In this document: piece after piece, positions 1 through 64,000 of the stretch
Numbering within the stretch: position 1 is the stretch's first letter
Layout: the number at the start of each line of letters is the position of its first letter
DNA from: a virus
IMG/VR virus record: IMGVR_UViG_3300007735_000795
Span: 1-64,000 of that record
Strand: one strand, 5' to 3'
Length of the DNA: 64,000 nucleotides
Made by a program: the position numbers and the translations under genes
The notes under the pieces: generated by a model
Databases searched by the model: none
What the model saw: the letters and a program-made list of their open reading frames with translations, nothing else
What the model was told of the DNA's origin: nothing

Positions 1-967
1 CATTGTCTATCATAAACAGTGTTAATGATACTAATTTGTCTTTAAATTCAGGATTGTGTTCTAGTCCTGGTTTAGAAATGTTAGAAACAACAATTTTATC
101 TTTTTGTTTTTCAACTTTAAAATCAGAAGGTACTACATTTTTAATATGATCTTTGTAATAATCAACTCGAGTTGGTTCTGAAGACATTTTAATGTCTATG
201 TCTTGGTTTTGTAATGGTTCAAAGAAATTAGTTGTTTCTTTTTTAGGGGTATTGTTATGTCCACATTTGTGACACATAAACAAATCATCTCCTCCATCTT
301 TTATTTTCCAAGTCCAACCACAATTATCACAAACTATACTATCACCTTCAATTTTTTCTTCAAGAAAATTTGTTATTTCTCCTCCTTCTTCTATTGAAGG
401 ATTTAATATGTTGTATATTTCTTCTTTATCTGCTTCATCAATATCAGGTAAGTATTTAAAGAATTCTTCTTTATTATCTAACACTGCTCTAGCAGCTGTT
501 CCACTAATACCACCAGCTGTTACAATGTTAATAGGTTCAATATTTGTTTTACCTAAAGCAGACTTAGTACGTTTTTCAAAATCAACAAAATCTTCTGGTT
601 TATCTTCTCTAGAACCTAAAAACCATTTAATTTTAGCATCGGGTTTATCTTTAGCTAAAGAATAAATAGATGTAATTGGATTAGAAGATGGAATAATGTT
701 TACTATACTAGGTAAGTAGTTTTTATAAATATTCCAAATTGCTAGTGATTGTTCTTGAGTGATATCTGATCTACCGCCACCTGTACCTACATAAAGGTTA
801 AATTCGGTTAGTTGAGGATACATTTCTAAAGCTTTTCTAACAACTTCAAAATGACCTTTTGTTGGGGGTTGAAATCCACCTCCAAATACACCTACAACTT
901 TATTAGATTCAGGTATATCAGCTTCAGATAAAAATGGTGTTATGAGTGATTTTACTAATGATTTCAT
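1..967 (-). CDS. HxGH-type nucleotidyl/cytidylyltransferase-like protein with a CxxC..CxxC zinc ribbon; 3' end runs off the window and it is absent from the ORF track
   Basis: Manual translation from ATG at 967 (ATGA overlap with the upstream stop): MKSLVKSLITPFLSEADIPESNKVVGVFGGGFQPPTKGHFEV...ISGTAAR...CDNCG...CHKCG; the frame stays open to the window edge. Confidence 0.8.
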   Translation of the reverse strand, partial: MKSLVKSLITPFLSEADIPESNKVVGVFGGGFQPPTKGHFEVVRKALEMYPQLTEFNLYVGTGGGRSDITQEQSLAIWNIYKNYLPSIVNIIPSSNPITSIYSLAKDKPDAKIKWFLGSREDKPEDFVDFEKRTKSALGKTNIEPINIVTAGGISGTAARAVLDNKEEFFKYLPDIDEADKEEIYNILNPSIEEGGEITNFLEEKIEGDSIVCDNCGWTWKIKDGGDDLFMCHKCGHNNTPKKETTNFFEPLQNQDIDIKMSSEPTRVDYYKDHIKNVVPSDFKVEKQKDKIVVSNISKPGLEHNPEFKDKLVSLTLFMIDN

Positions 968-1761
968 CCAACAAATTTTTTAACTATATTAGGTAACTCT
1001 TTGCTGTCAACAGGATTTAAATTAGCTTGAATACTATCGTAAGTATCAGCTATTTTATCTATATTTTTATCTAAAGTAACTTTAGTTTTAGCCCTATCTT
1101 TTTCTCTTTTTTCTAATTCTTCAGGTGATAATCCTGCATCACTTTTTCTAAAGGTTGATTGAAATTGACCTGATGCTAATAAATCTGAGAAATATTCTTT
1201 TAGTTTACCTTGCTGGTAAGCTGTTTCAAAATTAGCTATTTCAGATTGTTCTTCTTCAGAGGAAGGTGTATTAACTAAAATAAAATTATCACCAAAAATG
1301 CGTTTGTAATCTTCTAACAAATTGTAAACATTAGCCCATGTCCCTAAAACACCAGCTGCAGGTACTTTACGTTCACGCTTATAGTTTCTTAAAAATGATA
1401 CTATAGGATGAGCATAAACCATTATCATCATAGTTTCATACCCTTTATCATTTAACATGCCTAACGTGGGTTGAAGAGTTGATAAGTTAGAAGCAGTAGT
1501 ATCATAAATAAGATTTTGTTGATTGTTAACAGCGTTAGGTAAATCTGTTTTTCTTATTTGTGATGATGCTGCTGATAAATTCCCATACATTGGAGAATTT
1601 TTATCTTCAACATATCTGTCTGCATTTAAATCAACAAAATCTTTAAGTATAGGTTGTAAAGACTTTAGCACTGTTGATTTGCCAACCGATGCACCACCAG
1701 CCATTATGATAGCTTTAGGGTTATTTATAACCTCTTTTAATAAATCAGTTAGTTTTATCAT
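964..1761 (-). CDS. P-loop kinase (AAA_33 / zeta-toxin-like)
   Basis: Walker A GGASVGKS, NAD and YDTT motifs, RNYKRERKVP lid. Confidence 0.75.
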   Translation of the reverse strand: MIKLTDLLKEVINNPKAIIMAGGASVGKSTVLKSLQPILKDFVDLNADRYVEDKNSPMYGNLSAASSQIRKTDLPNAVNNQQNLIYDTTASNLSTLQPTLGMLNDKGYETMMIMVYAHPIVSFLRNYKRERKVPAAGVLGTWANVYNLLEDYKRIFGDNFILVNTPSSEEEQSEIANFETAYQQGKLKEYFSDLLASGQFQSTFRKSDAGLSPEELEKREKDRAKTKVTLDKNIDKIADTYDSIQANLNPVDSKELPNIVKKFVG

Positions 1762-1814
1762 TCACATAAATATAATAACAAAGCTTGACTAAGCCAAGTT
1801 TCTTATTATAAATA

Positions 1815-2585
1815 TTAAATGTCTTCCCGTTTTGCAGTAGTTCGGAACGATTCAAATGAAGGGGATGATGTAGGATTTTCCAGATCAAATAATTTACGTA
1901 CCGTTTTGAATATTTCAATATTTTCTTCAAATGTACGTTCCGGTTCAACTATTTCCCATCCTTTACCTTGCATTTTATCCTTTTTAGGACCACGTTTAGA
2001 TGATTTTAACCATAGTATTCCGTTGCGTTGAGCCTCTTTTCCGTAACATTCTTTGTAACATTGTGAATAAACAGCAGTTTGTAATTCATATGTAGTCTGG
2101 ATTTGGTTTGATGTTTTAAAATCTATAACCCAAAGTTCATCATTAATTTCACAAACCATATCACATGTACCTGCTACTTTTAATTCATCAGAGAATAGAT
2201 GTACTTCAGTTTCAATAAGTTTAGGTTTATGAGTTTCCCAAAACTCTACAAAACGTAAAAACATTTGCCACACATCAGGATTATACTGTGGTGTTCCAAA
2301 TTTGTTTAAAAATTGTAGTTCGGCTCCATTTAAATACTCTTCAATCATTTCATGAACTTGAGTACCTTCTTCAGCTGCTTTTTTAACAATGTATTCTGAA
2401 GCGTATCCTACTTTCTTAAGCCAATCTTCAAAAAATTTACCTTTTGGATAATAACTTAAAACATAAGTTACAGATGGATAATAATTACCATTTCGTCTAT
2501 AAAAACGAGAATCTGGTAGTGTAATTTGTTTATGGTCGTCAGATATTTCTAAAATCCGATCATAAGAGTGTTTAATTGTACTCAT
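1815..2585 (-). CDS. PD-(D/E)XK exonuclease (Cas4/RecB-like)
   Basis: YPSVT, GTQVH, E..AGTCD..IDFKTS, QTAVY motifs. Confidence 0.85.
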   Translation of the reverse strand: MSTIKHSYDRILEISDDHKQITLPDSRFYRRNGNYYPSVTYVLSYYPKGKFFEDWLKKVGYASEYIVKKAAEEGTQVHEMIEEYLNGAELQFLNKFGTPQYNPDVWQMFLRFVEFWETHKPKLIETEVHLFSDELKVAGTCDMVCEINDELWVIDFKTSNQIQTTYELQTAVYSQCYKECYGKEAQRNGILWLKSSKRGPKKDKMQGKGWEIVEPERTFEENIEIFKTVRKLFDLENPTSSPSFESFRTTAKREDI

Positions 2586-3514
2586 ACTAATTCTAATTTT
2601 TTCTCAAACAAGTTTGAGAATGTTAGGGGTTGAGTGGTCTGTATTAATTTAGTAAAATTTTCAAATCCCATTTCACTTGGGTCTTTGTCTTGTAGTTCTA
2701 CTAAATAAACCTCTTTACCTTCATTTAATAATTCTTCACAGAACGTTAATGCTTGTTTAATAGCATCTTTATCTAAAGCAATATATATTTTTTGCACCTG
2801 TGAGGTGACGAGTTTTTTCTTTAATTTATCCTGAATGTTTTTACCTAGTAAAGGTATTACATTACGTTTAATAGCCATCATATCAAATGGACCTTCACAT
2901 AAAATAATAGGTAAATTCCAATTTATAAAAAATTCAAATGGAACAATATTTCTTGATACATTTGGATTCTTATATTTGGACCTAGAAAATTCTTCAAATC
3001 CTCTAGAAGTAAAATAATTTAAATTACCTTTTTCATCATATGAAGGTATAACAATCATATTAGAGTAAGGTCCATGTTCACAGTAACCAATTTGATATTT
3101 TAATATATCATATTTGGTAATACCACGGCGTTTTAGGTATGCTAAAGCGCGTCTACCAATGAGATTATTAGCAGTCACATCAGTTAGTGGAACAAATTCT
3201 TCAGGTAATTTAACTTGCTCTAAATTAACTTCTACTTGATCTGATTTGGATGAACCAACTAATGATTGTAATTCTTGTAGTTTATCAACAGTTACTTTAA
3301 GATGTTTAAATAAACGAGATATTTTTCTTCCTTTAGTATTACAAACCCAACAATGCCAAGGGTTATCACCTTTAGCATTGGTGTCCATGTTTACTTCAAG
3401 TTTAGGTTTATGGTGATTACAAAATGGACAGTGATATGCCCTATTGTTTTTAGATGTATTTTTACCTTTACCTAAAACTGAGTCTACTAGTGTTACTAAT
3501 AACTGGTTTATCAT
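2582..3514 (-). CDS. DNA primase (zinc finger + TOPRIM)
   Basis: CPFC..H..HCWVC zinc finger; CEGPFD and ALDKDA TOPRIM motifs; KDPSE. Confidence 0.9.
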   Translation of the reverse strand: MINQLLVTLVDSVLGKGKNTSKNNRAYHCPFCNHHKPKLEVNMDTNAKGDNPWHCWVCNTKGRKISRLFKHLKVTVDKLQELQSLVGSSKSDQVEVNLEQVKLPEEFVPLTDVTANNLIGRRALAYLKRRGITKYDILKYQIGYCEHGPYSNMIVIPSYDEKGNLNYFTSRGFEEFSRSKYKNPNVSRNIVPFEFFINWNLPIILCEGPFDMMAIKRNVIPLLGKNIQDKLKKKLVTSQVQKIYIALDKDAIKQALTFCEELLNEGKEVYLVELQDKDPSEMGFENFTKLIQTTQPLTFSNLFEKKLELV

Positions 3515-3517
3515 AAT

Positions 3518-3982
3518 TTATAATATAAGTAAAGAAGGTTGGGGGTAAAAGTCTTTTTTAAAATACCTTCCTTGTATATTATCATTGTAACTGTCTATTT
3601 CTAAACATTTTGATACAAACTGATGTTTAGCCTCTAAATATGATAAATGTTTTGATGTAAAAGCAAATTCAAGTATTTCCTTATAAAATAAATTTTCACC
3701 TAAATTTTTAACATCTTCTAATAGTGGTTTACAACTGCCCCAATATGTTTTCCAGTCACTTTCAGCAAATGTAATTTCCTTGGTTTTTTTACGACCAGGA
3801 CCAGTTTGAGTAGATACAGCTTTTTTTCCTAATTTTTTTGTTTTTTTATGGATTAAAAACTTTTTACCAATGTAAAATTGGTTAGTTTGAATGTTTGTAA
3901 TTTTATAAACAAATCCAAAGCATCCTTCTGGAAAATCTTCTATTTTGTCTATAACCTGATTTTGATACGACCATTTATTCAT
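3518..3982 (-). CDS. GIY-YIG nuclease, T4 endonuclease II (DenA)-like
   Basis: GFVYKITN..YIGKK, ESDWKTYWGS, YNDNIQGRYF. Confidence 0.75.
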   Translation of the reverse strand: MNKWSYQNQVIDKIEDFPEGCFGFVYKITNIQTNQFYIGKKFLIHKKTKKLGKKAVSTQTGPGRKKTKEITFAESDWKTYWGSCKPLLEDVKNLGENLFYKEILEFAFTSKHLSYLEAKHQFVSKCLEIDSYNDNIQGRYFKKDFYPQPSLLIL

Positions 3983-3988
3983 AAAAAA

Positions 3989-5488
3989 TTATCTGTCAAT
4001 ATTTACTAAAATAGACATGTCTGTTGTTCTGCTTGTAGGAAGTGGTTGAGCAAGTTTTGCTACTGCTAATAATTCATTATCATCATTATATAAACCCACT
4101 GTTGTAACGTATGGAGCAAAAAATGAACCTGTTACAAAATCATATACTTGTCCAGCCGAATTTATAGAAGCACTTGTTAATAATTGGTTTATACTTCCTG
4201 AGATTAAACTAGGATTTAATGAGTAATTAAATTCATTTTCTCTAATAGTACATTTATATTGAGTTTCATAAATTGTTCTTGCACTTTGGAAACTGCAAGT
4301 AGCATTGCTTTCACTTATAAATGAATTAGCCACTAAATTAGTATCTGTCAATGCAATTAATCCATGAGAATAAGTTATTACACCTAAATTTTTAGATTCA
4401 TCATCTATTCTAACTATGTTACCTTCTCCATTATCTTTAAAAGATATTTTTCCTGATCCTGAATCTAAAACTTTATATTGTATGTTGGGGATTGTAGAAG
4501 CAGCAGCTGGGTCAGATGGGTTAAAATTAGGGATTAAAACTATATTTGAATTAGTATATGTTAAATTAGAAGCAGATAAATATAAGTAAGTGGTTAATGA
4601 TTGAGAAAGTTGTAAACTTGCACTTGTTATTATTGTATAATTGTTATTACCATTATCAATTGCTAAAGACATTGTTATACTACTAGCTGTAGCTTCTACT
4701 ACATAAGGAACTCCTCCAACTAAAACAGTATAACTAGTAGTACTAGTACTATAATTTTGAGGAGCAACATACAATGACGAAGAATTTCCAGGAAATGAAC
4801 ATGTAACTTCTATGTTGTAAGGGAAAAGAAGTTGAGAAGGTGTTGTTATTCCTCCTGAAAACCAGTTTAATACATTATTATTAATAGACCAAGAAATTGG
4901 ACTATATATGCTTCCACTTCCATTTATTAAAGGATAACCATTAATTTCTGATTTAACAAAAAAACTACTTGTTAAAGAAGCAGAAACTATTATTGAATTT
5001 GGAATATAAGCATATGTGTATCTAAAAGTATTAGGGTTAATATAATCCCCAAACATTTTTTTAGGAATAGAAATAACACTTACTTTATCATATGAACCTG
5101 TAGGAAATTCTCTTGATTGAGATAAGGTTGTTTGAAGATAATTATCAAATCTGCTATAAACATTTGTTGTTAAATTACTTTCAACTATGTTACCATTTAA
5201 ATCTGTAACTATATAAGACCCACTTATTGGGTTAGGAATGTAATTAGTATAGTAAAGTTGCTTTACACTATTATAAACATCTCTTTGGTATTGAGTTGAT
5301 ATACGTCCTGTTGTAGGATCACTTTCAGATACAAAAAAATCAGAATTAGGAATATTTACTCCTATAAAACGATCAATACCAACACTAGCAGTTTCAAAAG
5401 AAGCTGTTCCTTCAAAAGTAAAACTTTTGTTAACTACAAAGGGTGTTATGATAACATCCTGTGATGTAAGAGATTTGAAGGCACTCAT
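3989..5488 (-). CDS. virion/baseplate protein with a tail-collar (DUF3751-like) C-terminus
   Basis: C-terminal YVTTVGLYNDDNELLAVAKLAQP; S/T-rich; in the structural operon. Confidence 0.6.
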   Translation of the reverse strand: MSAFKSLTSQDVIITPFVVNKSFTFEGTASFETASVGIDRFIGVNIPNSDFFVSESDPTTGRISTQYQRDVYNSVKQLYYTNYIPNPISGSYIVTDLNGNIVESNLTTNVYSRFDNYLQTTLSQSREFPTGSYDKVSVISIPKKMFGDYINPNTFRYTYAYIPNSIIVSASLTSSFFVKSEINGYPLINGSGSIYSPISWSINNNVLNWFSGGITTPSQLLFPYNIEVTCSFPGNSSSLYVAPQNYSTSTTSYTVLVGGVPYVVEATASSITMSLAIDNGNNNYTIITSASLQLSQSLTTYLYLSASNLTYTNSNIVLIPNFNPSDPAAASTIPNIQYKVLDSGSGKISFKDNGEGNIVRIDDESKNLGVITYSHGLIALTDTNLVANSFISESNATCSFQSARTIYETQYKCTIRENEFNYSLNPSLISGSINQLLTSASINSAGQVYDFVTGSFFAPYVTTVGLYNDDNELLAVAKLAQPLPTSRTTDMSILVNIDR

Positions 5489-5491
5489 TCA

Positions 5492-6532
5492 TCAAAAGTC
5501 TAACTTAACTCTAACTAAAGTTTCTTTAGTAAAATCTTTTTTAAGTGGTTTTGATAGTTTAGCTACTGCTAATAACTCATTGTTATCATTATACATTCCC
5601 ACAGATGTAATATATGTTTGAGGATTTTGTATAAATTGATCATATAATACTAAACCTGTACTACCAGAAATAAAACTTGGATTTTCAGTATAATTAAATT
5701 CTGCGTTTCGTGCTCTACAGAATACAAAATCTGAGGTTATTGTTTCTTGACTGTTAAGAGCAAAACTATTTCCATCATTTATTGTAACAAATAATTTTGC
5801 AGGAGCATTATCATCATTATTACTAGTAGGAGTATAGCCTAAAGCTATTCCTCCACTTACTGCAAATAAATTAAGAGCAGACTTATTAAGAATAATAGTA
5901 CCAATATCTGGTAGAAACAAACCATATGAACCTGAAACTGTCATTCCATTTGCCACAGCACCAGCTGGAGTAGAACCGGCTCCAATAGCTGAACCATTAC
6001 TACCTGAAACTATTTGGTATACTCTACCACAATCTAAAAATGAATCAACTGTAACATTATTACTATTGTCTGTTAGTTGAATAGTTGCTGCTCCTTTAGT
6101 TAAATTCAAATTTAAACTACCAGGAAATAAAGATTGTTTAAATCTTGCTCTTTCTATTGTAATAGCAAAAAAGTCTTGATAGACAGGAGTTACAGTACTA
6201 AAAGAAAAATCTGTATTTTCATCTCCATATATTAAATTTCTAAATTGACCAAACACAGTTCTAGTTGGTGATAATCCATTAATACCTGCTTGATACAATA
6301 AGGAACCAGATCCATATTTGTTACCATATGTTATATTAAACTGTATTTCTGCATTTGTATTAGAAGGATCTAATTGATAAACATTAAGATAATAATCTCC
6401 ACTAGGTGATCCTTCTTGAATAGAAGAAGTATAAAAATCAGTTAATGTTGTAACGTTATTAGTCCATGCTGGGGATGTTATTGAATCTGCACTAACTACA
6501 AAATCTTCTGGGTCTAGTCTTTTATAAGCCAT
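5492..6532 (-). CDS. virion/baseplate protein, paralog of the 3989-5488 C-terminus
   Basis: C-terminal YITSVGMYNDNNELLAVAKLSKP. Confidence 0.6.
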   Translation of the reverse strand: MAYKRLDPEDFVVSADSITSPAWTNNVTTLTDFYTSSIQEGSPSGDYYLNVYQLDPSNTNAEIQFNITYGNKYGSGSLLYQAGINGLSPTRTVFGQFRNLIYGDENTDFSFSTVTPVYQDFFAITIERARFKQSLFPGSLNLNLTKGAATIQLTDNSNNVTVDSFLDCGRVYQIVSGSNGSAIGAGSTPAGAVANGMTVSGSYGLFLPDIGTIILNKSALNLFAVSGGIALGYTPTSNNDDNAPAKLFVTINDGNSFALNSQETITSDFVFCRARNAEFNYTENPSFISGSTGLVLYDQFIQNPQTYITSVGMYNDNNELLAVAKLSKPLKKDFTKETLVRVKLDF

Positions 6533-6543
6533 TTATTTATTTT

Positions 6544-7203
6544 TTAGTCGTTTTTACTTATGTTTACAGGAATAGTTACTCTTGCACCACTATCTCTACC
6601 AACAACTGTTAAAGTTGTAGTAATTGTATTCACACCAGTTGGGAATAAAATATTAACAGTTGTAGCTGTTAAATTAATACTTGTACCAATAACAGTTTTA
6701 GAAACATTTGTTCCTAAAGTAGTTGTTGAATTTAAAGAAGTAGCTTGAGTTGTATTAATACCAACACCTGTAAATGTGTTTAATAATCTTACATCTGCTA
6801 TAGTTGCTGTATAACCAGATGATTCAAATGTATTAAGACTACTTAAATAATTTAAAGTTTGAGGAGTAATTGTAACTGAAGCACCTTGATTTAAGGTTAT
6901 TGAAGCATATCCTAAATTTAAAATTGGAAGTTTAGAAGTACCTCTAGGTAAAGTAGTTAATAAGTACTTCATTGCTTGTGTTTCGTCAGGAAATGCTTCT
7001 AATAGAGGCATATTATCAATTGCTTGTCCGTAATATGCAGAACCTGAAGGATGGTTTGGATTATAAAGTGTATAATCAATTTCATCATCTGCTAAAGCAA
7101 ACTGTGTTATACGAAATGAACCATCATTTTTGGCTAATAACTCTCTACCTTTACGAGTTAAAATAGCATCAACTGTGATTACTGAATTATTAAGAAATCC
7201 CAT
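6544..7203 (-). CDS. conserved virion structural protein
   Basis: N-terminal DAILTRKGRELLA..ITQFALADDEIDY; late promoter directly upstream. Confidence 0.6.
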   Translation of the reverse strand: MGFLNNSVITVDAILTRKGRELLAKNDGSFRITQFALADDEIDYTLYNPNHPSGSAYYGQAIDNMPLLEAFPDETQAMKYLLTTLPRGTSKLPILNLGYASITLNQGASVTITPQTLNYLSSLNTFESSGYTATIADVRLLNTFTGVGINTTQATSLNSTTTLGTNVSKTVIGTSINLTATTVNILFPTGVNTITTTLTVVGRDSGARVTIPVNISKND

Positions 7204-7227
7204 TTTTTATTATTTTTATTATAAATA

Positions 7228-8898
7228 TTAGTATATTACACCTTCTGCCGTAAGTCTTTTAATTATATTACTATAATTGTCTTTTAATTTTTGAGAAGCA
7301 TTTTCAGGAAACAAAATTAATGTAGGTTGAGGAGGAGATCCAGGATCTGGATTTAGATAATTAAATGGTCCTTTAGCAGGATAAAGATTTTCTACATATA
7401 AATTTACAATTGATGTATTGTTATTTTCATCTATTCTATAAATGTTAAAATTATTAATTGATCCTGATGGGAATTGACTTCCTGTTCCAGTTGTAGTAGG
7501 TGTATCCAGAAAAGGAGTCCCACCAGTTACTACTTGAGGAGTTACATATAATGCTGTTAACCCTGTACCATAAAAATCTTCGTATATTCCTTCAATAAAA
7601 TGTAAATTAACATTAGGATTAGGAAAATTCCAATACCCAAATCGTATAAAGTCTCCAGCTCTTATTTGGTTAAAAGGAATTACTTCTACACCTCCAAATT
7701 GAAAAGCTTCTGAAAGAGGATCTAATTGTTGAGGAAAAGTATTAAACATTCCTGAAGCAGTAGGAGAAAGAAATAATAATGAAGAATTAGGACTAAGACC
7801 ATTAAATGATCCAGTAATATTCCAAACATTAACAATATAAGGATTAAACCATGAATTAATACCATTTTGATATACAATTTGTCCTATAACACTTTGTGCT
7901 GGGGATTCAGGTTCAAATTTATAAAAACATTCATTTGAGGATGCTTTTAAATTAAACCGTGGTTTTATAGTTGTTGGACCTCCATAATAAAGCCATTCAA
8001 TTTGAAATTCATCATTTTCATTCATGTCTAAAAAATCTGAGGTTTCATTAATCAATCCATCTGCACCGGTGTAAGCAGTATTAGAAAAAACAATAGTACC
8101 ATTAGATTCCCATAAAACTGTATTGGTAGTTATATTTCTTACTCTCCATGCGATTCCAATTGGTGGGTCAACATAACTATTAGTAGGATTACCATTACTT
8201 GTTAGTATTTTTTTAAAAGGCATATATACTCTTACTTTAAATCTAGTATTAGCACTATCTGTACTATAATTTATTAATTTGTAAGTATTAACATTCCAAT
8301 TACTTGCTAAACCACCTGTATTAAAATTAGGAGTATCATTTAAAGCATTTGAAAACATATAACTAGCAGTTATCCAAGTGCTTGTAGATAATGGAACGTT
8401 TCCTGATGGAAAACCAGAATTAGTTCCCCAAAGTTTATTAAGATTTTGAACTACAAAATCCTGAGAGTAAGCATTAGCAAAACTCATTGTTTGAACAAAG
8501 TCTCCTGCTCCTGTACCATAAGTAGTTATTAAAATATTTTGAAAAAAACCAGGTCCCATACTGGTATGGGTACCACTGAATGGAGGATAGTTAAGATTTG
8601 CATCACCTGTATTAGATATTACTCTAACTTGAACTCTTTTACCACGACCAAAAACATTTTTTATAATAGAAGAAACTACAACATCACCATCACTAGGAGT
8701 ATAAACTTCTCCATTTTCATCTATTAAAACATTTATAGCATATTTTACAGATTGTATAATTTCAGGTTCACTACGTCCTAAAGTACCGACGCAAAAAGCC
8801 ATGTATGTATCAGTTTGGTCTACTATAGAAGTAGCTGATAAGTCTCCTGTGTAGTAACCAGGATCATTAAGAGGATTGTATGTGTAATTATTAGACAT
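7228..8898 (-). CDS. putative virion protein (tail fibre/baseplate accessory)
   Basis: 556 aa, N/S/T/G-rich, inside the structural operon. Confidence 0.45.
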   Translation of the reverse strand: MSNNYTYNPLNDPGYYTGDLSATSIVDQTDTYMAFCVGTLGRSEPEIIQSVKYAINVLIDENGEVYTPSDGDVVVSSIIKNVFGRGKRVQVRVISNTGDANLNYPPFSGTHTSMGPGFFQNILITTYGTGAGDFVQTMSFANAYSQDFVVQNLNKLWGTNSGFPSGNVPLSTSTWITASYMFSNALNDTPNFNTGGLASNWNVNTYKLINYSTDSANTRFKVRVYMPFKKILTSNGNPTNSYVDPPIGIAWRVRNITTNTVLWESNGTIVFSNTAYTGADGLINETSDFLDMNENDEFQIEWLYYGGPTTIKPRFNLKASSNECFYKFEPESPAQSVIGQIVYQNGINSWFNPYIVNVWNITGSFNGLSPNSSLLFLSPTASGMFNTFPQQLDPLSEAFQFGGVEVIPFNQIRAGDFIRFGYWNFPNPNVNLHFIEGIYEDFYGTGLTALYVTPQVVTGGTPFLDTPTTTGTGSQFPSGSINNFNIYRIDENNNTSIVNLYVENLYPAKGPFNYLNPDPGSPPQPTLILFPENASQKLKDNYSNIIKRLTAEGVIY

Positions 8899-8910
8899 AA
8901 AAATGTAACT

Positions 8911-11900
8911 TTAATCTCCAGAAGATATTAAAAAATTTGTTATAGTAAAAGGTATATTAAAATCATAAGCACTTTGTCTTGACCCATTATAACGAATATT
9001 AGACCAAGATTTTGAAGCATAATTAGAGTCTTGAACATATGCTTTAACTGCTGATCCTGAAATTAATTGGTTAAAGTTTTGTGGAGTTAAAGAATTAGGT
9101 TTATAATCTACATCCATATACATTGTTGAAGATTCAGGAGTATCAGCATTTCCTAATATTGGGTTATAATCATTATAATCAAAATTAATAGTTCCATTTG
9201 GTTGGATTAAAACTAAAAGTTGAGGATTAGTAAAAGGAACAACATCAATATCAATGCTAGGATAAGATATTAAAGAAGAAGTAAGAGGAGTTGGTGTAAT
9301 TTCATATCTAATTCCACTACCTATGCTAGTAGCATTTAATATGTTATATGTTATTGTTATATCAGGATAAAAAACAGTAACTATTTGAGCTTGAAGAAAT
9401 GCTAAAACTTGATCTGAGGTTATATTACTACGGTATAATCCTAAATATGTAACTTGATTTGTTGTTGAATCTAAAAAAGTATCAACTCCAAACTTAGGTA
9501 TATAAGTAAAAGAGTCAGATGTACCTGATCCTACATTAAATTGATAAACTTCTATTCCAGCATATTTGAAAGTATTAGCTTCATTTAATTCACCATTTGA
9601 TGCTTCTATAATTGAGCCTGAAAGTTCTCCATTATAAAATTCTCTTTGATCATCACGTAATAATTGGGTTGAACCTGAAGGTCCTAATGTTGCTTCATAC
9701 CATGATTGGGTTAAAAAGAATCTGTTTGATAATCCTAAGGTATCAATACCATAAGGAGAAGTGTCCAAACCATTAAATTCATTAAATGTTCCACCTGTAC
9801 TACCATATATTTTTTCTATTAAAGAAGAAGACATATACGTGTCTTGAGTAACAGGATCCCATACTTGTTGAGTATAAACAGAAGCTGTTATTACTTCGTC
9901 TCTCCAATCTGCTTGGGGTTGAGGATATTTACTTCTTTCTAATATATGTGGTTTTATTACAATTCCTGATCTTAGGTTTGTTCTTGCGGGAACAAAGTCT
10001 TTAATCATTTTAAATAATGAATTATCAAAAAACTTAATTAGTCTAACGTAATCAAATACGTCATAATTATCAAAATATTTTTTAAAATAATCATTTCTTA
10101 TTTTAACAAGGTCAGGATAAACAGAAGATGATACTTGTCTTGGGTCACCAATGTATTCTCCAATATTAAAGTATCCCAAAGATGATATTATGTCATCATC
10201 AATTTCATTTTGAGGTGAAAATGCAACTTCTAAAGCATTTACATCAGGTGATTCACTATTTGTAGAAAGTGGGAATTGTTGTATACTTCTATATTGTGAT
10301 AAAGTATCACCAGATTGAGTATAAAACACACTAACTGGAGGATAACTTGAAGATACAATTTGTATTTTGTCTGTTACTCTGTTTTTTAAACCACCAATTG
10401 GTGAATTAAATAATACAGAATCTGTAGTTGGAACAAATATTATAGATGAAGTATTAATAGTAAATTCATTTGTATCACCTGTAACTGGTATAACAAAATC
10501 ATAAAGAGAAGCAGTAGTAGGCCAAATACCTGAAACTTTAGGGTGTACTGAAGTGGATCCTGTGTATAATTCGTTTCCTAAAGGTGCTCTAAAGGCCAAA
10601 TAATTAGCATAATCTTCATTTTCTCCTACAAAATCAATTGAACTAGGATTCATTATAAAATCCTTAAATGATGCTATACTTTGGGTTCTAGTCCAGTATC
10701 TTATTTCTTGCATAGAACCACTTGTAAAAGGAAATAATCCTAAACTAGAACTAGCTACAAAGAATCTTGCAAATCTACTTGAACCTGAATTCCAAGTAGA
10801 AGTTACAGAAGAAGAAGCTAAAAATCCAATTTGGTTTCCATCATACCCATTATAAGTAACTTTATTCCCAGCATATAAAGTAAATGTAGGGTTTGTACTA
10901 CCAGATCTGTTAATCATTACTGACCACCAGTTTTGGTCAAAAAATGGTAAATACACACTAGCACTAGTACTAGGATTAGCACTATTAGGAACAAAATCTA
11001 GTTTAGCATATTGATAGTCTGGGGCTAATTTTGAACCTGGATCTGGGTATGAATATGAAGCAGTTGTATAACCTGATCCTGTATAGGTTAAGATTAAACT
11101 ACTGGTCATTTGGCTAATAAAACCAGTATCTATTTGAAATAGCCCCAATGGAGACATTGAAGCTGAAGGCTGCTGGTTGGTATTAAATCTGAATTGAACA
11201 CAAGCAGGACGATCATCTGGAGCACTCCAAGTTGTATTTAATTCAAAAAATGTATTTACATAAGATGGAAATGCAGGTGAACCGGATACAGTAGCAGCTA
11301 AACTGTATCTATCGTAAAAATAATCATAAGTAGTTTCATCTTTGTCTCTACCCCCAAATTCACTTATACGTAAAATTGTGTCAGGAATACCATAAATGTT
11401 TATAAGATTTCTTAAACCAGCAACTGTACCTTTTTGTTTTAACAAAAGTGGTAAGTTGTGGTATAAACGCTTATAAATTTCTTTTGTTATATTATCTGTA
11501 GGAGTAAATAATGCTTCTTGAGATGCTGTTATGTAATTATCAGTTAACTCATATGGGTCTCCAAAATAATAGTTTATATCTTCTTCAAAATATTGTAATA
11601 AATCATTATCTGGGGGTTCAAAAACATATGGTGGGGCAGGAGTAGACAAAACATACTTATTACCATCTATATTAGAAGAAAATTGTGCACCTGAAGAACT
11701 ATCAGGAACAAAAAACCCAGTAAATGCTTGGTATAGGTTATCTGTTGAAAAATTATTTTGGTAAATTTTTAAACCAAATGATCTTAAAGCATCTGCTACT
11801 AAGTCTTTAGAAACACCAAAATCTAATCTATTATCACCATTGTAACGATTAGAAACATCTTTATAATAAACATAAATATTATCATAAAATTGACCAATCA

Positions 11901-13188
11901 TATCCACAAACACCTTATATGGATCATTTTGAGAATCGTCTCGTAAATAATCAGGTATTGTGTTTACTAAATAATTTTGATTGTTTCTATCATATAAAGA
12001 AGCACTGTCTAATTGATCATTATACCAACTTACAGCTTCTGTACTTAAATGATAAGATTGAATATATGGAGGGGAAGCATTTGATTTTGGATATGTATTT
12101 GATCCTGATTCGTAATACAAATAATATTCAAAAGCATCAAAGTTTTTAATTAAATTATTAATTTTATTTTCTAATACTTCTACACTTGAAGAAATAGAAG
12201 CAGAAACAGTTTGTGCTAAAATTGTTAATTCTGAGTTGTATTGTTCTAGTAATTGAATTTTATAATAAAAGTTTTTAATTCTAGATTCAGCTGATGAAAA
12301 GTGAACAAAGTTACTAAAATCTGTAAAATTAATTCCTATATTTATACTTTTATCATTCAAATATGATAATATTCTACTATAAGAAGACCCCAAACCTGCT
12401 GTTAATAATTGCTCATAATTAGTATAATTAGTTGAATTGTTAACTCTGTCTTTTATAGATAAATCAATATTTGGTCCTTTAATAGTAGGATTAACAATTT
12501 GAGGAATAATTACTTCAGGTTCAAAGGTAACATTAAATGCTAATGAATCTGCTACTTTAGTTACAACCCATAAAGTATTTTTATCTGTAAATTGTGATGG
12601 TAATGGCTCGTATAAATTAATTAAAATTTCATATTGAGCTTTAGTATTATCAACTAATATGTTATTAGCTATAATAAGATTATTATTACCAAAATTAAGA
12701 TAAAAGTCTTGAAAATATTCAGTTGATGTTAATTTGCTTGAAAATTCATTTACTAAAGATTCTAAATTTTCATTAGAAATAACATTAGAAGCTATCCTAA
12801 TTTCAGTTCTGTCTGAGGATATTTCTTTTATATAATATGGTTGAGTCTCAGAGGAAGAACTTAATTCATTATTTAAAAAATTATAAATTGTATTCCATGA
12901 ACCTTGAGAAAATCCTCTGTCAATTAAATCTTGTTCAGGATTAATATCAACATCATAAATAACAGGTTCACCAACAGGTGACGTATCATTTATTACTTTA
13001 AAACCACCATAATTTTGTTCTACAATAGAAAAAACACCATCTAAAGACTGAAGTATATATTCAATATAGTTTTCAGAAGGGTTAAATTGTGAAGGAATTG
13101 ATTCAGCAGGAACTAAATTTAGATCTTGGGATGAATAAGTTTGAACCCTTAAAGTAACTGGATCTATGTTTGTTATAGTAGCTGCCAT
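8911..13188 (-). CDS. large baseplate wedge-like structural protein
   Basis: 1425 aa; KQKGTVAGLRNLINIYG resembles the wedge/P2-gpI-type motif; next to the gp6-like gene. Confidence 0.6.
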   Translation of the reverse strand: MAATITNIDPVTLRVQTYSSQDLNLVPAESIPSQFNPSENYIEYILQSLDGVFSIVEQNYGGFKVINDTSPVGEPVIYDVDINPEQDLIDRGFSQGSWNTIYNFLNNELSSSSETQPYYIKEISSDRTEIRIASNVISNENLESLVNEFSSKLTSTEYFQDFYLNFGNNNLIIANNILVDNTKAQYEILINLYEPLPSQFTDKNTLWVVTKVADSLAFNVTFEPEVIIPQIVNPTIKGPNIDLSIKDRVNNSTNYTNYEQLLTAGLGSSYSRILSYLNDKSINIGINFTDFSNFVHFSSAESRIKNFYYKIQLLEQYNSELTILAQTVSASISSSVEVLENKINNLIKNFDAFEYYLYYESGSNTYPKSNASPPYIQSYHLSTEAVSWYNDQLDSASLYDRNNQNYLVNTIPDYLRDDSQNDPYKVFVDMIGQFYDNIYVYYKDVSNRYNGDNRLDFGVSKDLVADALRSFGLKIYQNNFSTDNLYQAFTGFFVPDSSSGAQFSSNIDGNKYVLSTPAPPYVFEPPDNDLLQYFEEDINYYFGDPYELTDNYITASQEALFTPTDNITKEIYKRLYHNLPLLLKQKGTVAGLRNLINIYGIPDTILRISEFGGRDKDETTYDYFYDRYSLAATVSGSPAFPSYVNTFFELNTTWSAPDDRPACVQFRFNTNQQPSASMSPLGLFQIDTGFISQMTSSLILTYTGSGYTTASYSYPDPGSKLAPDYQYAKLDFVPNSANPSTSASVYLPFFDQNWWSVMINRSGSTNPTFTLYAGNKVTYNGYDGNQIGFLASSSVTSTWNSGSSRFARFFVASSSLGLFPFTSGSMQEIRYWTRTQSIASFKDFIMNPSSIDFVGENEDYANYLAFRAPLGNELYTGSTSVHPKVSGIWPTTASLYDFVIPVTGDTNEFTINTSSIIFVPTTDSVLFNSPIGGLKNRVTDKIQIVSSSYPPVSVFYTQSGDTLSQYRSIQQFPLSTNSESPDVNALEVAFSPQNEIDDDIISSLGYFNIGEYIGDPRQVSSSVYPDLVKIRNDYFKKYFDNYDVFDYVRLIKFFDNSLFKMIKDFVPARTNLRSGIVIKPHILERSKYPQPQADWRDEVITASVYTQQVWDPVTQDTYMSSSLIEKIYGSTGGTFNEFNGLDTSPYGIDTLGLSNRFFLTQSWYEATLGPSGSTQLLRDDQREFYNGELSGSIIEASNGELNEANTFKYAGIEVYQFNVGSGTSDSFTYIPKFGVDTFLDSTTNQVTYLGLYRSNITSDQVLAFLQAQIVTVFYPDITITYNILNATSIGSGIRYEITPTPLTSSLISYPSIDIDVVPFTNPQLLVLIQPNGTINFDYNDYNPILGNADTPESSTMYMDVDYKPNSLTPQNFNQLISGSAVKAYVQDSNYASKSWSNIRYNGSRQSAYDFNIPFTITNFLISSGD

Positions 13189-13189
13189 T

Positions 13190-13537
13190 TTATGCTGTTG
13201 TAATTGAAGATGTCATTGATGATACTAATTGTTGTTGTAAAGATAAGTTTTCTTGTCTTAAAGCAGTTATTTCATCTAATAATGCTTGAACATCTTCACT
13301 AACTTGTTCTCCACCTATATATTCACCACTTGTTTTTACTAAATAAGCATGTGAATTTGTATCCCCTTCTGTTGGAATATCATAAAAAATAGCTTCATAA
13401 AGATTAAAAAATTCAGCAACACTTATAGTATCCTCTAAAGGAGGAGGAGGTGTCTGAATTTGAGCAAATGAAGTATCAATTGTTTTTTCATATGCCTCTT
13501 TATTATAGACTGTTTTATTTAAAGAATAATTAGCCAT
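13190..13537 (-). CDS. structural-operon protein with a C-terminal coiled coil
   Basis: Translationally coupled ORF; LLDEITALRQENLSLQQQL. Confidence 0.5.
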   Translation of the reverse strand: MANYSLNKTVYNKEAYEKTIDTSFAQIQTPPPPLEDTISVAEFFNLYEAIFYDIPTEGDTNSHAYLVKTSGEYIGGEQVSEDVQALLDEITALRQENLSLQQQLVSSMTSSITTA

Positions 13538-14648
13538 TAACTACTTTAAAATAATAATTATCATCAAAAATTATTGTTGAACCATTAATAATACTCTTAA
13601 TTAAAATTTTATAGTATCTTTCAGGTTCTAATCCATTCATATAAAGTGTAAAATAACTGCTTTGGTCATCTGCACTTAGTTGAGTGTATTGATCATCGAA
13701 ATCTATAACAAACTCATTAGTATCCAAGTCTTTTATAGCAAAAAATGATGCTGTTGGTAAATAATAATTTACTGTATAATAAGAAGCAGTTTGAAATATT
13801 CGAGCGGGGTATGTTGGTCTGGAGTTTACTCTAAATCTATTTATACTTTCAGGGTAAAATACACCAGGATTTTCATCTATAGATACAGTTGCGGTTTGGG
13901 TTGATAAAATAGAAGTAGTTGAAGATCCCGTATTAAAAACATAGTCTCTCCATCTAAATTCTAACTGTGGTGGGTAAATAGTGTGAGTATCTCTTGAGAA
14001 AAATTTCATCTCAATTTGATAATCCTCACTATCTACAAATTCTACAGCTTGTTTAGCTATAAAACCATTATTAGGTATAGAACTACTATACCATGCTTTA
14101 ACCATATTTGTGATATTTACATTAATATCACCTGAATCAGAATATGCAAAGCTTTGAGTTGAATAAATTGGTAAAACAGTAGCATTAGCTGATCCTGTAT
14201 ACCATGTTCCTCCTCCTTCAGAACCTGAATAAGAAGCTGTTACAAATGATGAAAAACTACTAGTAGACCAAGCATTACTACCAGAATATGATCTCCATGT
14301 CCAGCTTACACCATTTGTATATTCAGGATCATATAAATATTTACCTGTACCCATATCCCATGATCCTGATAATGGGTAGAATTCAAGAGTAGTAGTAAGA
14401 TTTAATCCTTCTAAATTAGCTATAAATCCTCTAAAATTAGCTTGCCATATAGAACCACTAATTTTATTAGTAATATTATCGTTTATTTCTGTATCAGAAA
14501 CTTGTACTAAAAATCTACTGGTTTGAGGTATACCTGATATGTCTATATTAGTAGAAGATTCTAGTATTTCATCTAATCCTGTATTTCTACTAGGATAAAG
14601 TGAATAAATGGAAGCATCTTTAACAGGAAATATTTTGTAAACTGCCAT
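13530..14648 (-). CDS. virion protein (DNRLRE-like carbohydrate-binding fold)
   Basis: KDASIYS..NTG..SRFLV..NITNMVKAW..NNGF..FFSRD..PQLE pattern; late promoter upstream. Confidence 0.5.
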   Translation of the reverse strand: MAVYKIFPVKDASIYSLYPSRNTGLDEILESSTNIDISGIPQTSRFLVQVSDTEINDNITNKISGSIWQANFRGFIANLEGLNLTTTLEFYPLSGSWDMGTGKYLYDPEYTNGVSWTWRSYSGSNAWSTSSFSSFVTASYSGSEGGGTWYTGSANATVLPIYSTQSFAYSDSGDINVNITNMVKAWYSSSIPNNGFIAKQAVEFVDSEDYQIEMKFFSRDTHTIYPPQLEFRWRDYVFNTGSSTTSILSTQTATVSIDENPGVFYPESINRFRVNSRPTYPARIFQTASYYTVNYYLPTASFFAIKDLDTNEFVIDFDDQYTQLSADDQSSYFTLYMNGLEPERYYKILIKSIINGSTIIFDDNYYFKVVNG

Positions 14649-14669
14649 TTTTTATTATAAATATAAGGA

Positions 14670-16541
14670 TTATAAAGGCACTACACGTCCTTTAATATCA
14701 ATGTCAGGAAATCTTACTTCAAAAACCATTGGATCAAGTGAAGGATAAATAACATTATTTATAGTTGCCCCTTTTATATCGTAAGCATATGATGAGTATC
14801 CTAAATTTGCTCCTACTTTATTAATAATATTAATATTTTTTACTGTTTGAACTCCATCTATGTTATCTACAAGAACATATAAGTCTTTTAATAGTATAGG
14901 TTCATTGATTTGCCATTTATCAATTTGAAAATAATTTTTTAATGCTTGAATACAATTAAATATTACTTCATTATTGTTGTATTCTGGAAGTACTATTATG
15001 TCAAATTCTACTCCTATGTTTATAAAAAATGCATCTTTAATTTTTATAGAATCATTTATAACTCTATATTGGGAAAGATATGTTGATAAATTTTGTTTCA
15101 AAGCATCAGAAGCAAATTTTAATCTTTTATCATTATCAAAAGCTAAAATAAATAAATTTAATACTGAAGGAGTTTCACCTGGTAGTAAATTTTCTAATTT
15201 TTGAGGTTCAATATATGCTTTTGCTAAAGTACCGTATTGAGAAGGCATACTTAATGCTCTAACTAAATAGTCATCTTGTGTTACACTTCTTAATTGAGTT
15301 GCAAAAGTTGATAAAGAATTAAATCTTAATTCATCTGTTGTATCACCATCTTGTCCGCCTTCTGCAGCTATAGGATTGTTTACAGATACTGAATTGAAAA
15401 TGATTTGGGACAATTGAGGGTCCAAAGTGTTAGTTTGGAATTTAATATTTTCTGTAGTAGCAATTGATACTAGTGTACCTACAGGAGCGTTTGCTGTAAT
15501 TCCTCCTCCTTTTAAATAACGAACAGTTAATGTTGTATTATATGGAGCAATACCATAAGTATCCGTGTATAAAAAGTTAGCAGGAGCAAAAGCAGTAGTT
15601 AATAAAGAACGTTTATATGGTAAACCTAAACCTACATTTTCAGGATTAGGAATAATTTCTTCATCATTGTTTTGAGTATTAGTACCTGCTCCAAATTGTA
15701 ACTGTAGTGTTTCTTTATCTATAAACCTAGAAACAAATCTACGTGGTACTTTTCTTAATTGTAACAAATATGGAACTTCAGATTGATCTGAATAGAAATT
15801 AGGGTCGTTAGGGTTAGTGTTTTTGATAGTGTCAAAAACTGTTTCTTGAGCCATGTATGGTACTTCATACCATTCATTTCCATCACTATCAACAATGTCT
15901 AAAATTTGAATAATATTATTATCATTTATTTCTACTGTTTGAAAACGTTCAGGAGAACCAAATGAAAATGTAGTAGTTTGTATATCAGCTGAAATTGCTT
16001 GTCTTGATTTTTTTAATAGGAAAAAATCAGGGAAACCATTTCCATCAACACTATATATTGTTTCTTCTGTAGGGTCTAATGAACTTGAAAATGAAAAATC
16101 AATAGCATCTTGAATTAAAAAATTACTATTATTATTCAAACTAGAATTAATAGAAGAATTTTCAGCAATTGTTAAAGCATATGAATAATCAGGAACATAT
16201 TCACTACCTGATAATAATGAAGGAACTTGTTGGTATACATCTATAGTAACGATTGCTGCTCCTGTTACTTTAGGTCTATAACCTAACATGTATGCTAAAG
16301 TATAGAGATTATTTGTTTGACGAGTAAACTGTATAAAATTTTCTTGAATTTGATTATCAAGATAAAATGATAAAACATCTCCTACGTACGCAGACATTTC
16401 CATAAACAACATTCCTGGAGAGGAAGGTGTAAAGTCATTGTATGTATTTGGAAAATAGGTTTTAGTAAATTCTATAAGAGAATTTCTTAATTCACCAAAT
16501 TCTTTATTTATATATTTTATATCTCTATTTTCAGCAGCCAT
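14670..16541 (-). CDS. baseplate wedge subunit (T4 gp6-like)
   Basis: YNDFTPSSPGMLFMEM, LAYMLGYRP, LQFGAG, VRYLKGGG, RSVTQDDY motifs. Confidence 0.85.
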   Translation of the reverse strand: MAAENRDIKYINKEFGELRNSLIEFTKTYFPNTYNDFTPSSPGMLFMEMSAYVGDVLSFYLDNQIQENFIQFTRQTNNLYTLAYMLGYRPKVTGAAIVTIDVYQQVPSLLSGSEYVPDYSYALTIAENSSINSSLNNNSNFLIQDAIDFSFSSSLDPTEETIYSVDGNGFPDFFLLKKSRQAISADIQTTTFSFGSPERFQTVEINDNNIIQILDIVDSDGNEWYEVPYMAQETVFDTIKNTNPNDPNFYSDQSEVPYLLQLRKVPRRFVSRFIDKETLQLQFGAGTNTQNNDEEIIPNPENVGLGLPYKRSLLTTAFAPANFLYTDTYGIAPYNTTLTVRYLKGGGITANAPVGTLVSIATTENIKFQTNTLDPQLSQIIFNSVSVNNPIAAEGGQDGDTTDELRFNSLSTFATQLRSVTQDDYLVRALSMPSQYGTLAKAYIEPQKLENLLPGETPSVLNLFILAFDNDKRLKFASDALKQNLSTYLSQYRVINDSIKIKDAFFINIGVEFDIIVLPEYNNNEVIFNCIQALKNYFQIDKWQINEPILLKDLYVLVDNIDGVQTVKNINIINKVGANLGYSSYAYDIKGATINNVIYPSLDPMVFEVRFPDIDIKGRVVPL

Positions 16542-16543
16542 GT

Positions 16544-16948
16544 TTATAGAATAATATTAATTGTTTGAGCATTATTGTTTAAAACAGAATAATTTATAAG
16601 TAACTGTATAGCATTTTCCTCATAAGCCTGGGTTAAAGTTAATTGGTTTATTCTGACTGAAGGGAAGTATGTTTTAATATCATTGGTTAGTTTTATTTCT
16701 AAAGCATTCAATGTATTAGGAGTTATTTGTTCAAATAATTGTGCTCGTATGTTAGCCCCAAAATTGGGGTTTAAAACTCTTTCACCCGTATTAGTCAATA
16801 TATAATTAATTATATTTGATTTTATTTGGTCAAGAGTAGTATAAGTTGAATTAAATACTGAGTATTGGTTTGAAAAAGGAATAGACACCCCAACAGCCAC
16901 ACGTTGGTTTAAGTCTAATGGGTGTTGGTTTGGTATTCTATATGCCAT
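16544..16948 (-). CDS. baseplate wedge / sheath initiator (gp25/GPW-like)
   Basis: ILTNTGERVLNPNFG motif. Confidence 0.85.
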   Translation of the reverse strand: MAYRIPNQHPLDLNQRVAVGVSIPFSNQYSVFNSTYTTLDQIKSNIINYILTNTGERVLNPNFGANIRAQLFEQITPNTLNALEIKLTNDIKTYFPSVRINQLTLTQAYEENAIQLLINYSVLNNNAQTINIIL

Positions 16949-17319
16949 TATTTATTACTCATTAATCCCATTATTTGGTTTAAACTTACTTCTCCACCAG
17001 GTAAACTTGAACCTTCACCTATTGTATTAACAGGAGGAGGAGTATATGCTGGTTGAGCATGTGATGAATTAGCAGTTATGGTAGCATCAAATTCACCTCC
17101 AATCATACTTCTTAAATTACGTTTAAGGTCATGGTTTACAGTAGAAGTATTAGGAGCAGCCATTACAGGTTGATTTAAGAATGGATTTGTTCCAGTATAT
17201 GTTTCTTGTACTATAGTTTTAGGTGATTTTACAGCTTCAAGAAGAATATCTTTTAATTCATCTTGAATTGCTTCACGAACTGCTTCTTTAATTAATTTTT
17301 TTAAAATGTCTAGTTTCAT
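16948..17319 (-). CDS. late hypothetical protein
   Basis: MKLDILKKLIKEAVRE leader; late promoter upstream. Confidence 0.5.
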   Translation of the reverse strand: MKLDILKKLIKEAVREAIQDELKDILLEAVKSPKTIVQETYTGTNPFLNQPVMAAPNTSTVNHDLKRNLRSMIGGEFDATITANSSHAQPAYTPPPVNTIGEGSSLPGGEVSLNQIMGLMSNK

Positions 17320-17336
17320 ATATTATAAATATTTAA

Positions 17337-18497
17337 TTATCTAGCTGTTAATTGAGGATTAGAATCTATAATAAATTTCAATTCATCCAACAATATTTGA
17401 GGATCAGATGCAAACGATTTTTCTGTTTTTAATACAGGTACTCCTTGAACATTTAATGCTTGTGCAAATCTGAGAGGGTATTTATTAGTACTAGTTTCGT
17501 CTAATTTAACTTCTAAAGTAAATTCTTTATATATGTTATCATTTCCTATTACAGCACTATTGCTTTTACCTGTAGATGTGTTTACAAAATTATTCAATTC
17601 TACATTTATGACCTCAAAAGGTATGTTTTGATCAGCAGCACACTTTCTAGATAAAAAATCTAAAGCTTCTAATAACTTTAAGATTAATGCTAATACTATT
17701 CCTAAAGAAGAAAGTATTATAGTTAAAATATTAATCCCCGATTTTCCTTTTTTAATTTCTTCTTCTAAAAAATTAATTACAAAATTTATACCCGGAGGAG
17801 CAGGTATAGGAATAACATTTATAGCTGTTAAAGCAGCTTGAGTAGATGTTATAAGGATATTTGTTATATTTAATATTTGAGTAAGTGTAGTAACAGTTTT
17901 ATATATATTGTTTATTTGTTTTGCTAATTTATTTCTTTTATTTATTATTCTTAATAATTCAGATTTATTAGGACATTTGGTTTGGTCTAAAATTTTATTT
18001 AAAGGAATCTTTTTTATAAGGGCTTGTATTACAACAGAACCAAATGGTAATAGTAATTTTAATATAATTGGTATTAACCTACGTTTAATTTGTTCTTTAC
18101 TAGTATTAGCAACAGTAGCAAGTTTAACAGCAGGATTAGAAGGACTTGGAAGTTGTTTAATTTCTTGAGTATTTGACTCTTGAATTAAAGTACTAGTAGC
18201 TGAAGGGACAGGATCTGTTTCTTTTACTAGTTGTATTCTTGATATTTGAAGTTTTCCGTTTATAGGAAATTGGAGATTTTTTATCTCTTGAGCAGTGTAT
18301 CCTTCTTTTGAAAAAACAATATTTATGCTTTCAGAATTAACATCTGTTATAGGATATATTTTTGACCATTTACCATTTCTATTACTTGTTAATGTGTCAT
18401 TTATTGAAGGAGAAGAAATAACTATTTGAGTTTCAGATAAAGGTTTACCTTCACTATCAAGTACTGTTCCTAATATTTCAACTGTTTCAACAGACAT
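17337..18497 (-). CDS. virion-associated protein with an N-terminal carboxypeptidase-regulatory-like domain and hydrophobic helices
   Basis: GTVLDSEGKPL..TSNRNGKW..FSKEGY pattern. Confidence 0.45.
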   Translation of the reverse strand: MSVETVEILGTVLDSEGKPLSETQIVISSPSINDTLTSNRNGKWSKIYPITDVNSESINIVFSKEGYTAQEIKNLQFPINGKLQISRIQLVKETDPVPSATSTLIQESNTQEIKQLPSPSNPAVKLATVANTSKEQIKRRLIPIILKLLLPFGSVVIQALIKKIPLNKILDQTKCPNKSELLRIINKRNKLAKQINNIYKTVTTLTQILNITNILITSTQAALTAINVIPIPAPPGINFVINFLEEEIKKGKSGINILTIILSSLGIVLALILKLLEALDFLSRKCAADQNIPFEVINVELNNFVNTSTGKSNSAVIGNDNIYKEFTLEVKLDETSTNKYPLRFAQALNVQGVPVLKTEKSFASDPQILLDELKFIIDSNPQLTAR

Positions 18498-18499
18498 AT

Positions 18500-19762
18500 T
18501 TATATTGTTTTAACTGTTTTTGAAACCATACTACCATTCTGAATGGCAAGTAATAAGTCTTGAGCATTAGCAGTAATTATAGGGCCTGCTACTTGTAAAC
18601 TAGGGTTAGGCAATGCTAATAAAGTAAAAGCAGAGGTTAATGCTGATCCTATTGTAGATAAAGTAGTAGATATATTAGTAAGTTGCACCATTAATTCATC
18701 CCCTAAAACAACAGGATTAACATCTCCAGTTGAAGCACCTAAATAAACTTTATTTGAAGCCAAAGTAATTTGTTTTCCTCCATCAATACCAACTGTATCT
18801 TCAGATGCTATGTGAATTTGTTTGTTTGAATTCATTATTATAGAATCTGTTTTTGAATTAAAAACTAATCTACCTGAATTTAAAATTATTTGTGGGTTTG
18901 TATATTCTCGTATTCCTTGGGGGAATGTTGAATTTGCAAAGGATGATTGTAAAGTGGTAGAAGGAGATAAAGGTATTTTTTGGGTACTTGTTAAATAAAC
19001 AGAAGATTTATCTTGGTTTATATTTTCTAAAGTTGGAACCCAAGACTCATTATTATCAATTACATTTTTAGATCCATTCCCTTGTCCATTTCTTATTATA
19101 GTAATAGGATCACCATTTGTTCCTACTTCAGACCATGAATTGGGTTTGCTATTAGTAGAAGTTTTAACTGTAGAACCTAAACGTATAGAATTACTATAAC
19201 GTCCTTCATATATTGTGTCTCCTTCGTATGGTAAAAGAGGATAATTATTTATAACATTATTTTCATTAAATGTGTTTCCTAAATCTATATCAGTGTCTGA
19301 ATCTTTTACTCTTCGGAGTGAACCTGCTTCTGTTTGTTCATAATCATTACTTTGCTGACTTCCACTTGCTATTCTGTTAATAGGTACAGCATTATGTACT
19401 TGACTATTCCAAACATTTATTGGTGGTAAATAATAAGCAATAACATTTGAAGTATTTTCTCCTACATTAGTATCTGCTAAATACACAATAGGTACTAATT
19501 CATTTATAAGAGGATATTGTTTAATATTTGGAAAAGCAGGTGCAGCTGGAATGAGATTTATAGTTTCTGAAAAAATAGGAAATTTGACGGGTTCAAAAAA
19601 TATTGTTCCTATACCATTCCATTCTCCAAATTCTTTAAACTTTTCATGAGTATCATCTAAGATAATGTCTCTAACTCTACTAGAAACAATAGAAAATGTT
19701 TTTGTTGAAGATTGAGTTCCTAAAATTCCTTTAGAAAATGTTTTGTCAAAAACTGTAGACAT
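18500..19762 (-). CDS. baseplate hub/central spike (gp5-like)
   Basis: OB-like N-terminus (YPLINELV), EGRYSNSIRLGS, beta-helix-like C-terminus with PVVLGD. Confidence 0.6.
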   Translation of the reverse strand: MSTVFDKTFSKGILGTQSSTKTFSIVSSRVRDIILDDTHEKFKEFGEWNGIGTIFFEPVKFPIFSETINLIPAAPAFPNIKQYPLINELVPIVYLADTNVGENTSNVIAYYLPPINVWNSQVHNAVPINRIASGSQQSNDYEQTEAGSLRRVKDSDTDIDLGNTFNENNVINNYPLLPYEGDTIYEGRYSNSIRLGSTVKTSTNSKPNSWSEVGTNGDPITIIRNGQGNGSKNVIDNNESWVPTLENINQDKSSVYLTSTQKIPLSPSTTLQSSFANSTFPQGIREYTNPQIILNSGRLVFNSKTDSIIMNSNKQIHIASEDTVGIDGGKQITLASNKVYLGASTGDVNPVVLGDELMVQLTNISTTLSTIGSALTSAFTLLALPNPSLQVAGPIITANAQDLLLAIQNGSMVSKTVKTI

Positions 19763-20100
19763 TATTTTTCTCCTTCTTTAAATTTATCTATTTCGGCTAG
19801 TAGTTGGGCTTTTTCTTCATCCGAAATTCCGAAACCACCATCAGTAGAATTATTATTCATAATACGCTGGATGATGGTGGCCATTTTGATTAATTGTTCA
19901 TCGTTTTTAACACTTATTTCTAAGTATTCTTTAATTAATGGAACAATTAAAGTAGCGTCTCCTATTTCATTGACTAATGGCTTAAGTTCTGCTATTAGAG
20001 CGGAAATTTGTTTTTCTTTTTTCTTTTGATTATTATATATTTCCTCTAATATATCAGAAAACTTTTTATCACCAAATACTACGTTGTCTAAACCATTCAT
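19762..20100 (-). CDS. conserved late hypothetical protein
   Basis: Coupled to the gp5-like gene; late promoter upstream. Confidence 0.5.
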   Translation of the reverse strand: MNGLDNVVFGDKKFSDILEEIYNNQKKKEKQISALIAELKPLVNEIGDATLIVPLIKEYLEISVKNDEQLIKMATIIQRIMNNNSTDGGFGISDEEKAQLLAEIDKFKEGEK

Positions 20101-20127
20101 AATACATATATTTAGTGATAAATATAG

Positions 20128-20835
20128 TTATGGGAAATTTGTATACCCGTTTTCTAAATAGAAATAATAGTGTTCTTTAAACACATCATAAAGTTTATTA
20201 GCTATTTTAGTAATTTTAGGAGTTTTAGCATCAATAATTTCACGAATGTAAATGTAAAGAGCTTTTTTATTAAAAATGTCTATACTTTCTCTTTTGCGAA
20301 ATAACTCCAAAATTGCATCTGCTATTTTAGCATCATCGTTTTTTGGAAATAATTTAAAAATGTTATCTGAACAGTATTTCACATATTCATCCATAAATGC
20401 TGCTAATTTAACATTTATAGACACATCATCAATATTATAACTATACTTTTCATCTGATTCCAATTCAGCAATTGGGGCTTTATCAACGCGTTTTTTATAA
20501 TTTTTGGTATTTGAAATTATTAAATAACGTTTAGCAATTGTTCCAAAGTATGAATATGCTTTAGCTCCTTTTTCTGGGTTGAATAAATGAATTTTAGAAA
20601 GTAAAAATGAAATTACTTCATGTTGTAAATCCTCAATATTATCTACTTCAGTATAATAAAATTTAAAAGTATGGATAATATTTTCTGTTAATTTAAAAAA
20701 AGCGTAGTGAATACGTTCTCTATAAATTTTATCTTTTACCTCATAATCAACAGTGTTATTGTATTCTACAATTGCATTTTCTGTTTCTTGAGTAAAATAC
20801 ATTCCACTTGTTTTAGGTTTTACTTGAACGCTCAT
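20128..20835 (-). CDS. phage late sigma factor (T4 gp55-like, region 2 only)
   Basis: EDLQHEVISFLLSKIHLFNPEKGAKAYSYFGTIAKRYL sigma region-2 pattern. Confidence 0.75.
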   Translation of the reverse strand: MSVQVKPKTSGMYFTQETENAIVEYNNTVDYEVKDKIYRERIHYAFFKLTENIIHTFKFYYTEVDNIEDLQHEVISFLLSKIHLFNPEKGAKAYSYFGTIAKRYLIISNTKNYKKRVDKAPIAELESDEKYSYNIDDVSINVKLAAFMDEYVKYCSDNIFKLFPKNDDAKIADAILELFRKRESIDIFNKKALYIYIREIIDAKTPKITKIANKLYDVFKEHYYFYLENGYTNFP

Positions 20836-21107
20836 AGGTTTTTAATATTAAATTGGTTTAATACATCTTGTATCTGTTTTATAGACTCAAAGAAAAAACC
20901 TACTTCATCATCTGATTTAAACGATTCTCTAGCGTCTACTTCTTTTAGACGTTTATCTGAATGTTCAATAATGTCTGAAATTTTATTTAAGTAAACCATA
21001 TACCCAGCGAGTATATCTTCTTGTTTTTCATTTTTCTTAAGAAGGTTAAAGGTCGTGTATCCTAAAACCACGACCAATAGACCTAAAACAACTATAGTAA
21101 GTATCAT
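20832..21107 (-). CDS. small membrane-anchored protein
   Basis: N-terminal transmembrane helix. Confidence 0.55.
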   Translation of the reverse strand: MILTIVVLGLLVVVLGYTTFNLLKKNEKQEDILAGYMVYLNKISDIIEHSDKRLKEVDARESFKSDDEVGFFFESIKQIQDVLNQFNIKNL

Positions 21108-21880
21108 ATATTGTCTAATAAACTTTTTAATCCTTCACTTTTAATGTTACTAAGTGCTTTTGTTTTGATAGGTGCTTTTTTAGTATCATTAATTTTGAAG
21201 TTACTTGATTTTTCTTTTGTTTTTTCACCTTTTAACTTAGGCAACCATTCTCTTTCAAATTCAATTCTAGCAGCCATTAAGTCTGCTTGATGTACAATGA
21301 ATACTAAAGCAGTACGTGGTTTTGTTTCTGGGGACCAAGACATCAAATATGGTTTGTTAGCATCATCATATAAACCATCATGTAATTTAATTGCTAACAT
21401 TTCATTCCTGGAGAATGTAATACCATGAGACATGAGTAAATGTAAACCACGGTCTGGTACTGACATGTATTCAAGACGATCATTGAATTTATAGTCTTCA
21501 CCTAATTTTTCTCGTCTCCATTGGTCATCCTGGGGTATATATGATTCATTTTGTTCATCGCCTATTTTACCTAAGTCATGGTTTAAAGCAGCAAATACTA
21601 ATTCTTCAACTGTATATGTTGAAGTATCAACTCCCATTTCTTCCCATACTTGGTTAAGTTTAAGAGCACAGTTTACAACTCGTAAAACGTGTTCAACGTA
21701 ACCGCCTGGGAAAGCATTATGGTATTCTTTCTTATGTGATGCAGGCATCATCATAATACGTTCTGAGTATTTAGAATAAAAATCTAATAGTTGAGAACAA
21801 CGAGGTTCTGAAATATAGGTTTTAATTGTTTCCTCAAAATCAATCCAGTTTTGTTGAATTTGTTCTGCTGTCAGTTTCAT
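21104..21880 (-). CDS. HD-domain phosphohydrolase
   Basis: HNAFPGGYVEH, HDLGK, HDG, HQAD. Confidence 0.85.
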   Translation of the reverse strand: MKLTAEQIQQNWIDFEETIKTYISEPRCSQLLDFYSKYSERIMMMPASHKKEYHNAFPGGYVEHVLRVVNCALKLNQVWEEMGVDTSTYTVEELVFAALNHDLGKIGDEQNESYIPQDDQWRREKLGEDYKFNDRLEYMSVPDRGLHLLMSHGITFSRNEMLAIKLHDGLYDDANKPYLMSWSPETKPRTALVFIVHQADLMAARIEFEREWLPKLKGEKTKEKSSNFKINDTKKAPIKTKALSNIKSEGLKSLLDNI

Positions 21881-21895
21881 AACTTTTATTTGTTT

Positions 21896-22078
21896 TTAAT
21901 TATACATGTTTTGTTCTGATTCAACGTATAAACGAGCTTGGTCTACATATTCCCTAATACGTGATAAAGCATCCATATATGCTTCTACAGATTGTCCTTG
22001 TTTAATAATAAAATTGAGTTGATTGGTTACACTTTCAATTTTGTCTAATTCATGTAATACACTGTCTTTATTTTTCAT
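21896..22078 (-). CDS. hypothetical protein
   Basis: ORF track; promoter-like sequence upstream. Confidence 0.5.
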   Translation of the reverse strand: MKNKDSVLHELDKIESVTNQLNFIIKQGQSVEAYMDALSRIREYVDQARLYVESEQNMYN

Positions 22079-22188
22079 AATTGTTTATTTTTATAACGCG
22101 TTTTAACGTTTCACATTTTCTTATTTACTCCATTTACACAACTCGTATCTATATAATACGAATGTGAATTATGACCTCCAAGTTATTT

Positions 22189-22602
22189 TTAAGAGAAGTT
22201 TGCTATGTCTTGTACTTTCTTTAGAAAAGCACATTTTTCATACTCTTCTAATTCCAAGTAATGATTTAATGACGAATTAAGTGCTTTTTCAAATGTTTTA
22301 TCTGAATATAATTTTATACTGTCTATATGAGTAGCATTATTTAGATTTAACTTTGCTAATTGTTCAAATGCTCTTTCGTGCACCATATAACAACTAGTCT
22401 TTTCAACTTCATCCATGTCTAAAGCAGGTTCTGAGGTTCGGAAAAATACTATCATCTGTTTTACAAATGTTTCATAATTAGAAATCATTTTTTTAAACAT
22501 ACCAATCCACATAATAGGACTTTCAGACAAGTCTACTTTCGTTTCCTGTTCTTCAGGTTCTTCGTTTGAAGTAAATAAACTAAATATTTTATTAATATTC
22601 AT
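22189..22602 (-). CDS. hypothetical protein with a C-terminal UVR-like motif
   Basis: Likely start MNINKIF; LEEYEKCAFLKK. Confidence 0.5.
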   Translation of the reverse strand: MNINKIFSLFTSNEEPEEQETKVDLSESPIMWIGMFKKMISNYETFVKQMIVFFRTSEPALDMDEVEKTSCYMVHERAFEQLAKLNLNNATHIDSIKLYSDKTFEKALNSSLNHYLELEEYEKCAFLKKVQDIANFS

Positions 22603-22623
22603 TGTATATAAATATATACAAAC

Positions 22624-22647
22624 AAAAAAAGCAGCCAAAGCTGCTTT
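22624..22647 (-). terminator. intrinsic terminator
   Basis: Minus strand AAAGCAGC-TTTG-GCTGCTTTTTTT. Confidence 0.6.
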
Positions 22648-22680
22648 ATAAAAAAGTAAGCGTCCCTTAACGGGTTAATA

Positions 22681-23043
22681 TTATCCTTTAATTAATTGTT
22701 TAGTACTAATTGTACTTAATGCTTTATCAATACGTGAATCGATATACGAATTGGTTTCATCAATTCGTCTATGAAGATAAGCATCACATTCACTTATACG
22801 TCTGTTAAGTTTTTCATCAATGTCATCTATATATCTATGATTCCAATTAACACGATCATTCAATTCACGATCCATATTAACAAATCGAGTATGAAGTTCA
22901 CGTGGGGCTTCATCCATTAGACGTTGTATATAATCAATACGTTGTTGTTGTTTGTTAATCTTAAGCAAACCCCAAACAATTACAGCTACAAAAGCAGCAG
23001 CAATAATCGAGAGCATACCTAAAACAAAATACATTGTTTCCAT
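22681..23043 (-). CDS. membrane-anchored coiled-coil protein
   Basis: Likely start METMYFVLG; transmembrane helix then heptads. Confidence 0.55.
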   Translation of the reverse strand: METMYFVLGMLSIIAAAFVAVIVWGLLKINKQQQRIDYIQRLMDEAPRELHTRFVNMDRELNDRVNWNHRYIDDIDEKLNRRISECDAYLHRRIDETNSYIDSRIDKALSTISTKQLIKG

Positions 23044-23097
23044 AATTTTTTTCTCCTTTATTTTAAAATATGTCAAAGAACGCTCACTTAATTATTG

Positions 23098-23169
23098 TAG
23101 TCGGTACGGGAATCGAACCCGTGTTACCAGAATGAAAATCTGATGTCCTAACCCCTAGACGAACCGACC
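23098..23169 (-). tRNA. tRNA-Glu(TTC)
   Basis: Cloverleaf GGTCGGT/ACCGACT, anticodon loop TTTTCAT, T-loop GGTTCGATTCC; CCA not encoded. Confidence 0.92.
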
Positions 23170-23232
23170 ATTCTAAACTTTTAAAACCCATCTCTCATGA
23201 GGTAAGGAAACTCTGTTTAGTTGTTTTTTGCG

Positions 23233-23354
23233 TAGTCAAGGTAGGACTTGAACCTACACGCCTTTGAGGCTGGCAATCAATGTTTCCTCGAAACATGATT
23301 TGCGTCTACCGCGAATATCATCCCCAGGGCTAATATTCTTTTCGCCACTTGACT
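23233..23354 (-). ncRNA. tRNA-shell RNA copy 1 (Leu-like; hairpin inserted in the D-loop, extended anticodon stem)
   Basis: Acceptor AGTCAAG/CTTGACT+A, TGGCGAAA..GGTAGACGC, T-arm GTAGG-TTCAAGT-CCTAC. Confidence 0.7.
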
Positions 23355-23356
23355 AG

Positions 23357-23551
23357 TTAGTCTTTCAAATTATCATACTTACAACACGATAAATAATATT
23401 CTACTATCTGTTGTTTAGTAATACCAACACGTTTGTTAGTATTTTCCAAAATAACCACCCACAATTCGTTTATGTGAGTGGTATTTGGAATGATTTTTAA
23501 CTCTTTAGTTATTAATTGTGCTAATTCGTCTTTGCTATTAAGCTGCATATT
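23357..23551 (-). CDS. hypothetical protein ending just before tRNA-shell copy 1
   Basis: Likely start MQLNSKDEL overlapping the end of the DUF932 gene. Confidence 0.45.
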   Translation of the reverse strand, partial: NMQLNSKDELAQLITKELKIIPNTTHINELWVVILENTNKRVGITKQQIVEYYLSCCKYDNLKD

Positions 23552-24341
23552 CAACTGCAAGTTCATATAGCTTAGCATTCAAATCAAGGTCTTGTTTAAA
23601 GTTCTTAATTTTTCTTGCTTTACGCAACTTAGTGCCTGAGGTATATTCAAACATACCATGTACTAGTTTTTCTTGAACTACATTAAATACACTCCACAAG
23701 TCATTACCATTATCTTCAGGACGAGTTGGTGTAACCAATTCATTATAGTTAATAATAATATTTTGTAGTTGCTCAACACCAAAACGAATTTCAGCTGCTC
23801 TTCTAGCAAATTCAGTAATTTGTTCTTGACGAAGAGTTTTCTTTTTAAAACGATTCATTGATTCAACTGTCAATGGAAGTGACTGAACCATAGTATTAAT
23901 TACTCGTTGTAATTCTTCAAAACCATATCCGTAGTGACGAATCTTAAGATTTTCAAATTCCTTAGAACAAATCACAAGTCCATTTTCACAAACCAAACGG
24001 AACAAACCAGCAGTAAATGTAAATGCATTTTTACCATCATGGCTATTAGTTAGAAGAATCTGTGGGAACACATTATCACCATCTGTTCCTTCAATAAACA
24101 AATCATTGTTACGGAACACAACTAAGTGTTTTTGGTAACCATCACCTTTACGGGCACGTACTTCTTTTGCATCAACAACTCCCCAACCTAGTTTTTCCAT
24201 GTCCTGGACAATTTGTAGGGTTGAAATGTGAGCATACTTTTCACTAGTACCTGGAGCACCAGTAGTTGCAAAAATTGATTTTGCTTTTTCTTTAATTTCT
24301 GACTCTGTCAAAAATTTTGTTGTTTCTAAATTCAATGGCAT
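23538..24341 (-). CDS. DUF932/DUF945-family protein
   Basis: NSHDG..AGLFRLVCENGL, DLWSVFNVVQE. Confidence 0.8.
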   Translation of the reverse strand: MPLNLETTKFLTESEIKEKAKSIFATTGAPGTSEKYAHISTLQIVQDMEKLGWGVVDAKEVRARKGDGYQKHLVVFRNNDLFIEGTDGDNVFPQILLTNSHDGKNAFTFTAGLFRLVCENGLVICSKEFENLKIRHYGYGFEELQRVINTMVQSLPLTVESMNRFKKKTLRQEQITEFARRAAEIRFGVEQLQNIIINYNELVTPTRPEDNGNDLWSVFNVVQEKLVHGMFEYTSGTKLRKARKIKNFKQDLDLNAKLYELAVEYAA

Positions 24342-24404
24342 AACTTTTATTTTTTTATTTATAATTAAATATACGAAATTTCTCCTGTGAAGCCAAATTT
24401 CCTG

Positions 24405-24710
24405 TTAAAGAAATTTTATCAAGTAACACATTCTATTCAACATGTCATGTTTCTGCATTCTTAAATCAATGCGATACGGTTCATGGTTAAGTGTTTCTTC
24501 CATTTCTTGAATTTTAATAGCCATGTCCTTTAGTTTTTCCACTTCAGAACCTTCAATTTCACCTTCCATTTTCATGTTTGGAAGAACAACATTAAGTGGC
24601 CTTTCGATTCGTTTACGTCCTCGTTTTTTTCCTTCACCTACAGGAATGTTAATAATTGTTTGTTCTTTTTTACCCGTTCCAGGTGGGCGTCCTCTACGTT
24701 TTTGTTCCAT
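24405..24710 (-). CDS. AT-hook-like DNA-binding protein
   Basis: Likely start MEQKRRGRPPG; also KKRGRKR. Confidence 0.55.
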   Translation of the reverse strand: MEQKRRGRPPGTGKKEQTIINIPVGEGKKRGRKRIERPLNVVLPNMKMEGEIEGSEVEKLKDMAIKIQEMEETLNHEPYRIDLRMQKHDMLNRMCYLIKFL

Positions 24711-24992
24711 AACTTTTATTTGTTTTTTAATTATACAATAGCTGATGTGATAATCCAATAGATCAATACTTGAACAATGTATCCCCATTTTTGTTCCTTA
24801 AATGAAATACTTTCATTTTTCTTTTTGGCTTCAATTTGGATGTGAGACACAGCGCAATATCCAGTCCAAATATACGCTGCAATTGTAAGTGTTGTGTCCA
24901 TTTGCGTTTCTTATTTATACCTAAATATACGACAAATTTCCTGGGAAGCCAAATAAGAGGCGTGAACAGTGCGCTTTTCCTGTAAAATTACA

Positions 24993-25868
24993 TTAAATAG
25001 ACAATGGAACCATTTTCTTTCCCACTACAAATACTAAATTTTTAGTACTAACCAATATTTTTTTAGGGTTTTGATTAGCCGGGAATATGGCTTCCATCAT
25101 ATCATCAAACAATAGATTATTTAAATTCTTACTTTGGTTTACTAAATTGATAAAACTTTTACTGTTTCCACTGTAAGAATAAATTCCATAATCACCATTA
25201 GCCAAAGATATACCGTCTAAGTAAGCCTTTAATTTATCCATTTGTTCTGTAGGAATATTGCTTGCCAAAAATGCTGATACAGCTGGGTTACCCATTAGTT
25301 TTTTATTTGAAGCATCTTCCAAAGTTATAGGTGCATAAAAAGAACCATCCACCTCTATCCCAAAAAAGTCAGCTACTGGGTAAATTTTACTTAACCACAA
25401 GTTATATGATCCTTCATATAATATTTTATCTGAAAATAAGTTACCATAGTGAACAAATATCATGTAATACATGGTTGAACCTATTCCTTTTCCTCTATAT
25501 AATGTACTAACATAACTTAAAACTACTTGTGCTCCTTCTATTTTATAAGGTTTATCAGAAGACCTATCAATCAAATCCATTTCTACACTTCCAACAATGT
25601 ATTGTCTCCAAGTTGTAGCATCAGGTTTTACTAACCATTTTGTTCGTTCAGTGGTTTGATTTGCTTCTATTAGTCTATAACCTTCTGCTTCAATTAATTC
25701 AGTGTATTTTCCTTCTATTAAACTTTCATCAACCACATCATCTAAATCTTCTTCAGCAATGTCAAAGTCAATAGCAAAGTAGTTATACATTATGTCATCA
25801 TTTATAACACCACGTAATTGACCCTTACGTAGGTCTAGTTCTTTGAGCAGATCAGTTAGTTTTATCAT
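24993..25868 (-). CDS. late protein with a GNAT acetyltransferase-like motif and MIKLTDLLKE leader
   Basis: YVSTLYRGKGIGSTMY (acetyl-CoA motif A); late promoter upstream. Confidence 0.5.
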   Translation of the reverse strand: MIKLTDLLKELDLRKGQLRGVINDDIMYNYFAIDFDIAEEDLDDVVDESLIEGKYTELIEAEGYRLIEANQTTERTKWLVKPDATTWRQYIVGSVEMDLIDRSSDKPYKIEGAQVVLSYVSTLYRGKGIGSTMYYMIFVHYGNLFSDKILYEGSYNLWLSKIYPVADFFGIEVDGSFYAPITLEDASNKKLMGNPAVSAFLASNIPTEQMDKLKAYLDGISLANGDYGIYSYSGNSKSFINLVNQSKNLNNLLFDDMMEAIFPANQNPKKILVSTKNLVFVVGKKMVPLSI

Positions 25869-25949
25869 GGTAATAAATATTTTAAAAACAAGAAAAGGCC
25901 CCCATATGCAGTTCTTTCACCCACACATCTTAATACGTATATACGTATA

Positions 25950-26555
25950 TCAATATATAATAGGATTACCCACTTGAAATAACGCCCCTATTTCCCGTAC
26001 TTTATCAAAGGCAACTAATGGGTCAACTTCAAAGAACTCCCTTTCTTTTCCCAAATCAGAAAATACTCTTTTATCGGAAAAACATTTGTGTACCTGTTGT
26101 TCAACCCTAAACGCATTACCTTTAGAAACGGGTAGAGCAAATTTAGGAATCCATTCGGTGACAGTAGATGAAGCATTAAGCATCTTTACTCTGCCTTCAA
26201 CAGTACGTTCTGTCATCCCTATTTTAACCAAGTTTGGGTATCCTGGGTTAGTAAGTACATACACATATTCAATGTTGTCTTTGGTTTTGGACTGGATATC
26301 TATGTTTTGGATTCCATAAACAAACGCCCATTCGTTTTCACTAAGTGAAATTTCAATTAAATATTGTGCTCGGATGAAAGTTAAAAAACGGTCTGTTTGT
26401 ATGTGTCTAAACTTTGATCTTAGTGCAGAATAATTGGATTTCCAAGTTTGAAATTTAGAATCGGGGAGGACAGTATTGGAAGGATCCAATATTGTTATTT
26501 CGCCTATACTTTCCAAGTATAATGCTTCGTCAAGTGTAAGTTTGTCTCTATACAT
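25950..26555 (-). CDS. T5orf172/MUG113-type GIY-YIG nuclease domain protein
   Basis: YVYVLTN..LVKIGMT..R..EQQVH..REFF; likely start MYRDKL after the promoter at 26561. Confidence 0.75.
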   Translation of the reverse strand: MYRDKLTLDEALYLESIGEITILDPSNTVLPDSKFQTWKSNYSALRSKFRHIQTDRFLTFIRAQYLIEISLSENEWAFVYGIQNIDIQSKTKDNIEYVYVLTNPGYPNLVKIGMTERTVEGRVKMLNASSTVTEWIPKFALPVSKGNAFRVEQQVHKCFSDKRVFSDLGKEREFFEVDPLVAFDKVREIGALFQVGNPIIY

Positions 26556-26820
26556 ATATACAAATATACGTATATATGTGCTCGATGCCAAAGGATTTTT
26601 AAAAAGAGAGAGTTTGTGTTTTGCGATTTGTGCCCAAAATGGTTAATTCGAAATCGTATATACGTATATATGGGTCGGGCATAAAAGGTGTATGAGAGTT
26701 GAAGAGTGGTTCATTCCGCACCTTTACCAGGTGGCACACCATATGGACTACGGCGCGCATGGGAGGCACGTATATTATATATGTGTATATACGCACGCCG
26801 TACGCACGGACTTATACCGT

Positions 26821-28938
26821 CTAAAGTGCCGCTCTCCGACTATTATAGATTCTACAAACCTCGTCTACCTCGTCTGGTGTGAGCGAGTCTCCGATGCGCT
26901 CGAGTTCAACACATGTTTCATCATCACACTGACCGTAAGTATCGATCATGCGGTTTGCTCTGTCTTGCAGGTCAATAAATTTTTGGATTTTAGCTGACAT
27001 ATTATTATTTATGTTTTTAATTATGGTTGAATATACGGATGGTCTCTTACGAGGCCAAACATTATTATAGATGCTTTTATGCTTACAGTACAATCGATAT
27101 TACCTTGAGTACTAGGCACATTGAGAAAAAAACAATAGACAATACCAAAAGGTAGTCGAAGAATGATGGTTTTAATTTCGGATACATAGTTTTATATTTT
27201 ATATTCTTTATCAAAATGAACTACTATTGCAGCTGCAATCAAGGTAACGTTTATAAAAACAAATAAACCTGTAATTAAAGACACACCTGTTATAAACATA
27301 GACATTAATGTTCCGATTACTGAAATGAAATAAACAAGTGCAATTGAAATTTGAAGTGATGTTTTGTTTGACATAATATTTTGTTTTAATTATTTGATTG
27401 AATATACGAATGGCCTTTTATAAGGCCAAATCTAGTTGTGAACAATATGTACTGTTTTTTTTTATTACGGTTGGATCAATCGTAATGCTTTAATTTGTTC
27501 TTGAGCGTACGCATCTATTTTCTCAGCATCGGCTTTAATTTCATCACTGGCCCAATTCAAAACACAGGTCTCGTGATGTGAGCGACTATAATCAATTGCA
27601 TCATCATAGTGATCACACTCGGGCTTAGAGAAGGTAACATAGGATCCGTCATTATCATCTGACATCTGGTAACCTAATGATTCAGCATACTGATAAACTG
27701 CTTTGTTGATCGCGTTTTTAATTTCTTTCTTTGTCATGTTATTTATGTTTTTAATTATGGCTAAATATACGGTCAAAGTTTTGCTATTCCAAATGTCTCG
27801 ACCATCATTTCGACCAGTTCCTCTTTGGCGGTGTATGTGTCTAGCCACTTGAAGCCTCCAATGTGCCACTCGATCATCTCGTTACGGTCTAATTTCCGGT
27901 ATTCCTTCCAGTCGTAAATGGTGACTACGGCTCCATCCTTGGTCTCACATACCCACTCCATCTGACACTTCTCATCACCTGATACTCCGTGTTGAGGGGC
28001 TCCCAATACGGTCTCGAGTTGGTGTTGAGTGCAGGTGATTGTTGTTTTGTGGAATGATGTTCCGTAAGTGTTTTTGTCTGATTTTTTCATGTTTGTGTTT
28101 TTTAATTTGATTAAATATACGACCAAATCCTTGGGGAGACAAACAAAGAGGCACCTAAGTGCCCCAATGTTCATAATTAAAAACAAAACACACTATATAT
28201 TTTTTAACACAGATAACATTTCATCTTTGATCATACTGTCATCATCTGTGTCTATAACGTTCTCTATATTATTGTTTATTTCATCGTAGATGCTTTTTTC
28301 ATCAAAACTCAACTCAAGTTCTTTATCATTCAACTCAATTTCAGTGTAGTAATCAAAATCGGCACCTGAATTTTTTACTGCTTCCATGGCTGCATCTTTA
28401 GCCCTACCTACAATCATCCTAGTATACTCAATCAACTCACCTTCAGTGAAGGTATAGATACCGTCTTTGAAATTGTCATCGTTTTGGGATTTGAATTCTG
28501 CGGGAGAGGTTATTAGTTGTCTGATCATCTGATCCCTCATTCCGACCTTATTGATTATATACTCCATCATTTCACCGTCTAATTCTGTTTCGTTTAATAC
28601 GGCAATTACTACGTTTGCAATGTTTTGATTTGTCATGTTTTTATTTTTTAATTATTATAGGTTAAATATACGATCAAAATTTTATTAGGCCAAACTTGTT
28701 TTTAATTAAGGTAAAACTGATTTTCTTTAATAAATTCGTTTACCTGTTCTAGGGCAACGGATGCTACCTTCTTAATTGCTTTATACTGACGCATTTCGAC
28801 TTTATAGTTATCATAATCAAATTGATTATAACAACCGTCCATTTCCATTCTTACTATTTCAATTTGCTCGGTAACAGTGTTCAATAGACACTCATTCATT
28901 TCTTTTGTGGCTTGTGCTTTGCATAAAACGTAACTCAT
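26821..28938 (-). CDS. cluster of six small early hypothetical genes, most with their own promoter (26821-27000, 27192-27374, 27465-27737, 27773-28090, 28193-28636, 28702-28938)
   Basis: ORF track, with starts re-called to the ATG just downstream of each promoter. Confidence 0.6.
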
Positions 28939-29073
28939 AATAATGTGTTTTTAATTATTTGAGTTGAATATACAATAAAAACTTCACATAACCAAATTTA
29001 GTTGTGAACAAAAGAGAAGCGGCGCCCGTTGGCACCGCTACCCCTAAAAACACATGGCACTTAAAGACCTTTC

Positions 29074-29289
29074 TTAGAAGGTCAACTGACGCTCAGAATT
29101 CTTCTGACGTCTACGAGAAATACTGTACATTGCATTTGCAACCGGCTGATTGATCGAGCGGTTACCGTTGACAATGTTAGAAATGTGACTGGTAGAATAA
29201 CCTGTCATGTCTGCGATACGGTTAGTATCACCTTCACGCTTACGAGCGGAATAGAAAGCCAATTTGGCTGTTGAATTTAAACGACGCAT
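29074..29289 (-). CDS. XRE/Cro-like helix-turn-helix protein
   Basis: RIADMTGYSTSHISNIVNGNR. Confidence 0.7.
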   Translation of the reverse strand: MRRLNSTAKLAFYSARKREGDTNRIADMTGYSTSHISNIVNGNRSINQPVANAMYSISRRRQKNSERQLTF

Positions 29290-29379
29290 AATTATTAATT
29301 TAATTTAACTTATTAATTTATACCTGTAATATAATAGGCCTCTATAAGAAGCCTAGTTATTTTTAAATTTTCTTTTTAG

Positions 29380-29488
29380 TAGTCAGGACAGGATTCGAAC
29401 CTGTAAAATCTTTTATTTGGTTTAGGGTAGTTACTATTCCTATCTCCTTCCAAAACATATAGCGTCTAACCAATTCCGCCACCTGACT
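29380..29488 (-). ncRNA. tRNA-shell RNA copy 2 (no canonical anticodon arm)
   Basis: AGTCAGG-TGGCGGAATTGGTTAGACGC-[~57 nt irregular hairpin]-ACAGGTTCGAATCCTGT-CCTGACT-A. Confidence 0.75.
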
Positions 29489-29627
29489 ATGTTTTATGTT
29501 TAATGTATTTTCTTATACCTAAACATTTAATAACATGGAGTTCTACCTTAAACCATCTCTTGAATTTCACCCACCATGTGTCTTTCTCCATTTTATCTAA
29601 TATCCTTTGAAATGTTTTACTTCTCAT
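29487..29627 (-). CDS. 46 aa basic/aromatic peptide between two tRNA-shell repeats
   Basis: MRSKTFQRILDKMEKDTWWVKFKRWFKVELHVIKCLGIRKYIKHKT*; A-rich leader; TAG overlaps the 5' end of copy 2. Confidence 0.55.
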   Translation of the reverse strand: MRSKTFQRILDKMEKDTWWVKFKRWFKVELHVIKCLGIRKYIKHKT

Positions 29628-29642
29628 TACTTTTATTTTTAG

Positions 29643-29729
29643 TAGTCAGGACAGGATTCGAACCTGTATCGTTGAATTACCCAGCTTCAACTGCTTAAGT
29701 ATAGCGTATACCAATTCCGCCACCTGACT
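29643..29729 (-). ncRNA. tRNA-shell RNA copy 3 (no canonical anticodon stem)
   Basis: AGTCAGG-TGGCGGAATTGGTATACGC-[~36 nt, GTTGAA/TTCAAC hairpin]-ACAGGTTCGAATCCTGT-CCTGACT-A. Confidence 0.75.
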
Positions 29730-29735
29730 ATGTTT

Positions 29736-29943
29736 CCCCACCTTGAGATTACTGGTGAGTAGATGTATCGGTTTTCTTTCTTTCAATAAACCTGCGGGTC
29801 TTACCCTCTTAAAATTAGTCAAACTACTTGGAGCCTCTGTTACCTAGCTTTATCCCAAAGAGACTGGCGTTTAAGGATGTCCAGTCCAATACCCTATTCA
29901 TTGTTTAAGTCTTGAATTAAAGACTCTGAGTATCTCTTACTCA
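29736..29943 (-). ncRNA. structured ncRNA candidate (~208 nt)
   Basis: Hairpins TGAGTA/TACTCA, GAGTCTT/AAGACTT, GACTGG/CCAGTC, GGGT/ACCC, GGTTT/AAACC, AGTAG/CTACT, CTCACC/GGTGGG; no ORF; bounded by tRNA-type elements. Confidence 0.7.
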
Positions 29944-29946
29944 TAG

Positions 29947-30032
29947 TACCCGGGGAGGGACTCGAACCGGCATTGCTGTTTTTAGCAGCAGCATTTTAAG
30001 TGCTGCACGTATACCTATTTCAGCACCCGGGC
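29947..30032 (-). tRNA. tRNA-Leu(TAA), with mismatches in the D- and T-stems
   Basis: GCCCGGG/CCCGGGT acceptor, CAGCA-CTTAAAA-TGCTG anticodon arm, long variable arm, GCCGG-TTCGAGT-CCCTC T-arm. Confidence 0.75.
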
Positions 30033-30076
30033 AAGTGTGGGCCTCGCACCCACTCGGGAGCATTTGTAACCTCCAA

Positions 30077-30283
30077 TTAGGCCGCAGCCGGTGCTTCAGA
30101 CGGTGACTCGACCTTTTTAGTGGCCGGACGTCCACGTTTTACTACACCGCCGTTTGCAGCGGCACGCATTGCTCTAGCCGCTAAACGGGCTTGACGAGCT
30201 GAATTTTCTACTACTGGTCTGCCTTTGCGACCTGCTACTTTTACTTCTACTGCCGGTGCAGTTGTTTTTACTTTTTTACTCAT
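30077..30283 (-). CDS. small basic AT-hook/histone-like protein
   Basis: RKGRP and KRGRP motifs; Ala/Lys/Arg-rich. Confidence 0.65.
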   Translation of the reverse strand: MSKKVKTTAPAVEVKVAGRKGRPVVENSARQARLAARAMRAAANGGVVKRGRPATKKVESPSEAPAAA

Positions 30284-30660
30284 AACCTTTATTATTTATT
30301 GTTTTTATTATTTAACATTTGTTTTAATTGTTCTAAAAGTGCTTTATCATTATCACTAAGTGGTGTTTTTAGTGTTTTGATACCGTACTTGTCTTCAAAA
30401 TACTCTAATTTTGGTTTTTTACTCATTATATGTGTTTTTTAATTATACTTAAATATACGAACAATCCCTTGCTTCTCCAAACTTATTTTGCTATTTCTTT
30501 TAATTCATTTATTGTTCCTTTAAGAGTGCCTTGTAAGTACCCGATAATTTTAGCATGGGATTCTTTGTTGTCCCACATATGATCCGAATAATCTAATGAT
30601 AATTGAAGTACTTCAATTAGGGATGCGGTTTGCTGTTTTGTCATGTGTTTTATTTTTTAA

Positions 30661-30816
30661 TTATATTTGGATTAAATCAATTGCTTTTGTACCTATACTT
30701 TTTCCATCTTTCAAAACTAAATAATTTGGGTCCATTCCATCTGCAACAATGGCATCAAGTAATTCGTAAATAGAATTAAACTTTTTAGTGTAATAAGAAC
30801 ATTTTAAGCTGTACAT
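30661..30816 (-). CDS. small early hypothetical protein
   Basis: Likely start MYSLKCSYY downstream of the promoter at 30841. Confidence 0.5.
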   Translation of the reverse strand: MYSLKCSYYTKKFNSIYELLDAIVADGMDPNYLVLKDGKSIGTKAIDLIQI

Positions 30817-30966
30817 GTGTTGTTGTTTTTTAATTATAGTTAAATATACGACCAATTTTTTGCTTCTCCAAATCTTTCTGCATAGTTCTGTTAGGTTTCC
30901 CACCCGATCCCTCCAACAAGAGGGGCCCCGGAGGGCCCACACTTGATTAAAACACACACATGAATA

Positions 30967-31776
30967 TTATTCTTCATCATCAGCATCAGGTAAACTGTAT
31001 TCAACCTGATTCAATCCAATTCTGAACTTGATGAAACTTTCTGTATCACAATCTCTATTCTTGCTGAAGTATACTTTACGTGCATCACTGTCTTTAATCC
31101 GATCAACGTGACACATTGCTTCAGTCATATGCTTCAAACGGTTACTACCTGCAAATTCACCTGCTTTAGTTACCTGTTGAATATTAATAAATGAAGTATA
31201 TTTTTTCAACTTATTCTCACCTCTTTTAACGGTACTCTGAAGATTCAAGAACCACAACTCAGCAGCTGACTCAGTAGTTCTATAGGTATCCTTATACATC
31301 TCAATCACTTCAGCAATTGAGTCTATAGCAATCACATCATATCCTTGATCAAACACGTGCTCTAGAGTCTCACGTACGGTATCAGTATAATTCTTTAAGA
31401 ACAAGGTAGGTACAATTTTGAAACCTGGCATTCGTTTACAGTATTTGAAGTGACCTATTTCATCCATTTCACCTGAAACAAACAATACCTTTTTGCCTCT
31501 CAAAGCAAGACGGCTCAACATGTCTAGCACTACCGTACTTTTACCTGATCCAGGTCCACCACATATAATCATATTAACTGCTGGCATCAAGCCTTTCTGA
31601 CTAGACAAAATGTTATCCATTAGAGTACTTGTACTCATAGGACGAAAAACGCTTTCGTCAAATTTCAATTCTGATCCTCTTACAATTTTTACACTTGCAG
31701 GATTGAATGTTGCTACAGGTGCTGTTTGGGTCTTTTTTGGGCGACCTTTACCTCTTTTAATTACTAAATTTTTCAT
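30967..31776 (-). CDS. RadA/Sms-like RecA-family ATPase with an N-terminal AT-hook, lacking the zinc finger and Lon-like domain
   Basis: Start MKNLVIKRGKGRPKK after the promoter at 31796; GGPGSGKS, VSGEM, IDSI, QVTKAGEFAGSNRLKH. Confidence 0.75.
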   Translation of the reverse strand: MKNLVIKRGKGRPKKTQTAPVATFNPASVKIVRGSELKFDESVFRPMSTSTLMDNILSSQKGLMPAVNMIICGGPGSGKSTVVLDMLSRLALRGKKVLFVSGEMDEIGHFKYCKRMPGFKIVPTLFLKNYTDTVRETLEHVFDQGYDVIAIDSIAEVIEMYKDTYRTTESAAELWFLNLQSTVKRGENKLKKYTSFINIQQVTKAGEFAGSNRLKHMTEAMCHVDRIKDSDARKVYFSKNRDCDTESFIKFRIGLNQVEYSLPDADDEE

Positions 31777-31866
31777 GTGTGTTAAATATTTGAAGTGAAT
31801 ATACGACCAGTTTTCTGGAAAGCCAAATAAGAGGTGTGAACACTTGCATTTTCTTACTTTCATTAA

Positions 31867-32118
31867 TATTTATAATAGATCACACCAAGATCCGTGTCGC
31901 ACCGATAGATTGCGTTTTTATTTGAGCCACACACTCACCCTTAGCGGGTTAAAACTGATAAAACAATTATTACCGAGATGCAGGTCGAACGCACAAACCT
32001 AAAGCTGAATGGTTTAAAACTATAGCAAAAACAAGTAAACAATTATTTTCAGATTCACACTCGCTCGATGCGGAAAGTCACTGACAAGTAAAATAAAAGT
32101 TTAGTTATAAACGTACCG
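31867..32118 (+). ncRNA. candidate plus-strand ncRNA behind a late promoter
   Basis: TATTTATA in plus orientation at 31867; ~245 nt without an ORF, short GC stems, A-rich linkers and an internal repeat. Confidence 0.4.
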
Positions 32119-32119
32119 T

Positions 32120-32147
32120 AAAAAAAGAACAGGCGCCCCGGCGCCCA
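32120..32147 (-). terminator. intrinsic terminator
   Basis: Minus strand GGGCGC-CGGG-GCGCCT followed by GTTCTTTTTTT. Confidence 0.55.
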
Positions 32148-32162
32148 CCACTGTGTCTGGTT

Positions 32163-32339
32163 TTAAAAAAACAACTTAAACATTGCTATTAGCATCCACC
32201 CAAAAACTCCCGTTACAATTACCCAGTAAATTATCCTAACTGTTTCGTATGGGCTTTCTTTCATTGATTGAAAGGCCTCATAAATGTTTGCTAGAATTAT
32301 CATTCCAACAACTAAAAAAAGTGCGATTATCCAAGGCAT
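32163..32339 (-). CDS. small two-TM membrane protein
   Basis: Likely start MPWIIALF after the promoter at 32358. Confidence 0.5.
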   Translation of the reverse strand: MPWIIALFLVVGMIILANIYEAFQSMKESPYETVRIIYWVIVTGVFGWMLIAMFKLFF

Positions 32340-32396
32340 GTGTTTTAATTTTATGCCTAAATATACGCACAAATTTTTGGGGAGCCAAATGCTTTT

Positions 32397-32724
32397 TACC
32401 TAATCTTTTTACACCTAATCCATTTACACCCAATCTCTTTGCGAAAAACACCCGATCCTTTTGCGAATAGTATATATGTATATCCTTTGTATACGAGAAA
32501 GGGTGGTGGGGCGGGGCGGGGGGGTTACCTTCCCACACCTCTCACCCCACCCACTAACTACCTTGTTTTCCACACACCATATCTACTTATATACTTATAT
32601 CTTTATATCCGTATATTCGTTTCACCCAATCTCTTTGTTTTCCACACTTGATCCCTTTATACACTTAATCTTTCTATACACCTAATCACTTTATCACCTG
32701 ATCCTTTTATCACCTAATCTCTTT
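32397..32724. repeat. iteron-like array: 10 degenerate CACYYRATCNYTTT repeats in two blocks around a G-rich/C-rich tract
   Basis: Copies near 32397, 32411, 32426, 32448, 32622, 32644, 32661, 32678, 32694 and 32710; GGGTGGTGGGGCGGGGCGGGGGGG at 32501-32524. Confidence 0.75.
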
Positions 32725-35572
32725 AATCATAGTATCAACATACGTTCCATCTATTGGAGTGGTGATAATTGTTGTGTCACACAATGTAGTATCACAACAC
32801 GTTGTTGTATTATTAGTTACTGGAATATTATTTCTATTCATGTTTTTACCTATTAAGGTAATCGTCACTCCCGTTAGTAAAAGGATTCCAAGTACTATCA
32901 TTAGTTCTTTTGCTGTTTTCATTTTTCTGTTTTTTATTTAATTTAGTTATGTTATTTGTAAAATTGAGTAGACCTTCAAGTATTGTTACTAAAAACAATA
33001 GAGCAAATGGAATCCACAATGGACTTAATACCCACCACCAACTCCAATTTATGTTATCTGTTAGTTTAAGTACTACAAATACTGTTAATAGAGTTACTAT
33101 AAAATTTGCACCTACAGTACTATTATTTTCTTTATTCATTTTCTTTTTCTTTTATTTTGTAATTGTTCTTTGTCAATGAATGTTTCTATTAGGGTGAGAA
33201 AACCTTTATTGGTTATTGCTATACCCTTTTCATCTAACTTTTTGATTTGCTGTTTTAATTCTTGAAGTGGTGTCATTAAGCAAAGTTTAAGTAATGGTTT
33301 GCTATTAACAAGTAAGCACATGCTGCTCCAAACATAGTCATGAATATGTCTTGCCAACTAAATTTCTTTTTGAATACGTAACGGTCAGCTATTTCTTTCC
33401 CAAACGCAGCTACTGCTACTATTAACCACGGCCACGCAAAGCCAAAGTCAATTGATGTTAACATGTACAGATACGTCCCTACTATAAAATGTTGTAGTTT
33501 GTCTGTTTGTGTAAATAAATTCATTAATGTTCTCATATTTTTTCGTATTTATGTTTTACTACTTCGTGAAATTCAGGTGCATACTTTTGTAATAACTGCA
33601 AATAGTATTTATTCTTAATGTTCTCGTCTTGTGTTGTTTCGTATTCTATTAAATCCCTCAAACGAGCTGCCATTTCATATCGTTCCGTTTGCACACACCA
33701 ATCAAGTCGATTTTTCATCAATTCAATATATGCATCGTGAGTTGCATCCAACTCATATTGTAGTTCGTTATTGTTGTCCATTTGATTGTGTATTTTCTCT
33801 TAAATAATTCGGTATTGCAGGGCATGTTTTTAATTCCCATCCTTCACTTCCATCATATTCCCATCTTTCTAACCATGCTCCGTATTTTAACCATACTGTA
33901 CCAAACAAGTGTTGTGAACCATAGCCATTATTGTAGTTAAAGTCTAAACTATTGTAAAAGCTGTTTAATTGCTCTTCAGTGTAGTGGAGTGGAAGTCGAA
34001 TTAGTTCATTTGGTTCATCATAATTCCCTTCGTAAGTAATATCAGCACATAGTAAAGTGAATTGTCTTGATTTTACTTTATCTAAAATTTCTAATAATTC
34101 TTGTTTAGCGTTCATAACTGAATTTGTATTTGTTATATTATTGTCCCAATTCGTTTAATTCTTCTTTTAATCGTCTTAAAAATGATTCATTACCATCATC
34201 ACCTGACAACAACCAATCAATGCGTTGGGCATATACAGCTGCTTTACGAAGCACATCTACACCTTCTTTGAATTTTTCAATTACCTCGTCTGGATATTTG
34301 TAGTGGTAAAGGTCTTCAGGGTATTGTTCATACCAATCAGCCTTACGCCAAGATTCATCTTTAAGTTCTTCATCAGTTTTCTTACGACCATTCTTCGCAA
34401 TGATTCTTTCAATTGAGTCAACTATTTGCTCAATTTCAAATTGTTTGTAATCAAAATGTCCTCCACTCATATGTACTTTTTTCTTAAAATAGAATTATAA
34501 TAATTAACTTCTTGTTGAGTATCCTTAGTATACGCTGTAAAATTCAGTGGAAACTCTTTCTTACACTGCTCAATACGTTCTCGTTTTGATTGTTTAGGAT
34601 TTGTATTATTTTCATAGTATAACCATGCTGCCCAATAATGATCACGTTCAGGTGCAGATACCATAGCTGCTATTTGATAACCAAAAAACACAAATGATAC
34701 TAGTGGTGACCATTCAAATCTATAATCAGTACTGCTCCATTTTGTTTTGTATCCTAAACTCACAACATCAAATCCTATTTTTTTAGGAACAAATTTCAAA
34801 TAACCTGGTTTATCAGGATCCTTAACTGCTTTTCTAGGATAGAAGTATGGTGTTCCTATTTTAGTTTTACCAACATACCATTTTACTTTAAATGGGTTGA
34901 ATGGTGACCAAAGTGCTTTTACATATTTGAATTTATTCATGTTTTTAATTTATACCTAAATATACGAATAAAATTTTGGGAAGCCAAATAGAAGGTGAAT
35001 TACTTTAAATTATAGTATTCTTTTATTTCATCCAATTGTGACGGATCAACCATGAACGATTCCCAATCATCCTTTGCTATTTCAACATCTTTCACATCAA
35101 TGTAAAATGTTTTAGGTGTGAATGGAAATGATTTGACATATCCTCTACTGCTGATCATCTTACTTTGGTCTCCTGTTTTATAGTCTTCTTCATTAATCCA
35201 ACACCTACCTGTCCAACAAACACCATTTTGGTCTCGTTTCACTATAGCATCAATGTAATATGCTTCTCCATCTTCACCATCTTTAAATAAAGCAGAGCAA
35301 CGTTTGTTTTGATACCAAGGTTTTCCATTGCCTAAGTCTCTTACATCACCCCATTCTTCATCCTTACCTGTGATTGGTAGTAGTGGTTCATAGTTTGCTA
35401 GTTTATGGAATATATTAGCAACTATAGGAGCTGAGTGGCCTGAATGGCCTTGTTTAGCAAATACTTCCATTAGTTGCATTACTGCTTCTCCTATCATTCC
35501 TCCATAGAAAGAGTCTTTATCAAAGAAGCCTGCTGTTTGCAGTTCTAGTTTTGCGTGGTCGATTGAGTTCAT
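32710..35572 (-). CDS. run of nine small hypothetical genes (several membrane proteins; 33533-33781 has a UVR motif)
   Basis: ORF track; tightly coupled starts and stops; ERYEMAARLRDLI in 33533-33781. Confidence 0.6.
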
Positions 35573-37083
35573 AGGTAACTTTGTTGAGGTTTATCGTTAG
35601 GTGTTTTTAGTGATTCGTGATGAAAAATATGCTTATTTGATTCAATACGTTCTAGATTGTCCAATTGTTTTTTATAAGCATTCAATTCAGCTTCAAGTAT
35701 TAGTTTTTCTGTTTGTAAATTTTTAATATGTTCTTTACAATCAGCTATTGCTCTTTCTATTTTATTCATATTTTTATTTTTTGTATGTTTCGTTGTAGTA
35801 TTCAGATGCCATATCTTGATACCCAATTAGTCTTGTTGACTCTACTTGGCATCCTACGCCAAAGGCATCAATAATCTGCTCACGCTCCATTTCCAAATAC
35901 ATGTCCCAGTTAACCACCATTTTAGTCCCTAATTTTATTTCAGAGTCTATACTTTCTCTTAAAAGTTGGATTGCTGTTTGTTTACTCATTATTTTTTTCT
36001 TTATTTTCATTTAATTTAATTACTTCATTTACAATTTTTTCAAGTAATTGTAATGTGTATGTTTGGTTATGGTAAATTAATCCGCGCCCATCATCTGAAG
36101 CGTTATTATCTGAAATCTCAATTTCAGTTGTAAAATACTTGACTACTATTTTCATTGCTCACCTCCTTCATTTGATTGAATTAAAAAGAAAATCAAACAT
36201 AAAATAGTTATACACCAACGATGCAACTCAATATCTTCCTTGTATTTGAATTGAGACGCACTATATATACCAATAGTCATTGCTGATACGTAACTTAGAA
36301 TTTTGAATATTATTTGTTTACTCATTGCTCACCTCCTTTGATTTTATCTCTCATCCATTTAGCACCTTGTACAAAACATCTTCTATAATTTTGCACATCT
36401 ATTGAAAGACCTATATGTTTTTCTTTGGCAAACTTTTCTATCTCTTCATCTGAGATTTCAGGAATAATCGGTTTTTCCGATTTTTCTGGTACATGGTCAA
36501 GAAAAGTATTGGAGACTTTGGTGTCACTGCTTGTTATGGTTTCCGCGTGTTCATAGCGGCTGAATTCTTTGTTATTCATTATCTTGTTCTCCAAATATTT
36601 AAAATTATTTTAAATCTGAAAAAAGGAGAGTCTTTAAATACCTCTGACTTATCAAAAAGGATATTAAGAGTTCTTCTTATTTTACTCATTGCTCACTTCC
36701 TTTAATTTCAGTAAATGTTGCTTTTGCCTTGAGGATTCCGTACTTACCCCCAATAATTTCTCTTTGGTACCTACCGCTAAGAATGTCGTTTTTCAATTCA
36801 GCAATTTCTTGCTCTCCCTTTTCATCAACGGTAATAACAAGTTTGATTTCGTACACCTTATTCATTGCTCACCTCCTTTGTATGTTAGAATCAAATACTC
36901 AGCAGTAAGTCCTGTGGCTCTGCTTTTTTCCACGATTTCAATAATCTGCTCACGCTCCATTGCTTTCGCTTGTTCAAATAGCTTCTCAACATTATTCAAA
37001 TAGCTATTTTTATCTAATGGATTAAAATCAATTCCTTTTTTTAGCTGCTCTTGCAACCATTCTACTGCTGTTTGTTTTTTCAT
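35569..37083 (-). CDS. array of eight mini-genes (35569-35769, 35774-35989, 35982-36155, 36152-36325, 36322-36579, 36579-36689, 36686-36865, 36862-37083)
   Basis: Manual translation; four end in GGEQ*/GSEQ* with an ATGA overlap. Confidence 0.65.
36152..36879 (-). repeat. four copies of the gene-junction repeat (A/G)AAGGA(G/A)GTGAGCAATGA
   Basis: At 36152-36169, 36322-36339, 36686-36703 and 36862-36879. Confidence 0.85.
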
Positions 37084-37636
37084 AGGTCTCCTCTATTGAT
37101 TTTATAATTATAACCTTTAGTTTCTAAACACTTATTGATCCTATCAACAAAATGCCATTCCGGTTCTGTATCATGTACCTCTGGGTGTACTGATGCTACT
37201 TGAGCAATTTGCTCTGCTACTAATTGTTTTAATTCTTTTTCAGAAACAAATTTGTCTCCAAAAATAACATCCTTAATGTTTTGGTAAGCATGAGTACACG
37301 CCTCATTACCTTCTTCTGTGAACATTTCAAATTCTACTATCATAACCTTTATTTGTTTTATTTAGTTTTTGGTGAACATCCTAACATGAAACTAGTCAGG
37401 AATGCTTGATGTCTGCGTTTTGGAATTTTGTTTTCTTTTAACACATCTTTAACAATTTGCTCCATTACTTCTTGCTCACATTCATATTCTAGAAATGGAA
37501 TAATTTTTTGTCCAAACTCATTGAGCGGAGCATCTTCTAATAATTGATCAAAATCACCTTTAGGTGTACTCGCAGCAAATGCTCTACGATACATTTCAGT
37601 TAATACATTGTAGTCTTTTCGTTCTTGTTTTGTCAT
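37080..37636 (-). CDS. two small hypothetical genes (37080-37343, 37358-37636)
   Basis: ORF track; promoter at 37654. Confidence 0.55.
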
Positions 37637-37712
37637 AACGTTTTAATTACAGTTAAATATACGACAAAAGACCTGGAAATCCAAGTCTTTTGCGCAAGAA
37701 ATTGTAGTTTTT

Positions 37713-37850
37713 TTATTTTGACCAGCCGCAGCCACCATTTTGATGAACATTTGTTCTAGAAATGCTTCCTGGTCTATACCATGCTGGTTTTTGGGCTACA
37801 CATGAATAAAACAAAATTGAAATTAAAATAAGTTTAAGTGCTGTTTTCAT
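37713..37850 (-). CDS. 45 aa lipoprotein
   Basis: MKTALKLILISILFYSC lipobox; ATGA-coupled to the upstream gene. Confidence 0.55.
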   Translation of the reverse strand: MKTALKLILISILFYSCVAQKPAWYRPGSISRTNVHQNGGCGWSK

Positions 37851-38572
37851 AATTTATTAATTTTTATTTGTTTGTTTTCGTATACTAAATATTGTGGTTG
37901 GTTGTCTAATACATCAATAAAGTAATAACGTCCACCAGTTGCTTTACCTTTAGTATCAATTTCATTTACACTAGTATGACCAACTACTTGAATGTATTGT
38001 TTTTTCATTGGGTGTCGTTTTAACACTTTCATTAGACTTCTAGGACGAATCCAAATCGGTGTTTGAAATGTATCATCACCATAAGGATCACTATGTCCAT
38101 ATCCATTATCTGCAAATTTGAATTTATGTGGTTGAAAATACCATAAGTCATTTATAAATTCAACCACGTCTTGTCCATCCCATCCACAATTTTTTAACCA
38201 TTCAGGACTAACACCAGCATGACTAAATAACAAATCATCATACTGATAAGTCATTTGTAAATGGTGTCTGTTTGTTTCTAGTATGTTACCAATTTCCAAA
38301 TAAAGACTATGTTGGAATCCACTATAACGTTCATTACAAATATTCATATAATGAAAGTCATGATTACCAATTAGCATTATCACTTCACATTGTGGGTTTT
38401 CTAATTTCCAACGTACAATGTTTTTGAAGTTATGGATTTGGTCTATACCTGGAATGTCAAAACTATCAAAGTAGTCTCCTACAAATACAACAGTATTTGG
38501 TTGTTCTTTTTCTAGAATTTGTTCCCAAACATTACGACCATGAATGTCTCCTATTGCTACTAACTTATGCAT
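37847..38572 (-). CDS. calcineurin-like metallophosphoesterase
   Basis: GDIHG, GDYFD, GNHD, SHAG, VGHT. Confidence 0.9.
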   Translation of the reverse strand: MHKLVAIGDIHGRNVWEQILEKEQPNTVVFVGDYFDSFDIPGIDQIHNFKNIVRWKLENPQCEVIMLIGNHDFHYMNICNERYSGFQHSLYLEIGNILETNRHHLQMTYQYDDLLFSHAGVSPEWLKNCGWDGQDVVEFINDLWYFQPHKFKFADNGYGHSDPYGDDTFQTPIWIRPRSLMKVLKRHPMKKQYIQVVGHTSVNEIDTKGKATGGRYYFIDVLDNQPQYLVYENKQIKINKL

Positions 38573-39131
38573 AATACCATCTGTTATTATTATACTCTGC
38601 TACTGAATTGTATTCAGCCATTTCACTATAAAGTGATTTTACTGTTTGATGAATTTCGTTTAATGGTTTATTAGTTGCTAATTGTTCACCTAACAAATAA
38701 GCAAATAAATTATTTGATTCCGTTACTTGTATTTGATTTGCTTTTACTCTACAGTAACGTGCTTCACCAGTTTCACTGATAAACATACCTGAGTATAAAC
38801 CTTTCAATTTATGATAATTTACAAATCGATCAGCATTACACCACAAGTACAATACATTGTCTTTTTTTCTTAATGCTTCAACACATCCATCTCCTATAAC
38901 ATAAGATGAACTAAGCATACCTGGTGTATTAAATTCAAACTGTCCTGCTGTAAACAAACCATTTGGCGAACCATGTCCCATAAGTAAAATACGATCATGC
39001 ATTCCTATTAGTTGGATGATGGATTGTTTATCTGTTCCACCAGTAATAACTGTTTTATTAGGAATGTCTTTGTAGATTCGTTTTAAGAAATCTGTTGTTC
39101 TGTCTTTTGGATGAATTACCAGTGTTGTCAT
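38565..39131 (-). CDS. hypothetical protein, possible caspase/gingipain-fold (His-Cys) peptidase
   Basis: ILLMGHGS and YLWCNA; start MTTLVIHP after the promoter at 39147. Confidence 0.4.
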   Translation of the reverse strand: MTTLVIHPKDRTTDFLKRIYKDIPNKTVITGGTDKQSIIQLIGMHDRILLMGHGSPNGLFTAGQFEFNTPGMLSSSYVIGDGCVEALRKKDNVLYLWCNADRFVNYHKLKGLYSGMFISETGEARYCRVKANQIQVTESNNLFAYLLGEQLATNKPLNEIHQTVKSLYSEMAEYNSVAEYNNNRWYYA

Positions 39132-39180
39132 AACCTTAATTTTGTTTGAATATACGAACAAATTTGTGAACAGCCAAATT

Positions 39181-39510
39181 TTAACGCAGAAGTGTTACAT
39201 TTCCTTTGATTTTCTTTTCAGTTATGGCTGGTTCTGTTTCTAACCATGTTAACAAATACACATATTTGTCTGATTGAGAATAGTATTCATTTCCACCTAA
39301 CCATGGTTCGTTTTGGTTTTGTGATTCAAAAACCAATTCACCATAACAATTATAAATTCTAAGATGATAACGGCTTAATGTGTCTTGAGACGAAACCATA
39401 AACACATCGTTGTGTCCATCACCATTAGGTGAAAATGCATTTGGAACGTATACTTGAGAACAAGTAGTAAAACTAAGGAATAATAATAAAGAAGTTAAAT
39501 AACATTTCAT
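39181..39510 (-). CDS. stand-alone gliding-motility-associated (T9SS type B) C-terminal sorting domain with a signal peptide
   Basis: YVPNAFSPNGDGHNDVF..IYNCYGELVF..W.G..YVY..KGNVTLLR. Confidence 0.85.
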   Translation of the reverse strand: MKCYLTSLLLFLSFTTCSQVYVPNAFSPNGDGHNDVFMVSSQDTLSRYHLRIYNCYGELVFESQNQNEPWLGGNEYYSQSDKYVYLLTWLETEPAITEKKIKGNVTLLR

Positions 39511-39950
39511 AAAAAGTAAAATAGAGCTGCTACTCCTAATATAAGTGTTCCTTCACCAATAGCAATTCTTCTCCAAATTCTTTTTCGATTGTTTTCTTTT
39601 TCCAAATCAACTTGAGACTTTTTTAACAACACAGAACATTCTATGGCTTCATTTTTCCAATCATTGGCCTTTACTTCTAATTGATTGTATTTTATATTCA
39701 ATTGATTATAAGAGTCTAATGAATGTATTAAAGCATCAGTACATGCTTCTGAGTACTTAAACATTGAGTCAAGATTTGACTTGTATATTTCTTTATACTT
39801 ATAAGTCTTTAGGACTTCGTCCTCCTGTTTTTTGTTTAAGAATATCCCAGTATCCCCCTGGTATACTATCCTCACTGGTATTAATTTTTGTCCAAATACT
39901 GTCACGTTCAGGATTATTAAGCTTAGGAATATCAATAATTTTTTTAGCAT
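39507..39950 (-). CDS. secreted coiled-coil protein with a C-terminal TM (spanin-like)
   Basis: Signal peptide, heptads, C-terminal hydrophobic helix; overlaps the upstream gene by 152 nt. Confidence 0.45.
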   Translation of the reverse strand: MLKKLLIFLSLIILNVTVFGQKLIPVRIVYQGDTGIFLNKKQEDEVLKTYKYKEIYKSNLDSMFKYSEACTDALIHSLDSYNQLNIKYNQLEVKANDWKNEAIECSVLLKKSQVDLEKENNRKRIWRRIAIGEGTLILGVAALFYFL

Positions 39951-40185
39951 CTTTTTTATTTTGTTTTACTGTGTTGTCTATTAAAGCCGTTTGTTTATTA
40001 TTAAAGTCAGTTTGAAGAGCAATATGTGCTTTAGTTAAACTGTCAACTGTGCGTCCTAAACGATCAATTGCTCCTGTGTCTTTAACTTCAATTGTAACTG
40101 GTGGTTTATTATAAAGCATAACAATAACAACTAACATTGCTATCATAATTAAATAATACCAGTTTTTTGTAAAAAATGTTTTCAT
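39799..40185 (-). CDS. i-spanin-like protein
   Basis: N-terminal TM plus coiled coil in a lysis-like operon. Confidence 0.45.
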   Translation of the reverse strand: MKTFFTKNWYYLIMIAMLVVIVMLYNKPPVTIEVKDTGAIDRLGRTVDSLTKAHIALQTDFNNKQTALIDNTVKQNKKDAKKIIDIPKLNNPERDSIWTKINTSEDSIPGGYWDILKQKTGGRSPKDL

Positions 40186-40454
40186 TGTCCAGATTCGTTT
40201 GTTGTATTAGTAGTATCAGTTGGTGGTGTAGATGGTTTTCTGAATATGTTTTCAAATGTAGTAATACCAAGTAAACTACCAGCCAATAAGCAAATTGCTT
40301 CAAACATGTATTCAGGTAATTCTATGTCTCTTAATAAAGCAGCATAACAAAAAATAACTATGTTTACTAGTATAAAAATACCAGCAACACGTTTTGATGA
40401 TACACCACTATTACTTGACACTACTTTGTCAATCCAGTATTTTTTAGTTTTCAT
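40182..40454 (-). CDS. holin-like two-TM protein
   Basis: SSKRVAG followed by two TMs; directly downstream of the putative endolysin. Confidence 0.5.
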   Translation of the reverse strand: MKTKKYWIDKVVSSNSGVSSKRVAGIFILVNIVIFCYAALLRDIELPEYMFEAICLLAGSLLGITTFENIFRKPSTPPTDTTNTTNESGQ

Positions 40455-40455
40455 A

Positions 40456-41001
40456 TTAAAATTCTTTTAAAAGTGTATATGTAAATTGGTTTAATCCTGA
40501 TGCTTCACAAGCATTAATTAATGTTTTGAAATTAGTTGGGTTGTTTATTACTTGACAACCAGCAGACCATTTATCAACAAATTTACTAATAAAATTTGGA
40601 TTTGCTCTGTGAATATTAATACCAAAAATACCAGTATCAGTAATTGCTGTTTCTTCAGCAATTGCATCCCTGTCTTTGTCTCTAAACACAGTAATTGGTT
40701 TGCATTGTACTAATGCTTTGTATTGGTTACGGTGTAATCCTAATTTCCAAGAATTAATGTATTGGCCTGGTTTTAGTAAAGCAGTGCCTTTAGGATTCAT
40801 CAAATTTTTTAACCAATGTGTTCCTGGATTAGTTGTTCCTGTAAACCAAGACACATTGGAATTATTTATTAAACCAATTAAGTCATCAAATTCATTTGGT
40901 TTATTAGCATTTGAACGTATTCCAACGATATGAAAACTCGGGAATTGGTACCCGAGTCTATCAAATTGGTTTTTTAATTCTAAATAACTGTATAATCGCA
41001 T
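40456..41001 (-). CDS. putative endolysin (YkuD/L,D-transpeptidase-like His-Cys motif)
   Basis: GINIHRA..WSAGCQV; first gene after a late promoter, followed by holin/spanin-like genes. Confidence 0.5.
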   Translation of the reverse strand: MRLYSYLELKNQFDRLGYQFPSFHIVGIRSNANKPNEFDDLIGLINNSNVSWFTGTTNPGTHWLKNLMNPKGTALLKPGQYINSWKLGLHRNQYKALVQCKPITVFRDKDRDAIAEETAITDTGIFGINIHRANPNFISKFVDKWSAGCQVINNPTNFKTLINACEASGLNQFTYTLLKEF

Positions 41002-41044
41002 AGCCTGTTGTTTGTTATAAATATCAACAGGTTATGAAGAATAA

Positions 41045-41377
41045 TCAGTGGATTATTTTGTAAAATTTTATTCTAATACGACGCTTGAAACAGTTGAGTT
41101 TAGTCCATGTTTTTCTAATAGTAGTTTCATATTCATTACTATGGATATGTTCAAAAGCATTTTTTATATATTTTTTTATTCTAGAATGCTTTTTGGCCAA
41201 TTCAAAAAACTGTCCACCATTAAAACAATTCATATTCCATTTTCCACTTCTCCAAGTTGATAATAAGGTGTTTTTGTCACCACTATCATCCGTTAACCAT
41301 ACATAAATGGCTTTGTCCCAATTGTCAGCAACGATTTGCAACGAATAGTTGTCTTTAAGTGTAATTGTGTTTGTCAT
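41045..41377 (-). CDS. hypothetical protein
   Basis: Likely start MTNTITLK. Confidence 0.5.
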   Translation of the reverse strand: MTNTITLKDNYSLQIVADNWDKAIYVWLTDDSGDKNTLLSTWRSGKWNMNCFNGGQFFELAKKHSRIKKYIKNAFEHIHSNEYETTIRKTWTKLNCFKRRIRIKFYKIIH

Positions 41378-41402
41378 AACTTTTATTTTACGTAAATATA
41401 AT

Positions 41403-41957
41403 TTACTTACTTTTATTATCAAAATTTACTACCATTAAAGTGTCCCCAAAGTGTGAACCAGTGTCTGGTTTTATCCAAAAGTCTAAATAGTTATGTTTCA
41501 CTGCATTTTTAGCATACTTATTCATGACTGGTTTACCTGTGTTGTATGCTCCAGCGGCTTTACCCCAATCCTTATAACGTTTATACCATTCCTGTAGCAT
41601 TTTCATAGAAATTTCTACATTTAATTCTATACTGTCCCTTAACATTGATTTTGGTACTTTGAAACCAGCATAGTAAGAAGCATATTGAGGCATAATTTGC
41701 ATTGCTCCTAATGCTCCAGCACTTGACTTTTGTTTATGGTTATAATTTGTGTGATGTGGGCCTAAGTATCCTGTTTCTATACGAGCAATGTTAAAAGCAA
41801 CGTGTATAGGAATGTCGTATAATGAGGCATAAGTTGTAATTGATTTGTATAGTCGTTGAGCAGGTGTTTGTTGTACGGGAACTTCAATTCTGTTTTTGGC
41901 GGTGATAATAATTATTAAAATTAGACAAGTGACAAGAAATAATAATAACTTTTTCAT
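41403..41957 (-). CDS. lytic transglycosylase (SLT) with an N-terminal signal/anchor
   Basis: IETG, SSAGALGAMQIMP, AYNTG. Confidence 0.85.
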   Translation of the reverse strand: MKKLLLFLVTCLILIIIITAKNRIEVPVQQTPAQRLYKSITTYASLYDIPIHVAFNIARIETGYLGPHHTNYNHKQKSSAGALGAMQIMPQYASYYAGFKVPKSMLRDSIELNVEISMKMLQEWYKRYKDWGKAAGAYNTGKPVMNKYAKNAVKHNYLDFWIKPDTGSHFGDTLMVVNFDNKSK

Positions 41958-41983
41958 GGTTTTTAATTTTCCATTAATATAAT

Positions 41984-42003
41984 AAAAAAAGGCCCGAAGG
42001 CCT
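41984..42003 (-). terminator. intrinsic terminator with a UUCG tetraloop
   Basis: AGGCC-TTCG-GGCCTTTTTTT. Confidence 0.75.
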
Positions 42004-42007
42004 AGTT

Positions 42008-42286
42008 TTATTTATGTAGAGGGGGGGGGGGGGGAATTGCTGATGAAAACACGGATGGATTTGGGTTATAAGGAATAATTTTATCATTTGTTATTTTAAA
42101 TTCATTCTTAAACTTCCCTGCATTTACAAATGATTCTTTCCAAGCATTAAATACTGCTTCATTATTTATCAGTATATATTTATTCTGAACGTCTTCAAAG
42201 GTTATTTTAGTTATATCTTTAATTACATTTTCATTTTCAGTTAAATGTTCACGTCTCCATTTGTATGTGCTAAAATTGTCTTTCAT
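42008..42286 (-). CDS. late hypothetical protein (possible head-internal protein)
   Basis: Late promoter; MKDNFSTYKWRREHLTE leader; C14 tract encoding poly-Pro. Confidence 0.5.
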   Translation of the reverse strand: MKDNFSTYKWRREHLTENENVIKDITKITFEDVQNKYILINNEAVFNAWKESFVNAGKFKNEFKITNDKIIPYNPNPSVFSSAIPPPPPLHK

Positions 42287-42506
42287 AATTGTTTATTTAT
42301 TATAAATATATGAAAATAAATTAAATTATCCAAATTAAATTAAACCAGTTTTTAACCATTTATATGCACAAACCAAAGCATCAGCACGGTTCATAATTAA
42401 TTCATACCTGGACACCAGTTTTTGAAATTCAACCAGTTTATTACGGGAATGTGCTTCCCACAACAGTTTTTCTGCTTCAATTTCGTAATTGTAGTTATGT
42501 TTAATT

Positions 42507-42677
42507 TTAATCATAGCACCTCCTTTTTGGTTTTTTCCAAATTGAAGGTTTAGGACGAGGATTAGCTGTAACCCAAGTTGTTTTTTTAAGTCTTTTTTTG
42601 TCTGCTACTGTGATGCCTTTATACGGCACACAAGACGGTATCAGCAGTAACATAACCATTACTACTAATTTTTTCAT
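42507..42677 (-). CDS. 56 aa basic lipoprotein
   Basis: MKKLVVMVMLLLIPSC lipobox. Confidence 0.5.
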   Translation of the reverse strand: MKKLVVMVMLLLIPSCVPYKGITVADKKRLKKTTWVTANPRPKPSIWKKPKRRCYD

Positions 42678-42689
42678 TTTAAAGTGTTG

Positions 42690-43355
42690 TTACTGGTTCT
42701 GCTTAATTAAATTAGCAACTGATTCACCATTTAACAATAAATGCTCTTTAAATTCATCTGTAAAGCAGCATCCATTTTCTTCTTTAGATTTAATAAATTC
42801 TTTAGGTACATCACTAAATACCCAGTCAACTACTAATATTCCTATTAAATTACCATTTGGTGTTCCAAATTTAGAACTGCCCCTGTCATAAATTGGAATA
42901 GCAGCTGATGCTTGGGTGCTTGTTTTTCTGAGTAATGCCTTAGTGGTTATGTCTTCTATTTTTTCTATGTCATTATAGAAAAATTTATTTTCAATTGTAG
43001 ACTTGATAAGTGAAGTATAGTGACTTACAAAGAAATTTATCATGTTGTTTGATAGTGGTTCTAAACCATCAGATGTTCTTTCGTAAGTAACAGATGCTTT
43101 CTGCATTGGAGAGTTAGTATAAAACGTTCCACCATTGTGAAACTGAATTAAGTATACTCTGTCTGCTTCATATTCGTTTTTAATTTCCTCAACTGTAAGA
43201 TGAATGATTTCATCTTTATTAATTTGAGTCATTAATTTTTTTCTAGAACTGGATTGGTGTTTTTCGTCTAACCATTTCTTAAAATACCCCGCCGTTATTA
43301 GTGTAACTATTATTGACGTGACTGAAGTAATCACAGTTATAATAATACTTTCCAT
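42690..43355 (-). CDS. TM + GAF-like domain protein (possible T4 gpT-type holin)
   Basis: N-terminal TM, ADRVYLIQFHNG, PIYD..LIGILVVDW; late promoter. Confidence 0.55.
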   Translation of the reverse strand: MESIIITVITSVTSIIVTLITAGYFKKWLDEKHQSSSRKKLMTQINKDEIIHLTVEEIKNEYEADRVYLIQFHNGGTFYTNSPMQKASVTYERTSDGLEPLSNNMINFFVSHYTSLIKSTIENKFFYNDIEKIEDITTKALLRKTSTQASAAIPIYDRGSSKFGTPNGNLIGILVVDWVFSDVPKEFIKSKEENGCCFTDEFKEHLLLNGESVANLIKQNQ

Positions 43356-43417
43356 TTATTCCTTCTCTTGTTTTTGGTTTACAAGTATAAATATGTTCAA
43401 CTGAAGGAAAAGTCCTA

Positions 43418-44314
43418 TTAGAATTTTATTCCTATAACAGTAATGTCATCTGTTTGTTCAAATCCGTGTTTCCATTTATTAATTTCAAATTCTATTTTTT
43501 TATACTGTTCAAGTATAGGTTCATAGTGAATTGATTGTAATAATTCATAGAACTGTTTTGTAGTAAATTTTTTATCATTTTCACCTCCAAACTGGTCTAC
43601 ATACCCATCTGTATACAAATACAATGTATCATCCTCTTCATATTCAATTTTGGTTTGAGTAAATGTTTTTTCACCTACACCTCCAATTCCAAATCGATTA
43701 CCTTTTAATTCATGGATTTGGTCTTTTTTAAATAAAACTGATTTGTGTTTTGCTCCTGCAAAGTGTAATTGTTTATTTTGTTTATCAATTTTAATTATAG
43801 CCATGTCCATACCGTCTTGTATGGATTGGTTTATTCTATTTTGTTTTAGAGTTGTTTTTACCAGTCTATCCATTTCAAATAGTATTTGAGGCAAATCATA
43901 TATTTTATTCTCAACCACAATTTGATTTAAAAAACTATTCCCCAGCATAGTCATAAATGCTCCTGGTATTCCATGTCCTGTACAGTCTGCACAAACAATA
44001 ATGTAATTGTGTTCATTTATTTTGTGAAACCAAAAAAAGTCTCCACCAACAATGTCTTTTGGTTTATAAAAGAAAAATGAAAGAGGAAGATATCTTTTGA
44101 TAAATTCCTCTCCTGGTAGTAATACTTTTTGAATTTCGTGAGCGTACTTTAGACTTAAAACCAATTCATGTTTTCGGAATTCAAGTACTTTATTTTTATT
44201 TTCTAATTCAGTTTTTATTTTTGAAAGTTGAGTAACAACAGATTGTGTTTTCTTTTTGTATGAAAAAGACACAATAAAAAGAATTAGTAAAAACAAACAT
44301 ATTATTCCAACCAT
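43418..44314 (-). CDS. membrane-anchored PP2C/SpoIIE (RsbU-like) Ser/Thr phosphatase
   Basis: VGGDF, ADCTGHGIPGA, DGMD, YTDG, QTDDITV. Confidence 0.9.
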   Translation of the reverse strand: MVGIICLFLLILFIVSFSYKKKTQSVVTQLSKIKTELENKNKVLEFRKHELVLSLKYAHEIQKVLLPGEEFIKRYLPLSFFFYKPKDIVGGDFFWFHKINEHNYIIVCADCTGHGIPGAFMTMLGNSFLNQIVVENKIYDLPQILFEMDRLVKTTLKQNRINQSIQDGMDMAIIKIDKQNKQLHFAGAKHKSVLFKKDQIHELKGNRFGIGGVGEKTFTQTKIEYEEDDTLYLYTDGYVDQFGGENDKKFTTKQFYELLQSIHYEPILEQYKKIEFEINKWKHGFEQTDDITVIGIKF

Positions 44315-44526
44315 TAACTGTTCTTTTTCTTACTACGTTTAATTCTCCATTTCTTTTGTTTGGCAGGTAAGTCTCCGTAACGAAAATAAGGATCAGTGTA
44401 AGGATAATTTATACCTCTTCTACTTTTTATCCTGCCCTTTCCATCTTTATCATACTTAACATATGTTACTGAATGACAACTTATTAGTAGTAAACAAAGG
44501 ATTACAATGCTAATTATGCGTTTCAT
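44314..44526 (-). CDS. small basic lipoprotein
   Basis: LLISC lipobox; late promoter upstream. Confidence 0.55.
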   Translation of the reverse strand: MKRIISIVILCLLLISCHSVTYVKYDKDGKGRIKSRRGINYPYTDPYFRYGDLPAKQKKWRIKRSKKKNS

Positions 44527-44559
44527 AACAATAAATATGTTACTAATTGTATAAGTGGG

Positions 44560-44934
44560 TTATGGCTTGGTTCTAAGACTTTCTAAAAATTCCCACAATG
44601 ATTCAAAACTGTAACAAATTGGGTTTCCATTTTCGTCTGTTGCTCCCCATCTTACTTCTCCAGCCTCTTTTACAATTTCCATTGTTCCATCTTCTTTTTT
44701 TTCGTATACAGCAGTTTTACTCCAATCTTTAGTACCATAATCAGATTCATAAATAAACCAAGACCACCAGTCTAAACCTTCCTTACCATAAATTTCTTCA
44801 ATTAAAGTGGAAATCATTTGATGATATGGGTCTACAAATTCAAGTAAGTCAACATTGTTTTTATACAAGTTGTTTACAACTTGTTCTTGTTTTTGTAACT
44901 GTAAAATTACTTTTAAGAAATTTTCGTATGTCAT
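44560..44934 (-). CDS. hypothetical protein
   Basis: ORF track. Confidence 0.55.
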   Translation of the reverse strand: MTYENFLKVILQLQKQEQVVNNLYKNNVDLLEFVDPYHQMISTLIEEIYGKEGLDWWSWFIYESDYGTKDWSKTAVYEKKEDGTMEIVKEAGEVRWGATDENGNPICYSFESLWEFLESLRTKP

Positions 44935-44940
44935 AACTTT

Positions 44941-46212
44941 TTAATTTGATAAAGGTGCTTTAAGGGTTGGGTGTGATTGATAGTTTCCTAACTGAATATC
45001 CTCCTCCAACAAACACTTACAGAAGTTATCATTCTTAAATGAATTGAATACTGCTACAGCATCCAAAGGACCTTCACCACAAGATCCATTTTCGGTTGGC
45101 CAAAACTCTGTATTGATGTTTAGTTTAGGCAACTCATAAGGTGTTCTACTAATTTGTTCCTTTGCTTGCTCGATGTGGTTGCTGTAAAGGTGTACATCAC
45201 CTAAGTTACCAATCAATTCATCAGGTACCATATTAACTGCTTTAGCAATGATTTCAAGTAATAAACCATAACTAGCAATGTTAAATGGTAATCCTAAGAA
45301 TGTATCTACGCTGCGTTGATTCCACATTAAAGAGATTGCTCTACGGGGTATTTTATAAGGTGTGTTGTCCACATTTGTTGGCACCATAGCATCAGCTAGT
45401 GGGCCATACTTTTCTTTCCAAATAGGTAAAGCTAACTTATGTCTCTCTTCCAAACTCAACTCTCTTGTATAAACTTGAAATCCATAATGACAAGGTGGAA
45501 GTACCATTTGGTCTAATTCACCTACATTCCAAGCTGAAACCATTAGTCGTCTTGAGTCTGGGTTTGTTTTGAGTTCGGAGATTAGGTTTGCGATTTGGTC
45601 TATTGGATTAGTTAAATAATCTGATGGGTAAGTTGACCAACTTCTCCATTGCTTACCATATATCGGTCCTAACTCACCCCACTCCTTAGAAAACTCATCA
45701 TCAGTTTTGATTTTATTGATGAATTCTTCTTGTGATAAAATGTCAATGCCTTGATTTATCAGAAAATTGTTTTTTAACTTATAGTTCTTATACGCATCAC
45801 CATCCCAAATATGACAATCATTATCAACAAGGTATTTAATGTTTGTGTCGCCTCTTAAAAACCATAGTAATTCAGTTACCATTGTTTTCCAAGCCATCTT
45901 CTTAGTTGTGAGCAATGGAAAGCCAGATTGCATATCATGTCTGATTTGATAACCAAAGATTGATTTGGTTCCAGTTCCTGTTCTGTCTTTCTTTTCTACT
46001 CCATTACCAAGGATATATTCTAGTAGGTCTTGGTATGCTATATCTAAATCATTACCTACACGTTCATAAGCACCATTAGGTCCAATTTGGAAGTCGTCTG
46101 AGATAATTGGTAGGTTATTAATTTCTCCCCACTTACTAAACCATTCATCATAGGTAAGATAGTGTCCTGGGTTTTCTGCTAACCACTGTCTGTATTGTGA
46201 TTCTAAAAGCAT
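44941..46212 (-). CDS. thyA: thymidylate synthase with an N-terminal extension
   Basis: DRTGTGT, FPLLTTKK, ELLWF, SRRLMVSAWN, LPPCH, QRSVDTFLGLPFNIASY, DVHLYSNH. Confidence 0.95.
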   Translation of the reverse strand: MLLESQYRQWLAENPGHYLTYDEWFSKWGEINNLPIISDDFQIGPNGAYERVGNDLDIAYQDLLEYILGNGVEKKDRTGTGTKSIFGYQIRHDMQSGFPLLTTKKMAWKTMVTELLWFLRGDTNIKYLVDNDCHIWDGDAYKNYKLKNNFLINQGIDILSQEEFINKIKTDDEFSKEWGELGPIYGKQWRSWSTYPSDYLTNPIDQIANLISELKTNPDSRRLMVSAWNVGELDQMVLPPCHYGFQVYTRELSLEERHKLALPIWKEKYGPLADAMVPTNVDNTPYKIPRRAISLMWNQRSVDTFLGLPFNIASYGLLLEIIAKAVNMVPDELIGNLGDVHLYSNHIEQAKEQISRTPYELPKLNINTEFWPTENGSCGEGPLDAVAVFNSFKNDNFCKCLLEEDIQLGNYQSHPTLKAPLSN

Positions 46213-46213
46213 A

Positions 46214-47269
46214 TTATTGTTCGTCTTCAATTTGTTTTTCAGGTACACTTGTTACTTGAGGATTATCATTTGGTTGATCTGCTTGATTCATGTATTCTCC
46301 ATTTTGGTCATAAATTTGTTTATTTATTTGACGATACAAATTGTAAAATACAAGAACTATCATGACTATTAGTCCTGCTATTACTAAAAGGGTTGTTGTA
46401 AAAGTACTCATTTTTTAATTTTTAATGTTTGTTGATATTCAAAATATTCATTTAACCATACTGTTGCTAAACGGATAGCATCATCTTCATTCATATATCC
46501 TGCTTCAAATGTTTTACCATATTTTAATTCACGATAAAAAACATAAGGTTCATTTCCAAAGTCTTTTTCAGATAAATAAACAACTAAACTAACATTAGTG
46601 CCTCTTGCTCTAAAATAGTACCATTTACCATCTTTAAGAGTACCTTCTGCTTGTACAGGACACATTCCATCTGGTTTTATGTTGTATGGATTGAATCCGT
46701 TAATTCTTTGCCATTTGTGTTTTAGAAACCGTTTGGCAATTTTAATTTTCCATTTAATCCCACCAAGAATCAATTTTTTTTGCAACATATTTGTAAGTGT
46801 TTATTTTGTCTGTTAAGTATTGTTTTCTTGCTTCTTTTAATGCTTTTCTAAATTCCTTTGAATACTGTTTCTCCTCCTCCTCAGTATTTACTTTTTCAGT
46901 TTTTGATACCATTTCATATGAAAGCACATTTCCTTTATCATCATAACTGTATGGAACACTAGTAAACGTTGTCTTGCCCCATTTTTGTTCAAGCAATTCT
47001 ATAGCTGGTGATTCATAAAATTCAAAACTGTCTCTGGTTTGGTGTAGTCGATTGATTGCTTCTTGAATTTCAGCAGCAACTTTCTCAGCTTGAGCAATGT
47101 GAGTTTTATCAGACAAAAAGAAATCTCGAGTGTGTTCTAATTTTTTGATTAGAATTTCTACAATAAAATGGTTGTCATAGTCTTGGTCTTTCCAAATTAC
47201 TGGAAACCAACGCCAAAGGTTTTTTACTCTGTTAAAAAATGATTTAATAGGCCAAAATATTCTTCTCAT
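46214..47269 (-). CDS. three hypothetical genes (46214-46411, 46408-~46753, 46754-47269)
   Basis: ORF track; coupled starts and stops. Confidence 0.55.
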
Positions 47270-47808
47270 ATTGTTTCGTGTATAATTTGGTGTTTTAAAG
47301 CATCGTTAATACCAAAATACCAATCAGTTTTCTTATTCTTGACTTTATTTAGTTGTTTTTGAGTAAGAAGTGTTCTTGAAGTAATATATTCATCATACAT
47401 TGCCATTAATCGATCTGATTCTTCTAAATTTTCTTTTAGAATAGACATTTTATCATAAGGCATACTGTCTAAACATTCATGATACATAAATGTAGCTAAA
47501 TGGTGGGCAAAACGTTTGTGTCCTGCTATTAAAACAGGTAAAGCCATAGACATTACTGAACCATAACCATAAGTATGAACAGGTACTAATGAATTTTCTA
47601 TAATACCAATTAAAGCAAAACCATCAAGTATACTACCACCTACACTATTGATAATTAACTTTATAGGCTCAACTTCGTCTTTTTCACTATCAATTTCATT
47701 TATAAATGAGATTGTTTGAATAGTATCTCTTACAGATAATTCATCTATATCACCACTTAGAACAATTGTTCTAAACAGTTTGTTGTTCGGGTTGTAACTG
47801 TTCTTCAT
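47266..47808 (-). CDS. clpP: ClpP-like protease subunit
   Basis: INSVGG, VMSMA (catalytic Ser), FMYHE (His), TDWYF (Asp). Confidence 0.8.
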   Translation of the reverse strand: MKNSYNPNNKLFRTIVLSGDIDELSVRDTIQTISFINEIDSEKDEVEPIKLIINSVGGSILDGFALIGIIENSLVPVHTYGYGSVMSMALPVLIAGHKRFAHHLATFMYHECLDSMPYDKMSILKENLEESDRLMAMYDEYITSRTLLTQKQLNKVKNKKTDWYFGINDALKHQIIHETI

Positions 47809-50248
47809 TTTCTGTTATTTCAGTCCACTCCGGTTCTTTAAGGCTTTCAACCATTAAAAAGTGAGTGTCGGTTTTTAAAATATGTTCTGCTCCTAAATAA
47901 TCTTTCCACGTATTAAGCAGTTCCCGATTCAGTTCTTCTTTTTTATAAAAGTAACTTGTCCGTAACTTTCTTATAACCAGATAAGCATTATCATTATAAA
48001 AAAATAACTCTTTCATTCGTCTCCTTCTCCGTAGTCTTTTTTATTTCGTTTATATACTTTTCCTGAAGGTTTAGCCTTTTGGATCATTTTCCTTCTGATG
48101 ATCTGAGCAACGTGTCGCTCTGATAATCCGTTAAATTTGTTTTTGTCCATAGTGTTTTGTTTTTTATATGCTTAAATATACGACAAAATTTTAACAAAAC
48201 CAAATTTTTATATTAATGATTTACAAATAACTGTATTAAGGCGTATTCGTAGTGTTCAATCCTAGGGCAATATGGTGTTTCTTTTTCACGTTTATTTACT
48301 AATTCCAGTAATTTTTCATATACCCCATTTTCGTATGCTTCATATAAAATTTCTTCTATTCTTTTTTCGTTACTCATTTATGACCCGTTTTTGATGATTA
48401 TACAACACTGAAAAATATGTTAAATACACTTGTATGTTTACTGGTTTGTTATTCCAGTATTTTACAAAATTATTAATTATTTTTTTAGCACACAAAAGGT
48501 GTTCATCTGTCCTACACGACTTTATTACTTTAGCAATTTTTTTTATATGTAAAGTAAACAAGTCCTCCATCAGCCCTTTTACCAATACATATTGTAAAAT
48601 GCATTAGTTTAGGCTGTATTTATAAGTAAAATCTAAATCTTCTTCGTTAAGAAGTGTCAATTCGTATAACATGTCCTCTAAAGACTGAATGTATCCTTTT
48701 ATGTAGGCAATTTCCAATTCAGTGTATATTCTAGAAGGTTGGATTAACTCCATTTTGTTTTCCTGAATAGCAGTCTTGAGAATGAGTTCCATTGTCAAGC
48801 TGACTGGGTTTGTGGGTGACATGGTTTTATTTATAAATATTTTTATTTTTATCCTCCAAATGGACGTGGTTTAGGTTTAGGCATTGTGTCATGAGGGTAA
48901 ACATATCCTTTTTTATTCATATCCTTTAACGGAATGTTTGTTTCAAACAAGTAAACAGGACCCTTGTATTCTTCATAGAATGGTTCGTTTTTAGGATTGA
49001 ATTTCAAAATGCGTCTTGGTCCATTAAAACTTCTAAAACTTTTACAAGTTACTCTTATCCATTCATCCATAAACACTTCAGTGCATAGTTGAGTAGGAAA
49101 GTCATAAACTAATTTTACTGTAAGTCCTCTTTTTTCTCCCATATTATTTCATAAATAATTGAATGCATAAAATACAAATACTTAATAATAAACAGATACC
49201 CGTCTTCATACTAATAGGTTCATTAAACCAGTTTATTGACATAAATGTAAAAACAACAGTTCCAATAGCAAAACCTATTAATCGAGAAGGCCACAGTTGT
49301 CCACCAAAATGTTCAACCATGCACTGAACAGAATACATGAACAAATAGGAAATAGGAATACCCAACCAAACAACCATATGAGGATGGTCTTTCATCCATT
49401 GGAATTTCCATCGGCCTTGTAGTTGAAGGAATGTTAGCAATTGTGCTAATACTCCAATTCCTATTCCTATTAACAGTTTCATATGTATTCTTTTTCTAAT
49501 TTTAATGTTGTTAAGCGTTGTAAACACTTAAATTGTTCTTCATATTTCAATGGTTTAGCATCATCATAGTTATCTGAAAATGCTATTGATCGTCCTCCTT
49601 CTCTTAAACCAATCCATACTTGTAAGTACTCGTTGTACACAATGTATGGTTTAGCATCAGGGTCTTCGGATGTGTGTCGTTTAGATTTTTTCATCATAAA
49701 GCGGAACAGCGTCTAGTTCTTCAAGTTTAACCCATACTCTAGTTTTCCACAAATCAACACTTACATTGTCAATTGTTTCAGTTTCATCTTCAGTTGCTAA
49801 TGCTAAAAGCAATAAACATTCATCTAGTGTTTCAATAGCTTCATTGAATTGTTCAGCTTCAATTTGTTGGAGAGCACGTTTCCAAGTGTTTGTAATTTTT
49901 CCTACTTTTTTCATAACTTTAATTTATTATTTGTTTAATATGTTTACAAATACGATCCTTACTCCTCCAGTAACCTGGACAATTACATTTGTAGGTATTA
50001 CCAATTTTTTGAATTTGGTATTTTCCTTCACCTGATGATGAAGACACCTCTATAATGTTTGAGATTGGTTTTGGTTTGGTATCAACACTTTTAGTCCAAA
50101 CAATATCATCAAGAGTTGTATTGCTTGGTACATCAATCCAAAATGGTAGTATAACTGATCTGTCTAGTAAATGGGCAATTGCAGGATACACATTGCCTCC
50201 AGTAATGTAATGTTTTCCGTCTTTGAATTGATATACGTGTTTGTCCAT
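47771..50248 (-). CDS. run of small genes including a basic peptide (48013-48150), a DMT-like four-TM protein (49144-49482) and a SWIM zinc-finger protein (49919-50248)
   Basis: ORF track plus manual translation; YKCNCPGY..ICKHI SWIM motif. Confidence 0.6.
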
Positions 50249-50605
50249 GTTTTTTAACTTACACGTAAATATACGACAAAGGCTTTACAAAGCCAAATAA
50301 AATGTTAAGAAAATTGCTTTTCTTGGCGGGAAATTTCCAAGTCTAATGTGAGGAGTGTACATAGTTCCTCTAAATTCTCCCAACTGTACATTGCCATTAT
50401 TAGCAATGTACTGTCGGGAATTTTGTTAAAGTACCTTAATACATTACTCTCCATTATACTTTAGAGCAGGATGGTACTTTTTAGTTGCTTGCCTTGGTTG
50501 ACGAGCAGCTTGTTGTTGTTGGTTTTTTCTTCTTTTAGTCTCCATTATTTGAATGTAAGACTTTAAGCACTCGTAGTTGCTTTGGGGTGAATTTTTACTC
50601 ATAAC

Positions 50606-50740
50606 TTATCTTCCTTGTCCTTTATAAATTTTTTTATAATTTTTGCTTGTTTTTAGCTTGCTTGACTTTTTTTTAGAATGGATGTTAGGCCTTTTTCTTC
50701 GGGGTTTCCTTTCTGAGTGGGTTTGTGTTTTTAATGCCAT
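50606..50740 (-). CDS. 44 aa very basic peptide ending YKGQGR
   Basis: MALKTQTHSERKPRRKRPNIHSKKKSSKLKTSKNYKKIYKGQGR. Confidence 0.5.
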   Translation of the reverse strand: MALKTQTHSERKPRRKRPNIHSKKKSSKLKTSKNYKKIYKGQGR

Positions 50741-51041
50741 CTTCTTTTTCTTTTAATTTGTTTATAGCTTCTACTATTCTGGTACAGTCCTCATAGAGTT
50801 CTTTCTCAACATAGTATTTTAGGTTTTCTTGTAACGTTTCACAAAAATATTTTTTTTCTAGTGTTATGTCGTATGTAGCATCATCTTCTAAACAAGTAAC
50901 TGATAGTACGTGTAAATGTTTTTTACGGGTGTTTAGGTTTTCTAGAAGTGTCTCTACAACAGCGGCGGCTATTGCAAAATCCTTCCTATCAATCATGTCT
51001 TGGAATTCATCAACATTATTTAAGATTATTTCAACAGCCAT
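50685..51041 (-). CDS. hypothetical protein with a UVR-like motif
   Basis: EKELYEDCTRIVEAI. Confidence 0.5.
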   Translation of the reverse strand: MAVEIILNNVDEFQDMIDRKDFAIAAAVVETLLENLNTRKKHLHVLSVTCLEDDATYDITLEKKYFCETLQENLKYYVEKELYEDCTRIVEAINKLKEKEDGIKNTNPLRKETPKKKA

Positions 51042-51212
51042 ATTAGAATAAGTCTAAAAATTTAGGATTAATTTCTTTGCCTTTAAGTTGATTCATTTTT
51101 TCATCATTAGCAAGCATTTGGGTTGCTAATTTTTCTAAATGTTTTGCCTTAATAGCATCATAATCAGTAATAATATCTTGATGTTTTTTGCTTTTCATCT
51201 ACTAATAAATAT

Positions 51213-51857
51213 TTAAAGTCTACTAATAAACTCAGAACCATCATCAGTTGGAGGTTGAGTTTTTTCTAACCCCAATTCTTTTAAACGTTGAAGTGTATAA
51301 TCATCTACTTCCCAATCTACTTCACTTTGAGACATGGGACGATGGTCTTCTAAACCTTCAATTTGTTTATTAGAAAACAAATCACCAACAGTCAAATAAT
51401 AACAATTATAACACAGCATTTCCATATTTTCAATAGTATAATACTGTTTATTACCGTTTTTAAAATGAAGAACAAGTGGAATTTTGTAATCTAATACCCT
51501 ACGTTCATGGAATCCACAATTATAACATTCTTCTTTTAAATACCCCTCTTGTATCATTCGATACTTTATTTTTTGAGGGTTGAAGTGAGCAGGATTTATT
51601 TTTCCTTCTAATATGTCTAATAAGGCTGGTTCTTTTTTACCAAATGGTGCTTGTGATAGGAATTTAGGGATGCCTTTTCCTGCTTGGTTTTTATGTGATT
51701 CGAATAAACTAACCCCATTTTCATCCTGATACAGTTTCATCCATTTTTTAAGGTGCTGGTATGAAACATTCAAATAGCGGGCTGCGGCTCGGACCGATTT
51801 TGTCTTGTCCATAGCCGCAATTGCCATTTCTTTTGATATGGGTTTAGGTTTAGGCAT
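51213..51857 (-). CDS. HTH + HNH-like zinc-finger protein
   Basis: SVRAAARYLNVSY HTH; CYNCG..LHFKNGN..ENMEMLCYNC. Confidence 0.65.
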   Translation of the reverse strand: MPKPKPISKEMAIAAMDKTKSVRAAARYLNVSYQHLKKWMKLYQDENGVSLFESHKNQAGKGIPKFLSQAPFGKKEPALLDILEGKINPAHFNPQKIKYRMIQEGYLKEECYNCGFHERRVLDYKIPLVLHFKNGNKQYYTIENMEMLCYNCYYLTVGDLFSNKQIEGLEDHRPMSQSEVDWEVDDYTLQRLKELGLEKTQPPTDDGSEFISRL

Positions 51858-52264
51858 TAGTCTTCGTCTTCTTCACCTTTCCAATCATCATAACTCCAGT
51901 CTTCATCTTCTAAACCATCTTCTAAAGTAGCATCCCATTCTTTAAGATCATCTTCATCTTCAATAAGAATATTTGAATCGTCTTCTGCAAAGGCAAATTC
52001 TTCTTCTTCCTCTTGTGTTTTTTTCTTTTTAGGTTTGGGATTAGACTGTTTTCTAAAGTTTTTTTCTGCTTCTTGAATTTTGTCATACACCTCTCTGTCC
52101 ACAGCATACGTTTCAATCCATGTATGATCACCTTCCCCCATTTGAACCACCATTGCCACTTTCTTTTCAGCAGTTGAATGCTGAGTACATGTTTGGGTGT
52201 CTGGGAGGATTTTTATCCTACGTGGGTCAATTACCACATCACATACTTTACATTGTCTACTCAT
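51857..52264 (-). CDS. TraR/DksA-type zinc-finger protein with an acidic tail
   Basis: CKVCDVVIDPRRIKILPDTQTCTQH. Confidence 0.7.
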   Translation of the reverse strand: MSRQCKVCDVVIDPRRIKILPDTQTCTQHSTAEKKVAMVVQMGEGDHTWIETYAVDREVYDKIQEAEKNFRKQSNPKPKKKKTQEEEEEFAFAEDDSNILIEDEDDLKEWDATLEDGLEDEDWSYDDWKGEEDED

Positions 52265-52812
52265 AATTTTGGTTTGCTTTATTTATTTTTTCTATTAAAT
52301 TCCAAAGTTCAAGGGCTGATTTTAATTTATAAAGTTTTTTCGGTTTACCAGGTATTGTTACTTCTAGTCCTAGAATAGAACCATCATTGTCGAACCTGTC
52401 ATATACATACCATAAAACTAAATTAGCTATGTCTTCCCCGTATTTTAAAAAAAGTAAATCTTCAATTACATTGTAGTAATGTTCCTCATAAACATAAAAA
52501 TCAATGTGTAAATGATCATGAAGGAAATTAGTTCGTATCCAGCATTGATCAAGAGTTTCTACTATAGAAACAAAAATATCTTTTTCTGAGTTTTTATGGT
52601 TCTGGTTTATCCTAAGATGAGAACCAAAGTTATTTATGTTCATTTTTTACTCCTACTGAATATAGTTTTATAAAATTTTCCGTACTCATTGCTTTCATTG
52701 AAGCAAAATGTATAACAGCTATACCTATTGTGCCTGCGGTGCATGTCCCAATTGGTTCTTGGTATGCATCCGTGTTTGAATAAAAGTAATAGTCTTTAAA
52801 TTCGTATTCCAT
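52257..52812 (-). CDS. two hypothetical genes (52257-52643, 52630-52812)
   Basis: ORF track. Confidence 0.5.
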
Positions 52813-52844
52813 TGGTGTAAATATAATAACAGAGAATTAAAGAA

Positions 52845-53723
52845 TCAAATTATTTCGTATTCTATTTCAATGTCTGAAAAACCCCATGTATCTGAATTTT
52901 CAGTTTTGTTTTGATAAATTACAGCTCTATATTGATCATTCATTTTTTTATTAACTCCATCTGCTATACCACCTCCTCCCCATCCTTTAGAACCATGGTT
53001 GATATGAAACATAGGAGGTTCAAATATAGCTTTTAATCCAAAACCATGCATAGCTGCTTTTTTCTGTACATTTGTATCTGAAAATAAAGCATAAATTAGT
53101 TCTTCTTCAAATCCTCTAATTTCATTCCATATATGTTTAGGAGCAAATTGGAAATCACCACAACAGTTAATTAAACTATAATCATCTCCAGACACTATTT
53201 TTTCATATACTTCTCGTTTTTCTGAGTTAATTGAGATATAATCTCTTAATTTATCCCAGTCTTGGTATTTTAAGTCACCTCCATGAAATTTTTTAATTTC
53301 ATCCCATGTTGTTTCTCTTCTACTAAGAGTGATCATTGTATTATCACCATTGATTTTAATGATATTTTCAACATCTTCTCTTTTAGGATGTATAATATCA
53401 ATATTAGTAGAAACAATCCAATCACCTTCAGCTCGTCTAATACCAATATTACGTCCTAATACTTCACAACATTTTTGAGCATCAGGATCATGATATGTTA
53501 AATAAGAGGTTGCTGAAGGTGGAATTACAAAATGTTTTAGATTACCTTTTAATTGAAGATTATCTTTAACATCATAAAGTAAACTATGAGTCTCTGAATT
53601 CCAGTCAACATATATTACTTCATCATAGGTATGGATAGCTGAGTTAAGGGCATATGTGGCTCTTTCTAAAAGATTACCACCATAATTATCATTTCTTGAT
53701 ACTACTACTGCTGATATTTTCAT
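52845..53723 (-). CDS. GT-A fold (GT2-like) glycosyltransferase
   Basis: VIYVDWNS, RNIGIRRAEGDWIVSTNID, GDFQ, FHINH. Confidence 0.75.
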   Translation of the reverse strand: MKISAVVVSRNDNYGGNLLERATYALNSAIHTYDEVIYVDWNSETHSLLYDVKDNLQLKGNLKHFVIPPSATSYLTYHDPDAQKCCEVLGRNIGIRRAEGDWIVSTNIDIIHPKREDVENIIKINGDNTMITLSRRETTWDEIKKFHGGDLKYQDWDKLRDYISINSEKREVYEKIVSGDDYSLINCCGDFQFAPKHIWNEIRGFEEELIYALFSDTNVQKKAAMHGFGLKAIFEPPMFHINHGSKGWGGGGIADGVNKKMNDQYRAVIYQNKTENSDTWGFSDIEIEYEII

Positions 53724-53724
53724 A

Positions 53725-54501
53725 TTAATCTTGTTTTATATTCCATTTATTTTTAATAACATCAATTTGGTTTAAACTTACTTGGTATTTTTCATTATCA
53801 GGATGAATTAAAATACAATCTTCATTATTTCCAATAAAATATCTATAGTTTTTATACCCCATATTTTTTAGAAAGTTTAAAGCTTTTTTATCTATTTCTG
53901 TATTACTATTTTCTAATAAAACAACAGGTTTATTTTTATTTAAAGTTTCTTTAGCTCCTAAAAAAGCATAATATTCATATCCTTGTATATCTATTTTGAT
54001 TAGATCAGGATTGATATTTATTGAATCTAAAGGTATGACTTCTATTTGATCATGTTCTCTAATTTCATTTGAATTATATGAGGCTTCTTTATGTTCAATT
54101 CCTCTTCCTCCCCAGTTATAACATCCATTACCAACCCAGCTTTCATTTTCAATATCCCACATCTGTTGTATTTCATTTTTTTCACCTAAAGCTAATCTGT
54201 AAGGTATTACTGTGTTGTCTAAATCATTAAATAATATGTTAGTACATAGCTGGTTATATATCATAGGTTGGGGTTCAAATGCGTGGACTTTTTTGGTTAA
54301 TCTTCCAAATTGGACAGCATGAAATCCTAAATTTGCCCCAGCATCTATACAAATATCATCTTTAGTTAATATATTAGAGTAAAAATCATATAAATGGGAT
54401 TCCCATGATTTATATCGAAGGATATTAATTCCTATAAGATCATATTCATTAACTAAAAAATTACCAAGATTAGTTTGTACTATTTCAAATGATTTATTCA
54501 T
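53725..54501 (-). CDS. FkbM-family methyltransferase
   Basis: IDAGANLG, AFEP, IKIDIQGYE. Confidence 0.9.
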   Translation of the reverse strand: MNKSFEIVQTNLGNFLVNEYDLIGINILRYKSWESHLYDFYSNILTKDDICIDAGANLGFHAVQFGRLTKKVHAFEPQPMIYNQLCTNILFNDLDNTVIPYRLALGEKNEIQQMWDIENESWVGNGCYNWGGRGIEHKEASYNSNEIREHDQIEVIPLDSININPDLIKIDIQGYEYYAFLGAKETLNKNKPVVLLENSNTEIDKKALNFLKNMGYKNYRYFIGNNEDCILIHPDNEKYQVSLNQIDVIKNKWNIKQD

Positions 54502-55327
54502 TATAATATTTTTTAAAGTTATTCCAAAAATTTTCCGCTATGTTTTCTTTATCTAAAAGTATTCCACCTAAATGATATATCATAGCTTCATTCACGAATT
54601 CAAAAGTGTTTATTAATTTAGTGAATTCATTCCAATCCTCCCAAAATATCCATCCTCTTTTGCCTGGGTATATATAAGATAATTGGAGGTTAAATATTTT
54701 AGAAATCCAACTTATTTTATCAGAATATAATTCTTGTAAAGCAATACAAACCGCAGTATTATCCATAGCATCTAATCTTTTTCCTCCTTCCTTGCCTATT
54801 CCTTTAACATGACAATTTATATCTTTTTCTTTATAGTAATATTCCCTATAAGGAATTAAAGCAGTTTGAAAATCTTTAAGATATTCAGCTTTCATTGAAA
54901 CAAATCCAGCGTTAAAGAATCCTTTAACAAAAGAATATATTTTAGGATTAAAATCTAACCATTGATTAAAATGATAAGGAGGTGTTCCTGTTCCTGATTG
55001 GTCAGAAACTACAGCTATTTCAATGTTATTTTCATCAAAGATCTTATTGAAATCAAAAGCATCCCATCTAATTATAGTATCAGCATCTATAAATGTTACT
55101 CTATTATATTCCAATGGTGAAAAGTCAACTTCTAACCATCTATCATAACACATAGCAGCATAATCAAATTCATTAGTATCATTTATATATTTATCTCCTT
55201 CAATTAAGTGAAGATATATATTGTATTTATCACAATAAAATTTCCATGTGTTAATACAAGCACTATATTCTTTACTTTTTAATAAAGAATTATAGGTTGC
55301 TATTACTATAGCGTTTTTTTTACTCAT
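54494..55327 (-). CDS. GT8/GT34-like glycosyltransferase
   Basis: FIDADT (DxD), FNAGF, IYH. Confidence 0.7.
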   Translation of the reverse strand: MSKKNAIVIATYNSLLKSKEYSACINTWKFYCDKYNIYLHLIEGDKYINDTNEFDYAAMCYDRWLEVDFSPLEYNRVTFIDADTIIRWDAFDFNKIFDENNIEIAVVSDQSGTGTPPYHFNQWLDFNPKIYSFVKGFFNAGFVSMKAEYLKDFQTALIPYREYYYKEKDINCHVKGIGKEGGKRLDAMDNTAVCIALQELYSDKISWISKIFNLQLSYIYPGKRGWIFWEDWNEFTKLINTFEFVNEAMIYHLGGILLDKENIAENFWNNFKKYYNE

Positions 55328-55341
55328 TTTGAAACTAAATT

Positions 55342-55908
55342 TTATTTAAATCTCAAAGCCATAATTTCATCTATATTATTCACATTCATTCTTAAATCTA
55401 AGATATGCATGTTATTAAGTTGTTTTTTTAAATAAAAAAGATTCATACAATAATTTTCTAAAATATCTTCACATACTAACACACCTCCCTCATTTAAAAG
55501 AGAATAATAGTTTCTTAAAAAATATTCTTGAGACTCCCAAGTATGAGGTCCATCATCTATAATAATATCAAACATCCCCTCCTTTTCTATAAGCATATCA
55601 ATCATATCTTTAGTATAAGCATCATACTCAGAACCAGCATATAAAGTTACTTTATCATTAGGAATAGATCCTTTATATATTTGATTATCAAGTCCTACAT
55701 ATTTTTCTACATAAGATATGTTTGAAAAAGGACCTACAGATCCTTCTCCAAATAAACTAACTCCTATTTCTAACACTTTAAGAGGTCTATTAAATTTTAA
55801 GTATTGAGAATTAAAAATTAAATCATATACTATTCCGTATTGATGAGTGGTATTCTTATCAGAAGTACCAGTTAAAAGAATTTTTCCTACATTACAATAA
55901 TTTTCCAT
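55342..55908 (-). CDS. class I SAM-dependent (sugar O-)methyltransferase
   Basis: SDK..HQY, VLEIGV, FDIIIDDGPH, GGVLVCED. Confidence 0.8.
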   Translation of the reverse strand: MENYCNVGKILLTGTSDKNTTHQYGIVYDLIFNSQYLKFNRPLKVLEIGVSLFGEGSVGPFSNISYVEKYVGLDNQIYKGSIPNDKVTLYAGSEYDAYTKDMIDMLIEKEGMFDIIIDDGPHTWESQEYFLRNYYSLLNEGGVLVCEDILENYCMNLFYLKKQLNNMHILDLRMNVNNIDEIMALRFK

Positions 55909-55924
55909 ATTATTTTATTTTTTA

Positions 55925-56932
55925 TCATTTATTTTTTAAGTAATTAATAACTTCATTAACTGATTCTTCTAATGAGATTTTAGCTTCAAATCCTAATACT
56001 TCTTTTGCTTTAGTCACATCTGGGATTCGTTTTTGAACATCATATTCAAATGGCTCATCATGAATAATTTTAAATTCTTCATTTGGGTTAATAGTGTTCC
56101 ATACTATTTTAGCTAATTCTAAAACACTAGTAGATTGAGGAGTAGAGATATTAAAATCTTCATTAATAGCCTTTTCAGATTCCATTACCATTCTAATTCC
56201 TCTAGCTAAATCTTTACCATTTGTGTAACATCTAACTTGATTTCCTTCTCCTAGAATATGAAGTGGGTTTTGTCCTTTTAAAACTTTATTAATTAAATCT
56301 GGTAGTACATGTGATAACATAAGTTTTATGTTTCCTGATGTTATTTCATGTTCTGAGATAGATTCTTCTTCTCCAATGCCTACACAATTAAAAGGTCTGA
56401 CTATTGAATAAGGCAAACCATATTGCTCCCAGGCTCCTTTAGCAAAATATTCAGATGCTAATTTCTGGAATCCATAAGTTGATGATGGTGGTGGGCAAAC
56501 TTTTATTTCAGTTTCAGGAGTTGGGTATAAAGTTGTTTCTTCAAATACCATAGAACTTGATAAGACAATAATACGTTCCAAATATCCTTCTTTATATCCT
56601 TTAATAGCAGCATCAAAGGTTTGAGCTAATATTCTTTCATTTGTAGCTAATAAATCATAAGCAAATTTATGAAAATAAGATATACCTCCAATCATAGCAG
56701 CACCAGCTATAATCATATCAGGACGCTCTTTATCTACAACATCTAAAAATTCAGATGATAATACATCTATATTATAAAGTTTAAAATTAGGATGATTATC
56801 ATGTGGTCTACTAATTTTACCATATTTTTGATAATTATCAATTCCAATTACTTTATACCCATTATTTAATAATTCATTGCATATGTAACTTCCAATGAAT
56901 CCTTGGCTGCCTGTTAATACTATTTTTTTCAT
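55925..56932 (-). CDS. NAD-dependent epimerase/dehydratase (extended SDR)
   Basis: TGSQGFIGS, SSS, YGFQK, RPFN. Confidence 0.9.
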   Translation of the reverse strand: MKKIVLTGSQGFIGSYICNELLNNGYKVIGIDNYQKYGKISRPHDNHPNFKLYNIDVLSSEFLDVVDKERPDMIIAGAAMIGGISYFHKFAYDLLATNERILAQTFDAAIKGYKEGYLERIIVLSSSMVFEETTLYPTPETEIKVCPPPSSTYGFQKLASEYFAKGAWEQYGLPYSIVRPFNCVGIGEEESISEHEITSGNIKLMLSHVLPDLINKVLKGQNPLHILGEGNQVRCYTNGKDLARGIRMVMESEKAINEDFNISTPQSTSVLELAKIVWNTINPNEEFKIIHDEPFEYDVQKRIPDVTKAKEVLGFEAKISLEESVNEVINYLKNK

Positions 56933-57720
56933 AATCTCATTCCTTCAAAAACTGTTTTAGTGAATTTATTGTTTTCTTTATCTATAATATAAAATAATTC
57001 TAAATCTAAGCCTAACTCTTTTACTAAAGAATCTAAAGCTTTAGTATCTTTTGGTAAACACATTCCAGCGTATCCTCTAAAATTATCATTAACATCTAAA
57101 TATATATCTTTTGTTGTTCCTCTTTTAATAAAAGCATTTTTAATGTCACTATAATTAACATTTAACTTTTGACATATTTCATATACTTCATTAGCAAATG
57201 TTATTTTTAAAGCATTATATACATTAGAATAATATTTTAATAGTTCTGCTTCTGTTGGTTTTAATTGAACAATATTTTTAGGATAATTCCCATGACATTT
57301 TTTAACTAAATTAAATATATGTTCTGATTCAGTACCTATAGCTAATAAATCATGATTTTCAGTAAAATCAGTTATAGCACATCTTTCTCTAAGAAATTCA
57401 GGAACAAAACATATTTTTAAATTAGTTTGTTCAATTAATTTTTGAGTTGTTGTTGGTTTAACTGTTGATTTTATTGCTATTACTCCTTGATAGTTTAACT
57501 CTTTTAAATCTAATACTACTTGTTCAACTATAGAAGTATCACATGATCCATCTTCATTACTAGGAGTTGGAACACACACATAAATTATTTCACAATTTAT
57601 AAGATCATTCAATTTAGTTTCCATAATGATATCATGAACTAATACTTTATGTCCTAATTTTTCAAAACCAAATTTACAAGCTGAGCCTATAATACCTAAG
57701 CCTACTATTCCAATTTTCAT
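56929..57720 (-). CDS. NDP-sugar 6-dehydrogenase, short form without the C-terminal domain
   Basis: GLGIIG, CVPTP, KSTV, PEFLRE, GMCLPKD. Confidence 0.85.
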   Translation of the reverse strand: MKIGIVGLGIIGSACKFGFEKLGHKVLVHDIIMETKLNDLINCEIIYVCVPTPSNEDGSCDTSIVEQVVLDLKELNYQGVIAIKSTVKPTTTQKLIEQTNLKICFVPEFLRERCAITDFTENHDLLAIGTESEHIFNLVKKCHGNYPKNIVQLKPTEAELLKYYSNVYNALKITFANEVYEICQKLNVNYSDIKNAFIKRGTTKDIYLDVNDNFRGYAGMCLPKDTKALDSLVKELGLDLELFYIIDKENNKFTKTVFEGMRL

Positions 57721-57726
57721 ATTGTT

Positions 57727-58644
57727 TTATTTTTGAGGTAAATTATTTATTCCTTTTTCTAAAAACATCTGCATGTTAGCTTCAAATTTTTGTCTTTGAA
57801 TTGGTGGGGTAAAATCTGGGATTAGTTTCATAAATTTTCTATAGTATGAATTAAATTCCATTCCTTTCAAATTCATATCAGCCATATCTAATACAGTTTG
57901 GCCTTTTAATAGATACTGTTGGAAATCATATCCTTTATTTTTAGCATACTCACTTAACATCATTGAATACCAATCCCAAGGCCCATATCCTTTCCAGTCA
58001 TCATGTACTGGGCATAGGTTTTCATAGAATTCTTTATTATATAGATCAAACCACCATGCCCATTTACTTCTAGAAGTGGGTATTAAAGACATTTCTTCAT
58101 TGTTTATTTTTAATTGATGTCTAACTTCATAAAGATCATACTTTTCCCATTCAGAATAAGGTACATTTAAATAATTAGAATTTGTTATTTCATCCCATGT
58201 TGAGTCCCATCTTTTATATATTTGGGGTGTTACAACAAAATATTTGTTTGTTATTACTCTAGTTGATTCTATTAATAATGCTAATAAATGTTCACTAAAA
58301 TAAAAATCAGGACATACACCAATATAATAATCTATTTCAGATGATATGCTTTCTCTTTGTAAATTCAAATAACCATATATTTCATCTCCTTCATATGTTC
58401 GTTTTATATGAGTGTAATTATTTAACAGTAAAGAAATATCATCATATTTAGTTTTAAAAAAATCTTTAGATAATTGACTTTCATTCCAATTAACAAATTT
58501 ACTAGATAAATTTAATACTGTTTCTATAATAACATTAGCATCTTTAGGAAGATAATAATATGACTTTTTCAATTGACTAAAAGTTAATAGAGCATTGTCT
58601 ATCTCCCAAGGCATTATATGGATTTTTAATTTAATATTCATCAT
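57727..58644 (-). CDS. hypothetical protein, probable GT-A glycosyltransferase
   Basis: CPDFYFS, GYGPWD; inside the glycosylation island. Confidence 0.45.
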   Translation of the reverse strand: MMNIKLKIHIMPWEIDNALLTFSQLKKSYYYLPKDANVIIETVLNLSSKFVNWNESQLSKDFFKTKYDDISLLLNNYTHIKRTYEGDEIYGYLNLQRESISSEIDYYIGVCPDFYFSEHLLALLIESTRVITNKYFVVTPQIYKRWDSTWDEITNSNYLNVPYSEWEKYDLYEVRHQLKINNEEMSLIPTSRSKWAWWFDLYNKEFYENLCPVHDDWKGYGPWDWYSMMLSEYAKNKGYDFQQYLLKGQTVLDMADMNLKGMEFNSYYRKFMKLIPDFTPPIQRQKFEANMQMFLEKGINNLPQK

Positions 58645-59834
58645 ATAATATTAATAAATTTTCCTACAAATCCCAAATTTCTTAAATAAGATTCTATTTC
58701 AAAAGAAATATGCCAAGCGTTATTTAATATTCCCTTTTCATTTTTTATTGATTCATTATCACTAATAATAGGAATACGTGTGCCTGGAATAAAGCAACCA
58801 ATTTTTAATGATCCTGGTTTCTCATATACACACTCAATATGTTGTTCATTTAATCCTAATAAAGCAATAGGAATAGCTGCTCTAGCGGGAAATGCTTTTG
58901 CTTTTATTTTTCCATTTTCTTTAATATACTCTAATACTTCATTTCTTTTTTCTTGTTTCCATATTTTAATAAAATTATTCATTTCATTAAATTTATTAAA
59001 AAATCTACTTTCATTATTTAATATTTCTTTTATATTTGAAGGAACAACTTTATGATATTTTTTATCTCCTATTATAACTCTAATGTTACCACCATATCGA
59101 GATGGGAATTCAACTGACAATACATCTAGATTTAATGTTTTAGCAATGTGTATAAAACTATTTAAACTATATGTTCTAGGATGTTCATGATAAAATGTAT
59201 CAAATTGATTTTTATCTAAAACACCTCCTAAATAATGATTTTCAATCACTAATAATGTTTCTGGTTTAGATACATTAGAAATTGCTTTTAATAAATTGTT
59301 TAGATCTTCAATGTGAGCAAACACATTAGTAAAAGTAATTATATCTGCTTTAATATGATTTTCAGCTAACTCTGGGGTAAAATAATCTTTTACTATGTAA
59401 TGATGTTTATTAATAGCATCATGAGCAGCATCTGTTGGCTCAACACCAAAAGTAATAGCTCCTTTATTTTTAAATATATCTAATAAACTACCATCATTGC
59501 ATCCAACATCCAGTATATTTTTTCCTTTTAAATCAATAAAATTTATTTCTAAATATTCTACTAGTTTTTCCATACCTTTTATTACATCAGCTGTAAATCT
59601 AGCTCGATAATGGTAATCAGAAGGAAATAGTTTCTTTTTAGGTATTTGATATGTTTGATGTGCTGTGTAGCATTTTTCACAGTAATGTATATCTATGGGA
59701 TATTTCTCATTTATATCATTTGAGGTTGTAGGAATTAATTCATCACATATAGGGTGCAATCCAAGATCTAACACAGGGGTTAAAGTTTCATTTCCACATA
59801 CCTCACAGGTGTTTATTCTAATTACATCATTCAT
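58641..59834 (-). CDS. NDP-sugar C-methyltransferase
   Basis: CEVC..CEKC zinc site, DVGCNDG, NVFAHI, FYHEH, YGGNIR. Confidence 0.85.
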   Translation of the reverse strand: MNDVIRINTCEVCGNETLTPVLDLGLHPICDELIPTTSNDINEKYPIDIHYCEKCYTAHQTYQIPKKKLFPSDYHYRARFTADVIKGMEKLVEYLEINFIDLKGKNILDVGCNDGSLLDIFKNKGAITFGVEPTDAAHDAINKHHYIVKDYFTPELAENHIKADIITFTNVFAHIEDLNNLLKAISNVSKPETLLVIENHYLGGVLDKNQFDTFYHEHPRTYSLNSFIHIAKTLNLDVLSVEFPSRYGGNIRVIIGDKKYHKVVPSNIKEILNNESRFFNKFNEMNNFIKIWKQEKRNEVLEYIKENGKIKAKAFPARAAIPIALLGLNEQHIECVYEKPGSLKIGCFIPGTRIPIISDNESIKNEKGILNNAWHISFEIESYLRNLGFVGKFINII

Positions 59835-61180
59835 ATTTTAGTATATCCAAAGGTTAAGTAATTAATATTTTCTATTTCTATTGTTGTAAATAATCTTTTA
59901 GTATCAAATAAGAGTATATTTTTTGCTTTAATTAAAGAAAAATAATTTCTTAATTTTAAATACTCTAGCCAGTTTGTACCCACTACAATTATATCAGTTG
60001 TAGCTATTTCTTTAATCCAATCATCAGTGAAAGTTAAATTAGGATTATTATATTGTTTTTTAGTATGTTCAATAGCTATAGGATCATGAGCTACAACTTT
60101 AATATTATTTTCTAATAGTGAAGATAATATTTTTAATGAACTAGACTCTCTAATATCATCTGTTTCAGGTTTAAAAGCTAATCCAAGTAATAAAATATTT
60201 TTATTAGTTAAATTATTATATCTTTTTTTAAGCATGTTTATTACTTGAGATGGCTGTTTTTCATTAGTGTTTAAAACAGCATTAGTCACATTCATGTTTA
60301 GTCCTAAACTTTCACCTTGAGTTCTAATAGCTTGAACATCTTTAGGGAAACAACTTCCTCCAAATCCAGCCCCTGGGGTGAAATAAGCAGATATAGGAGG
60401 GGTTATTCTTTTATTTTCAATTATAGGACTCCATCTTTTATCACTAATAACTCCTTTAATAACATCATTATAATCAATATTACTAATTTCTGAAGCTAGA
60501 TTAGCTAGTTCATTATTTATGGAGATTAAATTAGCTAATAAGGTATTATTAGTGTATTTAATCATTTCAGCAGTTCGAGTATTAGTATAAATTTTATCAC
60601 AATTCCATGGATAATAAATTTCTTCTAGATATTGTTTTGTAGTTTCATCTTCATAACCTATAACAATTCTATCTGGGTTGGTAAAGTCTAATACTGCTTC
60701 TCCTTCTTTTAAAAATTCAGGATTCATTCCTAATCCAAACTCACCTAATTTTTTGCCTGATGTTTTTTCAATAATATTTTTAACAAAAGTATCTGTTGTA
60801 GTAGGTATAACTGTGCTTTTTATTATTACTGAAAGGAATTTATTGGATTCTTTAATGTAGTTTCCTATTTCAATACTAGCATTTTTAATTTGAGTTAAAT
60901 CAATTTTCCCATTTTCAGATGGAGTTCCAACTGCTAATATCACTACATTACTTTGATCTAATGCTTCACTAATATTAGTAGTAGCTCTAAAGTGATTGTT
61001 TTTTATTACTTGATATAATAATAATTCTAATCCGTTTTCATATATATGTAAAATACCTTTATTAAGATTTTCAACTATATCTTTACGAAGATCTACACAA
61101 GTAACATTATGACCTTTACTAGCCAAACATACTCCTGATACTAGCCCAACATATCCTGTACCTACTATTGTTATATTCAT
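59831..61180 (-). CDS. ugd: UDP-glucose/GDP-mannose family 6-dehydrogenase
   Basis: GTGYVG, AVGTP, NPEFLKEG, FGGSCFPKD, GLAFKPETDDIRES. Confidence 0.9.
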   Translation of the reverse strand: MNITIVGTGYVGLVSGVCLASKGHNVTCVDLRKDIVENLNKGILHIYENGLELLLYQVIKNNHFRATTNISEALDQSNVVILAVGTPSENGKIDLTQIKNASIEIGNYIKESNKFLSVIIKSTVIPTTTDTFVKNIIEKTSGKKLGEFGLGMNPEFLKEGEAVLDFTNPDRIVIGYEDETTKQYLEEIYYPWNCDKIYTNTRTAEMIKYTNNTLLANLISINNELANLASEISNIDYNDVIKGVISDKRWSPIIENKRITPPISAYFTPGAGFGGSCFPKDVQAIRTQGESLGLNMNVTNAVLNTNEKQPSQVINMLKKRYNNLTNKNILLLGLAFKPETDDIRESSSLKILSSLLENNIKVVAHDPIAIEHTKKQYNNPNLTFTDDWIKEIATTDIIVVGTNWLEYLKLRNYFSLIKAKNILLFDTKRLFTTIEIENINYLTFGYTKI

Positions 61181-62238
61181 TATTGATGATTTTTATAATA
61201 ATTGTATATTCGAGTTAATCCTTCTTCTAAACTAACTTGAGGATTATATTTTAATAAAGTTTTAGATTTAGTAAGGTCAGGACATCTTTTTTGTGGGTTA
61301 TCTGTTAAATAATTTTTATCAGAACTCACTTTATATTCATATTCAAATTCATCATTCCCTTTAACAATTTTAGAAATTGTTTTAGCTAAATCTAACATTG
61401 TTATTTCAGGACCATCTGTGCCAATATTAAATGCTTCACCATTATAATCTGAAAGTAACATCTGTAAATAACCAGTAACAGCGTCTGAAATGTAACAGAA
61501 TGTTCTTGTCACATGACCATCTGATAAAATTTCTATTTTATTCCCATTTAATATATTACTAAAAAAATCAGGAATAACTCTCTTATCTCCAAGTCTTAAT
61601 CCAGGTCCATAATTGTTAAAAGGTCTAGCTACTTTAATTGGGATACCATATTGTTGATAAAAATTGACACAAAGTGTTTCTCCATATCTTTTAGATTCAT
61701 CATAACAAGCTCTTGGACCTGTACAACTTACATTACCTCTATATGTTTCTTTAGTTGGAATATTCTCAGGATCAGGATCACCATATATTTCACTTGTTGA
61801 GAAAAATAAGAAACTTTCACATGGGTTTTCTTTAACAAAATCTAATAAATTTCTAAGTCCTATTACATTAGCATCCATGGTTTCTATAGGATGTAATCTA
61901 TAATAAGTTGGAGAAGCAATTGTAGCCGCATGGATAATAAAATCAGATTTTGGAAGAGATGATATCTTATTAATATCTGCTTCTATAATATCTATATCTT
62001 TTCTGTCTTTAATAGATTCATACCAATCTGGTACTCCTCTAATAAAGTTTTCTATAACATATAATTTACAAGGTTTAGATAATATATTTAAATCATTTAA
62101 TAATGAAAAATAATAAACAAAATATGTACCTAAAAATCCTCCTCCTCCAGTTAATAGAATATTTTTTCCTTCAAATCGAGAATTATCTATTCTACTTATA
62201 ATTTCTTTAATGTCTTGTTCTATAATACTGTCTACCAT
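61180..62238 (-). CDS. NDP-glucuronate decarboxylase (UDP-xylose synthase)-like SDR
   Basis: GGGGFLG, ASP, STSEIYGDP, GPRACYDESKR, TRTFCY. Confidence 0.85.
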   Translation of the reverse strand: MVDSIIEQDIKEIISRIDNSRFEGKNILLTGGGGFLGTYFVYYFSLLNDLNILSKPCKLYVIENFIRGVPDWYESIKDRKDIDIIEADINKISSLPKSDFIIHAATIASPTYYRLHPIETMDANVIGLRNLLDFVKENPCESFLFFSTSEIYGDPDPENIPTKETYRGNVSCTGPRACYDESKRYGETLCVNFYQQYGIPIKVARPFNNYGPGLRLGDKRVIPDFFSNILNGNKIEILSDGHVTRTFCYISDAVTGYLQMLLSDYNGEAFNIGTDGPEITMLDLAKTISKIVKGNDEFEYEYKVSSDKNYLTDNPQKRCPDLTKSKTLLKYNPQVSLEEGLTRIYNYYKNHQ

Positions 62239-62999
62239 ACTTTCCATTCTGCTTGATTTTTGTTCCATAAATTATTTAAATTGTTTTTTTCTTTAGCTGT
62301 ATCCATACATTCCCAAAATCCATAATGTTTATAGCTAGTTAACTCATTTTCATTAGCTATTTGTTCAAGGACATCTGATTCAAATATAGTCTCATCTCCT
62401 TTAATATAATTAAATACTTCTGGTTCGCAAACAAAAAATCCACCATTAATCCAAGGACTGTCACTTCTTCTTTTCTCAATAAAGGATTTAACTAAAATAT
62501 CATCTTTAATTTCTAACCCACCAAATCTTCCAGCTGGTTGGACAGCTGTTACTGTTATTTTTCTTTTATATTCTTTATGATGATGAACTAATTTATTAAT
62601 ATCAATATCTGCTACTCCATCTCCATATGTTAATAAAAAAGTATCATTTATATGTGGTTGGATTCGTTTTATTCTCCCTCCAGTCATTGATTCTAAACCA
62701 GTGTCTATTAATGATACTTTCCAAGGCTCATTAATTTGATTATGAATTTGAATATCATTAGTAGTATAATCAATAGTGACATCTAGATCATATTTAAATC
62801 TATTTAGGAAATATTCTTTAATAACATATCCTTTATATCCTAAACATATAATAAAATCATTAAATCCATAATATGAATATGTTTTCATGATATGCCAAAG
62901 TATAGGTTTACCCCCAATTTCTACCATTGGTTTAGGGATTAAATCTGTATATTCAGCTAATCTAGTTCCATAACCTCCCGCTAATATTACAACTTTCAT
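62232..62999 (-). CDS. rfbF: glucose-1-phosphate cytidylyltransferase
   Basis: LAGGYGTRLAE..PKPMVEIGGKPILWHIMK, MTGGRIKR, TYGDG, WINGGFF, GFWECMDT. Confidence 0.92.
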   Translation of the reverse strand: MKVVILAGGYGTRLAEYTDLIPKPMVEIGGKPILWHIMKTYSYYGFNDFIICLGYKGYVIKEYFLNRFKYDLDVTIDYTTNDIQIHNQINEPWKVSLIDTGLESMTGGRIKRIQPHINDTFLLTYGDGVADIDINKLVHHHKEYKRKITVTAVQPAGRFGGLEIKDDILVKSFIEKRRSDSPWINGGFFVCEPEVFNYIKGDETIFESDVLEQIANENELTSYKHYGFWECMDTAKEKNNLNNLWNKNQAEWKVW

Positions 63000-63025
63000 T
63001 ATATTAAATTATTAAACTTAAATGT

Positions 63026-63649
63026 TTATAATGTACTATAAAAATTATTTTGTTTTTCTTGTCTTTCTATTGTTTTAGGGTGATATAAAGATAAACTTTC
63101 ATAAGCTGGTATTTGGGCCATTACTTTATAACCTTCTATCACTTCATGTACTTTATTCTTCCATTTAATTTCAGGAGTATTTTTATAAATTCTCCATTGA
63201 TAATCAGGAAAGTTTACCCATCCATTCTCATTTACATTCCATCCCCATTTTTGTATATGTTCTTGGGTTAAACCTTCTACGGTGTTTACTCTTGGAACAA
63301 CAAACGCTTCTACAGTTGGGTTATCTCTAATAAATTCAGGTAACGATTCAATCAAATATTCATTGGGAACTTCATCTGCATCAATTTGGAAAATATAATC
63401 ACCAGAACACATATCCGTTAGTTGATTTTTCCAATCAGCAAAATGTCCTTGAAATGCACTTTCTTTTAAAGTAATCCAATCATTTGATGACCACCAATAG
63501 AGTATATCTAATAATGATTGAGACGCTTTTGGCTTATCCAGTAAAACACAAATTTCATCTTCAGGACGTTTACGTTTATGAAGAAATGGAACTAAACGTT
63601 TTATCTCTTCTAATTCATTACAAACTGTAATAGCGTAACTGATTTTCAT
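63026..63649 (-). CDS. GT2-family glycosyltransferase
   Basis: FADWKN, IFQIDADE, FPDYQWR, VHE. Confidence 0.85.
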   Translation of the reverse strand: MKISYAITVCNELEEIKRLVPFLHKRKRPEDEICVLLDKPKASQSLLDILYWWSSNDWITLKESAFQGHFADWKNQLTDMCSGDYIFQIDADEVPNEYLIESLPEFIRDNPTVEAFVVPRVNTVEGLTQEHIQKWGWNVNENGWVNFPDYQWRIYKNTPEIKWKNKVHEVIEGYKVMAQIPAYESLSLYHPKTIERQEKQNNFYSTL

Positions 63650-63668
63650 ATAACTGTAATATAATAAA

Positions 63669-64000
63669 TTATCCTAATAGGCCAACGTATTCTAAAGCAT
63701 CTATAAATTCTCTTTCTTCAAAATGCTGGAGTGTATCCATGTTCATTCTGTATTCATAGAATTTACCTGGCTGTTTTGGAATTGGGTATTTTTCTTTTTC
63801 CTCTTCGGTTACTTTGGTTGCTTTAACAGCTGACCATTTCCATTCATTAGGATTAGTACCATTTGCAAATACCATACCTTGAGTTGGATGGTTAATAGTT
63901 TGCGGTAACCAAGTTAAACCAGTGTTTGGGTCTTCCCAGGCTAATGCTTTGTATAATTCAGGAAGTACTTCCATTTGTTCATTATAGAATTCACTATCTT
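63669..64000 (-). CDS. hypothetical protein (5' end outside the window)
   Basis: Frame is open upstream of the annotated Met to the window edge. Confidence 0.55.
   Translation of the reverse strand, partial: DSEFYNEQMEVLPELYKALAWEDPNTGLTWLPQTINHPTQGMVFANGTNPNEWKWSAVKATKVTEEEKEKYPIPKQPGKFYEYRMNMDTLQHFEEREFIDALEYVGLLG

Follow-up and report, generated by a model that had tools for sequence, protein, structure and literature searches.

The closest known RNA to the elements described here, called tRNA-shell RNAs, is RNA1 of phage T5 (AY543070, 30501-30644), annotated as a 'tRNA-like stable RNA with unknown functions'. Like the shells, T5 RNA1 lies within a phage tRNA cluster and combines the acceptor stem and T arm of a tRNA with a Leu-type D arm (GCCGGAAUUGGUAGACGG), while ~80 nucleotides of insert replace its anticodon and variable arms. 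T5 RNA1 scored 31.4 bits with the shell model and 24 bits with the Rfam tRNA model, and the T arm of T5 RNA2 (CAGGUUCGAAUCCUG) is that of two of the three shells (copies 2 and 3 below). T5 RNA1 differs from the shells in acceptor sequence and in the insert, or cargo, which has no sequence homology with theirs; each of the T5 RNAs is a single case, from a coliphage, and the likeness names a kind of RNA, not a mechanism. The species 1 and 2 RNAs of phage T4 (rnaC and rnaD; NC_000866, 70908-71171) are also small stable RNAs, encoded at the end of a tRNA cluster. T4 rnaC resembles the shells in its tRNA-like T arm and 3′ end, but only its 3′ 92 nucleotides match the shell model (25.6 bits), and no evident Leu-type D arm was seen at the expected position.

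Class II tRNA-Leu (RF00005) shares with the shells the acceptor stem, D arm, T arm, core nucleotides, A73 and, in the genes of related phages, the -1/+74 context. Unlike these tRNAs, the shells have no anticodon arm of 5 bp and 7 nt, are 69-196 nucleotides long and cannot decode. tmRNA likewise carries a large functional insert on a tRNA-like acceptor/T domain, and its synthetase charges it without regard to an anticodon. However, tmRNA has Ala identity (G3·U70), a reduced D arm, pseudoknots and a tag ORF, whereas in the shells pair 3:70 is U-A (42 of 42), the D arm is complete and a tag ORF is lacking. ARAGORN and Rfam found no tmRNA in the window, the whole 64,000-nucleotide stretch of phage DNA analysed here; the tRNA array of one related phage contains a real tmRNA. 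The engineered 'tRNA scaffold' is identical in design, as Ponchon and Dardel in 2007 reportedly placed arbitrary RNA where the anticodon arm would be and let the cell process and stabilise the product. That scaffold is artificial and derives from tRNA-Lys/Met, whereas the shells are natural, of Leu type, equipped with two insertion slots and spread over hundreds of phages. YrlA and other bacterial Y RNAs (RF02553) also join a tRNA-like elbow to another functional helix. The topology of YrlA is the opposite of that of the shells, with the acceptor-like end closed and the molecule ending in the Ro-binding stem, and no YrlA match was obtained on the shells.

The phage is uncultured and of Bacteroidota type. 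The window holds three tRNA-shell RNA genes, for which the initial annotation had given the right coordinates and lengths, and all three are on the minus strand. Copy 1 (23233-23354, 122 nt) scored 30.4 bits with the Rfam tRNA model and 58 bits with shell model R1, copy 2 (29380-29488, 109 nt) 36.8 and 83.7 bits, and copy 3 (29643-29729, 87 nt) 40.9 and 82.7 bits. Each exceeded the Rfam tRNA gathering score of 29 bits and matched end to end (model positions 1-71), with nucleotides of the anticodon and D-loop regions left unaligned (16 and 33 in copy 1, 44 in copy 2, 31 in copy 3). The shell features described in the initial annotation were seen as stated there. The 7-bp acceptor stem is perfect in every copy, with a compensatory change between AGUCAAG/CUUGACU (copy 1) and AGUCAGG/CCUGACU (copies 2 and 3), and the paired T stem covaries as well (GUAGG/CCUAC versus ACAGG/CCUGU), the whole T arm of copy 1 being GUAGG-UUCAAGU-CCUAC. 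The three copies share the discriminator A (A73), a Leu-type D arm of the GCGRAA..GGUAGACGC type, a U at -1 and a C at +74. Copies 2 and 3 are identical in acceptor, T-arm and D-stem sequences and in flanks of 6 and ~11 nucleotides; their shells are the same except for the D loop.

Exact matches to the 25-nt 3′ half shared by copies 2 and 3 were present in at least 120 IMG/VR phage contigs, with up to five copies per locus. A total of 221 distinct shells, covering the length range given above, was collected and fell into roughly 75-83 cargo classes; no published description of the family was found, and no adjacent partner protein was consistent across loci. Covariation was assessed in a set of 42 unique shells anchored on a neighbouring protein gene, so that shell sequence was not a selection criterion. 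In this set 99.3% of the shell pair cells were base-paired and double changes occurred in 13 of 15 shell pairs. None of 500 shuffles reached these values, and slid controls were paired at 33-40%. U8, U54, U55, C56 and A58 were invariant, and U48 and A73 were found in 39 and 38 of the 42 shells, respectively. Together with the perfect stems beside a decaying tRNA-Leu, and the absence of an anticodon stem-loop even after any single excision (both below), these data support the earlier proposal that the three elements are RNAs of tRNA shape which do not decode and in which the acceptor, elbow and core are under selection, not relics in decay. The alignments demonstrate conservation and covariation in the predicted acceptor stem, in the D and T arms and in the nucleotides of the tertiary core. 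They also show that cargo occupies the position of the anticodon and variable arms and, in copy 1, the D loop as well.

The central segments of the three copies bear no relation to one another, as the initial annotation had stated. Its further claim of a hairpin in each segment held for copies 1 and 3; in copy 2 the hairpin is weaker (z = -1.65). The main cargo of copy 1 (23258-23301, minus strand) is an 11-bp bulged stem with GAG at its apex, followed by a short variable-arm-like hairpin, and the fold of this copy had an MFE z of -3.8. A second cargo slot of the same copy (23311-23340, minus strand) holds a hairpin of ~30 nt between A15 and G18G19, and both structures had been recognised previously. 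D-loop hairpins are present in ~39 of the 221 shells, and examples of other sequence occur at six further loci, in syntenic shells and elsewhere. The copy 1 cargo has one ortholog, in the related locus L123, with compensatory changes in the cargo stem that include G-C to A-U and U-A to U·G. Three of the differences lie in the long stem of the cargo and one in the T stem, all with pairing preserved; the remaining four lie outside firm helices, two of them in the ambiguous variable-arm region.

The cargo of copy 2 (29405-29461, minus strand) comprises 57 purine-rich nucleotides and is an orphan, a search for its homologs having found none. The cargo of copy 3 (29668-29703, minus strand) consists of the 12-nt sequence UAUACUUAAGCA and a 6-bp hairpin (GUUGAA/UUCAAC) with the 9-nt loop GCUGGGUAA. 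This cargo was found in 21 contigs within differing shells (five T-stem variants, and one shell with a D-loop hairpin), and in one of the relatives, L035, a cargo stem of the copy 3 type is fully compensated. The site downstream of the DUF932 gene carries at least four different cargos among relatives with 78-86% protein identity. The occurrence of the same cargo in different shells, and of different cargo at one site, fits the scaffold with a variable insert that had been suggested for these elements. These comparisons establish, at the level of sequence, that cargo is unrelated between copies yet conserved within cargo classes across phages. The thermodynamic signal of the cargo in the family was modest (mean z of -0.65 versus -0.19 in controls), and no motif was common to the cargo classes. 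Guide-like complementarity of the inserts, another earlier suggestion, did not rise above chance when searched across 98.8 kb of the phage itself.

In copies 1-3 no anticodon arm of 5 bp and 7 nt, with U33 and purine 37, was found where the usual spacing from the D stem would place it (at most 3 of 5 pairs). The same test found a canonical arm (4-5 of 5 stem pairs, U33, purine 37) in 12 of 65 model matches, which are real tRNAs of related loci. The shells could in principle be functional decoding tRNAs with introns or odd anticodon arms, copy 1 as a Leu(GAG) with an extended stem and copy 3 as a Leu(AAG/UAA); the stem apex of copy 1, UCGAGGA, is readable as a GAG anticodon with G37, and ARAGORN labelled copy 3 tRNA-Leu(AAG). 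That label is an artefact, since the anticodon stem it requires in copy 3 has only 3 of 5 pairs and position 37 is a C. Decoding is considered highly improbable for the shells as a whole. When all deletions were tried, no single contiguous excision in any of the three copies restored a canonical anticodon arm (5 bp and 7 nt, U33 and R37) together with N26 and a legal variable region, so that the splicing of inserts to give canonical tRNAs, raised in the initial annotation, had no solution here. Copy 1 furthermore has C at position 33 and a stem of 9-11 bp, the candidate stem of copy 3 is not retained in L035, and bacteria are not known to splice inserts of 30-60 nt. The unrelated middles and the orphan cargo of copy 2 might instead point to tRNA-Leu pseudogenes decaying after duplication, but this reading, to which hardly any probability is given, is already contradicted by the perfect stems in all three copies and by compensatory changes throughout the family. 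Random decay would not be expected to spare the shell alone. What true decay looks like can be seen in the neighbouring tRNA-Leu(UAA) (29947-30032, minus strand), the sole decoding tRNA-Leu of the window, in which the anticodon arm and the variable arm are sound but two mismatches interrupt the T stem, the D stem is defective and the Rfam score is only 29.4 bits; the Leu(UAA) genes of relatives are intact.

The shells are closely packed with other RNAs and genes. A conserved structured RNA of 217 nt (29730-29946, minus strand) exactly fills the space between tRNA-Leu(UAA) and copy 3. It had full-length matches of 72-78% identity at three other loci and partial matches of 75-89% at five more, with compensatory changes in 8 of 19 predicted pairs. 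Between copies 3 and 2 lies a mini-gene with a predicted translation of 46 aa (29487-29627, minus strand), the UAG stop of which overlaps A1-G2 of copy 2; the protein is conserved in L035 and L033. A terminator-like hairpin (29335-29355, minus strand) follows copy 2 at a distance of 25 nt and is likely the end of the RNA cluster transcript. Copy 1 is followed after 63 nt by a canonical tRNA-Glu(UUC) (23098-23169, minus strand; detected by ARAGORN, and by Rfam with 61 bits), and the tRNA at this place differs between the window and L123. A U at -1 was found in 173 of the 221 shells (78%, versus a background of 32%) and a C at +74 in 215 (97%), as in 58 of 58 canonical Leu-type tRNAs of the same loci. 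This context, and the abutment of shells on the conserved RNA and the mini-gene, fit the RNase P/Z processing signals that had also been put forward for these elements. CCA is encoded in only 8 of 221 shells. No gene for a CCA-adding enzyme was found in the examined part of the phage, and therefore host enzymes must be assumed.

It is moderately probable that the shells are natural tRNA scaffolds, which would undergo tRNA-like processing, display exchangeable cargo and punctuate the transcript. They would then encode stable RNAs that do not decode, each using a class II tRNA-Leu as its chassis and co-transcribed with the neighbouring tRNAs. The chassis would fold into the tRNA L-shape, RNase P would cut at the 5′ end of the shell behind the U at -1, and the 3′ end would be trimmed and completed to CCA like those of the phage's real tRNAs, yielding a nuclease-resistant RNA with defined ends. 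The same processing step would free the flanking 217-nt RNA and the mRNA of the 46-aa mini-gene. A lineage-specific function would reside in the displayed cargo, a putative protein- or RNA-binding module that may be swapped between phages in the manner of a cassette.

Bacterial LeuRS needs A73, U8-A14, A15-U48, G18-U55 and G19-C56, and the anticodon arm is dispensable (PMC2377443). All of these nucleotides are present in copies 1-3 and they are nearly invariant in the family. [quoted passage not shown] Leucylation cannot be universal, since in a minority of the family the D arm is not of Leu type. A more far-reaching and rather unlikely proposal is that large aquatic phages maintain RNA effectors as a combinatorial library, each on a tRNA-Leu chassis that can be aminoacylated and would hijack host tRNA processing, CCA addition and LeuRS. 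The cargo of this library, in two slots (anticodon side and D loop), would act as mimics or aptamer-like binders, neutralising proteins of host defence or regulation, and phages would trade it as cassettes. If true, such a library would be the RNA counterpart of protein anti-defence islands.

Three other explanations compete with natural scaffolding. The shells may be pure punctuation, RNase P/Z signals that cut the transcript into the 217-nt RNA, mini-gene mRNAs and tRNAs, with cargo as neutral filler. The exact abutment of shells on the 217-nt RNA and the mini-gene, the -1 and +74 signals, the orphan state of the copy 2 cargo and the weak cargo folding signal would all suit this account, which is nevertheless thought unlikely. 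RNase P needs no more than a minihelix, whereas the shells retain a complete D arm and the tertiary core; moreover, the copy 3 cargo recurs in 21 contigs with hardly any change, in shells that vary, and its stem covaries. The cargo stem of copy 1 also shows compensatory change. The precise retention of the LeuRS-relevant parts, the several copies per genome and a cassette-like turnover typical of counter-defence loci are compatible with a decoy or sponge, in which charged or uncharged shells absorb tRNA-directed host defences or toxins with the acceptor end or elbow as their recognition site, or titrate LeuRS or EF-Tu. Decoys for anticodon nucleases, as the initial annotation had envisaged, are not supported: hairpins resembling anticodon loops were not enriched in the cargos (4 of 75 classes versus 3.2 expected). 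A decoy for acceptor-end toxins would need no conserved class-specific cargo, and no defence system is known to be linked to the shell RNAs; a decoy role is judged quite unlikely.

Little probability is likewise assigned to the shells being selfish recombination cassettes, the constant halves of which would serve as homology arms or homing-endonuclease targets that spread their contents. The identical parts and flanks of copies 2 and 3, the 25-nt half shared exactly by at least 120 contigs and the difference in the downstream tRNA between the window and L123 speak for this reading, and a T5orf172/GIY-YIG-like gene lies near the shells (25950-26591). Such genes are found near shells at 7 of 120 loci. 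Most loci, however, are without endonuclease genes, and the RNA covariation of acceptor and T stems shows selection on the transcript and not on the DNA alone.

Were the shells made and processed as the natural-scaffold explanation predicts, phages would have had the 'tRNA scaffold' long before biotechnology and would use it on a large scale, for the expression of dozens of different small structured RNAs. The same explanation, if true, would open a way to the function of the T4 and T5 'stable RNAs of unknown function', a puzzle now 50 years old. It would also bring a large class of non-coding RNA into a phage field that proteins dominate, and would provide naturally optimised, ready-made scaffolds and cargo modules. 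Phage tRNA annotation would then be corrected too, as ARAGORN and Rfam call the shells tRNAs, including the one labelled tRNA-Leu(AAG) here.

The three elements belong to a large family of phage RNAs that have a tRNA shape, do not decode and carry exchangeable cargo. Their recognition in the initial annotation was confirmed: all are located on the minus strand, at 23233-23354, 29380-29488 and 29643-29729 (copies 1, 2 and 3; 122, 109 and 87 nt), and each consists of a shell, the conserved acceptor, D and T arms of the tRNA-Leu type, enclosing a cargo, unrelated sequence in place of the anticodon and variable arms. On the 5′ side of all three copies, the 7-bp acceptor strand is followed by U8 and by a D arm of the class II Leu type (GCGRAA..GGUAGACGC); the 3′ side consists of a T arm, with a 5-bp stem and the loop UUCGAAU or UUCAAGU, then the 3′ acceptor strand and a discriminator A. 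The Rfam tRNA model (gathering score 29 bits) matched copies 1, 2 and 3 end to end with 30.4, 36.8 and 40.9 bits, respectively, leaving out of the alignment 16-44 nt at the place of the anticodon arm in the three copies and 33 nt within the D loop of copy 1. The compensatory acceptor change described initially (AGUCAAG/CUUGACU in copy 1 and AGUCAGG/CCUGACU in copies 2 and 3) was real, as was the covariation of the T arm (GUAGG/CCUAC and ACAGG/CCUGU, respectively). Copies 2 and 3 were identical in the shell except for the D loop and also had in common 6 nt upstream and approximately 11 nt downstream, while their middles were without relatedness.

An intron-bearing tRNA was ruled out for copies 1-3 by an exhaustive deletion test, in which every single contiguous central deletion was tried and none yielded N26, an anticodon arm (5-bp stem and 7-nt loop with U33 and a purine at position 37) and a legal variable region. 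Copy 3 was the sole shell detected by ARAGORN, which labelled it tRNA-Leu(AAG); this assignment was rejected, as position 37 would be a pyrimidine and the anticodon stem would have only 3/5 pairs. Within UCGAGGA, the tip of the long hairpin in copy 1, GAG could be taken for an "anticodon" with G37. The C at position 33 and a helix of 9-11 bp rather than 5 are, however, incompatible with decoding geometry. The only Leu decoder in the window was tRNA-Leu(UAA) (29947-30032, minus strand). Its anticodon and variable arms were perfect; the T stem contained two mismatches (GCCGG/CCCUC), the D stem was defective or weakened, and the Rfam tRNA score was 29.4 bits, versus approximately 60 bits for intact Leu(UAA) genes in related loci. 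By this comparison the gene looks like a decoder that is apparently decaying, in contrast to the perfectly preserved non-decoding shells. A pseudogene reading of the shells was rejected, since their stems are perfect beside this eroding real tRNA.

Selection on the shell was tested in 80 loci fetched via a DUF932 protein, whose gene (23538-24341, minus strand) lies immediately upstream of copy 1; this anchor was used because selection of sequences by shell identity was to be avoided. A covariance model of 40 shells was used to search these loci, and covariation was evaluated in the best 65 matches (51 distinct, including a dozen real tRNAs). Within this set standard pairs accounted for 99.3% of pair cells, changes on both sides occurred in 13/15 pairs, the observed pairing values were attained in 0/500 shuffles, and sliding the partners by 1-3 columns reduced pairing to 33-40%. 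The random stem decay that the initial annotation had named as evidence against its reading was thus contradicted by the sustained pairing and the double changes. Among 42 distinct shells, acceptor pairs 1:72, 2:71 and 6:67 and T-stem pairs 49:65 and 50:64 were each represented by 3-4 pair types; U8, U54, U55, C56 and A58 were invariant, and A73 and U48 were present in 38 and 39 shells, respectively.

Copies 2 and 3 have the same 25-nt 3′ half, exact matches to which were found in at least 120 IMG/VR contigs. Among the matches listed, up to five copies were present per locus, and nearly all combined a matching 5′ half with a middle that differed, the whole measuring 54-182 nt. When every fetched locus was searched with a structural pattern, 221 distinct shells of 69-196 nt were identified, and grouping of their cargos at 60% similarity gave roughly 75-83 classes. 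The exact 3′ half of copy 1 had no matches in IMG/VR; this shell variant is rarer. Across 185,579 bacterial and archaeal species genomes, the 25-mer was confined to 14 contigs, all from metagenome bins; five carried a Bacteroidota or Chitinophagaceae label. This distribution shows that it is not a cellular or host tRNA. The phage of the window is a myovirus of approximately 160 kb, and its nearest cultured relative, Flavobacterium phage immuto (44.6% identity in a baseplate protein), contained no shells. Microcystis phage Mel-JY01, a cultured relative by the baseplate protein, had a normal tRNA-Leu only and no shell. The 9-kb region searched by megablast had no match in cultured phages, and a blastn search of 50,697 phage records gave copy 3 no more than half-matches, which were to ordinary tRNA genes for Gln and Leu in Enterococcus and Vibrio phages. 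A full-text literature search found no published description of the family, which is apparently undescribed so far.

The cargo of copy 3 consists of the 12-nt segment UAUACUUAAGCA and, after it, a hairpin whose loop is GCUGGGUAA. It was found in 21 contigs, and its class is the best conserved; the shells around it differed, with five T stems and several T loops, and two contigs had a D-loop hairpin as well. The search pattern held 20 positions fixed, and invariance at these positions is therefore partly by construction. In the related contig L035, the stem of the hairpin was wholly exchanged with compensation (GUUGAA/UUCAAC to GAGCAA/UUGCUC). The cargo of copy 2 had no homolog in any fetched locus and no exact-pattern match in IMG/VR. 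One true ortholog of copy 1 was identified, in a contig (L123) encoding a 99% identical DUF932 protein. Three of the 8 differing positions were in the long stem with pairing kept (G-C to A-U; U-A to U.G), one changed a T-stem A-U to G.U, and the remainder affected loops or the ambiguous variable-arm region. The tRNA downstream of this site varied, being Glu in the window and Arg in L123. In relatives with 78-86% identical DUF932 proteins, the copy 1 site was occupied by shells with at least four other cargos, and several had D-loop hairpins of unrelated sequence, indicating that the D loop is a second insertion slot; this slot was filled in approximately 39 of the 221 shells. A widespread cargo module at the site syntenic with copy 1, AUGGUUAUAGCA ... 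GGGUAAAAAA ... hairpin ... GGUCACUAUAAUGGCAGCCC, was observed in L125, L124, L129, L132, L146 and L107. Its covariation from UUAUAG/CUAUAA to UUAUAA/UUAUAA suggests a long-range helix or pseudoknot, and its inner hairpin was itself exchanged between phages.

Rfam searches at permissive thresholds of the window region and 11 shell-rich loci covered the cargo with no family beyond tRNA, tmRNA and chance matches, and no shared 5-mer was prominent among the cargos (maximum z 4.7). The guide-like complementarity considered initially was not borne out, as blastn-short of all cargos against the phage's own 98.8 kb returned only low-complexity 14-mers. The elements had also been read as decoys for tRNA-targeting defence. 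Anticodon-loop-like hairpins were present in 4/75 cargo classes versus 3.2 expected, and this lack of enrichment weighs against a decoy for anticodon nucleases. Cargo folding was modestly above that of random segments from the same loci (mean z -0.65 versus -0.19, p = 0.003). When the 1,023 ORFs lying up to 3 kb from shells at 120 loci were clustered, no common neighbour emerged that could be a constant partner protein; the commonest neighbours were DUF932 (11 loci) and T5orf172 (7 loci).

Bacterial RNase P prefers U at position -1. Indeed, U preceded 173 of the 221 shells, against a background of 32%. At the other end, C followed the discriminator in 215/221 shells and in 58/58 canonical Leu-type tRNAs of the same loci, the same 3′ gene-end signature; full CCA was encoded in 8/221 shells only. 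Neither a CCA-adding enzyme nor an Rnl1 gene was present within the 61% of the phage genome examined. [quoted passage not shown] The parts critical for LeuRS are the parts kept by the shells, which makes leucylation of copies 1-3 plausible; non-Leu D arms were present in a minority of family members. The best-supported mechanism is that the shell would act as a natural tRNA scaffold and simultaneously as a processing signal, and would probably be chargeable with leucine.

On the minus strand, a 68-aa gene is followed by tRNA-Leu(UAA) and, after a 217-nt spacer, by copy 3; next come a 46-aa gene and copy 2, with a terminator-like hairpin last. The spacer (29730-29946) is a conserved structured non-coding RNA occupying exactly the interval from tRNA-Leu to copy 3. 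It was conserved beside shells in 8 other contigs altogether, with 72-78% identity over the whole length in three (L100, L041 and L009) and partial matches of 75-89% in five, and compensatory change was found in 8/19 predicted pairs from several helices; it had no Rfam match. The 46-aa mini-gene (29487-29627, minus strand) encodes a basic, Trp-rich protein conserved at the protein level in L035 and L033, and its A-rich leader is without a Shine-Dalgarno sequence. Cleavage at the shell ends would free the 217-nt RNA and the mini-gene as separate molecules. The UAG stop of the mini-gene extends into copy 2 by two bases and would be lost from the mini-gene upon RNase P cleavage at that point. The 68-aa gene (30077-30283, minus strand), just upstream of tRNA-Leu(UAA), encodes an Ala/Arg/Lys-rich protein with GRP (AT-hook-like) motifs and without a PHROG match.

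The DUF932 gene, present in 109 IMG/VR contigs, is immediately upstream of the shell/tRNA cluster in the window and its relatives. Its product had no PDB sequence match, and Foldseek of the AlphaFold model (pLDDT 73.6) against PDB returned nothing at E <= 0.001. Between the two shell sites, a T5orf172/MUG113 (GIY-YIG-like) domain protein (25950-26591, minus strand) may be a homing endonuclease in cassette turnover. The motif TTGGCY-N17-TATATT, usually with CG before TATATT, occurred 20 times in the window versus 1.7 expected, nearly always on the minus strand and preceding genes (e.g., 24368-24396, 27030-27058, 28665-28693 and 31798-31826, minus strand), and is probably a promoter class of the phage's own.

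Among known RNAs, T5 RNA1, annotated as a "tRNA-like stable RNA with unknown functions", shared the shell layout including the Leu-type D arm and scored 31.4 bits with the shell covariance model. T5 RNA2 had the T arm in common with copies 2 and 3, and T4 rnaC matched in the 3′ part only. The resemblance of the shells to tmRNA, YrlA and the laboratory tRNA scaffold is one of analogy, not of relationship. A full tmRNA gene (Rfam 83.4 bits) was observed in a related phage (L176, 5932-6330), where it ends an array of approximately 25 tRNAs downstream of that phage's DUF932 gene.

Follow-up and report, generated by a model that had tools for sequence, protein, structure and literature searches.

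A 208-base element on the minus strand of the window (the whole stretch of viral DNA analysed here, 64,000 nucleotides, positions 1 to 64,000 of IMG/VR record IMGVR_UViG_3300007735_000795) is, judged by comparison of homologous sequences, a genuine non-coding RNA gene. It forms a conserved block that ends where the flanking tRNAs begin. Its fold, shown by covariation among the homologs, has a hairpin at either end; between them lie, in 5′ to 3′ order, three tandem H-type pseudoknots and two further hairpins. The same kind of comparison indicates that a 5-bp kissing contact joins the first and last hairpin loops. As far as tested, the family and its fold are new: they lie outside Rfam 15 and the literature searched. 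The gene is known in kind, as one of the stable non-tRNA RNAs that occur within phage tRNA operons. Its product is probably a stable structured RNA of about 215 nt that RNase P and RNase Z excise from the transcript of the tRNAs and that acts in trans, perhaps as a binder or decoy.

The record that holds the window is a 98.8-kb IMG/VR virus with an estimated completeness of 61%. The phage is a Flavobacterium-phage-like myovirus. In its baseplate wedge protein it shares 44.6% identity with vB_FspM_immuto, a Flavobacterium myovirus of 160 kb, and from this resemblance a Bacteroidota host is likely. Upstream of the element lies tRNA-Leu(UAA) (29947–30032, minus strand), found by ARAGORN and scored at 29.4 bits by the Rfam tRNA model. 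Downstream is a tRNA-Leu-like 'shell' (29642–29729, minus strand), recognized by both ARAGORN, which calls it Leu-AAG, and the Rfam tRNA model. The discriminator A of tRNA-Leu(UAA) is base 29947; three nucleotides (CUA) separate it from U1 of the element at 29943. The last G of the element is 29736, followed by six nucleotides (AAACAU) and then, from 29729, by the shell. These are the boundaries that the sequence-only reading had drawn, and its coordinates are correct. Element position p below corresponds to window coordinate 29944 − p. The predicted mature RNA of about 217 nt, with ends deduced from tRNA processing rules, would extend over 29730–29946 (minus strand); the covariance model of the family, R1, matches 29730–29949 with 212 bits. 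Across homologs, the lead 5′ of U1 is conserved as CAA (CUA in the window) and the 3′ tail as AAA(CAU). The phage record carries one copy of the pseudoknot RNA. A terminator-like hairpin at 29355–29335 closes the tRNA and non-coding RNA unit, and a copy of a promoter-like repeat is found upstream of it at about 30450. This repeat of about 57 nt (TTTGG...CGTATATTTAA...) is present in eight copies between 24341 and 30873 in minus-strand sense, where it precedes small genes. It is similar to the −33/−7 promoters of Bacteroidota and marks a dense early-gene region around the tRNA and RNA cluster.

It is hardly credible that the element is not an RNA gene at all, and is instead a small protein-coding gene or a conserved DNA site such as a promoter, an origin or a recombination site. 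The one point in favour is a 58-aa frame with a TTG start that covers the 3′ part. This frame continues into the tRNA, and the substitutions seen among homologs are compensatory pair changes rather than codon-like ones. The strand of the element is, moreover, strictly that of the tRNAs. No other open reading frame overlaps it, in agreement with the earlier statement that the region holds none.

The family is large. Eight loci retrieved by way of an unrelated tRNA motif already held full-length homologs of 70–80% identity. A scan with a 17-mer of the 5′ hairpin finds at least 119 viral contigs in IMG/VR, and a scan for variants of the P1 loop (the loop of that hairpin) adds 18 further members. 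Full-length matches to R1, with 50–218 bits, amount to at least about 134 IMG/VR viral loci and at least 103 distinct sequences. Different sets serve different purposes: an alignment of 75 sequences for the first reading, 91 distinct sequences for the pairing statistics, 101 for the kissing loop and 103 for genomic context. Among prokaryotes, sampled as one genome for each of 185,579 species, the 17-mer has 33 matches. The only full member among these is on a Saprospirales MAG contig (L252, 177 bits); a Bacteroidia MAG (L257) holds a family copy cut off at the contig end. No cultured carrier phage was found: the window copy and two further members had no blastn match in 50,697 GenBank phage records, and R1 detected no copy in the nearest cultured relatives by baseplate protein, Flavobacterium phage immuto and Microcystis phage Mel-JY01. 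R1 likewise finds no copy in a 484-kb uncultured phage.

Several members depart from the common size. Insertions of 50–70 nt occur in loop 3 of pseudoknot B (L181, L204, L252, L134 and L126) or in the Py hairpin (L091, L171, L124, L152, L072 and L201), giving totals of up to 270–296 nt. The insertions fall at these two fixed points, expansion sites tolerated by the fold. One array holds a second, very divergent copy (L156:2443-2638, plus strand; 50 bits) about 500 nt downstream of the canonical one. It keeps the three pseudoknots, rebuilt from unrelated sequences, as well as the Px and Py hairpins and both terminal hairpins, and its terminal loops, CAAACCGCA and AUAAGGGGUA, are complementary at four of five pairs, with one G.G mismatch. 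At another locus the element is shortened to its 5′ hairpin joined straight onto the 3′ hairpin (L160:4139-4180, plus strand; UGAGUAAGAGAUACUCACUGGAAUCUCAGGUGGGG). The sequence ACUCAC recurs in P1 and in the 3′ hairpin, and this short version, probably a remnant, looks as if the stretch between the two repeats had been deleted.

Membership of a known class was sought widely. At the gathering threshold, Rfam places nothing on the element within the window. When all 4227 families of Rfam 15 were run with cmscan at E ≤ 10 and permissive filters over 29200–30200, nothing was found inside it; 18 related loci searched at E ≤ 1 gave nothing overlapping it either. The cmscan search that had been proposed as a check on novelty thus leaves the novelty standing. 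The literature search returned no paper that describes the family, with a catalogue of 10,006 IMG/VR candidates (PMC10690425) lying outside its reach. It is very improbable that the element is a much-diverged GOLLD, ROOL, manA, raiA, tmRNA, RNase P RNA, group I intron or broken tRNA. The string of H-type pseudoknots does recall tmRNA, and the setting among tRNA genes brings GOLLD, ROOL and manA to mind. Against this stand the null result with 4227 families and 18 other loci, the failure of ARAGORN to find a tmRNA, and the lack of any tRNA-like domain or tag reading frame. ARAGORN and the Rfam tmRNA models agree in giving no match, and the ends of the element form separate hairpins. The tRNA cloverleaf model (RF00005) finds nothing inside the element, its matches stopping at 29947 and resuming at 29729. 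The group I intron model (Intron_gpI) has no match, and the flanking tRNAs are complete, which argues against an intron, and of varied identity. The raiA and RNase P RNA models do not match the element.

A single sequence gives little sign of the fold. The minimum free energy of the window copy is −45.8 kcal/mol, no better than chance (z = −0.37 against dinucleotide shuffles), so the structure is not evident from one sequence and is shown by the comparative data. In an R1-based alignment of 91 distinct homologs, 83.4% of cells are paired, against 35–48% in slid controls. Double changes are seen at 50 of the 60 pairs, and the observed values are reached by none of 500 shuffles. For the four crossing helices, which did not enter the fitting of the alignment, the paired share is 82%, against 28–52%, and again no shuffle of 500 reaches this. 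RNAalifold on a MAFFT alignment recovers 17 pairs only. The search for homologs and covariation that the sequence-only reading had called for has thus yielded a family with compensated pairings. Every stem which that reading listed is present in the sequence. Its multi-stem junction is largely replaced by three tandem pseudoknots, which it had overlooked.

The fold begins with the P1 hairpin (positions 1–17; 29927–29943, minus strand), a stem UGAGU/ACUCA (1–5/13–17) carrying the loop AAGAGAU. It is 99% paired, as holds for the UGAGUA/UACUCA stem read from the single sequence, and rare variants show C:G and A:U double changes. A loop of 7 nt with five kissing pairs is suggested by one homolog, L033, which loses the A6:U12 pair yet keeps 12:195. 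Pseudoknot A follows (19–48; 29896–29925, minus strand). Its stem S1 is AGUCU/AGACU (19–23/32–36), its stem S2 is AUUCA/UGAAU (27–31/44–48), and its loop 3, UAAACAA, is A-rich. S2 is 95% paired with 25–37 double changes per pair; S1, which played no part in fitting the alignment, still reaches 88%. Pseudoknot B (49–82; 29862–29895, minus strand) consists of S1 AGGGU/AUCCU (49–53/66–70) and S2 GACUGG/CCAGUC (58–63/77–82). Each stem is 73% paired, a value limited by alignment quality in this variable region, and double changes occur at all pairs. Other subfamilies rebuild the knot from other sequences, for example CUCGC/GCGAG with AUGUC/GACAU. Two stems listed from the single sequence, GAGUCUU/AAGACUU (here AGUCU/AGACU) and GACUGG/CCAGUC, are therefore real, and each proves to be half of an H-type pseudoknot.

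Pseudoknot C (86–122; 29822–29858, minus strand) has a two-part S1, UUGG/CCAA (86–89/113–116) and AGCU/GGCU (95–98/109–112), which is 88–90% paired. Its S2 joins AAC (103–105) to GUU (120–122), the latter strand coming just after the invariant GUA at 117–119. On fixed alignment columns S2 is 61% paired, in a stretch poorly aligned column by column, and a longest-run test against shuffled loops gives a weak difference (5.1 versus 4.4). What supports S2 instead is that its two strands stay complementary through more than 12 different sequence types, among them UCACA/UGUGA, GAUCCU/AGGAUU, GGUUC/GAACU and UGGCAU/AUGCUG.

Beyond the pseudoknots, the small Px hairpin (137–148; 29796–29807, minus strand) pairs 137–139 with 146–148 and U141 with A145, around an invariant bulged G140 and the triloop A142-A143-G144. 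Pairs 138:147 and 139:146 are 99–100% paired with 10–32 double changes, and 141:145 is U:A in 51 sequences and G:C in 38. The hairpin earlier drawn as GGGU/ACCC thus exists, in a different register. Mutual information links A143 in the Px triloop (29801) to U181 (29763, minus strand), in the strand just before the 3′ hairpin. This pair is A:U in 49 sequences and U:A in 35, with 93% standard pairs, and appears to be one long-range tertiary base pair of presumed geometry. The Py hairpin (149–177; 29767–29795, minus strand) pairs 149–156 with 170–177 below an A-rich loop. Its core, GGUUU/AAACC (152–156/170–174), is a stem proposed before and borne out by comparison; its base extends by C.A and A.G, for which other subfamilies have A:U and U:A. 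The 3′ hairpin (185–207; 29737–29759, minus strand) has the stem CUCACC/GGUGGG (185–190/202–207) and the loop AGUAAUCUCAA. As a terminal stem it, too, had been anticipated; it is 94% paired, with double changes at all six pairs. The single-stranded GUA at 117–119 and CUAC at 182–185 are invariant.

Two helices were given up. The junction stem AGUAG/CUACU of the sequence-only reading fails on comparison: its outer pairs are 59–65% paired, its changes are uncompensated, and C185 covaries with G207. A closing helix between 1–6 and 183–188 is complementary but invariant, with uncompensated changes. P1 and the 3′ hairpin are preferred to both helices.

The kissing strands are GAGAU in the P1 loop (positions 8–12; 29932–29936, minus strand) and AUCUC in the 3′ hairpin loop (positions 195–199; 29745–29749, minus strand). 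In the first set of sequences the two were near-invariant, possibly an artefact of searching by P1 sequence, and for this reason the P1-loop variants were scanned for. Among 101 distinct sequences, 98 keep all five pairs, a result that upholds the 5′–3′ loop–loop pseudoknot proposed for the window copy. GAGAU/AUCUC itself is found in 73 of the 101. Twenty have the wobble intermediates GAGGU, GGGGU or GGGAU, each with AUCUC. Three have GAAGU/ACUUC, with two double changes, and single sequences have GAAGU/AUUUC and AAGAC/GUCUC. Compensatory changes thus affect three of the five pairs. When P1 loops carrying a pyrimidine at position 11 were searched for, the 23 hits were chance matches, and none was a member of the family.

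The same covariation is expected whether the loops pair within one molecule or between molecules. GAGAU and AUCUC could accordingly pair head to tail between molecules of about 215 nt, building rings, cages or filaments from RNA alone. We regard this as possible but doubtful. The complementary loops sit on terminal hairpins and are near-invariant while all the stems drift. Phage manA RNAs of less than 200 nt form 8-, 10- and 60-mers through kissing loops (bioRxiv 10.64898/2026.07.01.735769). In ROOL, covariation had predicted one kissing loop to be a tertiary contact, and this loop was found to join separate molecules (PMC12286853); ROOL and GOLLD are likewise situated near tRNAs (PMC5737381). 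One family member (L209) shares its array with a weak manA-like match of 31 bits. The element itself, however, has no homology to manA, ROOL or GOLLD, and an intramolecular clamp is the simpler account of the covariation. The 143:181 pair and the tandem knots, moreover, already suggest a closed monomer.

The genomic setting is highly regular with respect to tRNAs. In all 103 distinct homologs the RNA is on the tRNA strand, and no tRNA of opposite strand is present within 300 nt. The end of a tRNA or shell falls within 5 nt upstream in 68 of the 103, and a tRNA or shell starts within 10 nt downstream in 72. At least 12 identities are represented among the flanking tRNAs: Asp, Pro, Ser, Leu, Met, Gln, Glu, Tyr, Thr, Gly, Ile and Arg. 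The ends of the RNA thus meet varied tRNAs of the same strand in about 70% of the distinct homologs, which fits the discrete non-coding RNA gene that had been postulated. About 30% of members have no recognized tRNA on one side, so other ends or promoters are possible for these. Shells are frequent companions: they directly adjoin the pseudoknot RNA in 40 of 91 distinct homologs, and 63 of 91 loci have a shell at some place on the strand of that RNA. The window has three such tRNA-Leu-like shells (29380–29488, 29642–29729 and 23233–23354, minus strand), with acceptor, D and T arms in common and unrelated interiors. Shells and pseudoknot RNA may belong to one module.

This setting also bears on a purely local role, in which the element would be a cis-acting spacer of the tRNA polycistron that guides or orders cuts by RNase P, Z or E, or blocks exonucleases, and would have no role once released. 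The element does always fill a 'tRNA slot', in the orientation of the tRNAs and with fixed spacers of 3 nt and 6–7 nt, and blocking exonucleases is a possible property of pseudoknots. Such a role nevertheless appears unlikely. About 200 nt with three covarying pseudoknots, a clamp and invariant loops exceeds the needs of spacing or protection, and most tRNA junctions in the same arrays are spaced by a few nucleotides only. Most arrays also have a single copy, and the tRNAs next to it differ widely in identity.

Protein neighbours are less regular. Across 91 loci, surveyed over a 5-kb neighbourhood, there is no regular neighbour, and no neighbouring family is present in more than 17. Most frequent are an RNaseH-like protein (17 of 91 loci) and the clusters HNH, DUF932, cREC_REC and T5orf172. 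Proteins with the RNaseH-like domain (PF04308) lie within 5 kb of the arrays at L199:1764-2294 and 16 other loci, and cREC_REC proteins (cyclic-phosphate processing receiver) at L158:5630-6082 and eight others. This suggests that RNA repair or processing genes travel near the arrays, though not consistently. Several classes of non-coding RNA are common to the same tRNA arrays. Near-threshold matches to freshwater-1 RNA (RF02979; gathering score 72) occur at L196:2050-2111 (69.4 bits) and L150:996-1056 (61.9 bits). The weak manA-like match noted above (L209:3883-4191) compares with a gathering score of 55.2, and L214 has another.

Among characterized phages, T4 offers a close parallel in arrangement. 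Its small stable RNAs rnaC (species 1, 139 nt) and rnaD (species 2, 119 nt) are, like the element, encoded on the same strand as the tRNAs without being tRNAs themselves. Spacers of 1–6 nt separate them from tRNA-Arg and from each other, and their ends are presumably set by tRNA processing. Both are shorter than the element and come from the enterobacterial T4, whereas the present family is found in uncultured phages. R1, run with filters off over T4 positions 69800–72200, scores 3.6 bits at best, with no homology to rnaC or rnaD. To our knowledge, neither of these RNAs has an established function, a triple pseudoknot or a kissing contact.

Tandem H-type pseudoknots occur in tmRNA (PK1–PK4) and in the upstream pseudoknot domain that precedes the tRNA-like structure of tobacco mosaic virus. 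As in the element, the knots follow one another head to tail, and a tRNA or tRNA-like module adjoins them. The element differs in that it has no tRNA-like domain and no tag frame, and its adjacent tRNA is a separate gene of variable identity.

GOLLD (RF02032) and ROOL are structured RNAs of phages and prophages that, like the element, are often found beside tRNAs (PMC5737381, PMC12286853), a likeness of context and not of membership. They are also rich in pseudoknots and kissing loops. At about 600–800 nt, with ornate many-way junctions, they are 3–4 times larger than the element (208–217 nt), and their secondary structures differ. Their cages are shown by cryo-EM. Neither the GOLLD covariance model, which covers the conserved 3′ domain, nor that of ROOL has a match in 29200–30200 (E ≤ 10) or on the element in 18 other loci. 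The sequence-only reading had offered two options, a compact relative of these classes or a new class. The absence of covariance model matches, the size and the architecture speak against the first; the second holds as far as tested, that is, for Rfam 15 and GenBank phages. The manA RNA (RF01745) is closer in size: it is phage-associated, pseudoknotted and shorter than 200 nt, with kissing loops. It is described as a 5′-UTR motif, whereas the element sits between tRNAs, and its model has no match on the element at E ≤ 10 or on the element in the 18 other loci.

The reading that we favour, a processed RNA that works in trans, can be laid out in stages. (i) The RNA would be transcribed as one slot of the tRNA polycistron. 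(ii) Its 5′ end would be freed by RNase Z or by 3′ trimming of the upstream tRNA. (iii) Its 3′ end would be freed by the RNase P cut at +1 of the downstream tRNA or shell. The conserved CAA lead, the AAA tail and the ends that abut tRNAs form the pattern expected for such release by RNase Z and RNase P. (iv) The product would be a compact, closed particle, nuclease-resistant and highly stable. (v) During infection the particle would act in trans. Most probably it would bind or sequester a host factor, whether protein or RNA, that serves translation, tRNA metabolism or defence; such a role would fit what phage tRNA arrays do in general. The recognition surface would be provided by the kissing loops, which are near-invariant, together with the invariant single-stranded GUA (117–119) and CUAC (182–185). 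The binder or decoy role is put forward as a tentative conjecture.

Phage tRNA arrays hold many non-tRNA RNAs of unexplained role, among them T4 rnaC and rnaD (for 50 years), GOLLD, ROOL and manA, the last three now known to form RNA cages. The present family adds more than 100 distinct sequences and a fold that is unusually intricate and well supported for about 215 nt. Should the kissing contact be intermolecular, protein-free head-to-tail rings or cages would result, another RNA-only assembly after ROOL, GOLLD and manA, built on a different fold of three tandem pseudoknots. That would point to RNA-only assembly as something phage tRNA arrays do in general, for a purpose still to be explained. 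The frequent company of tRNA-Leu-like shells hints at a common RNA-based module in freshwater Bacteroidota phages. If the function of the processed RNA is tied to host takeover or counter-defence, the family would be a new RNA player in that conflict.
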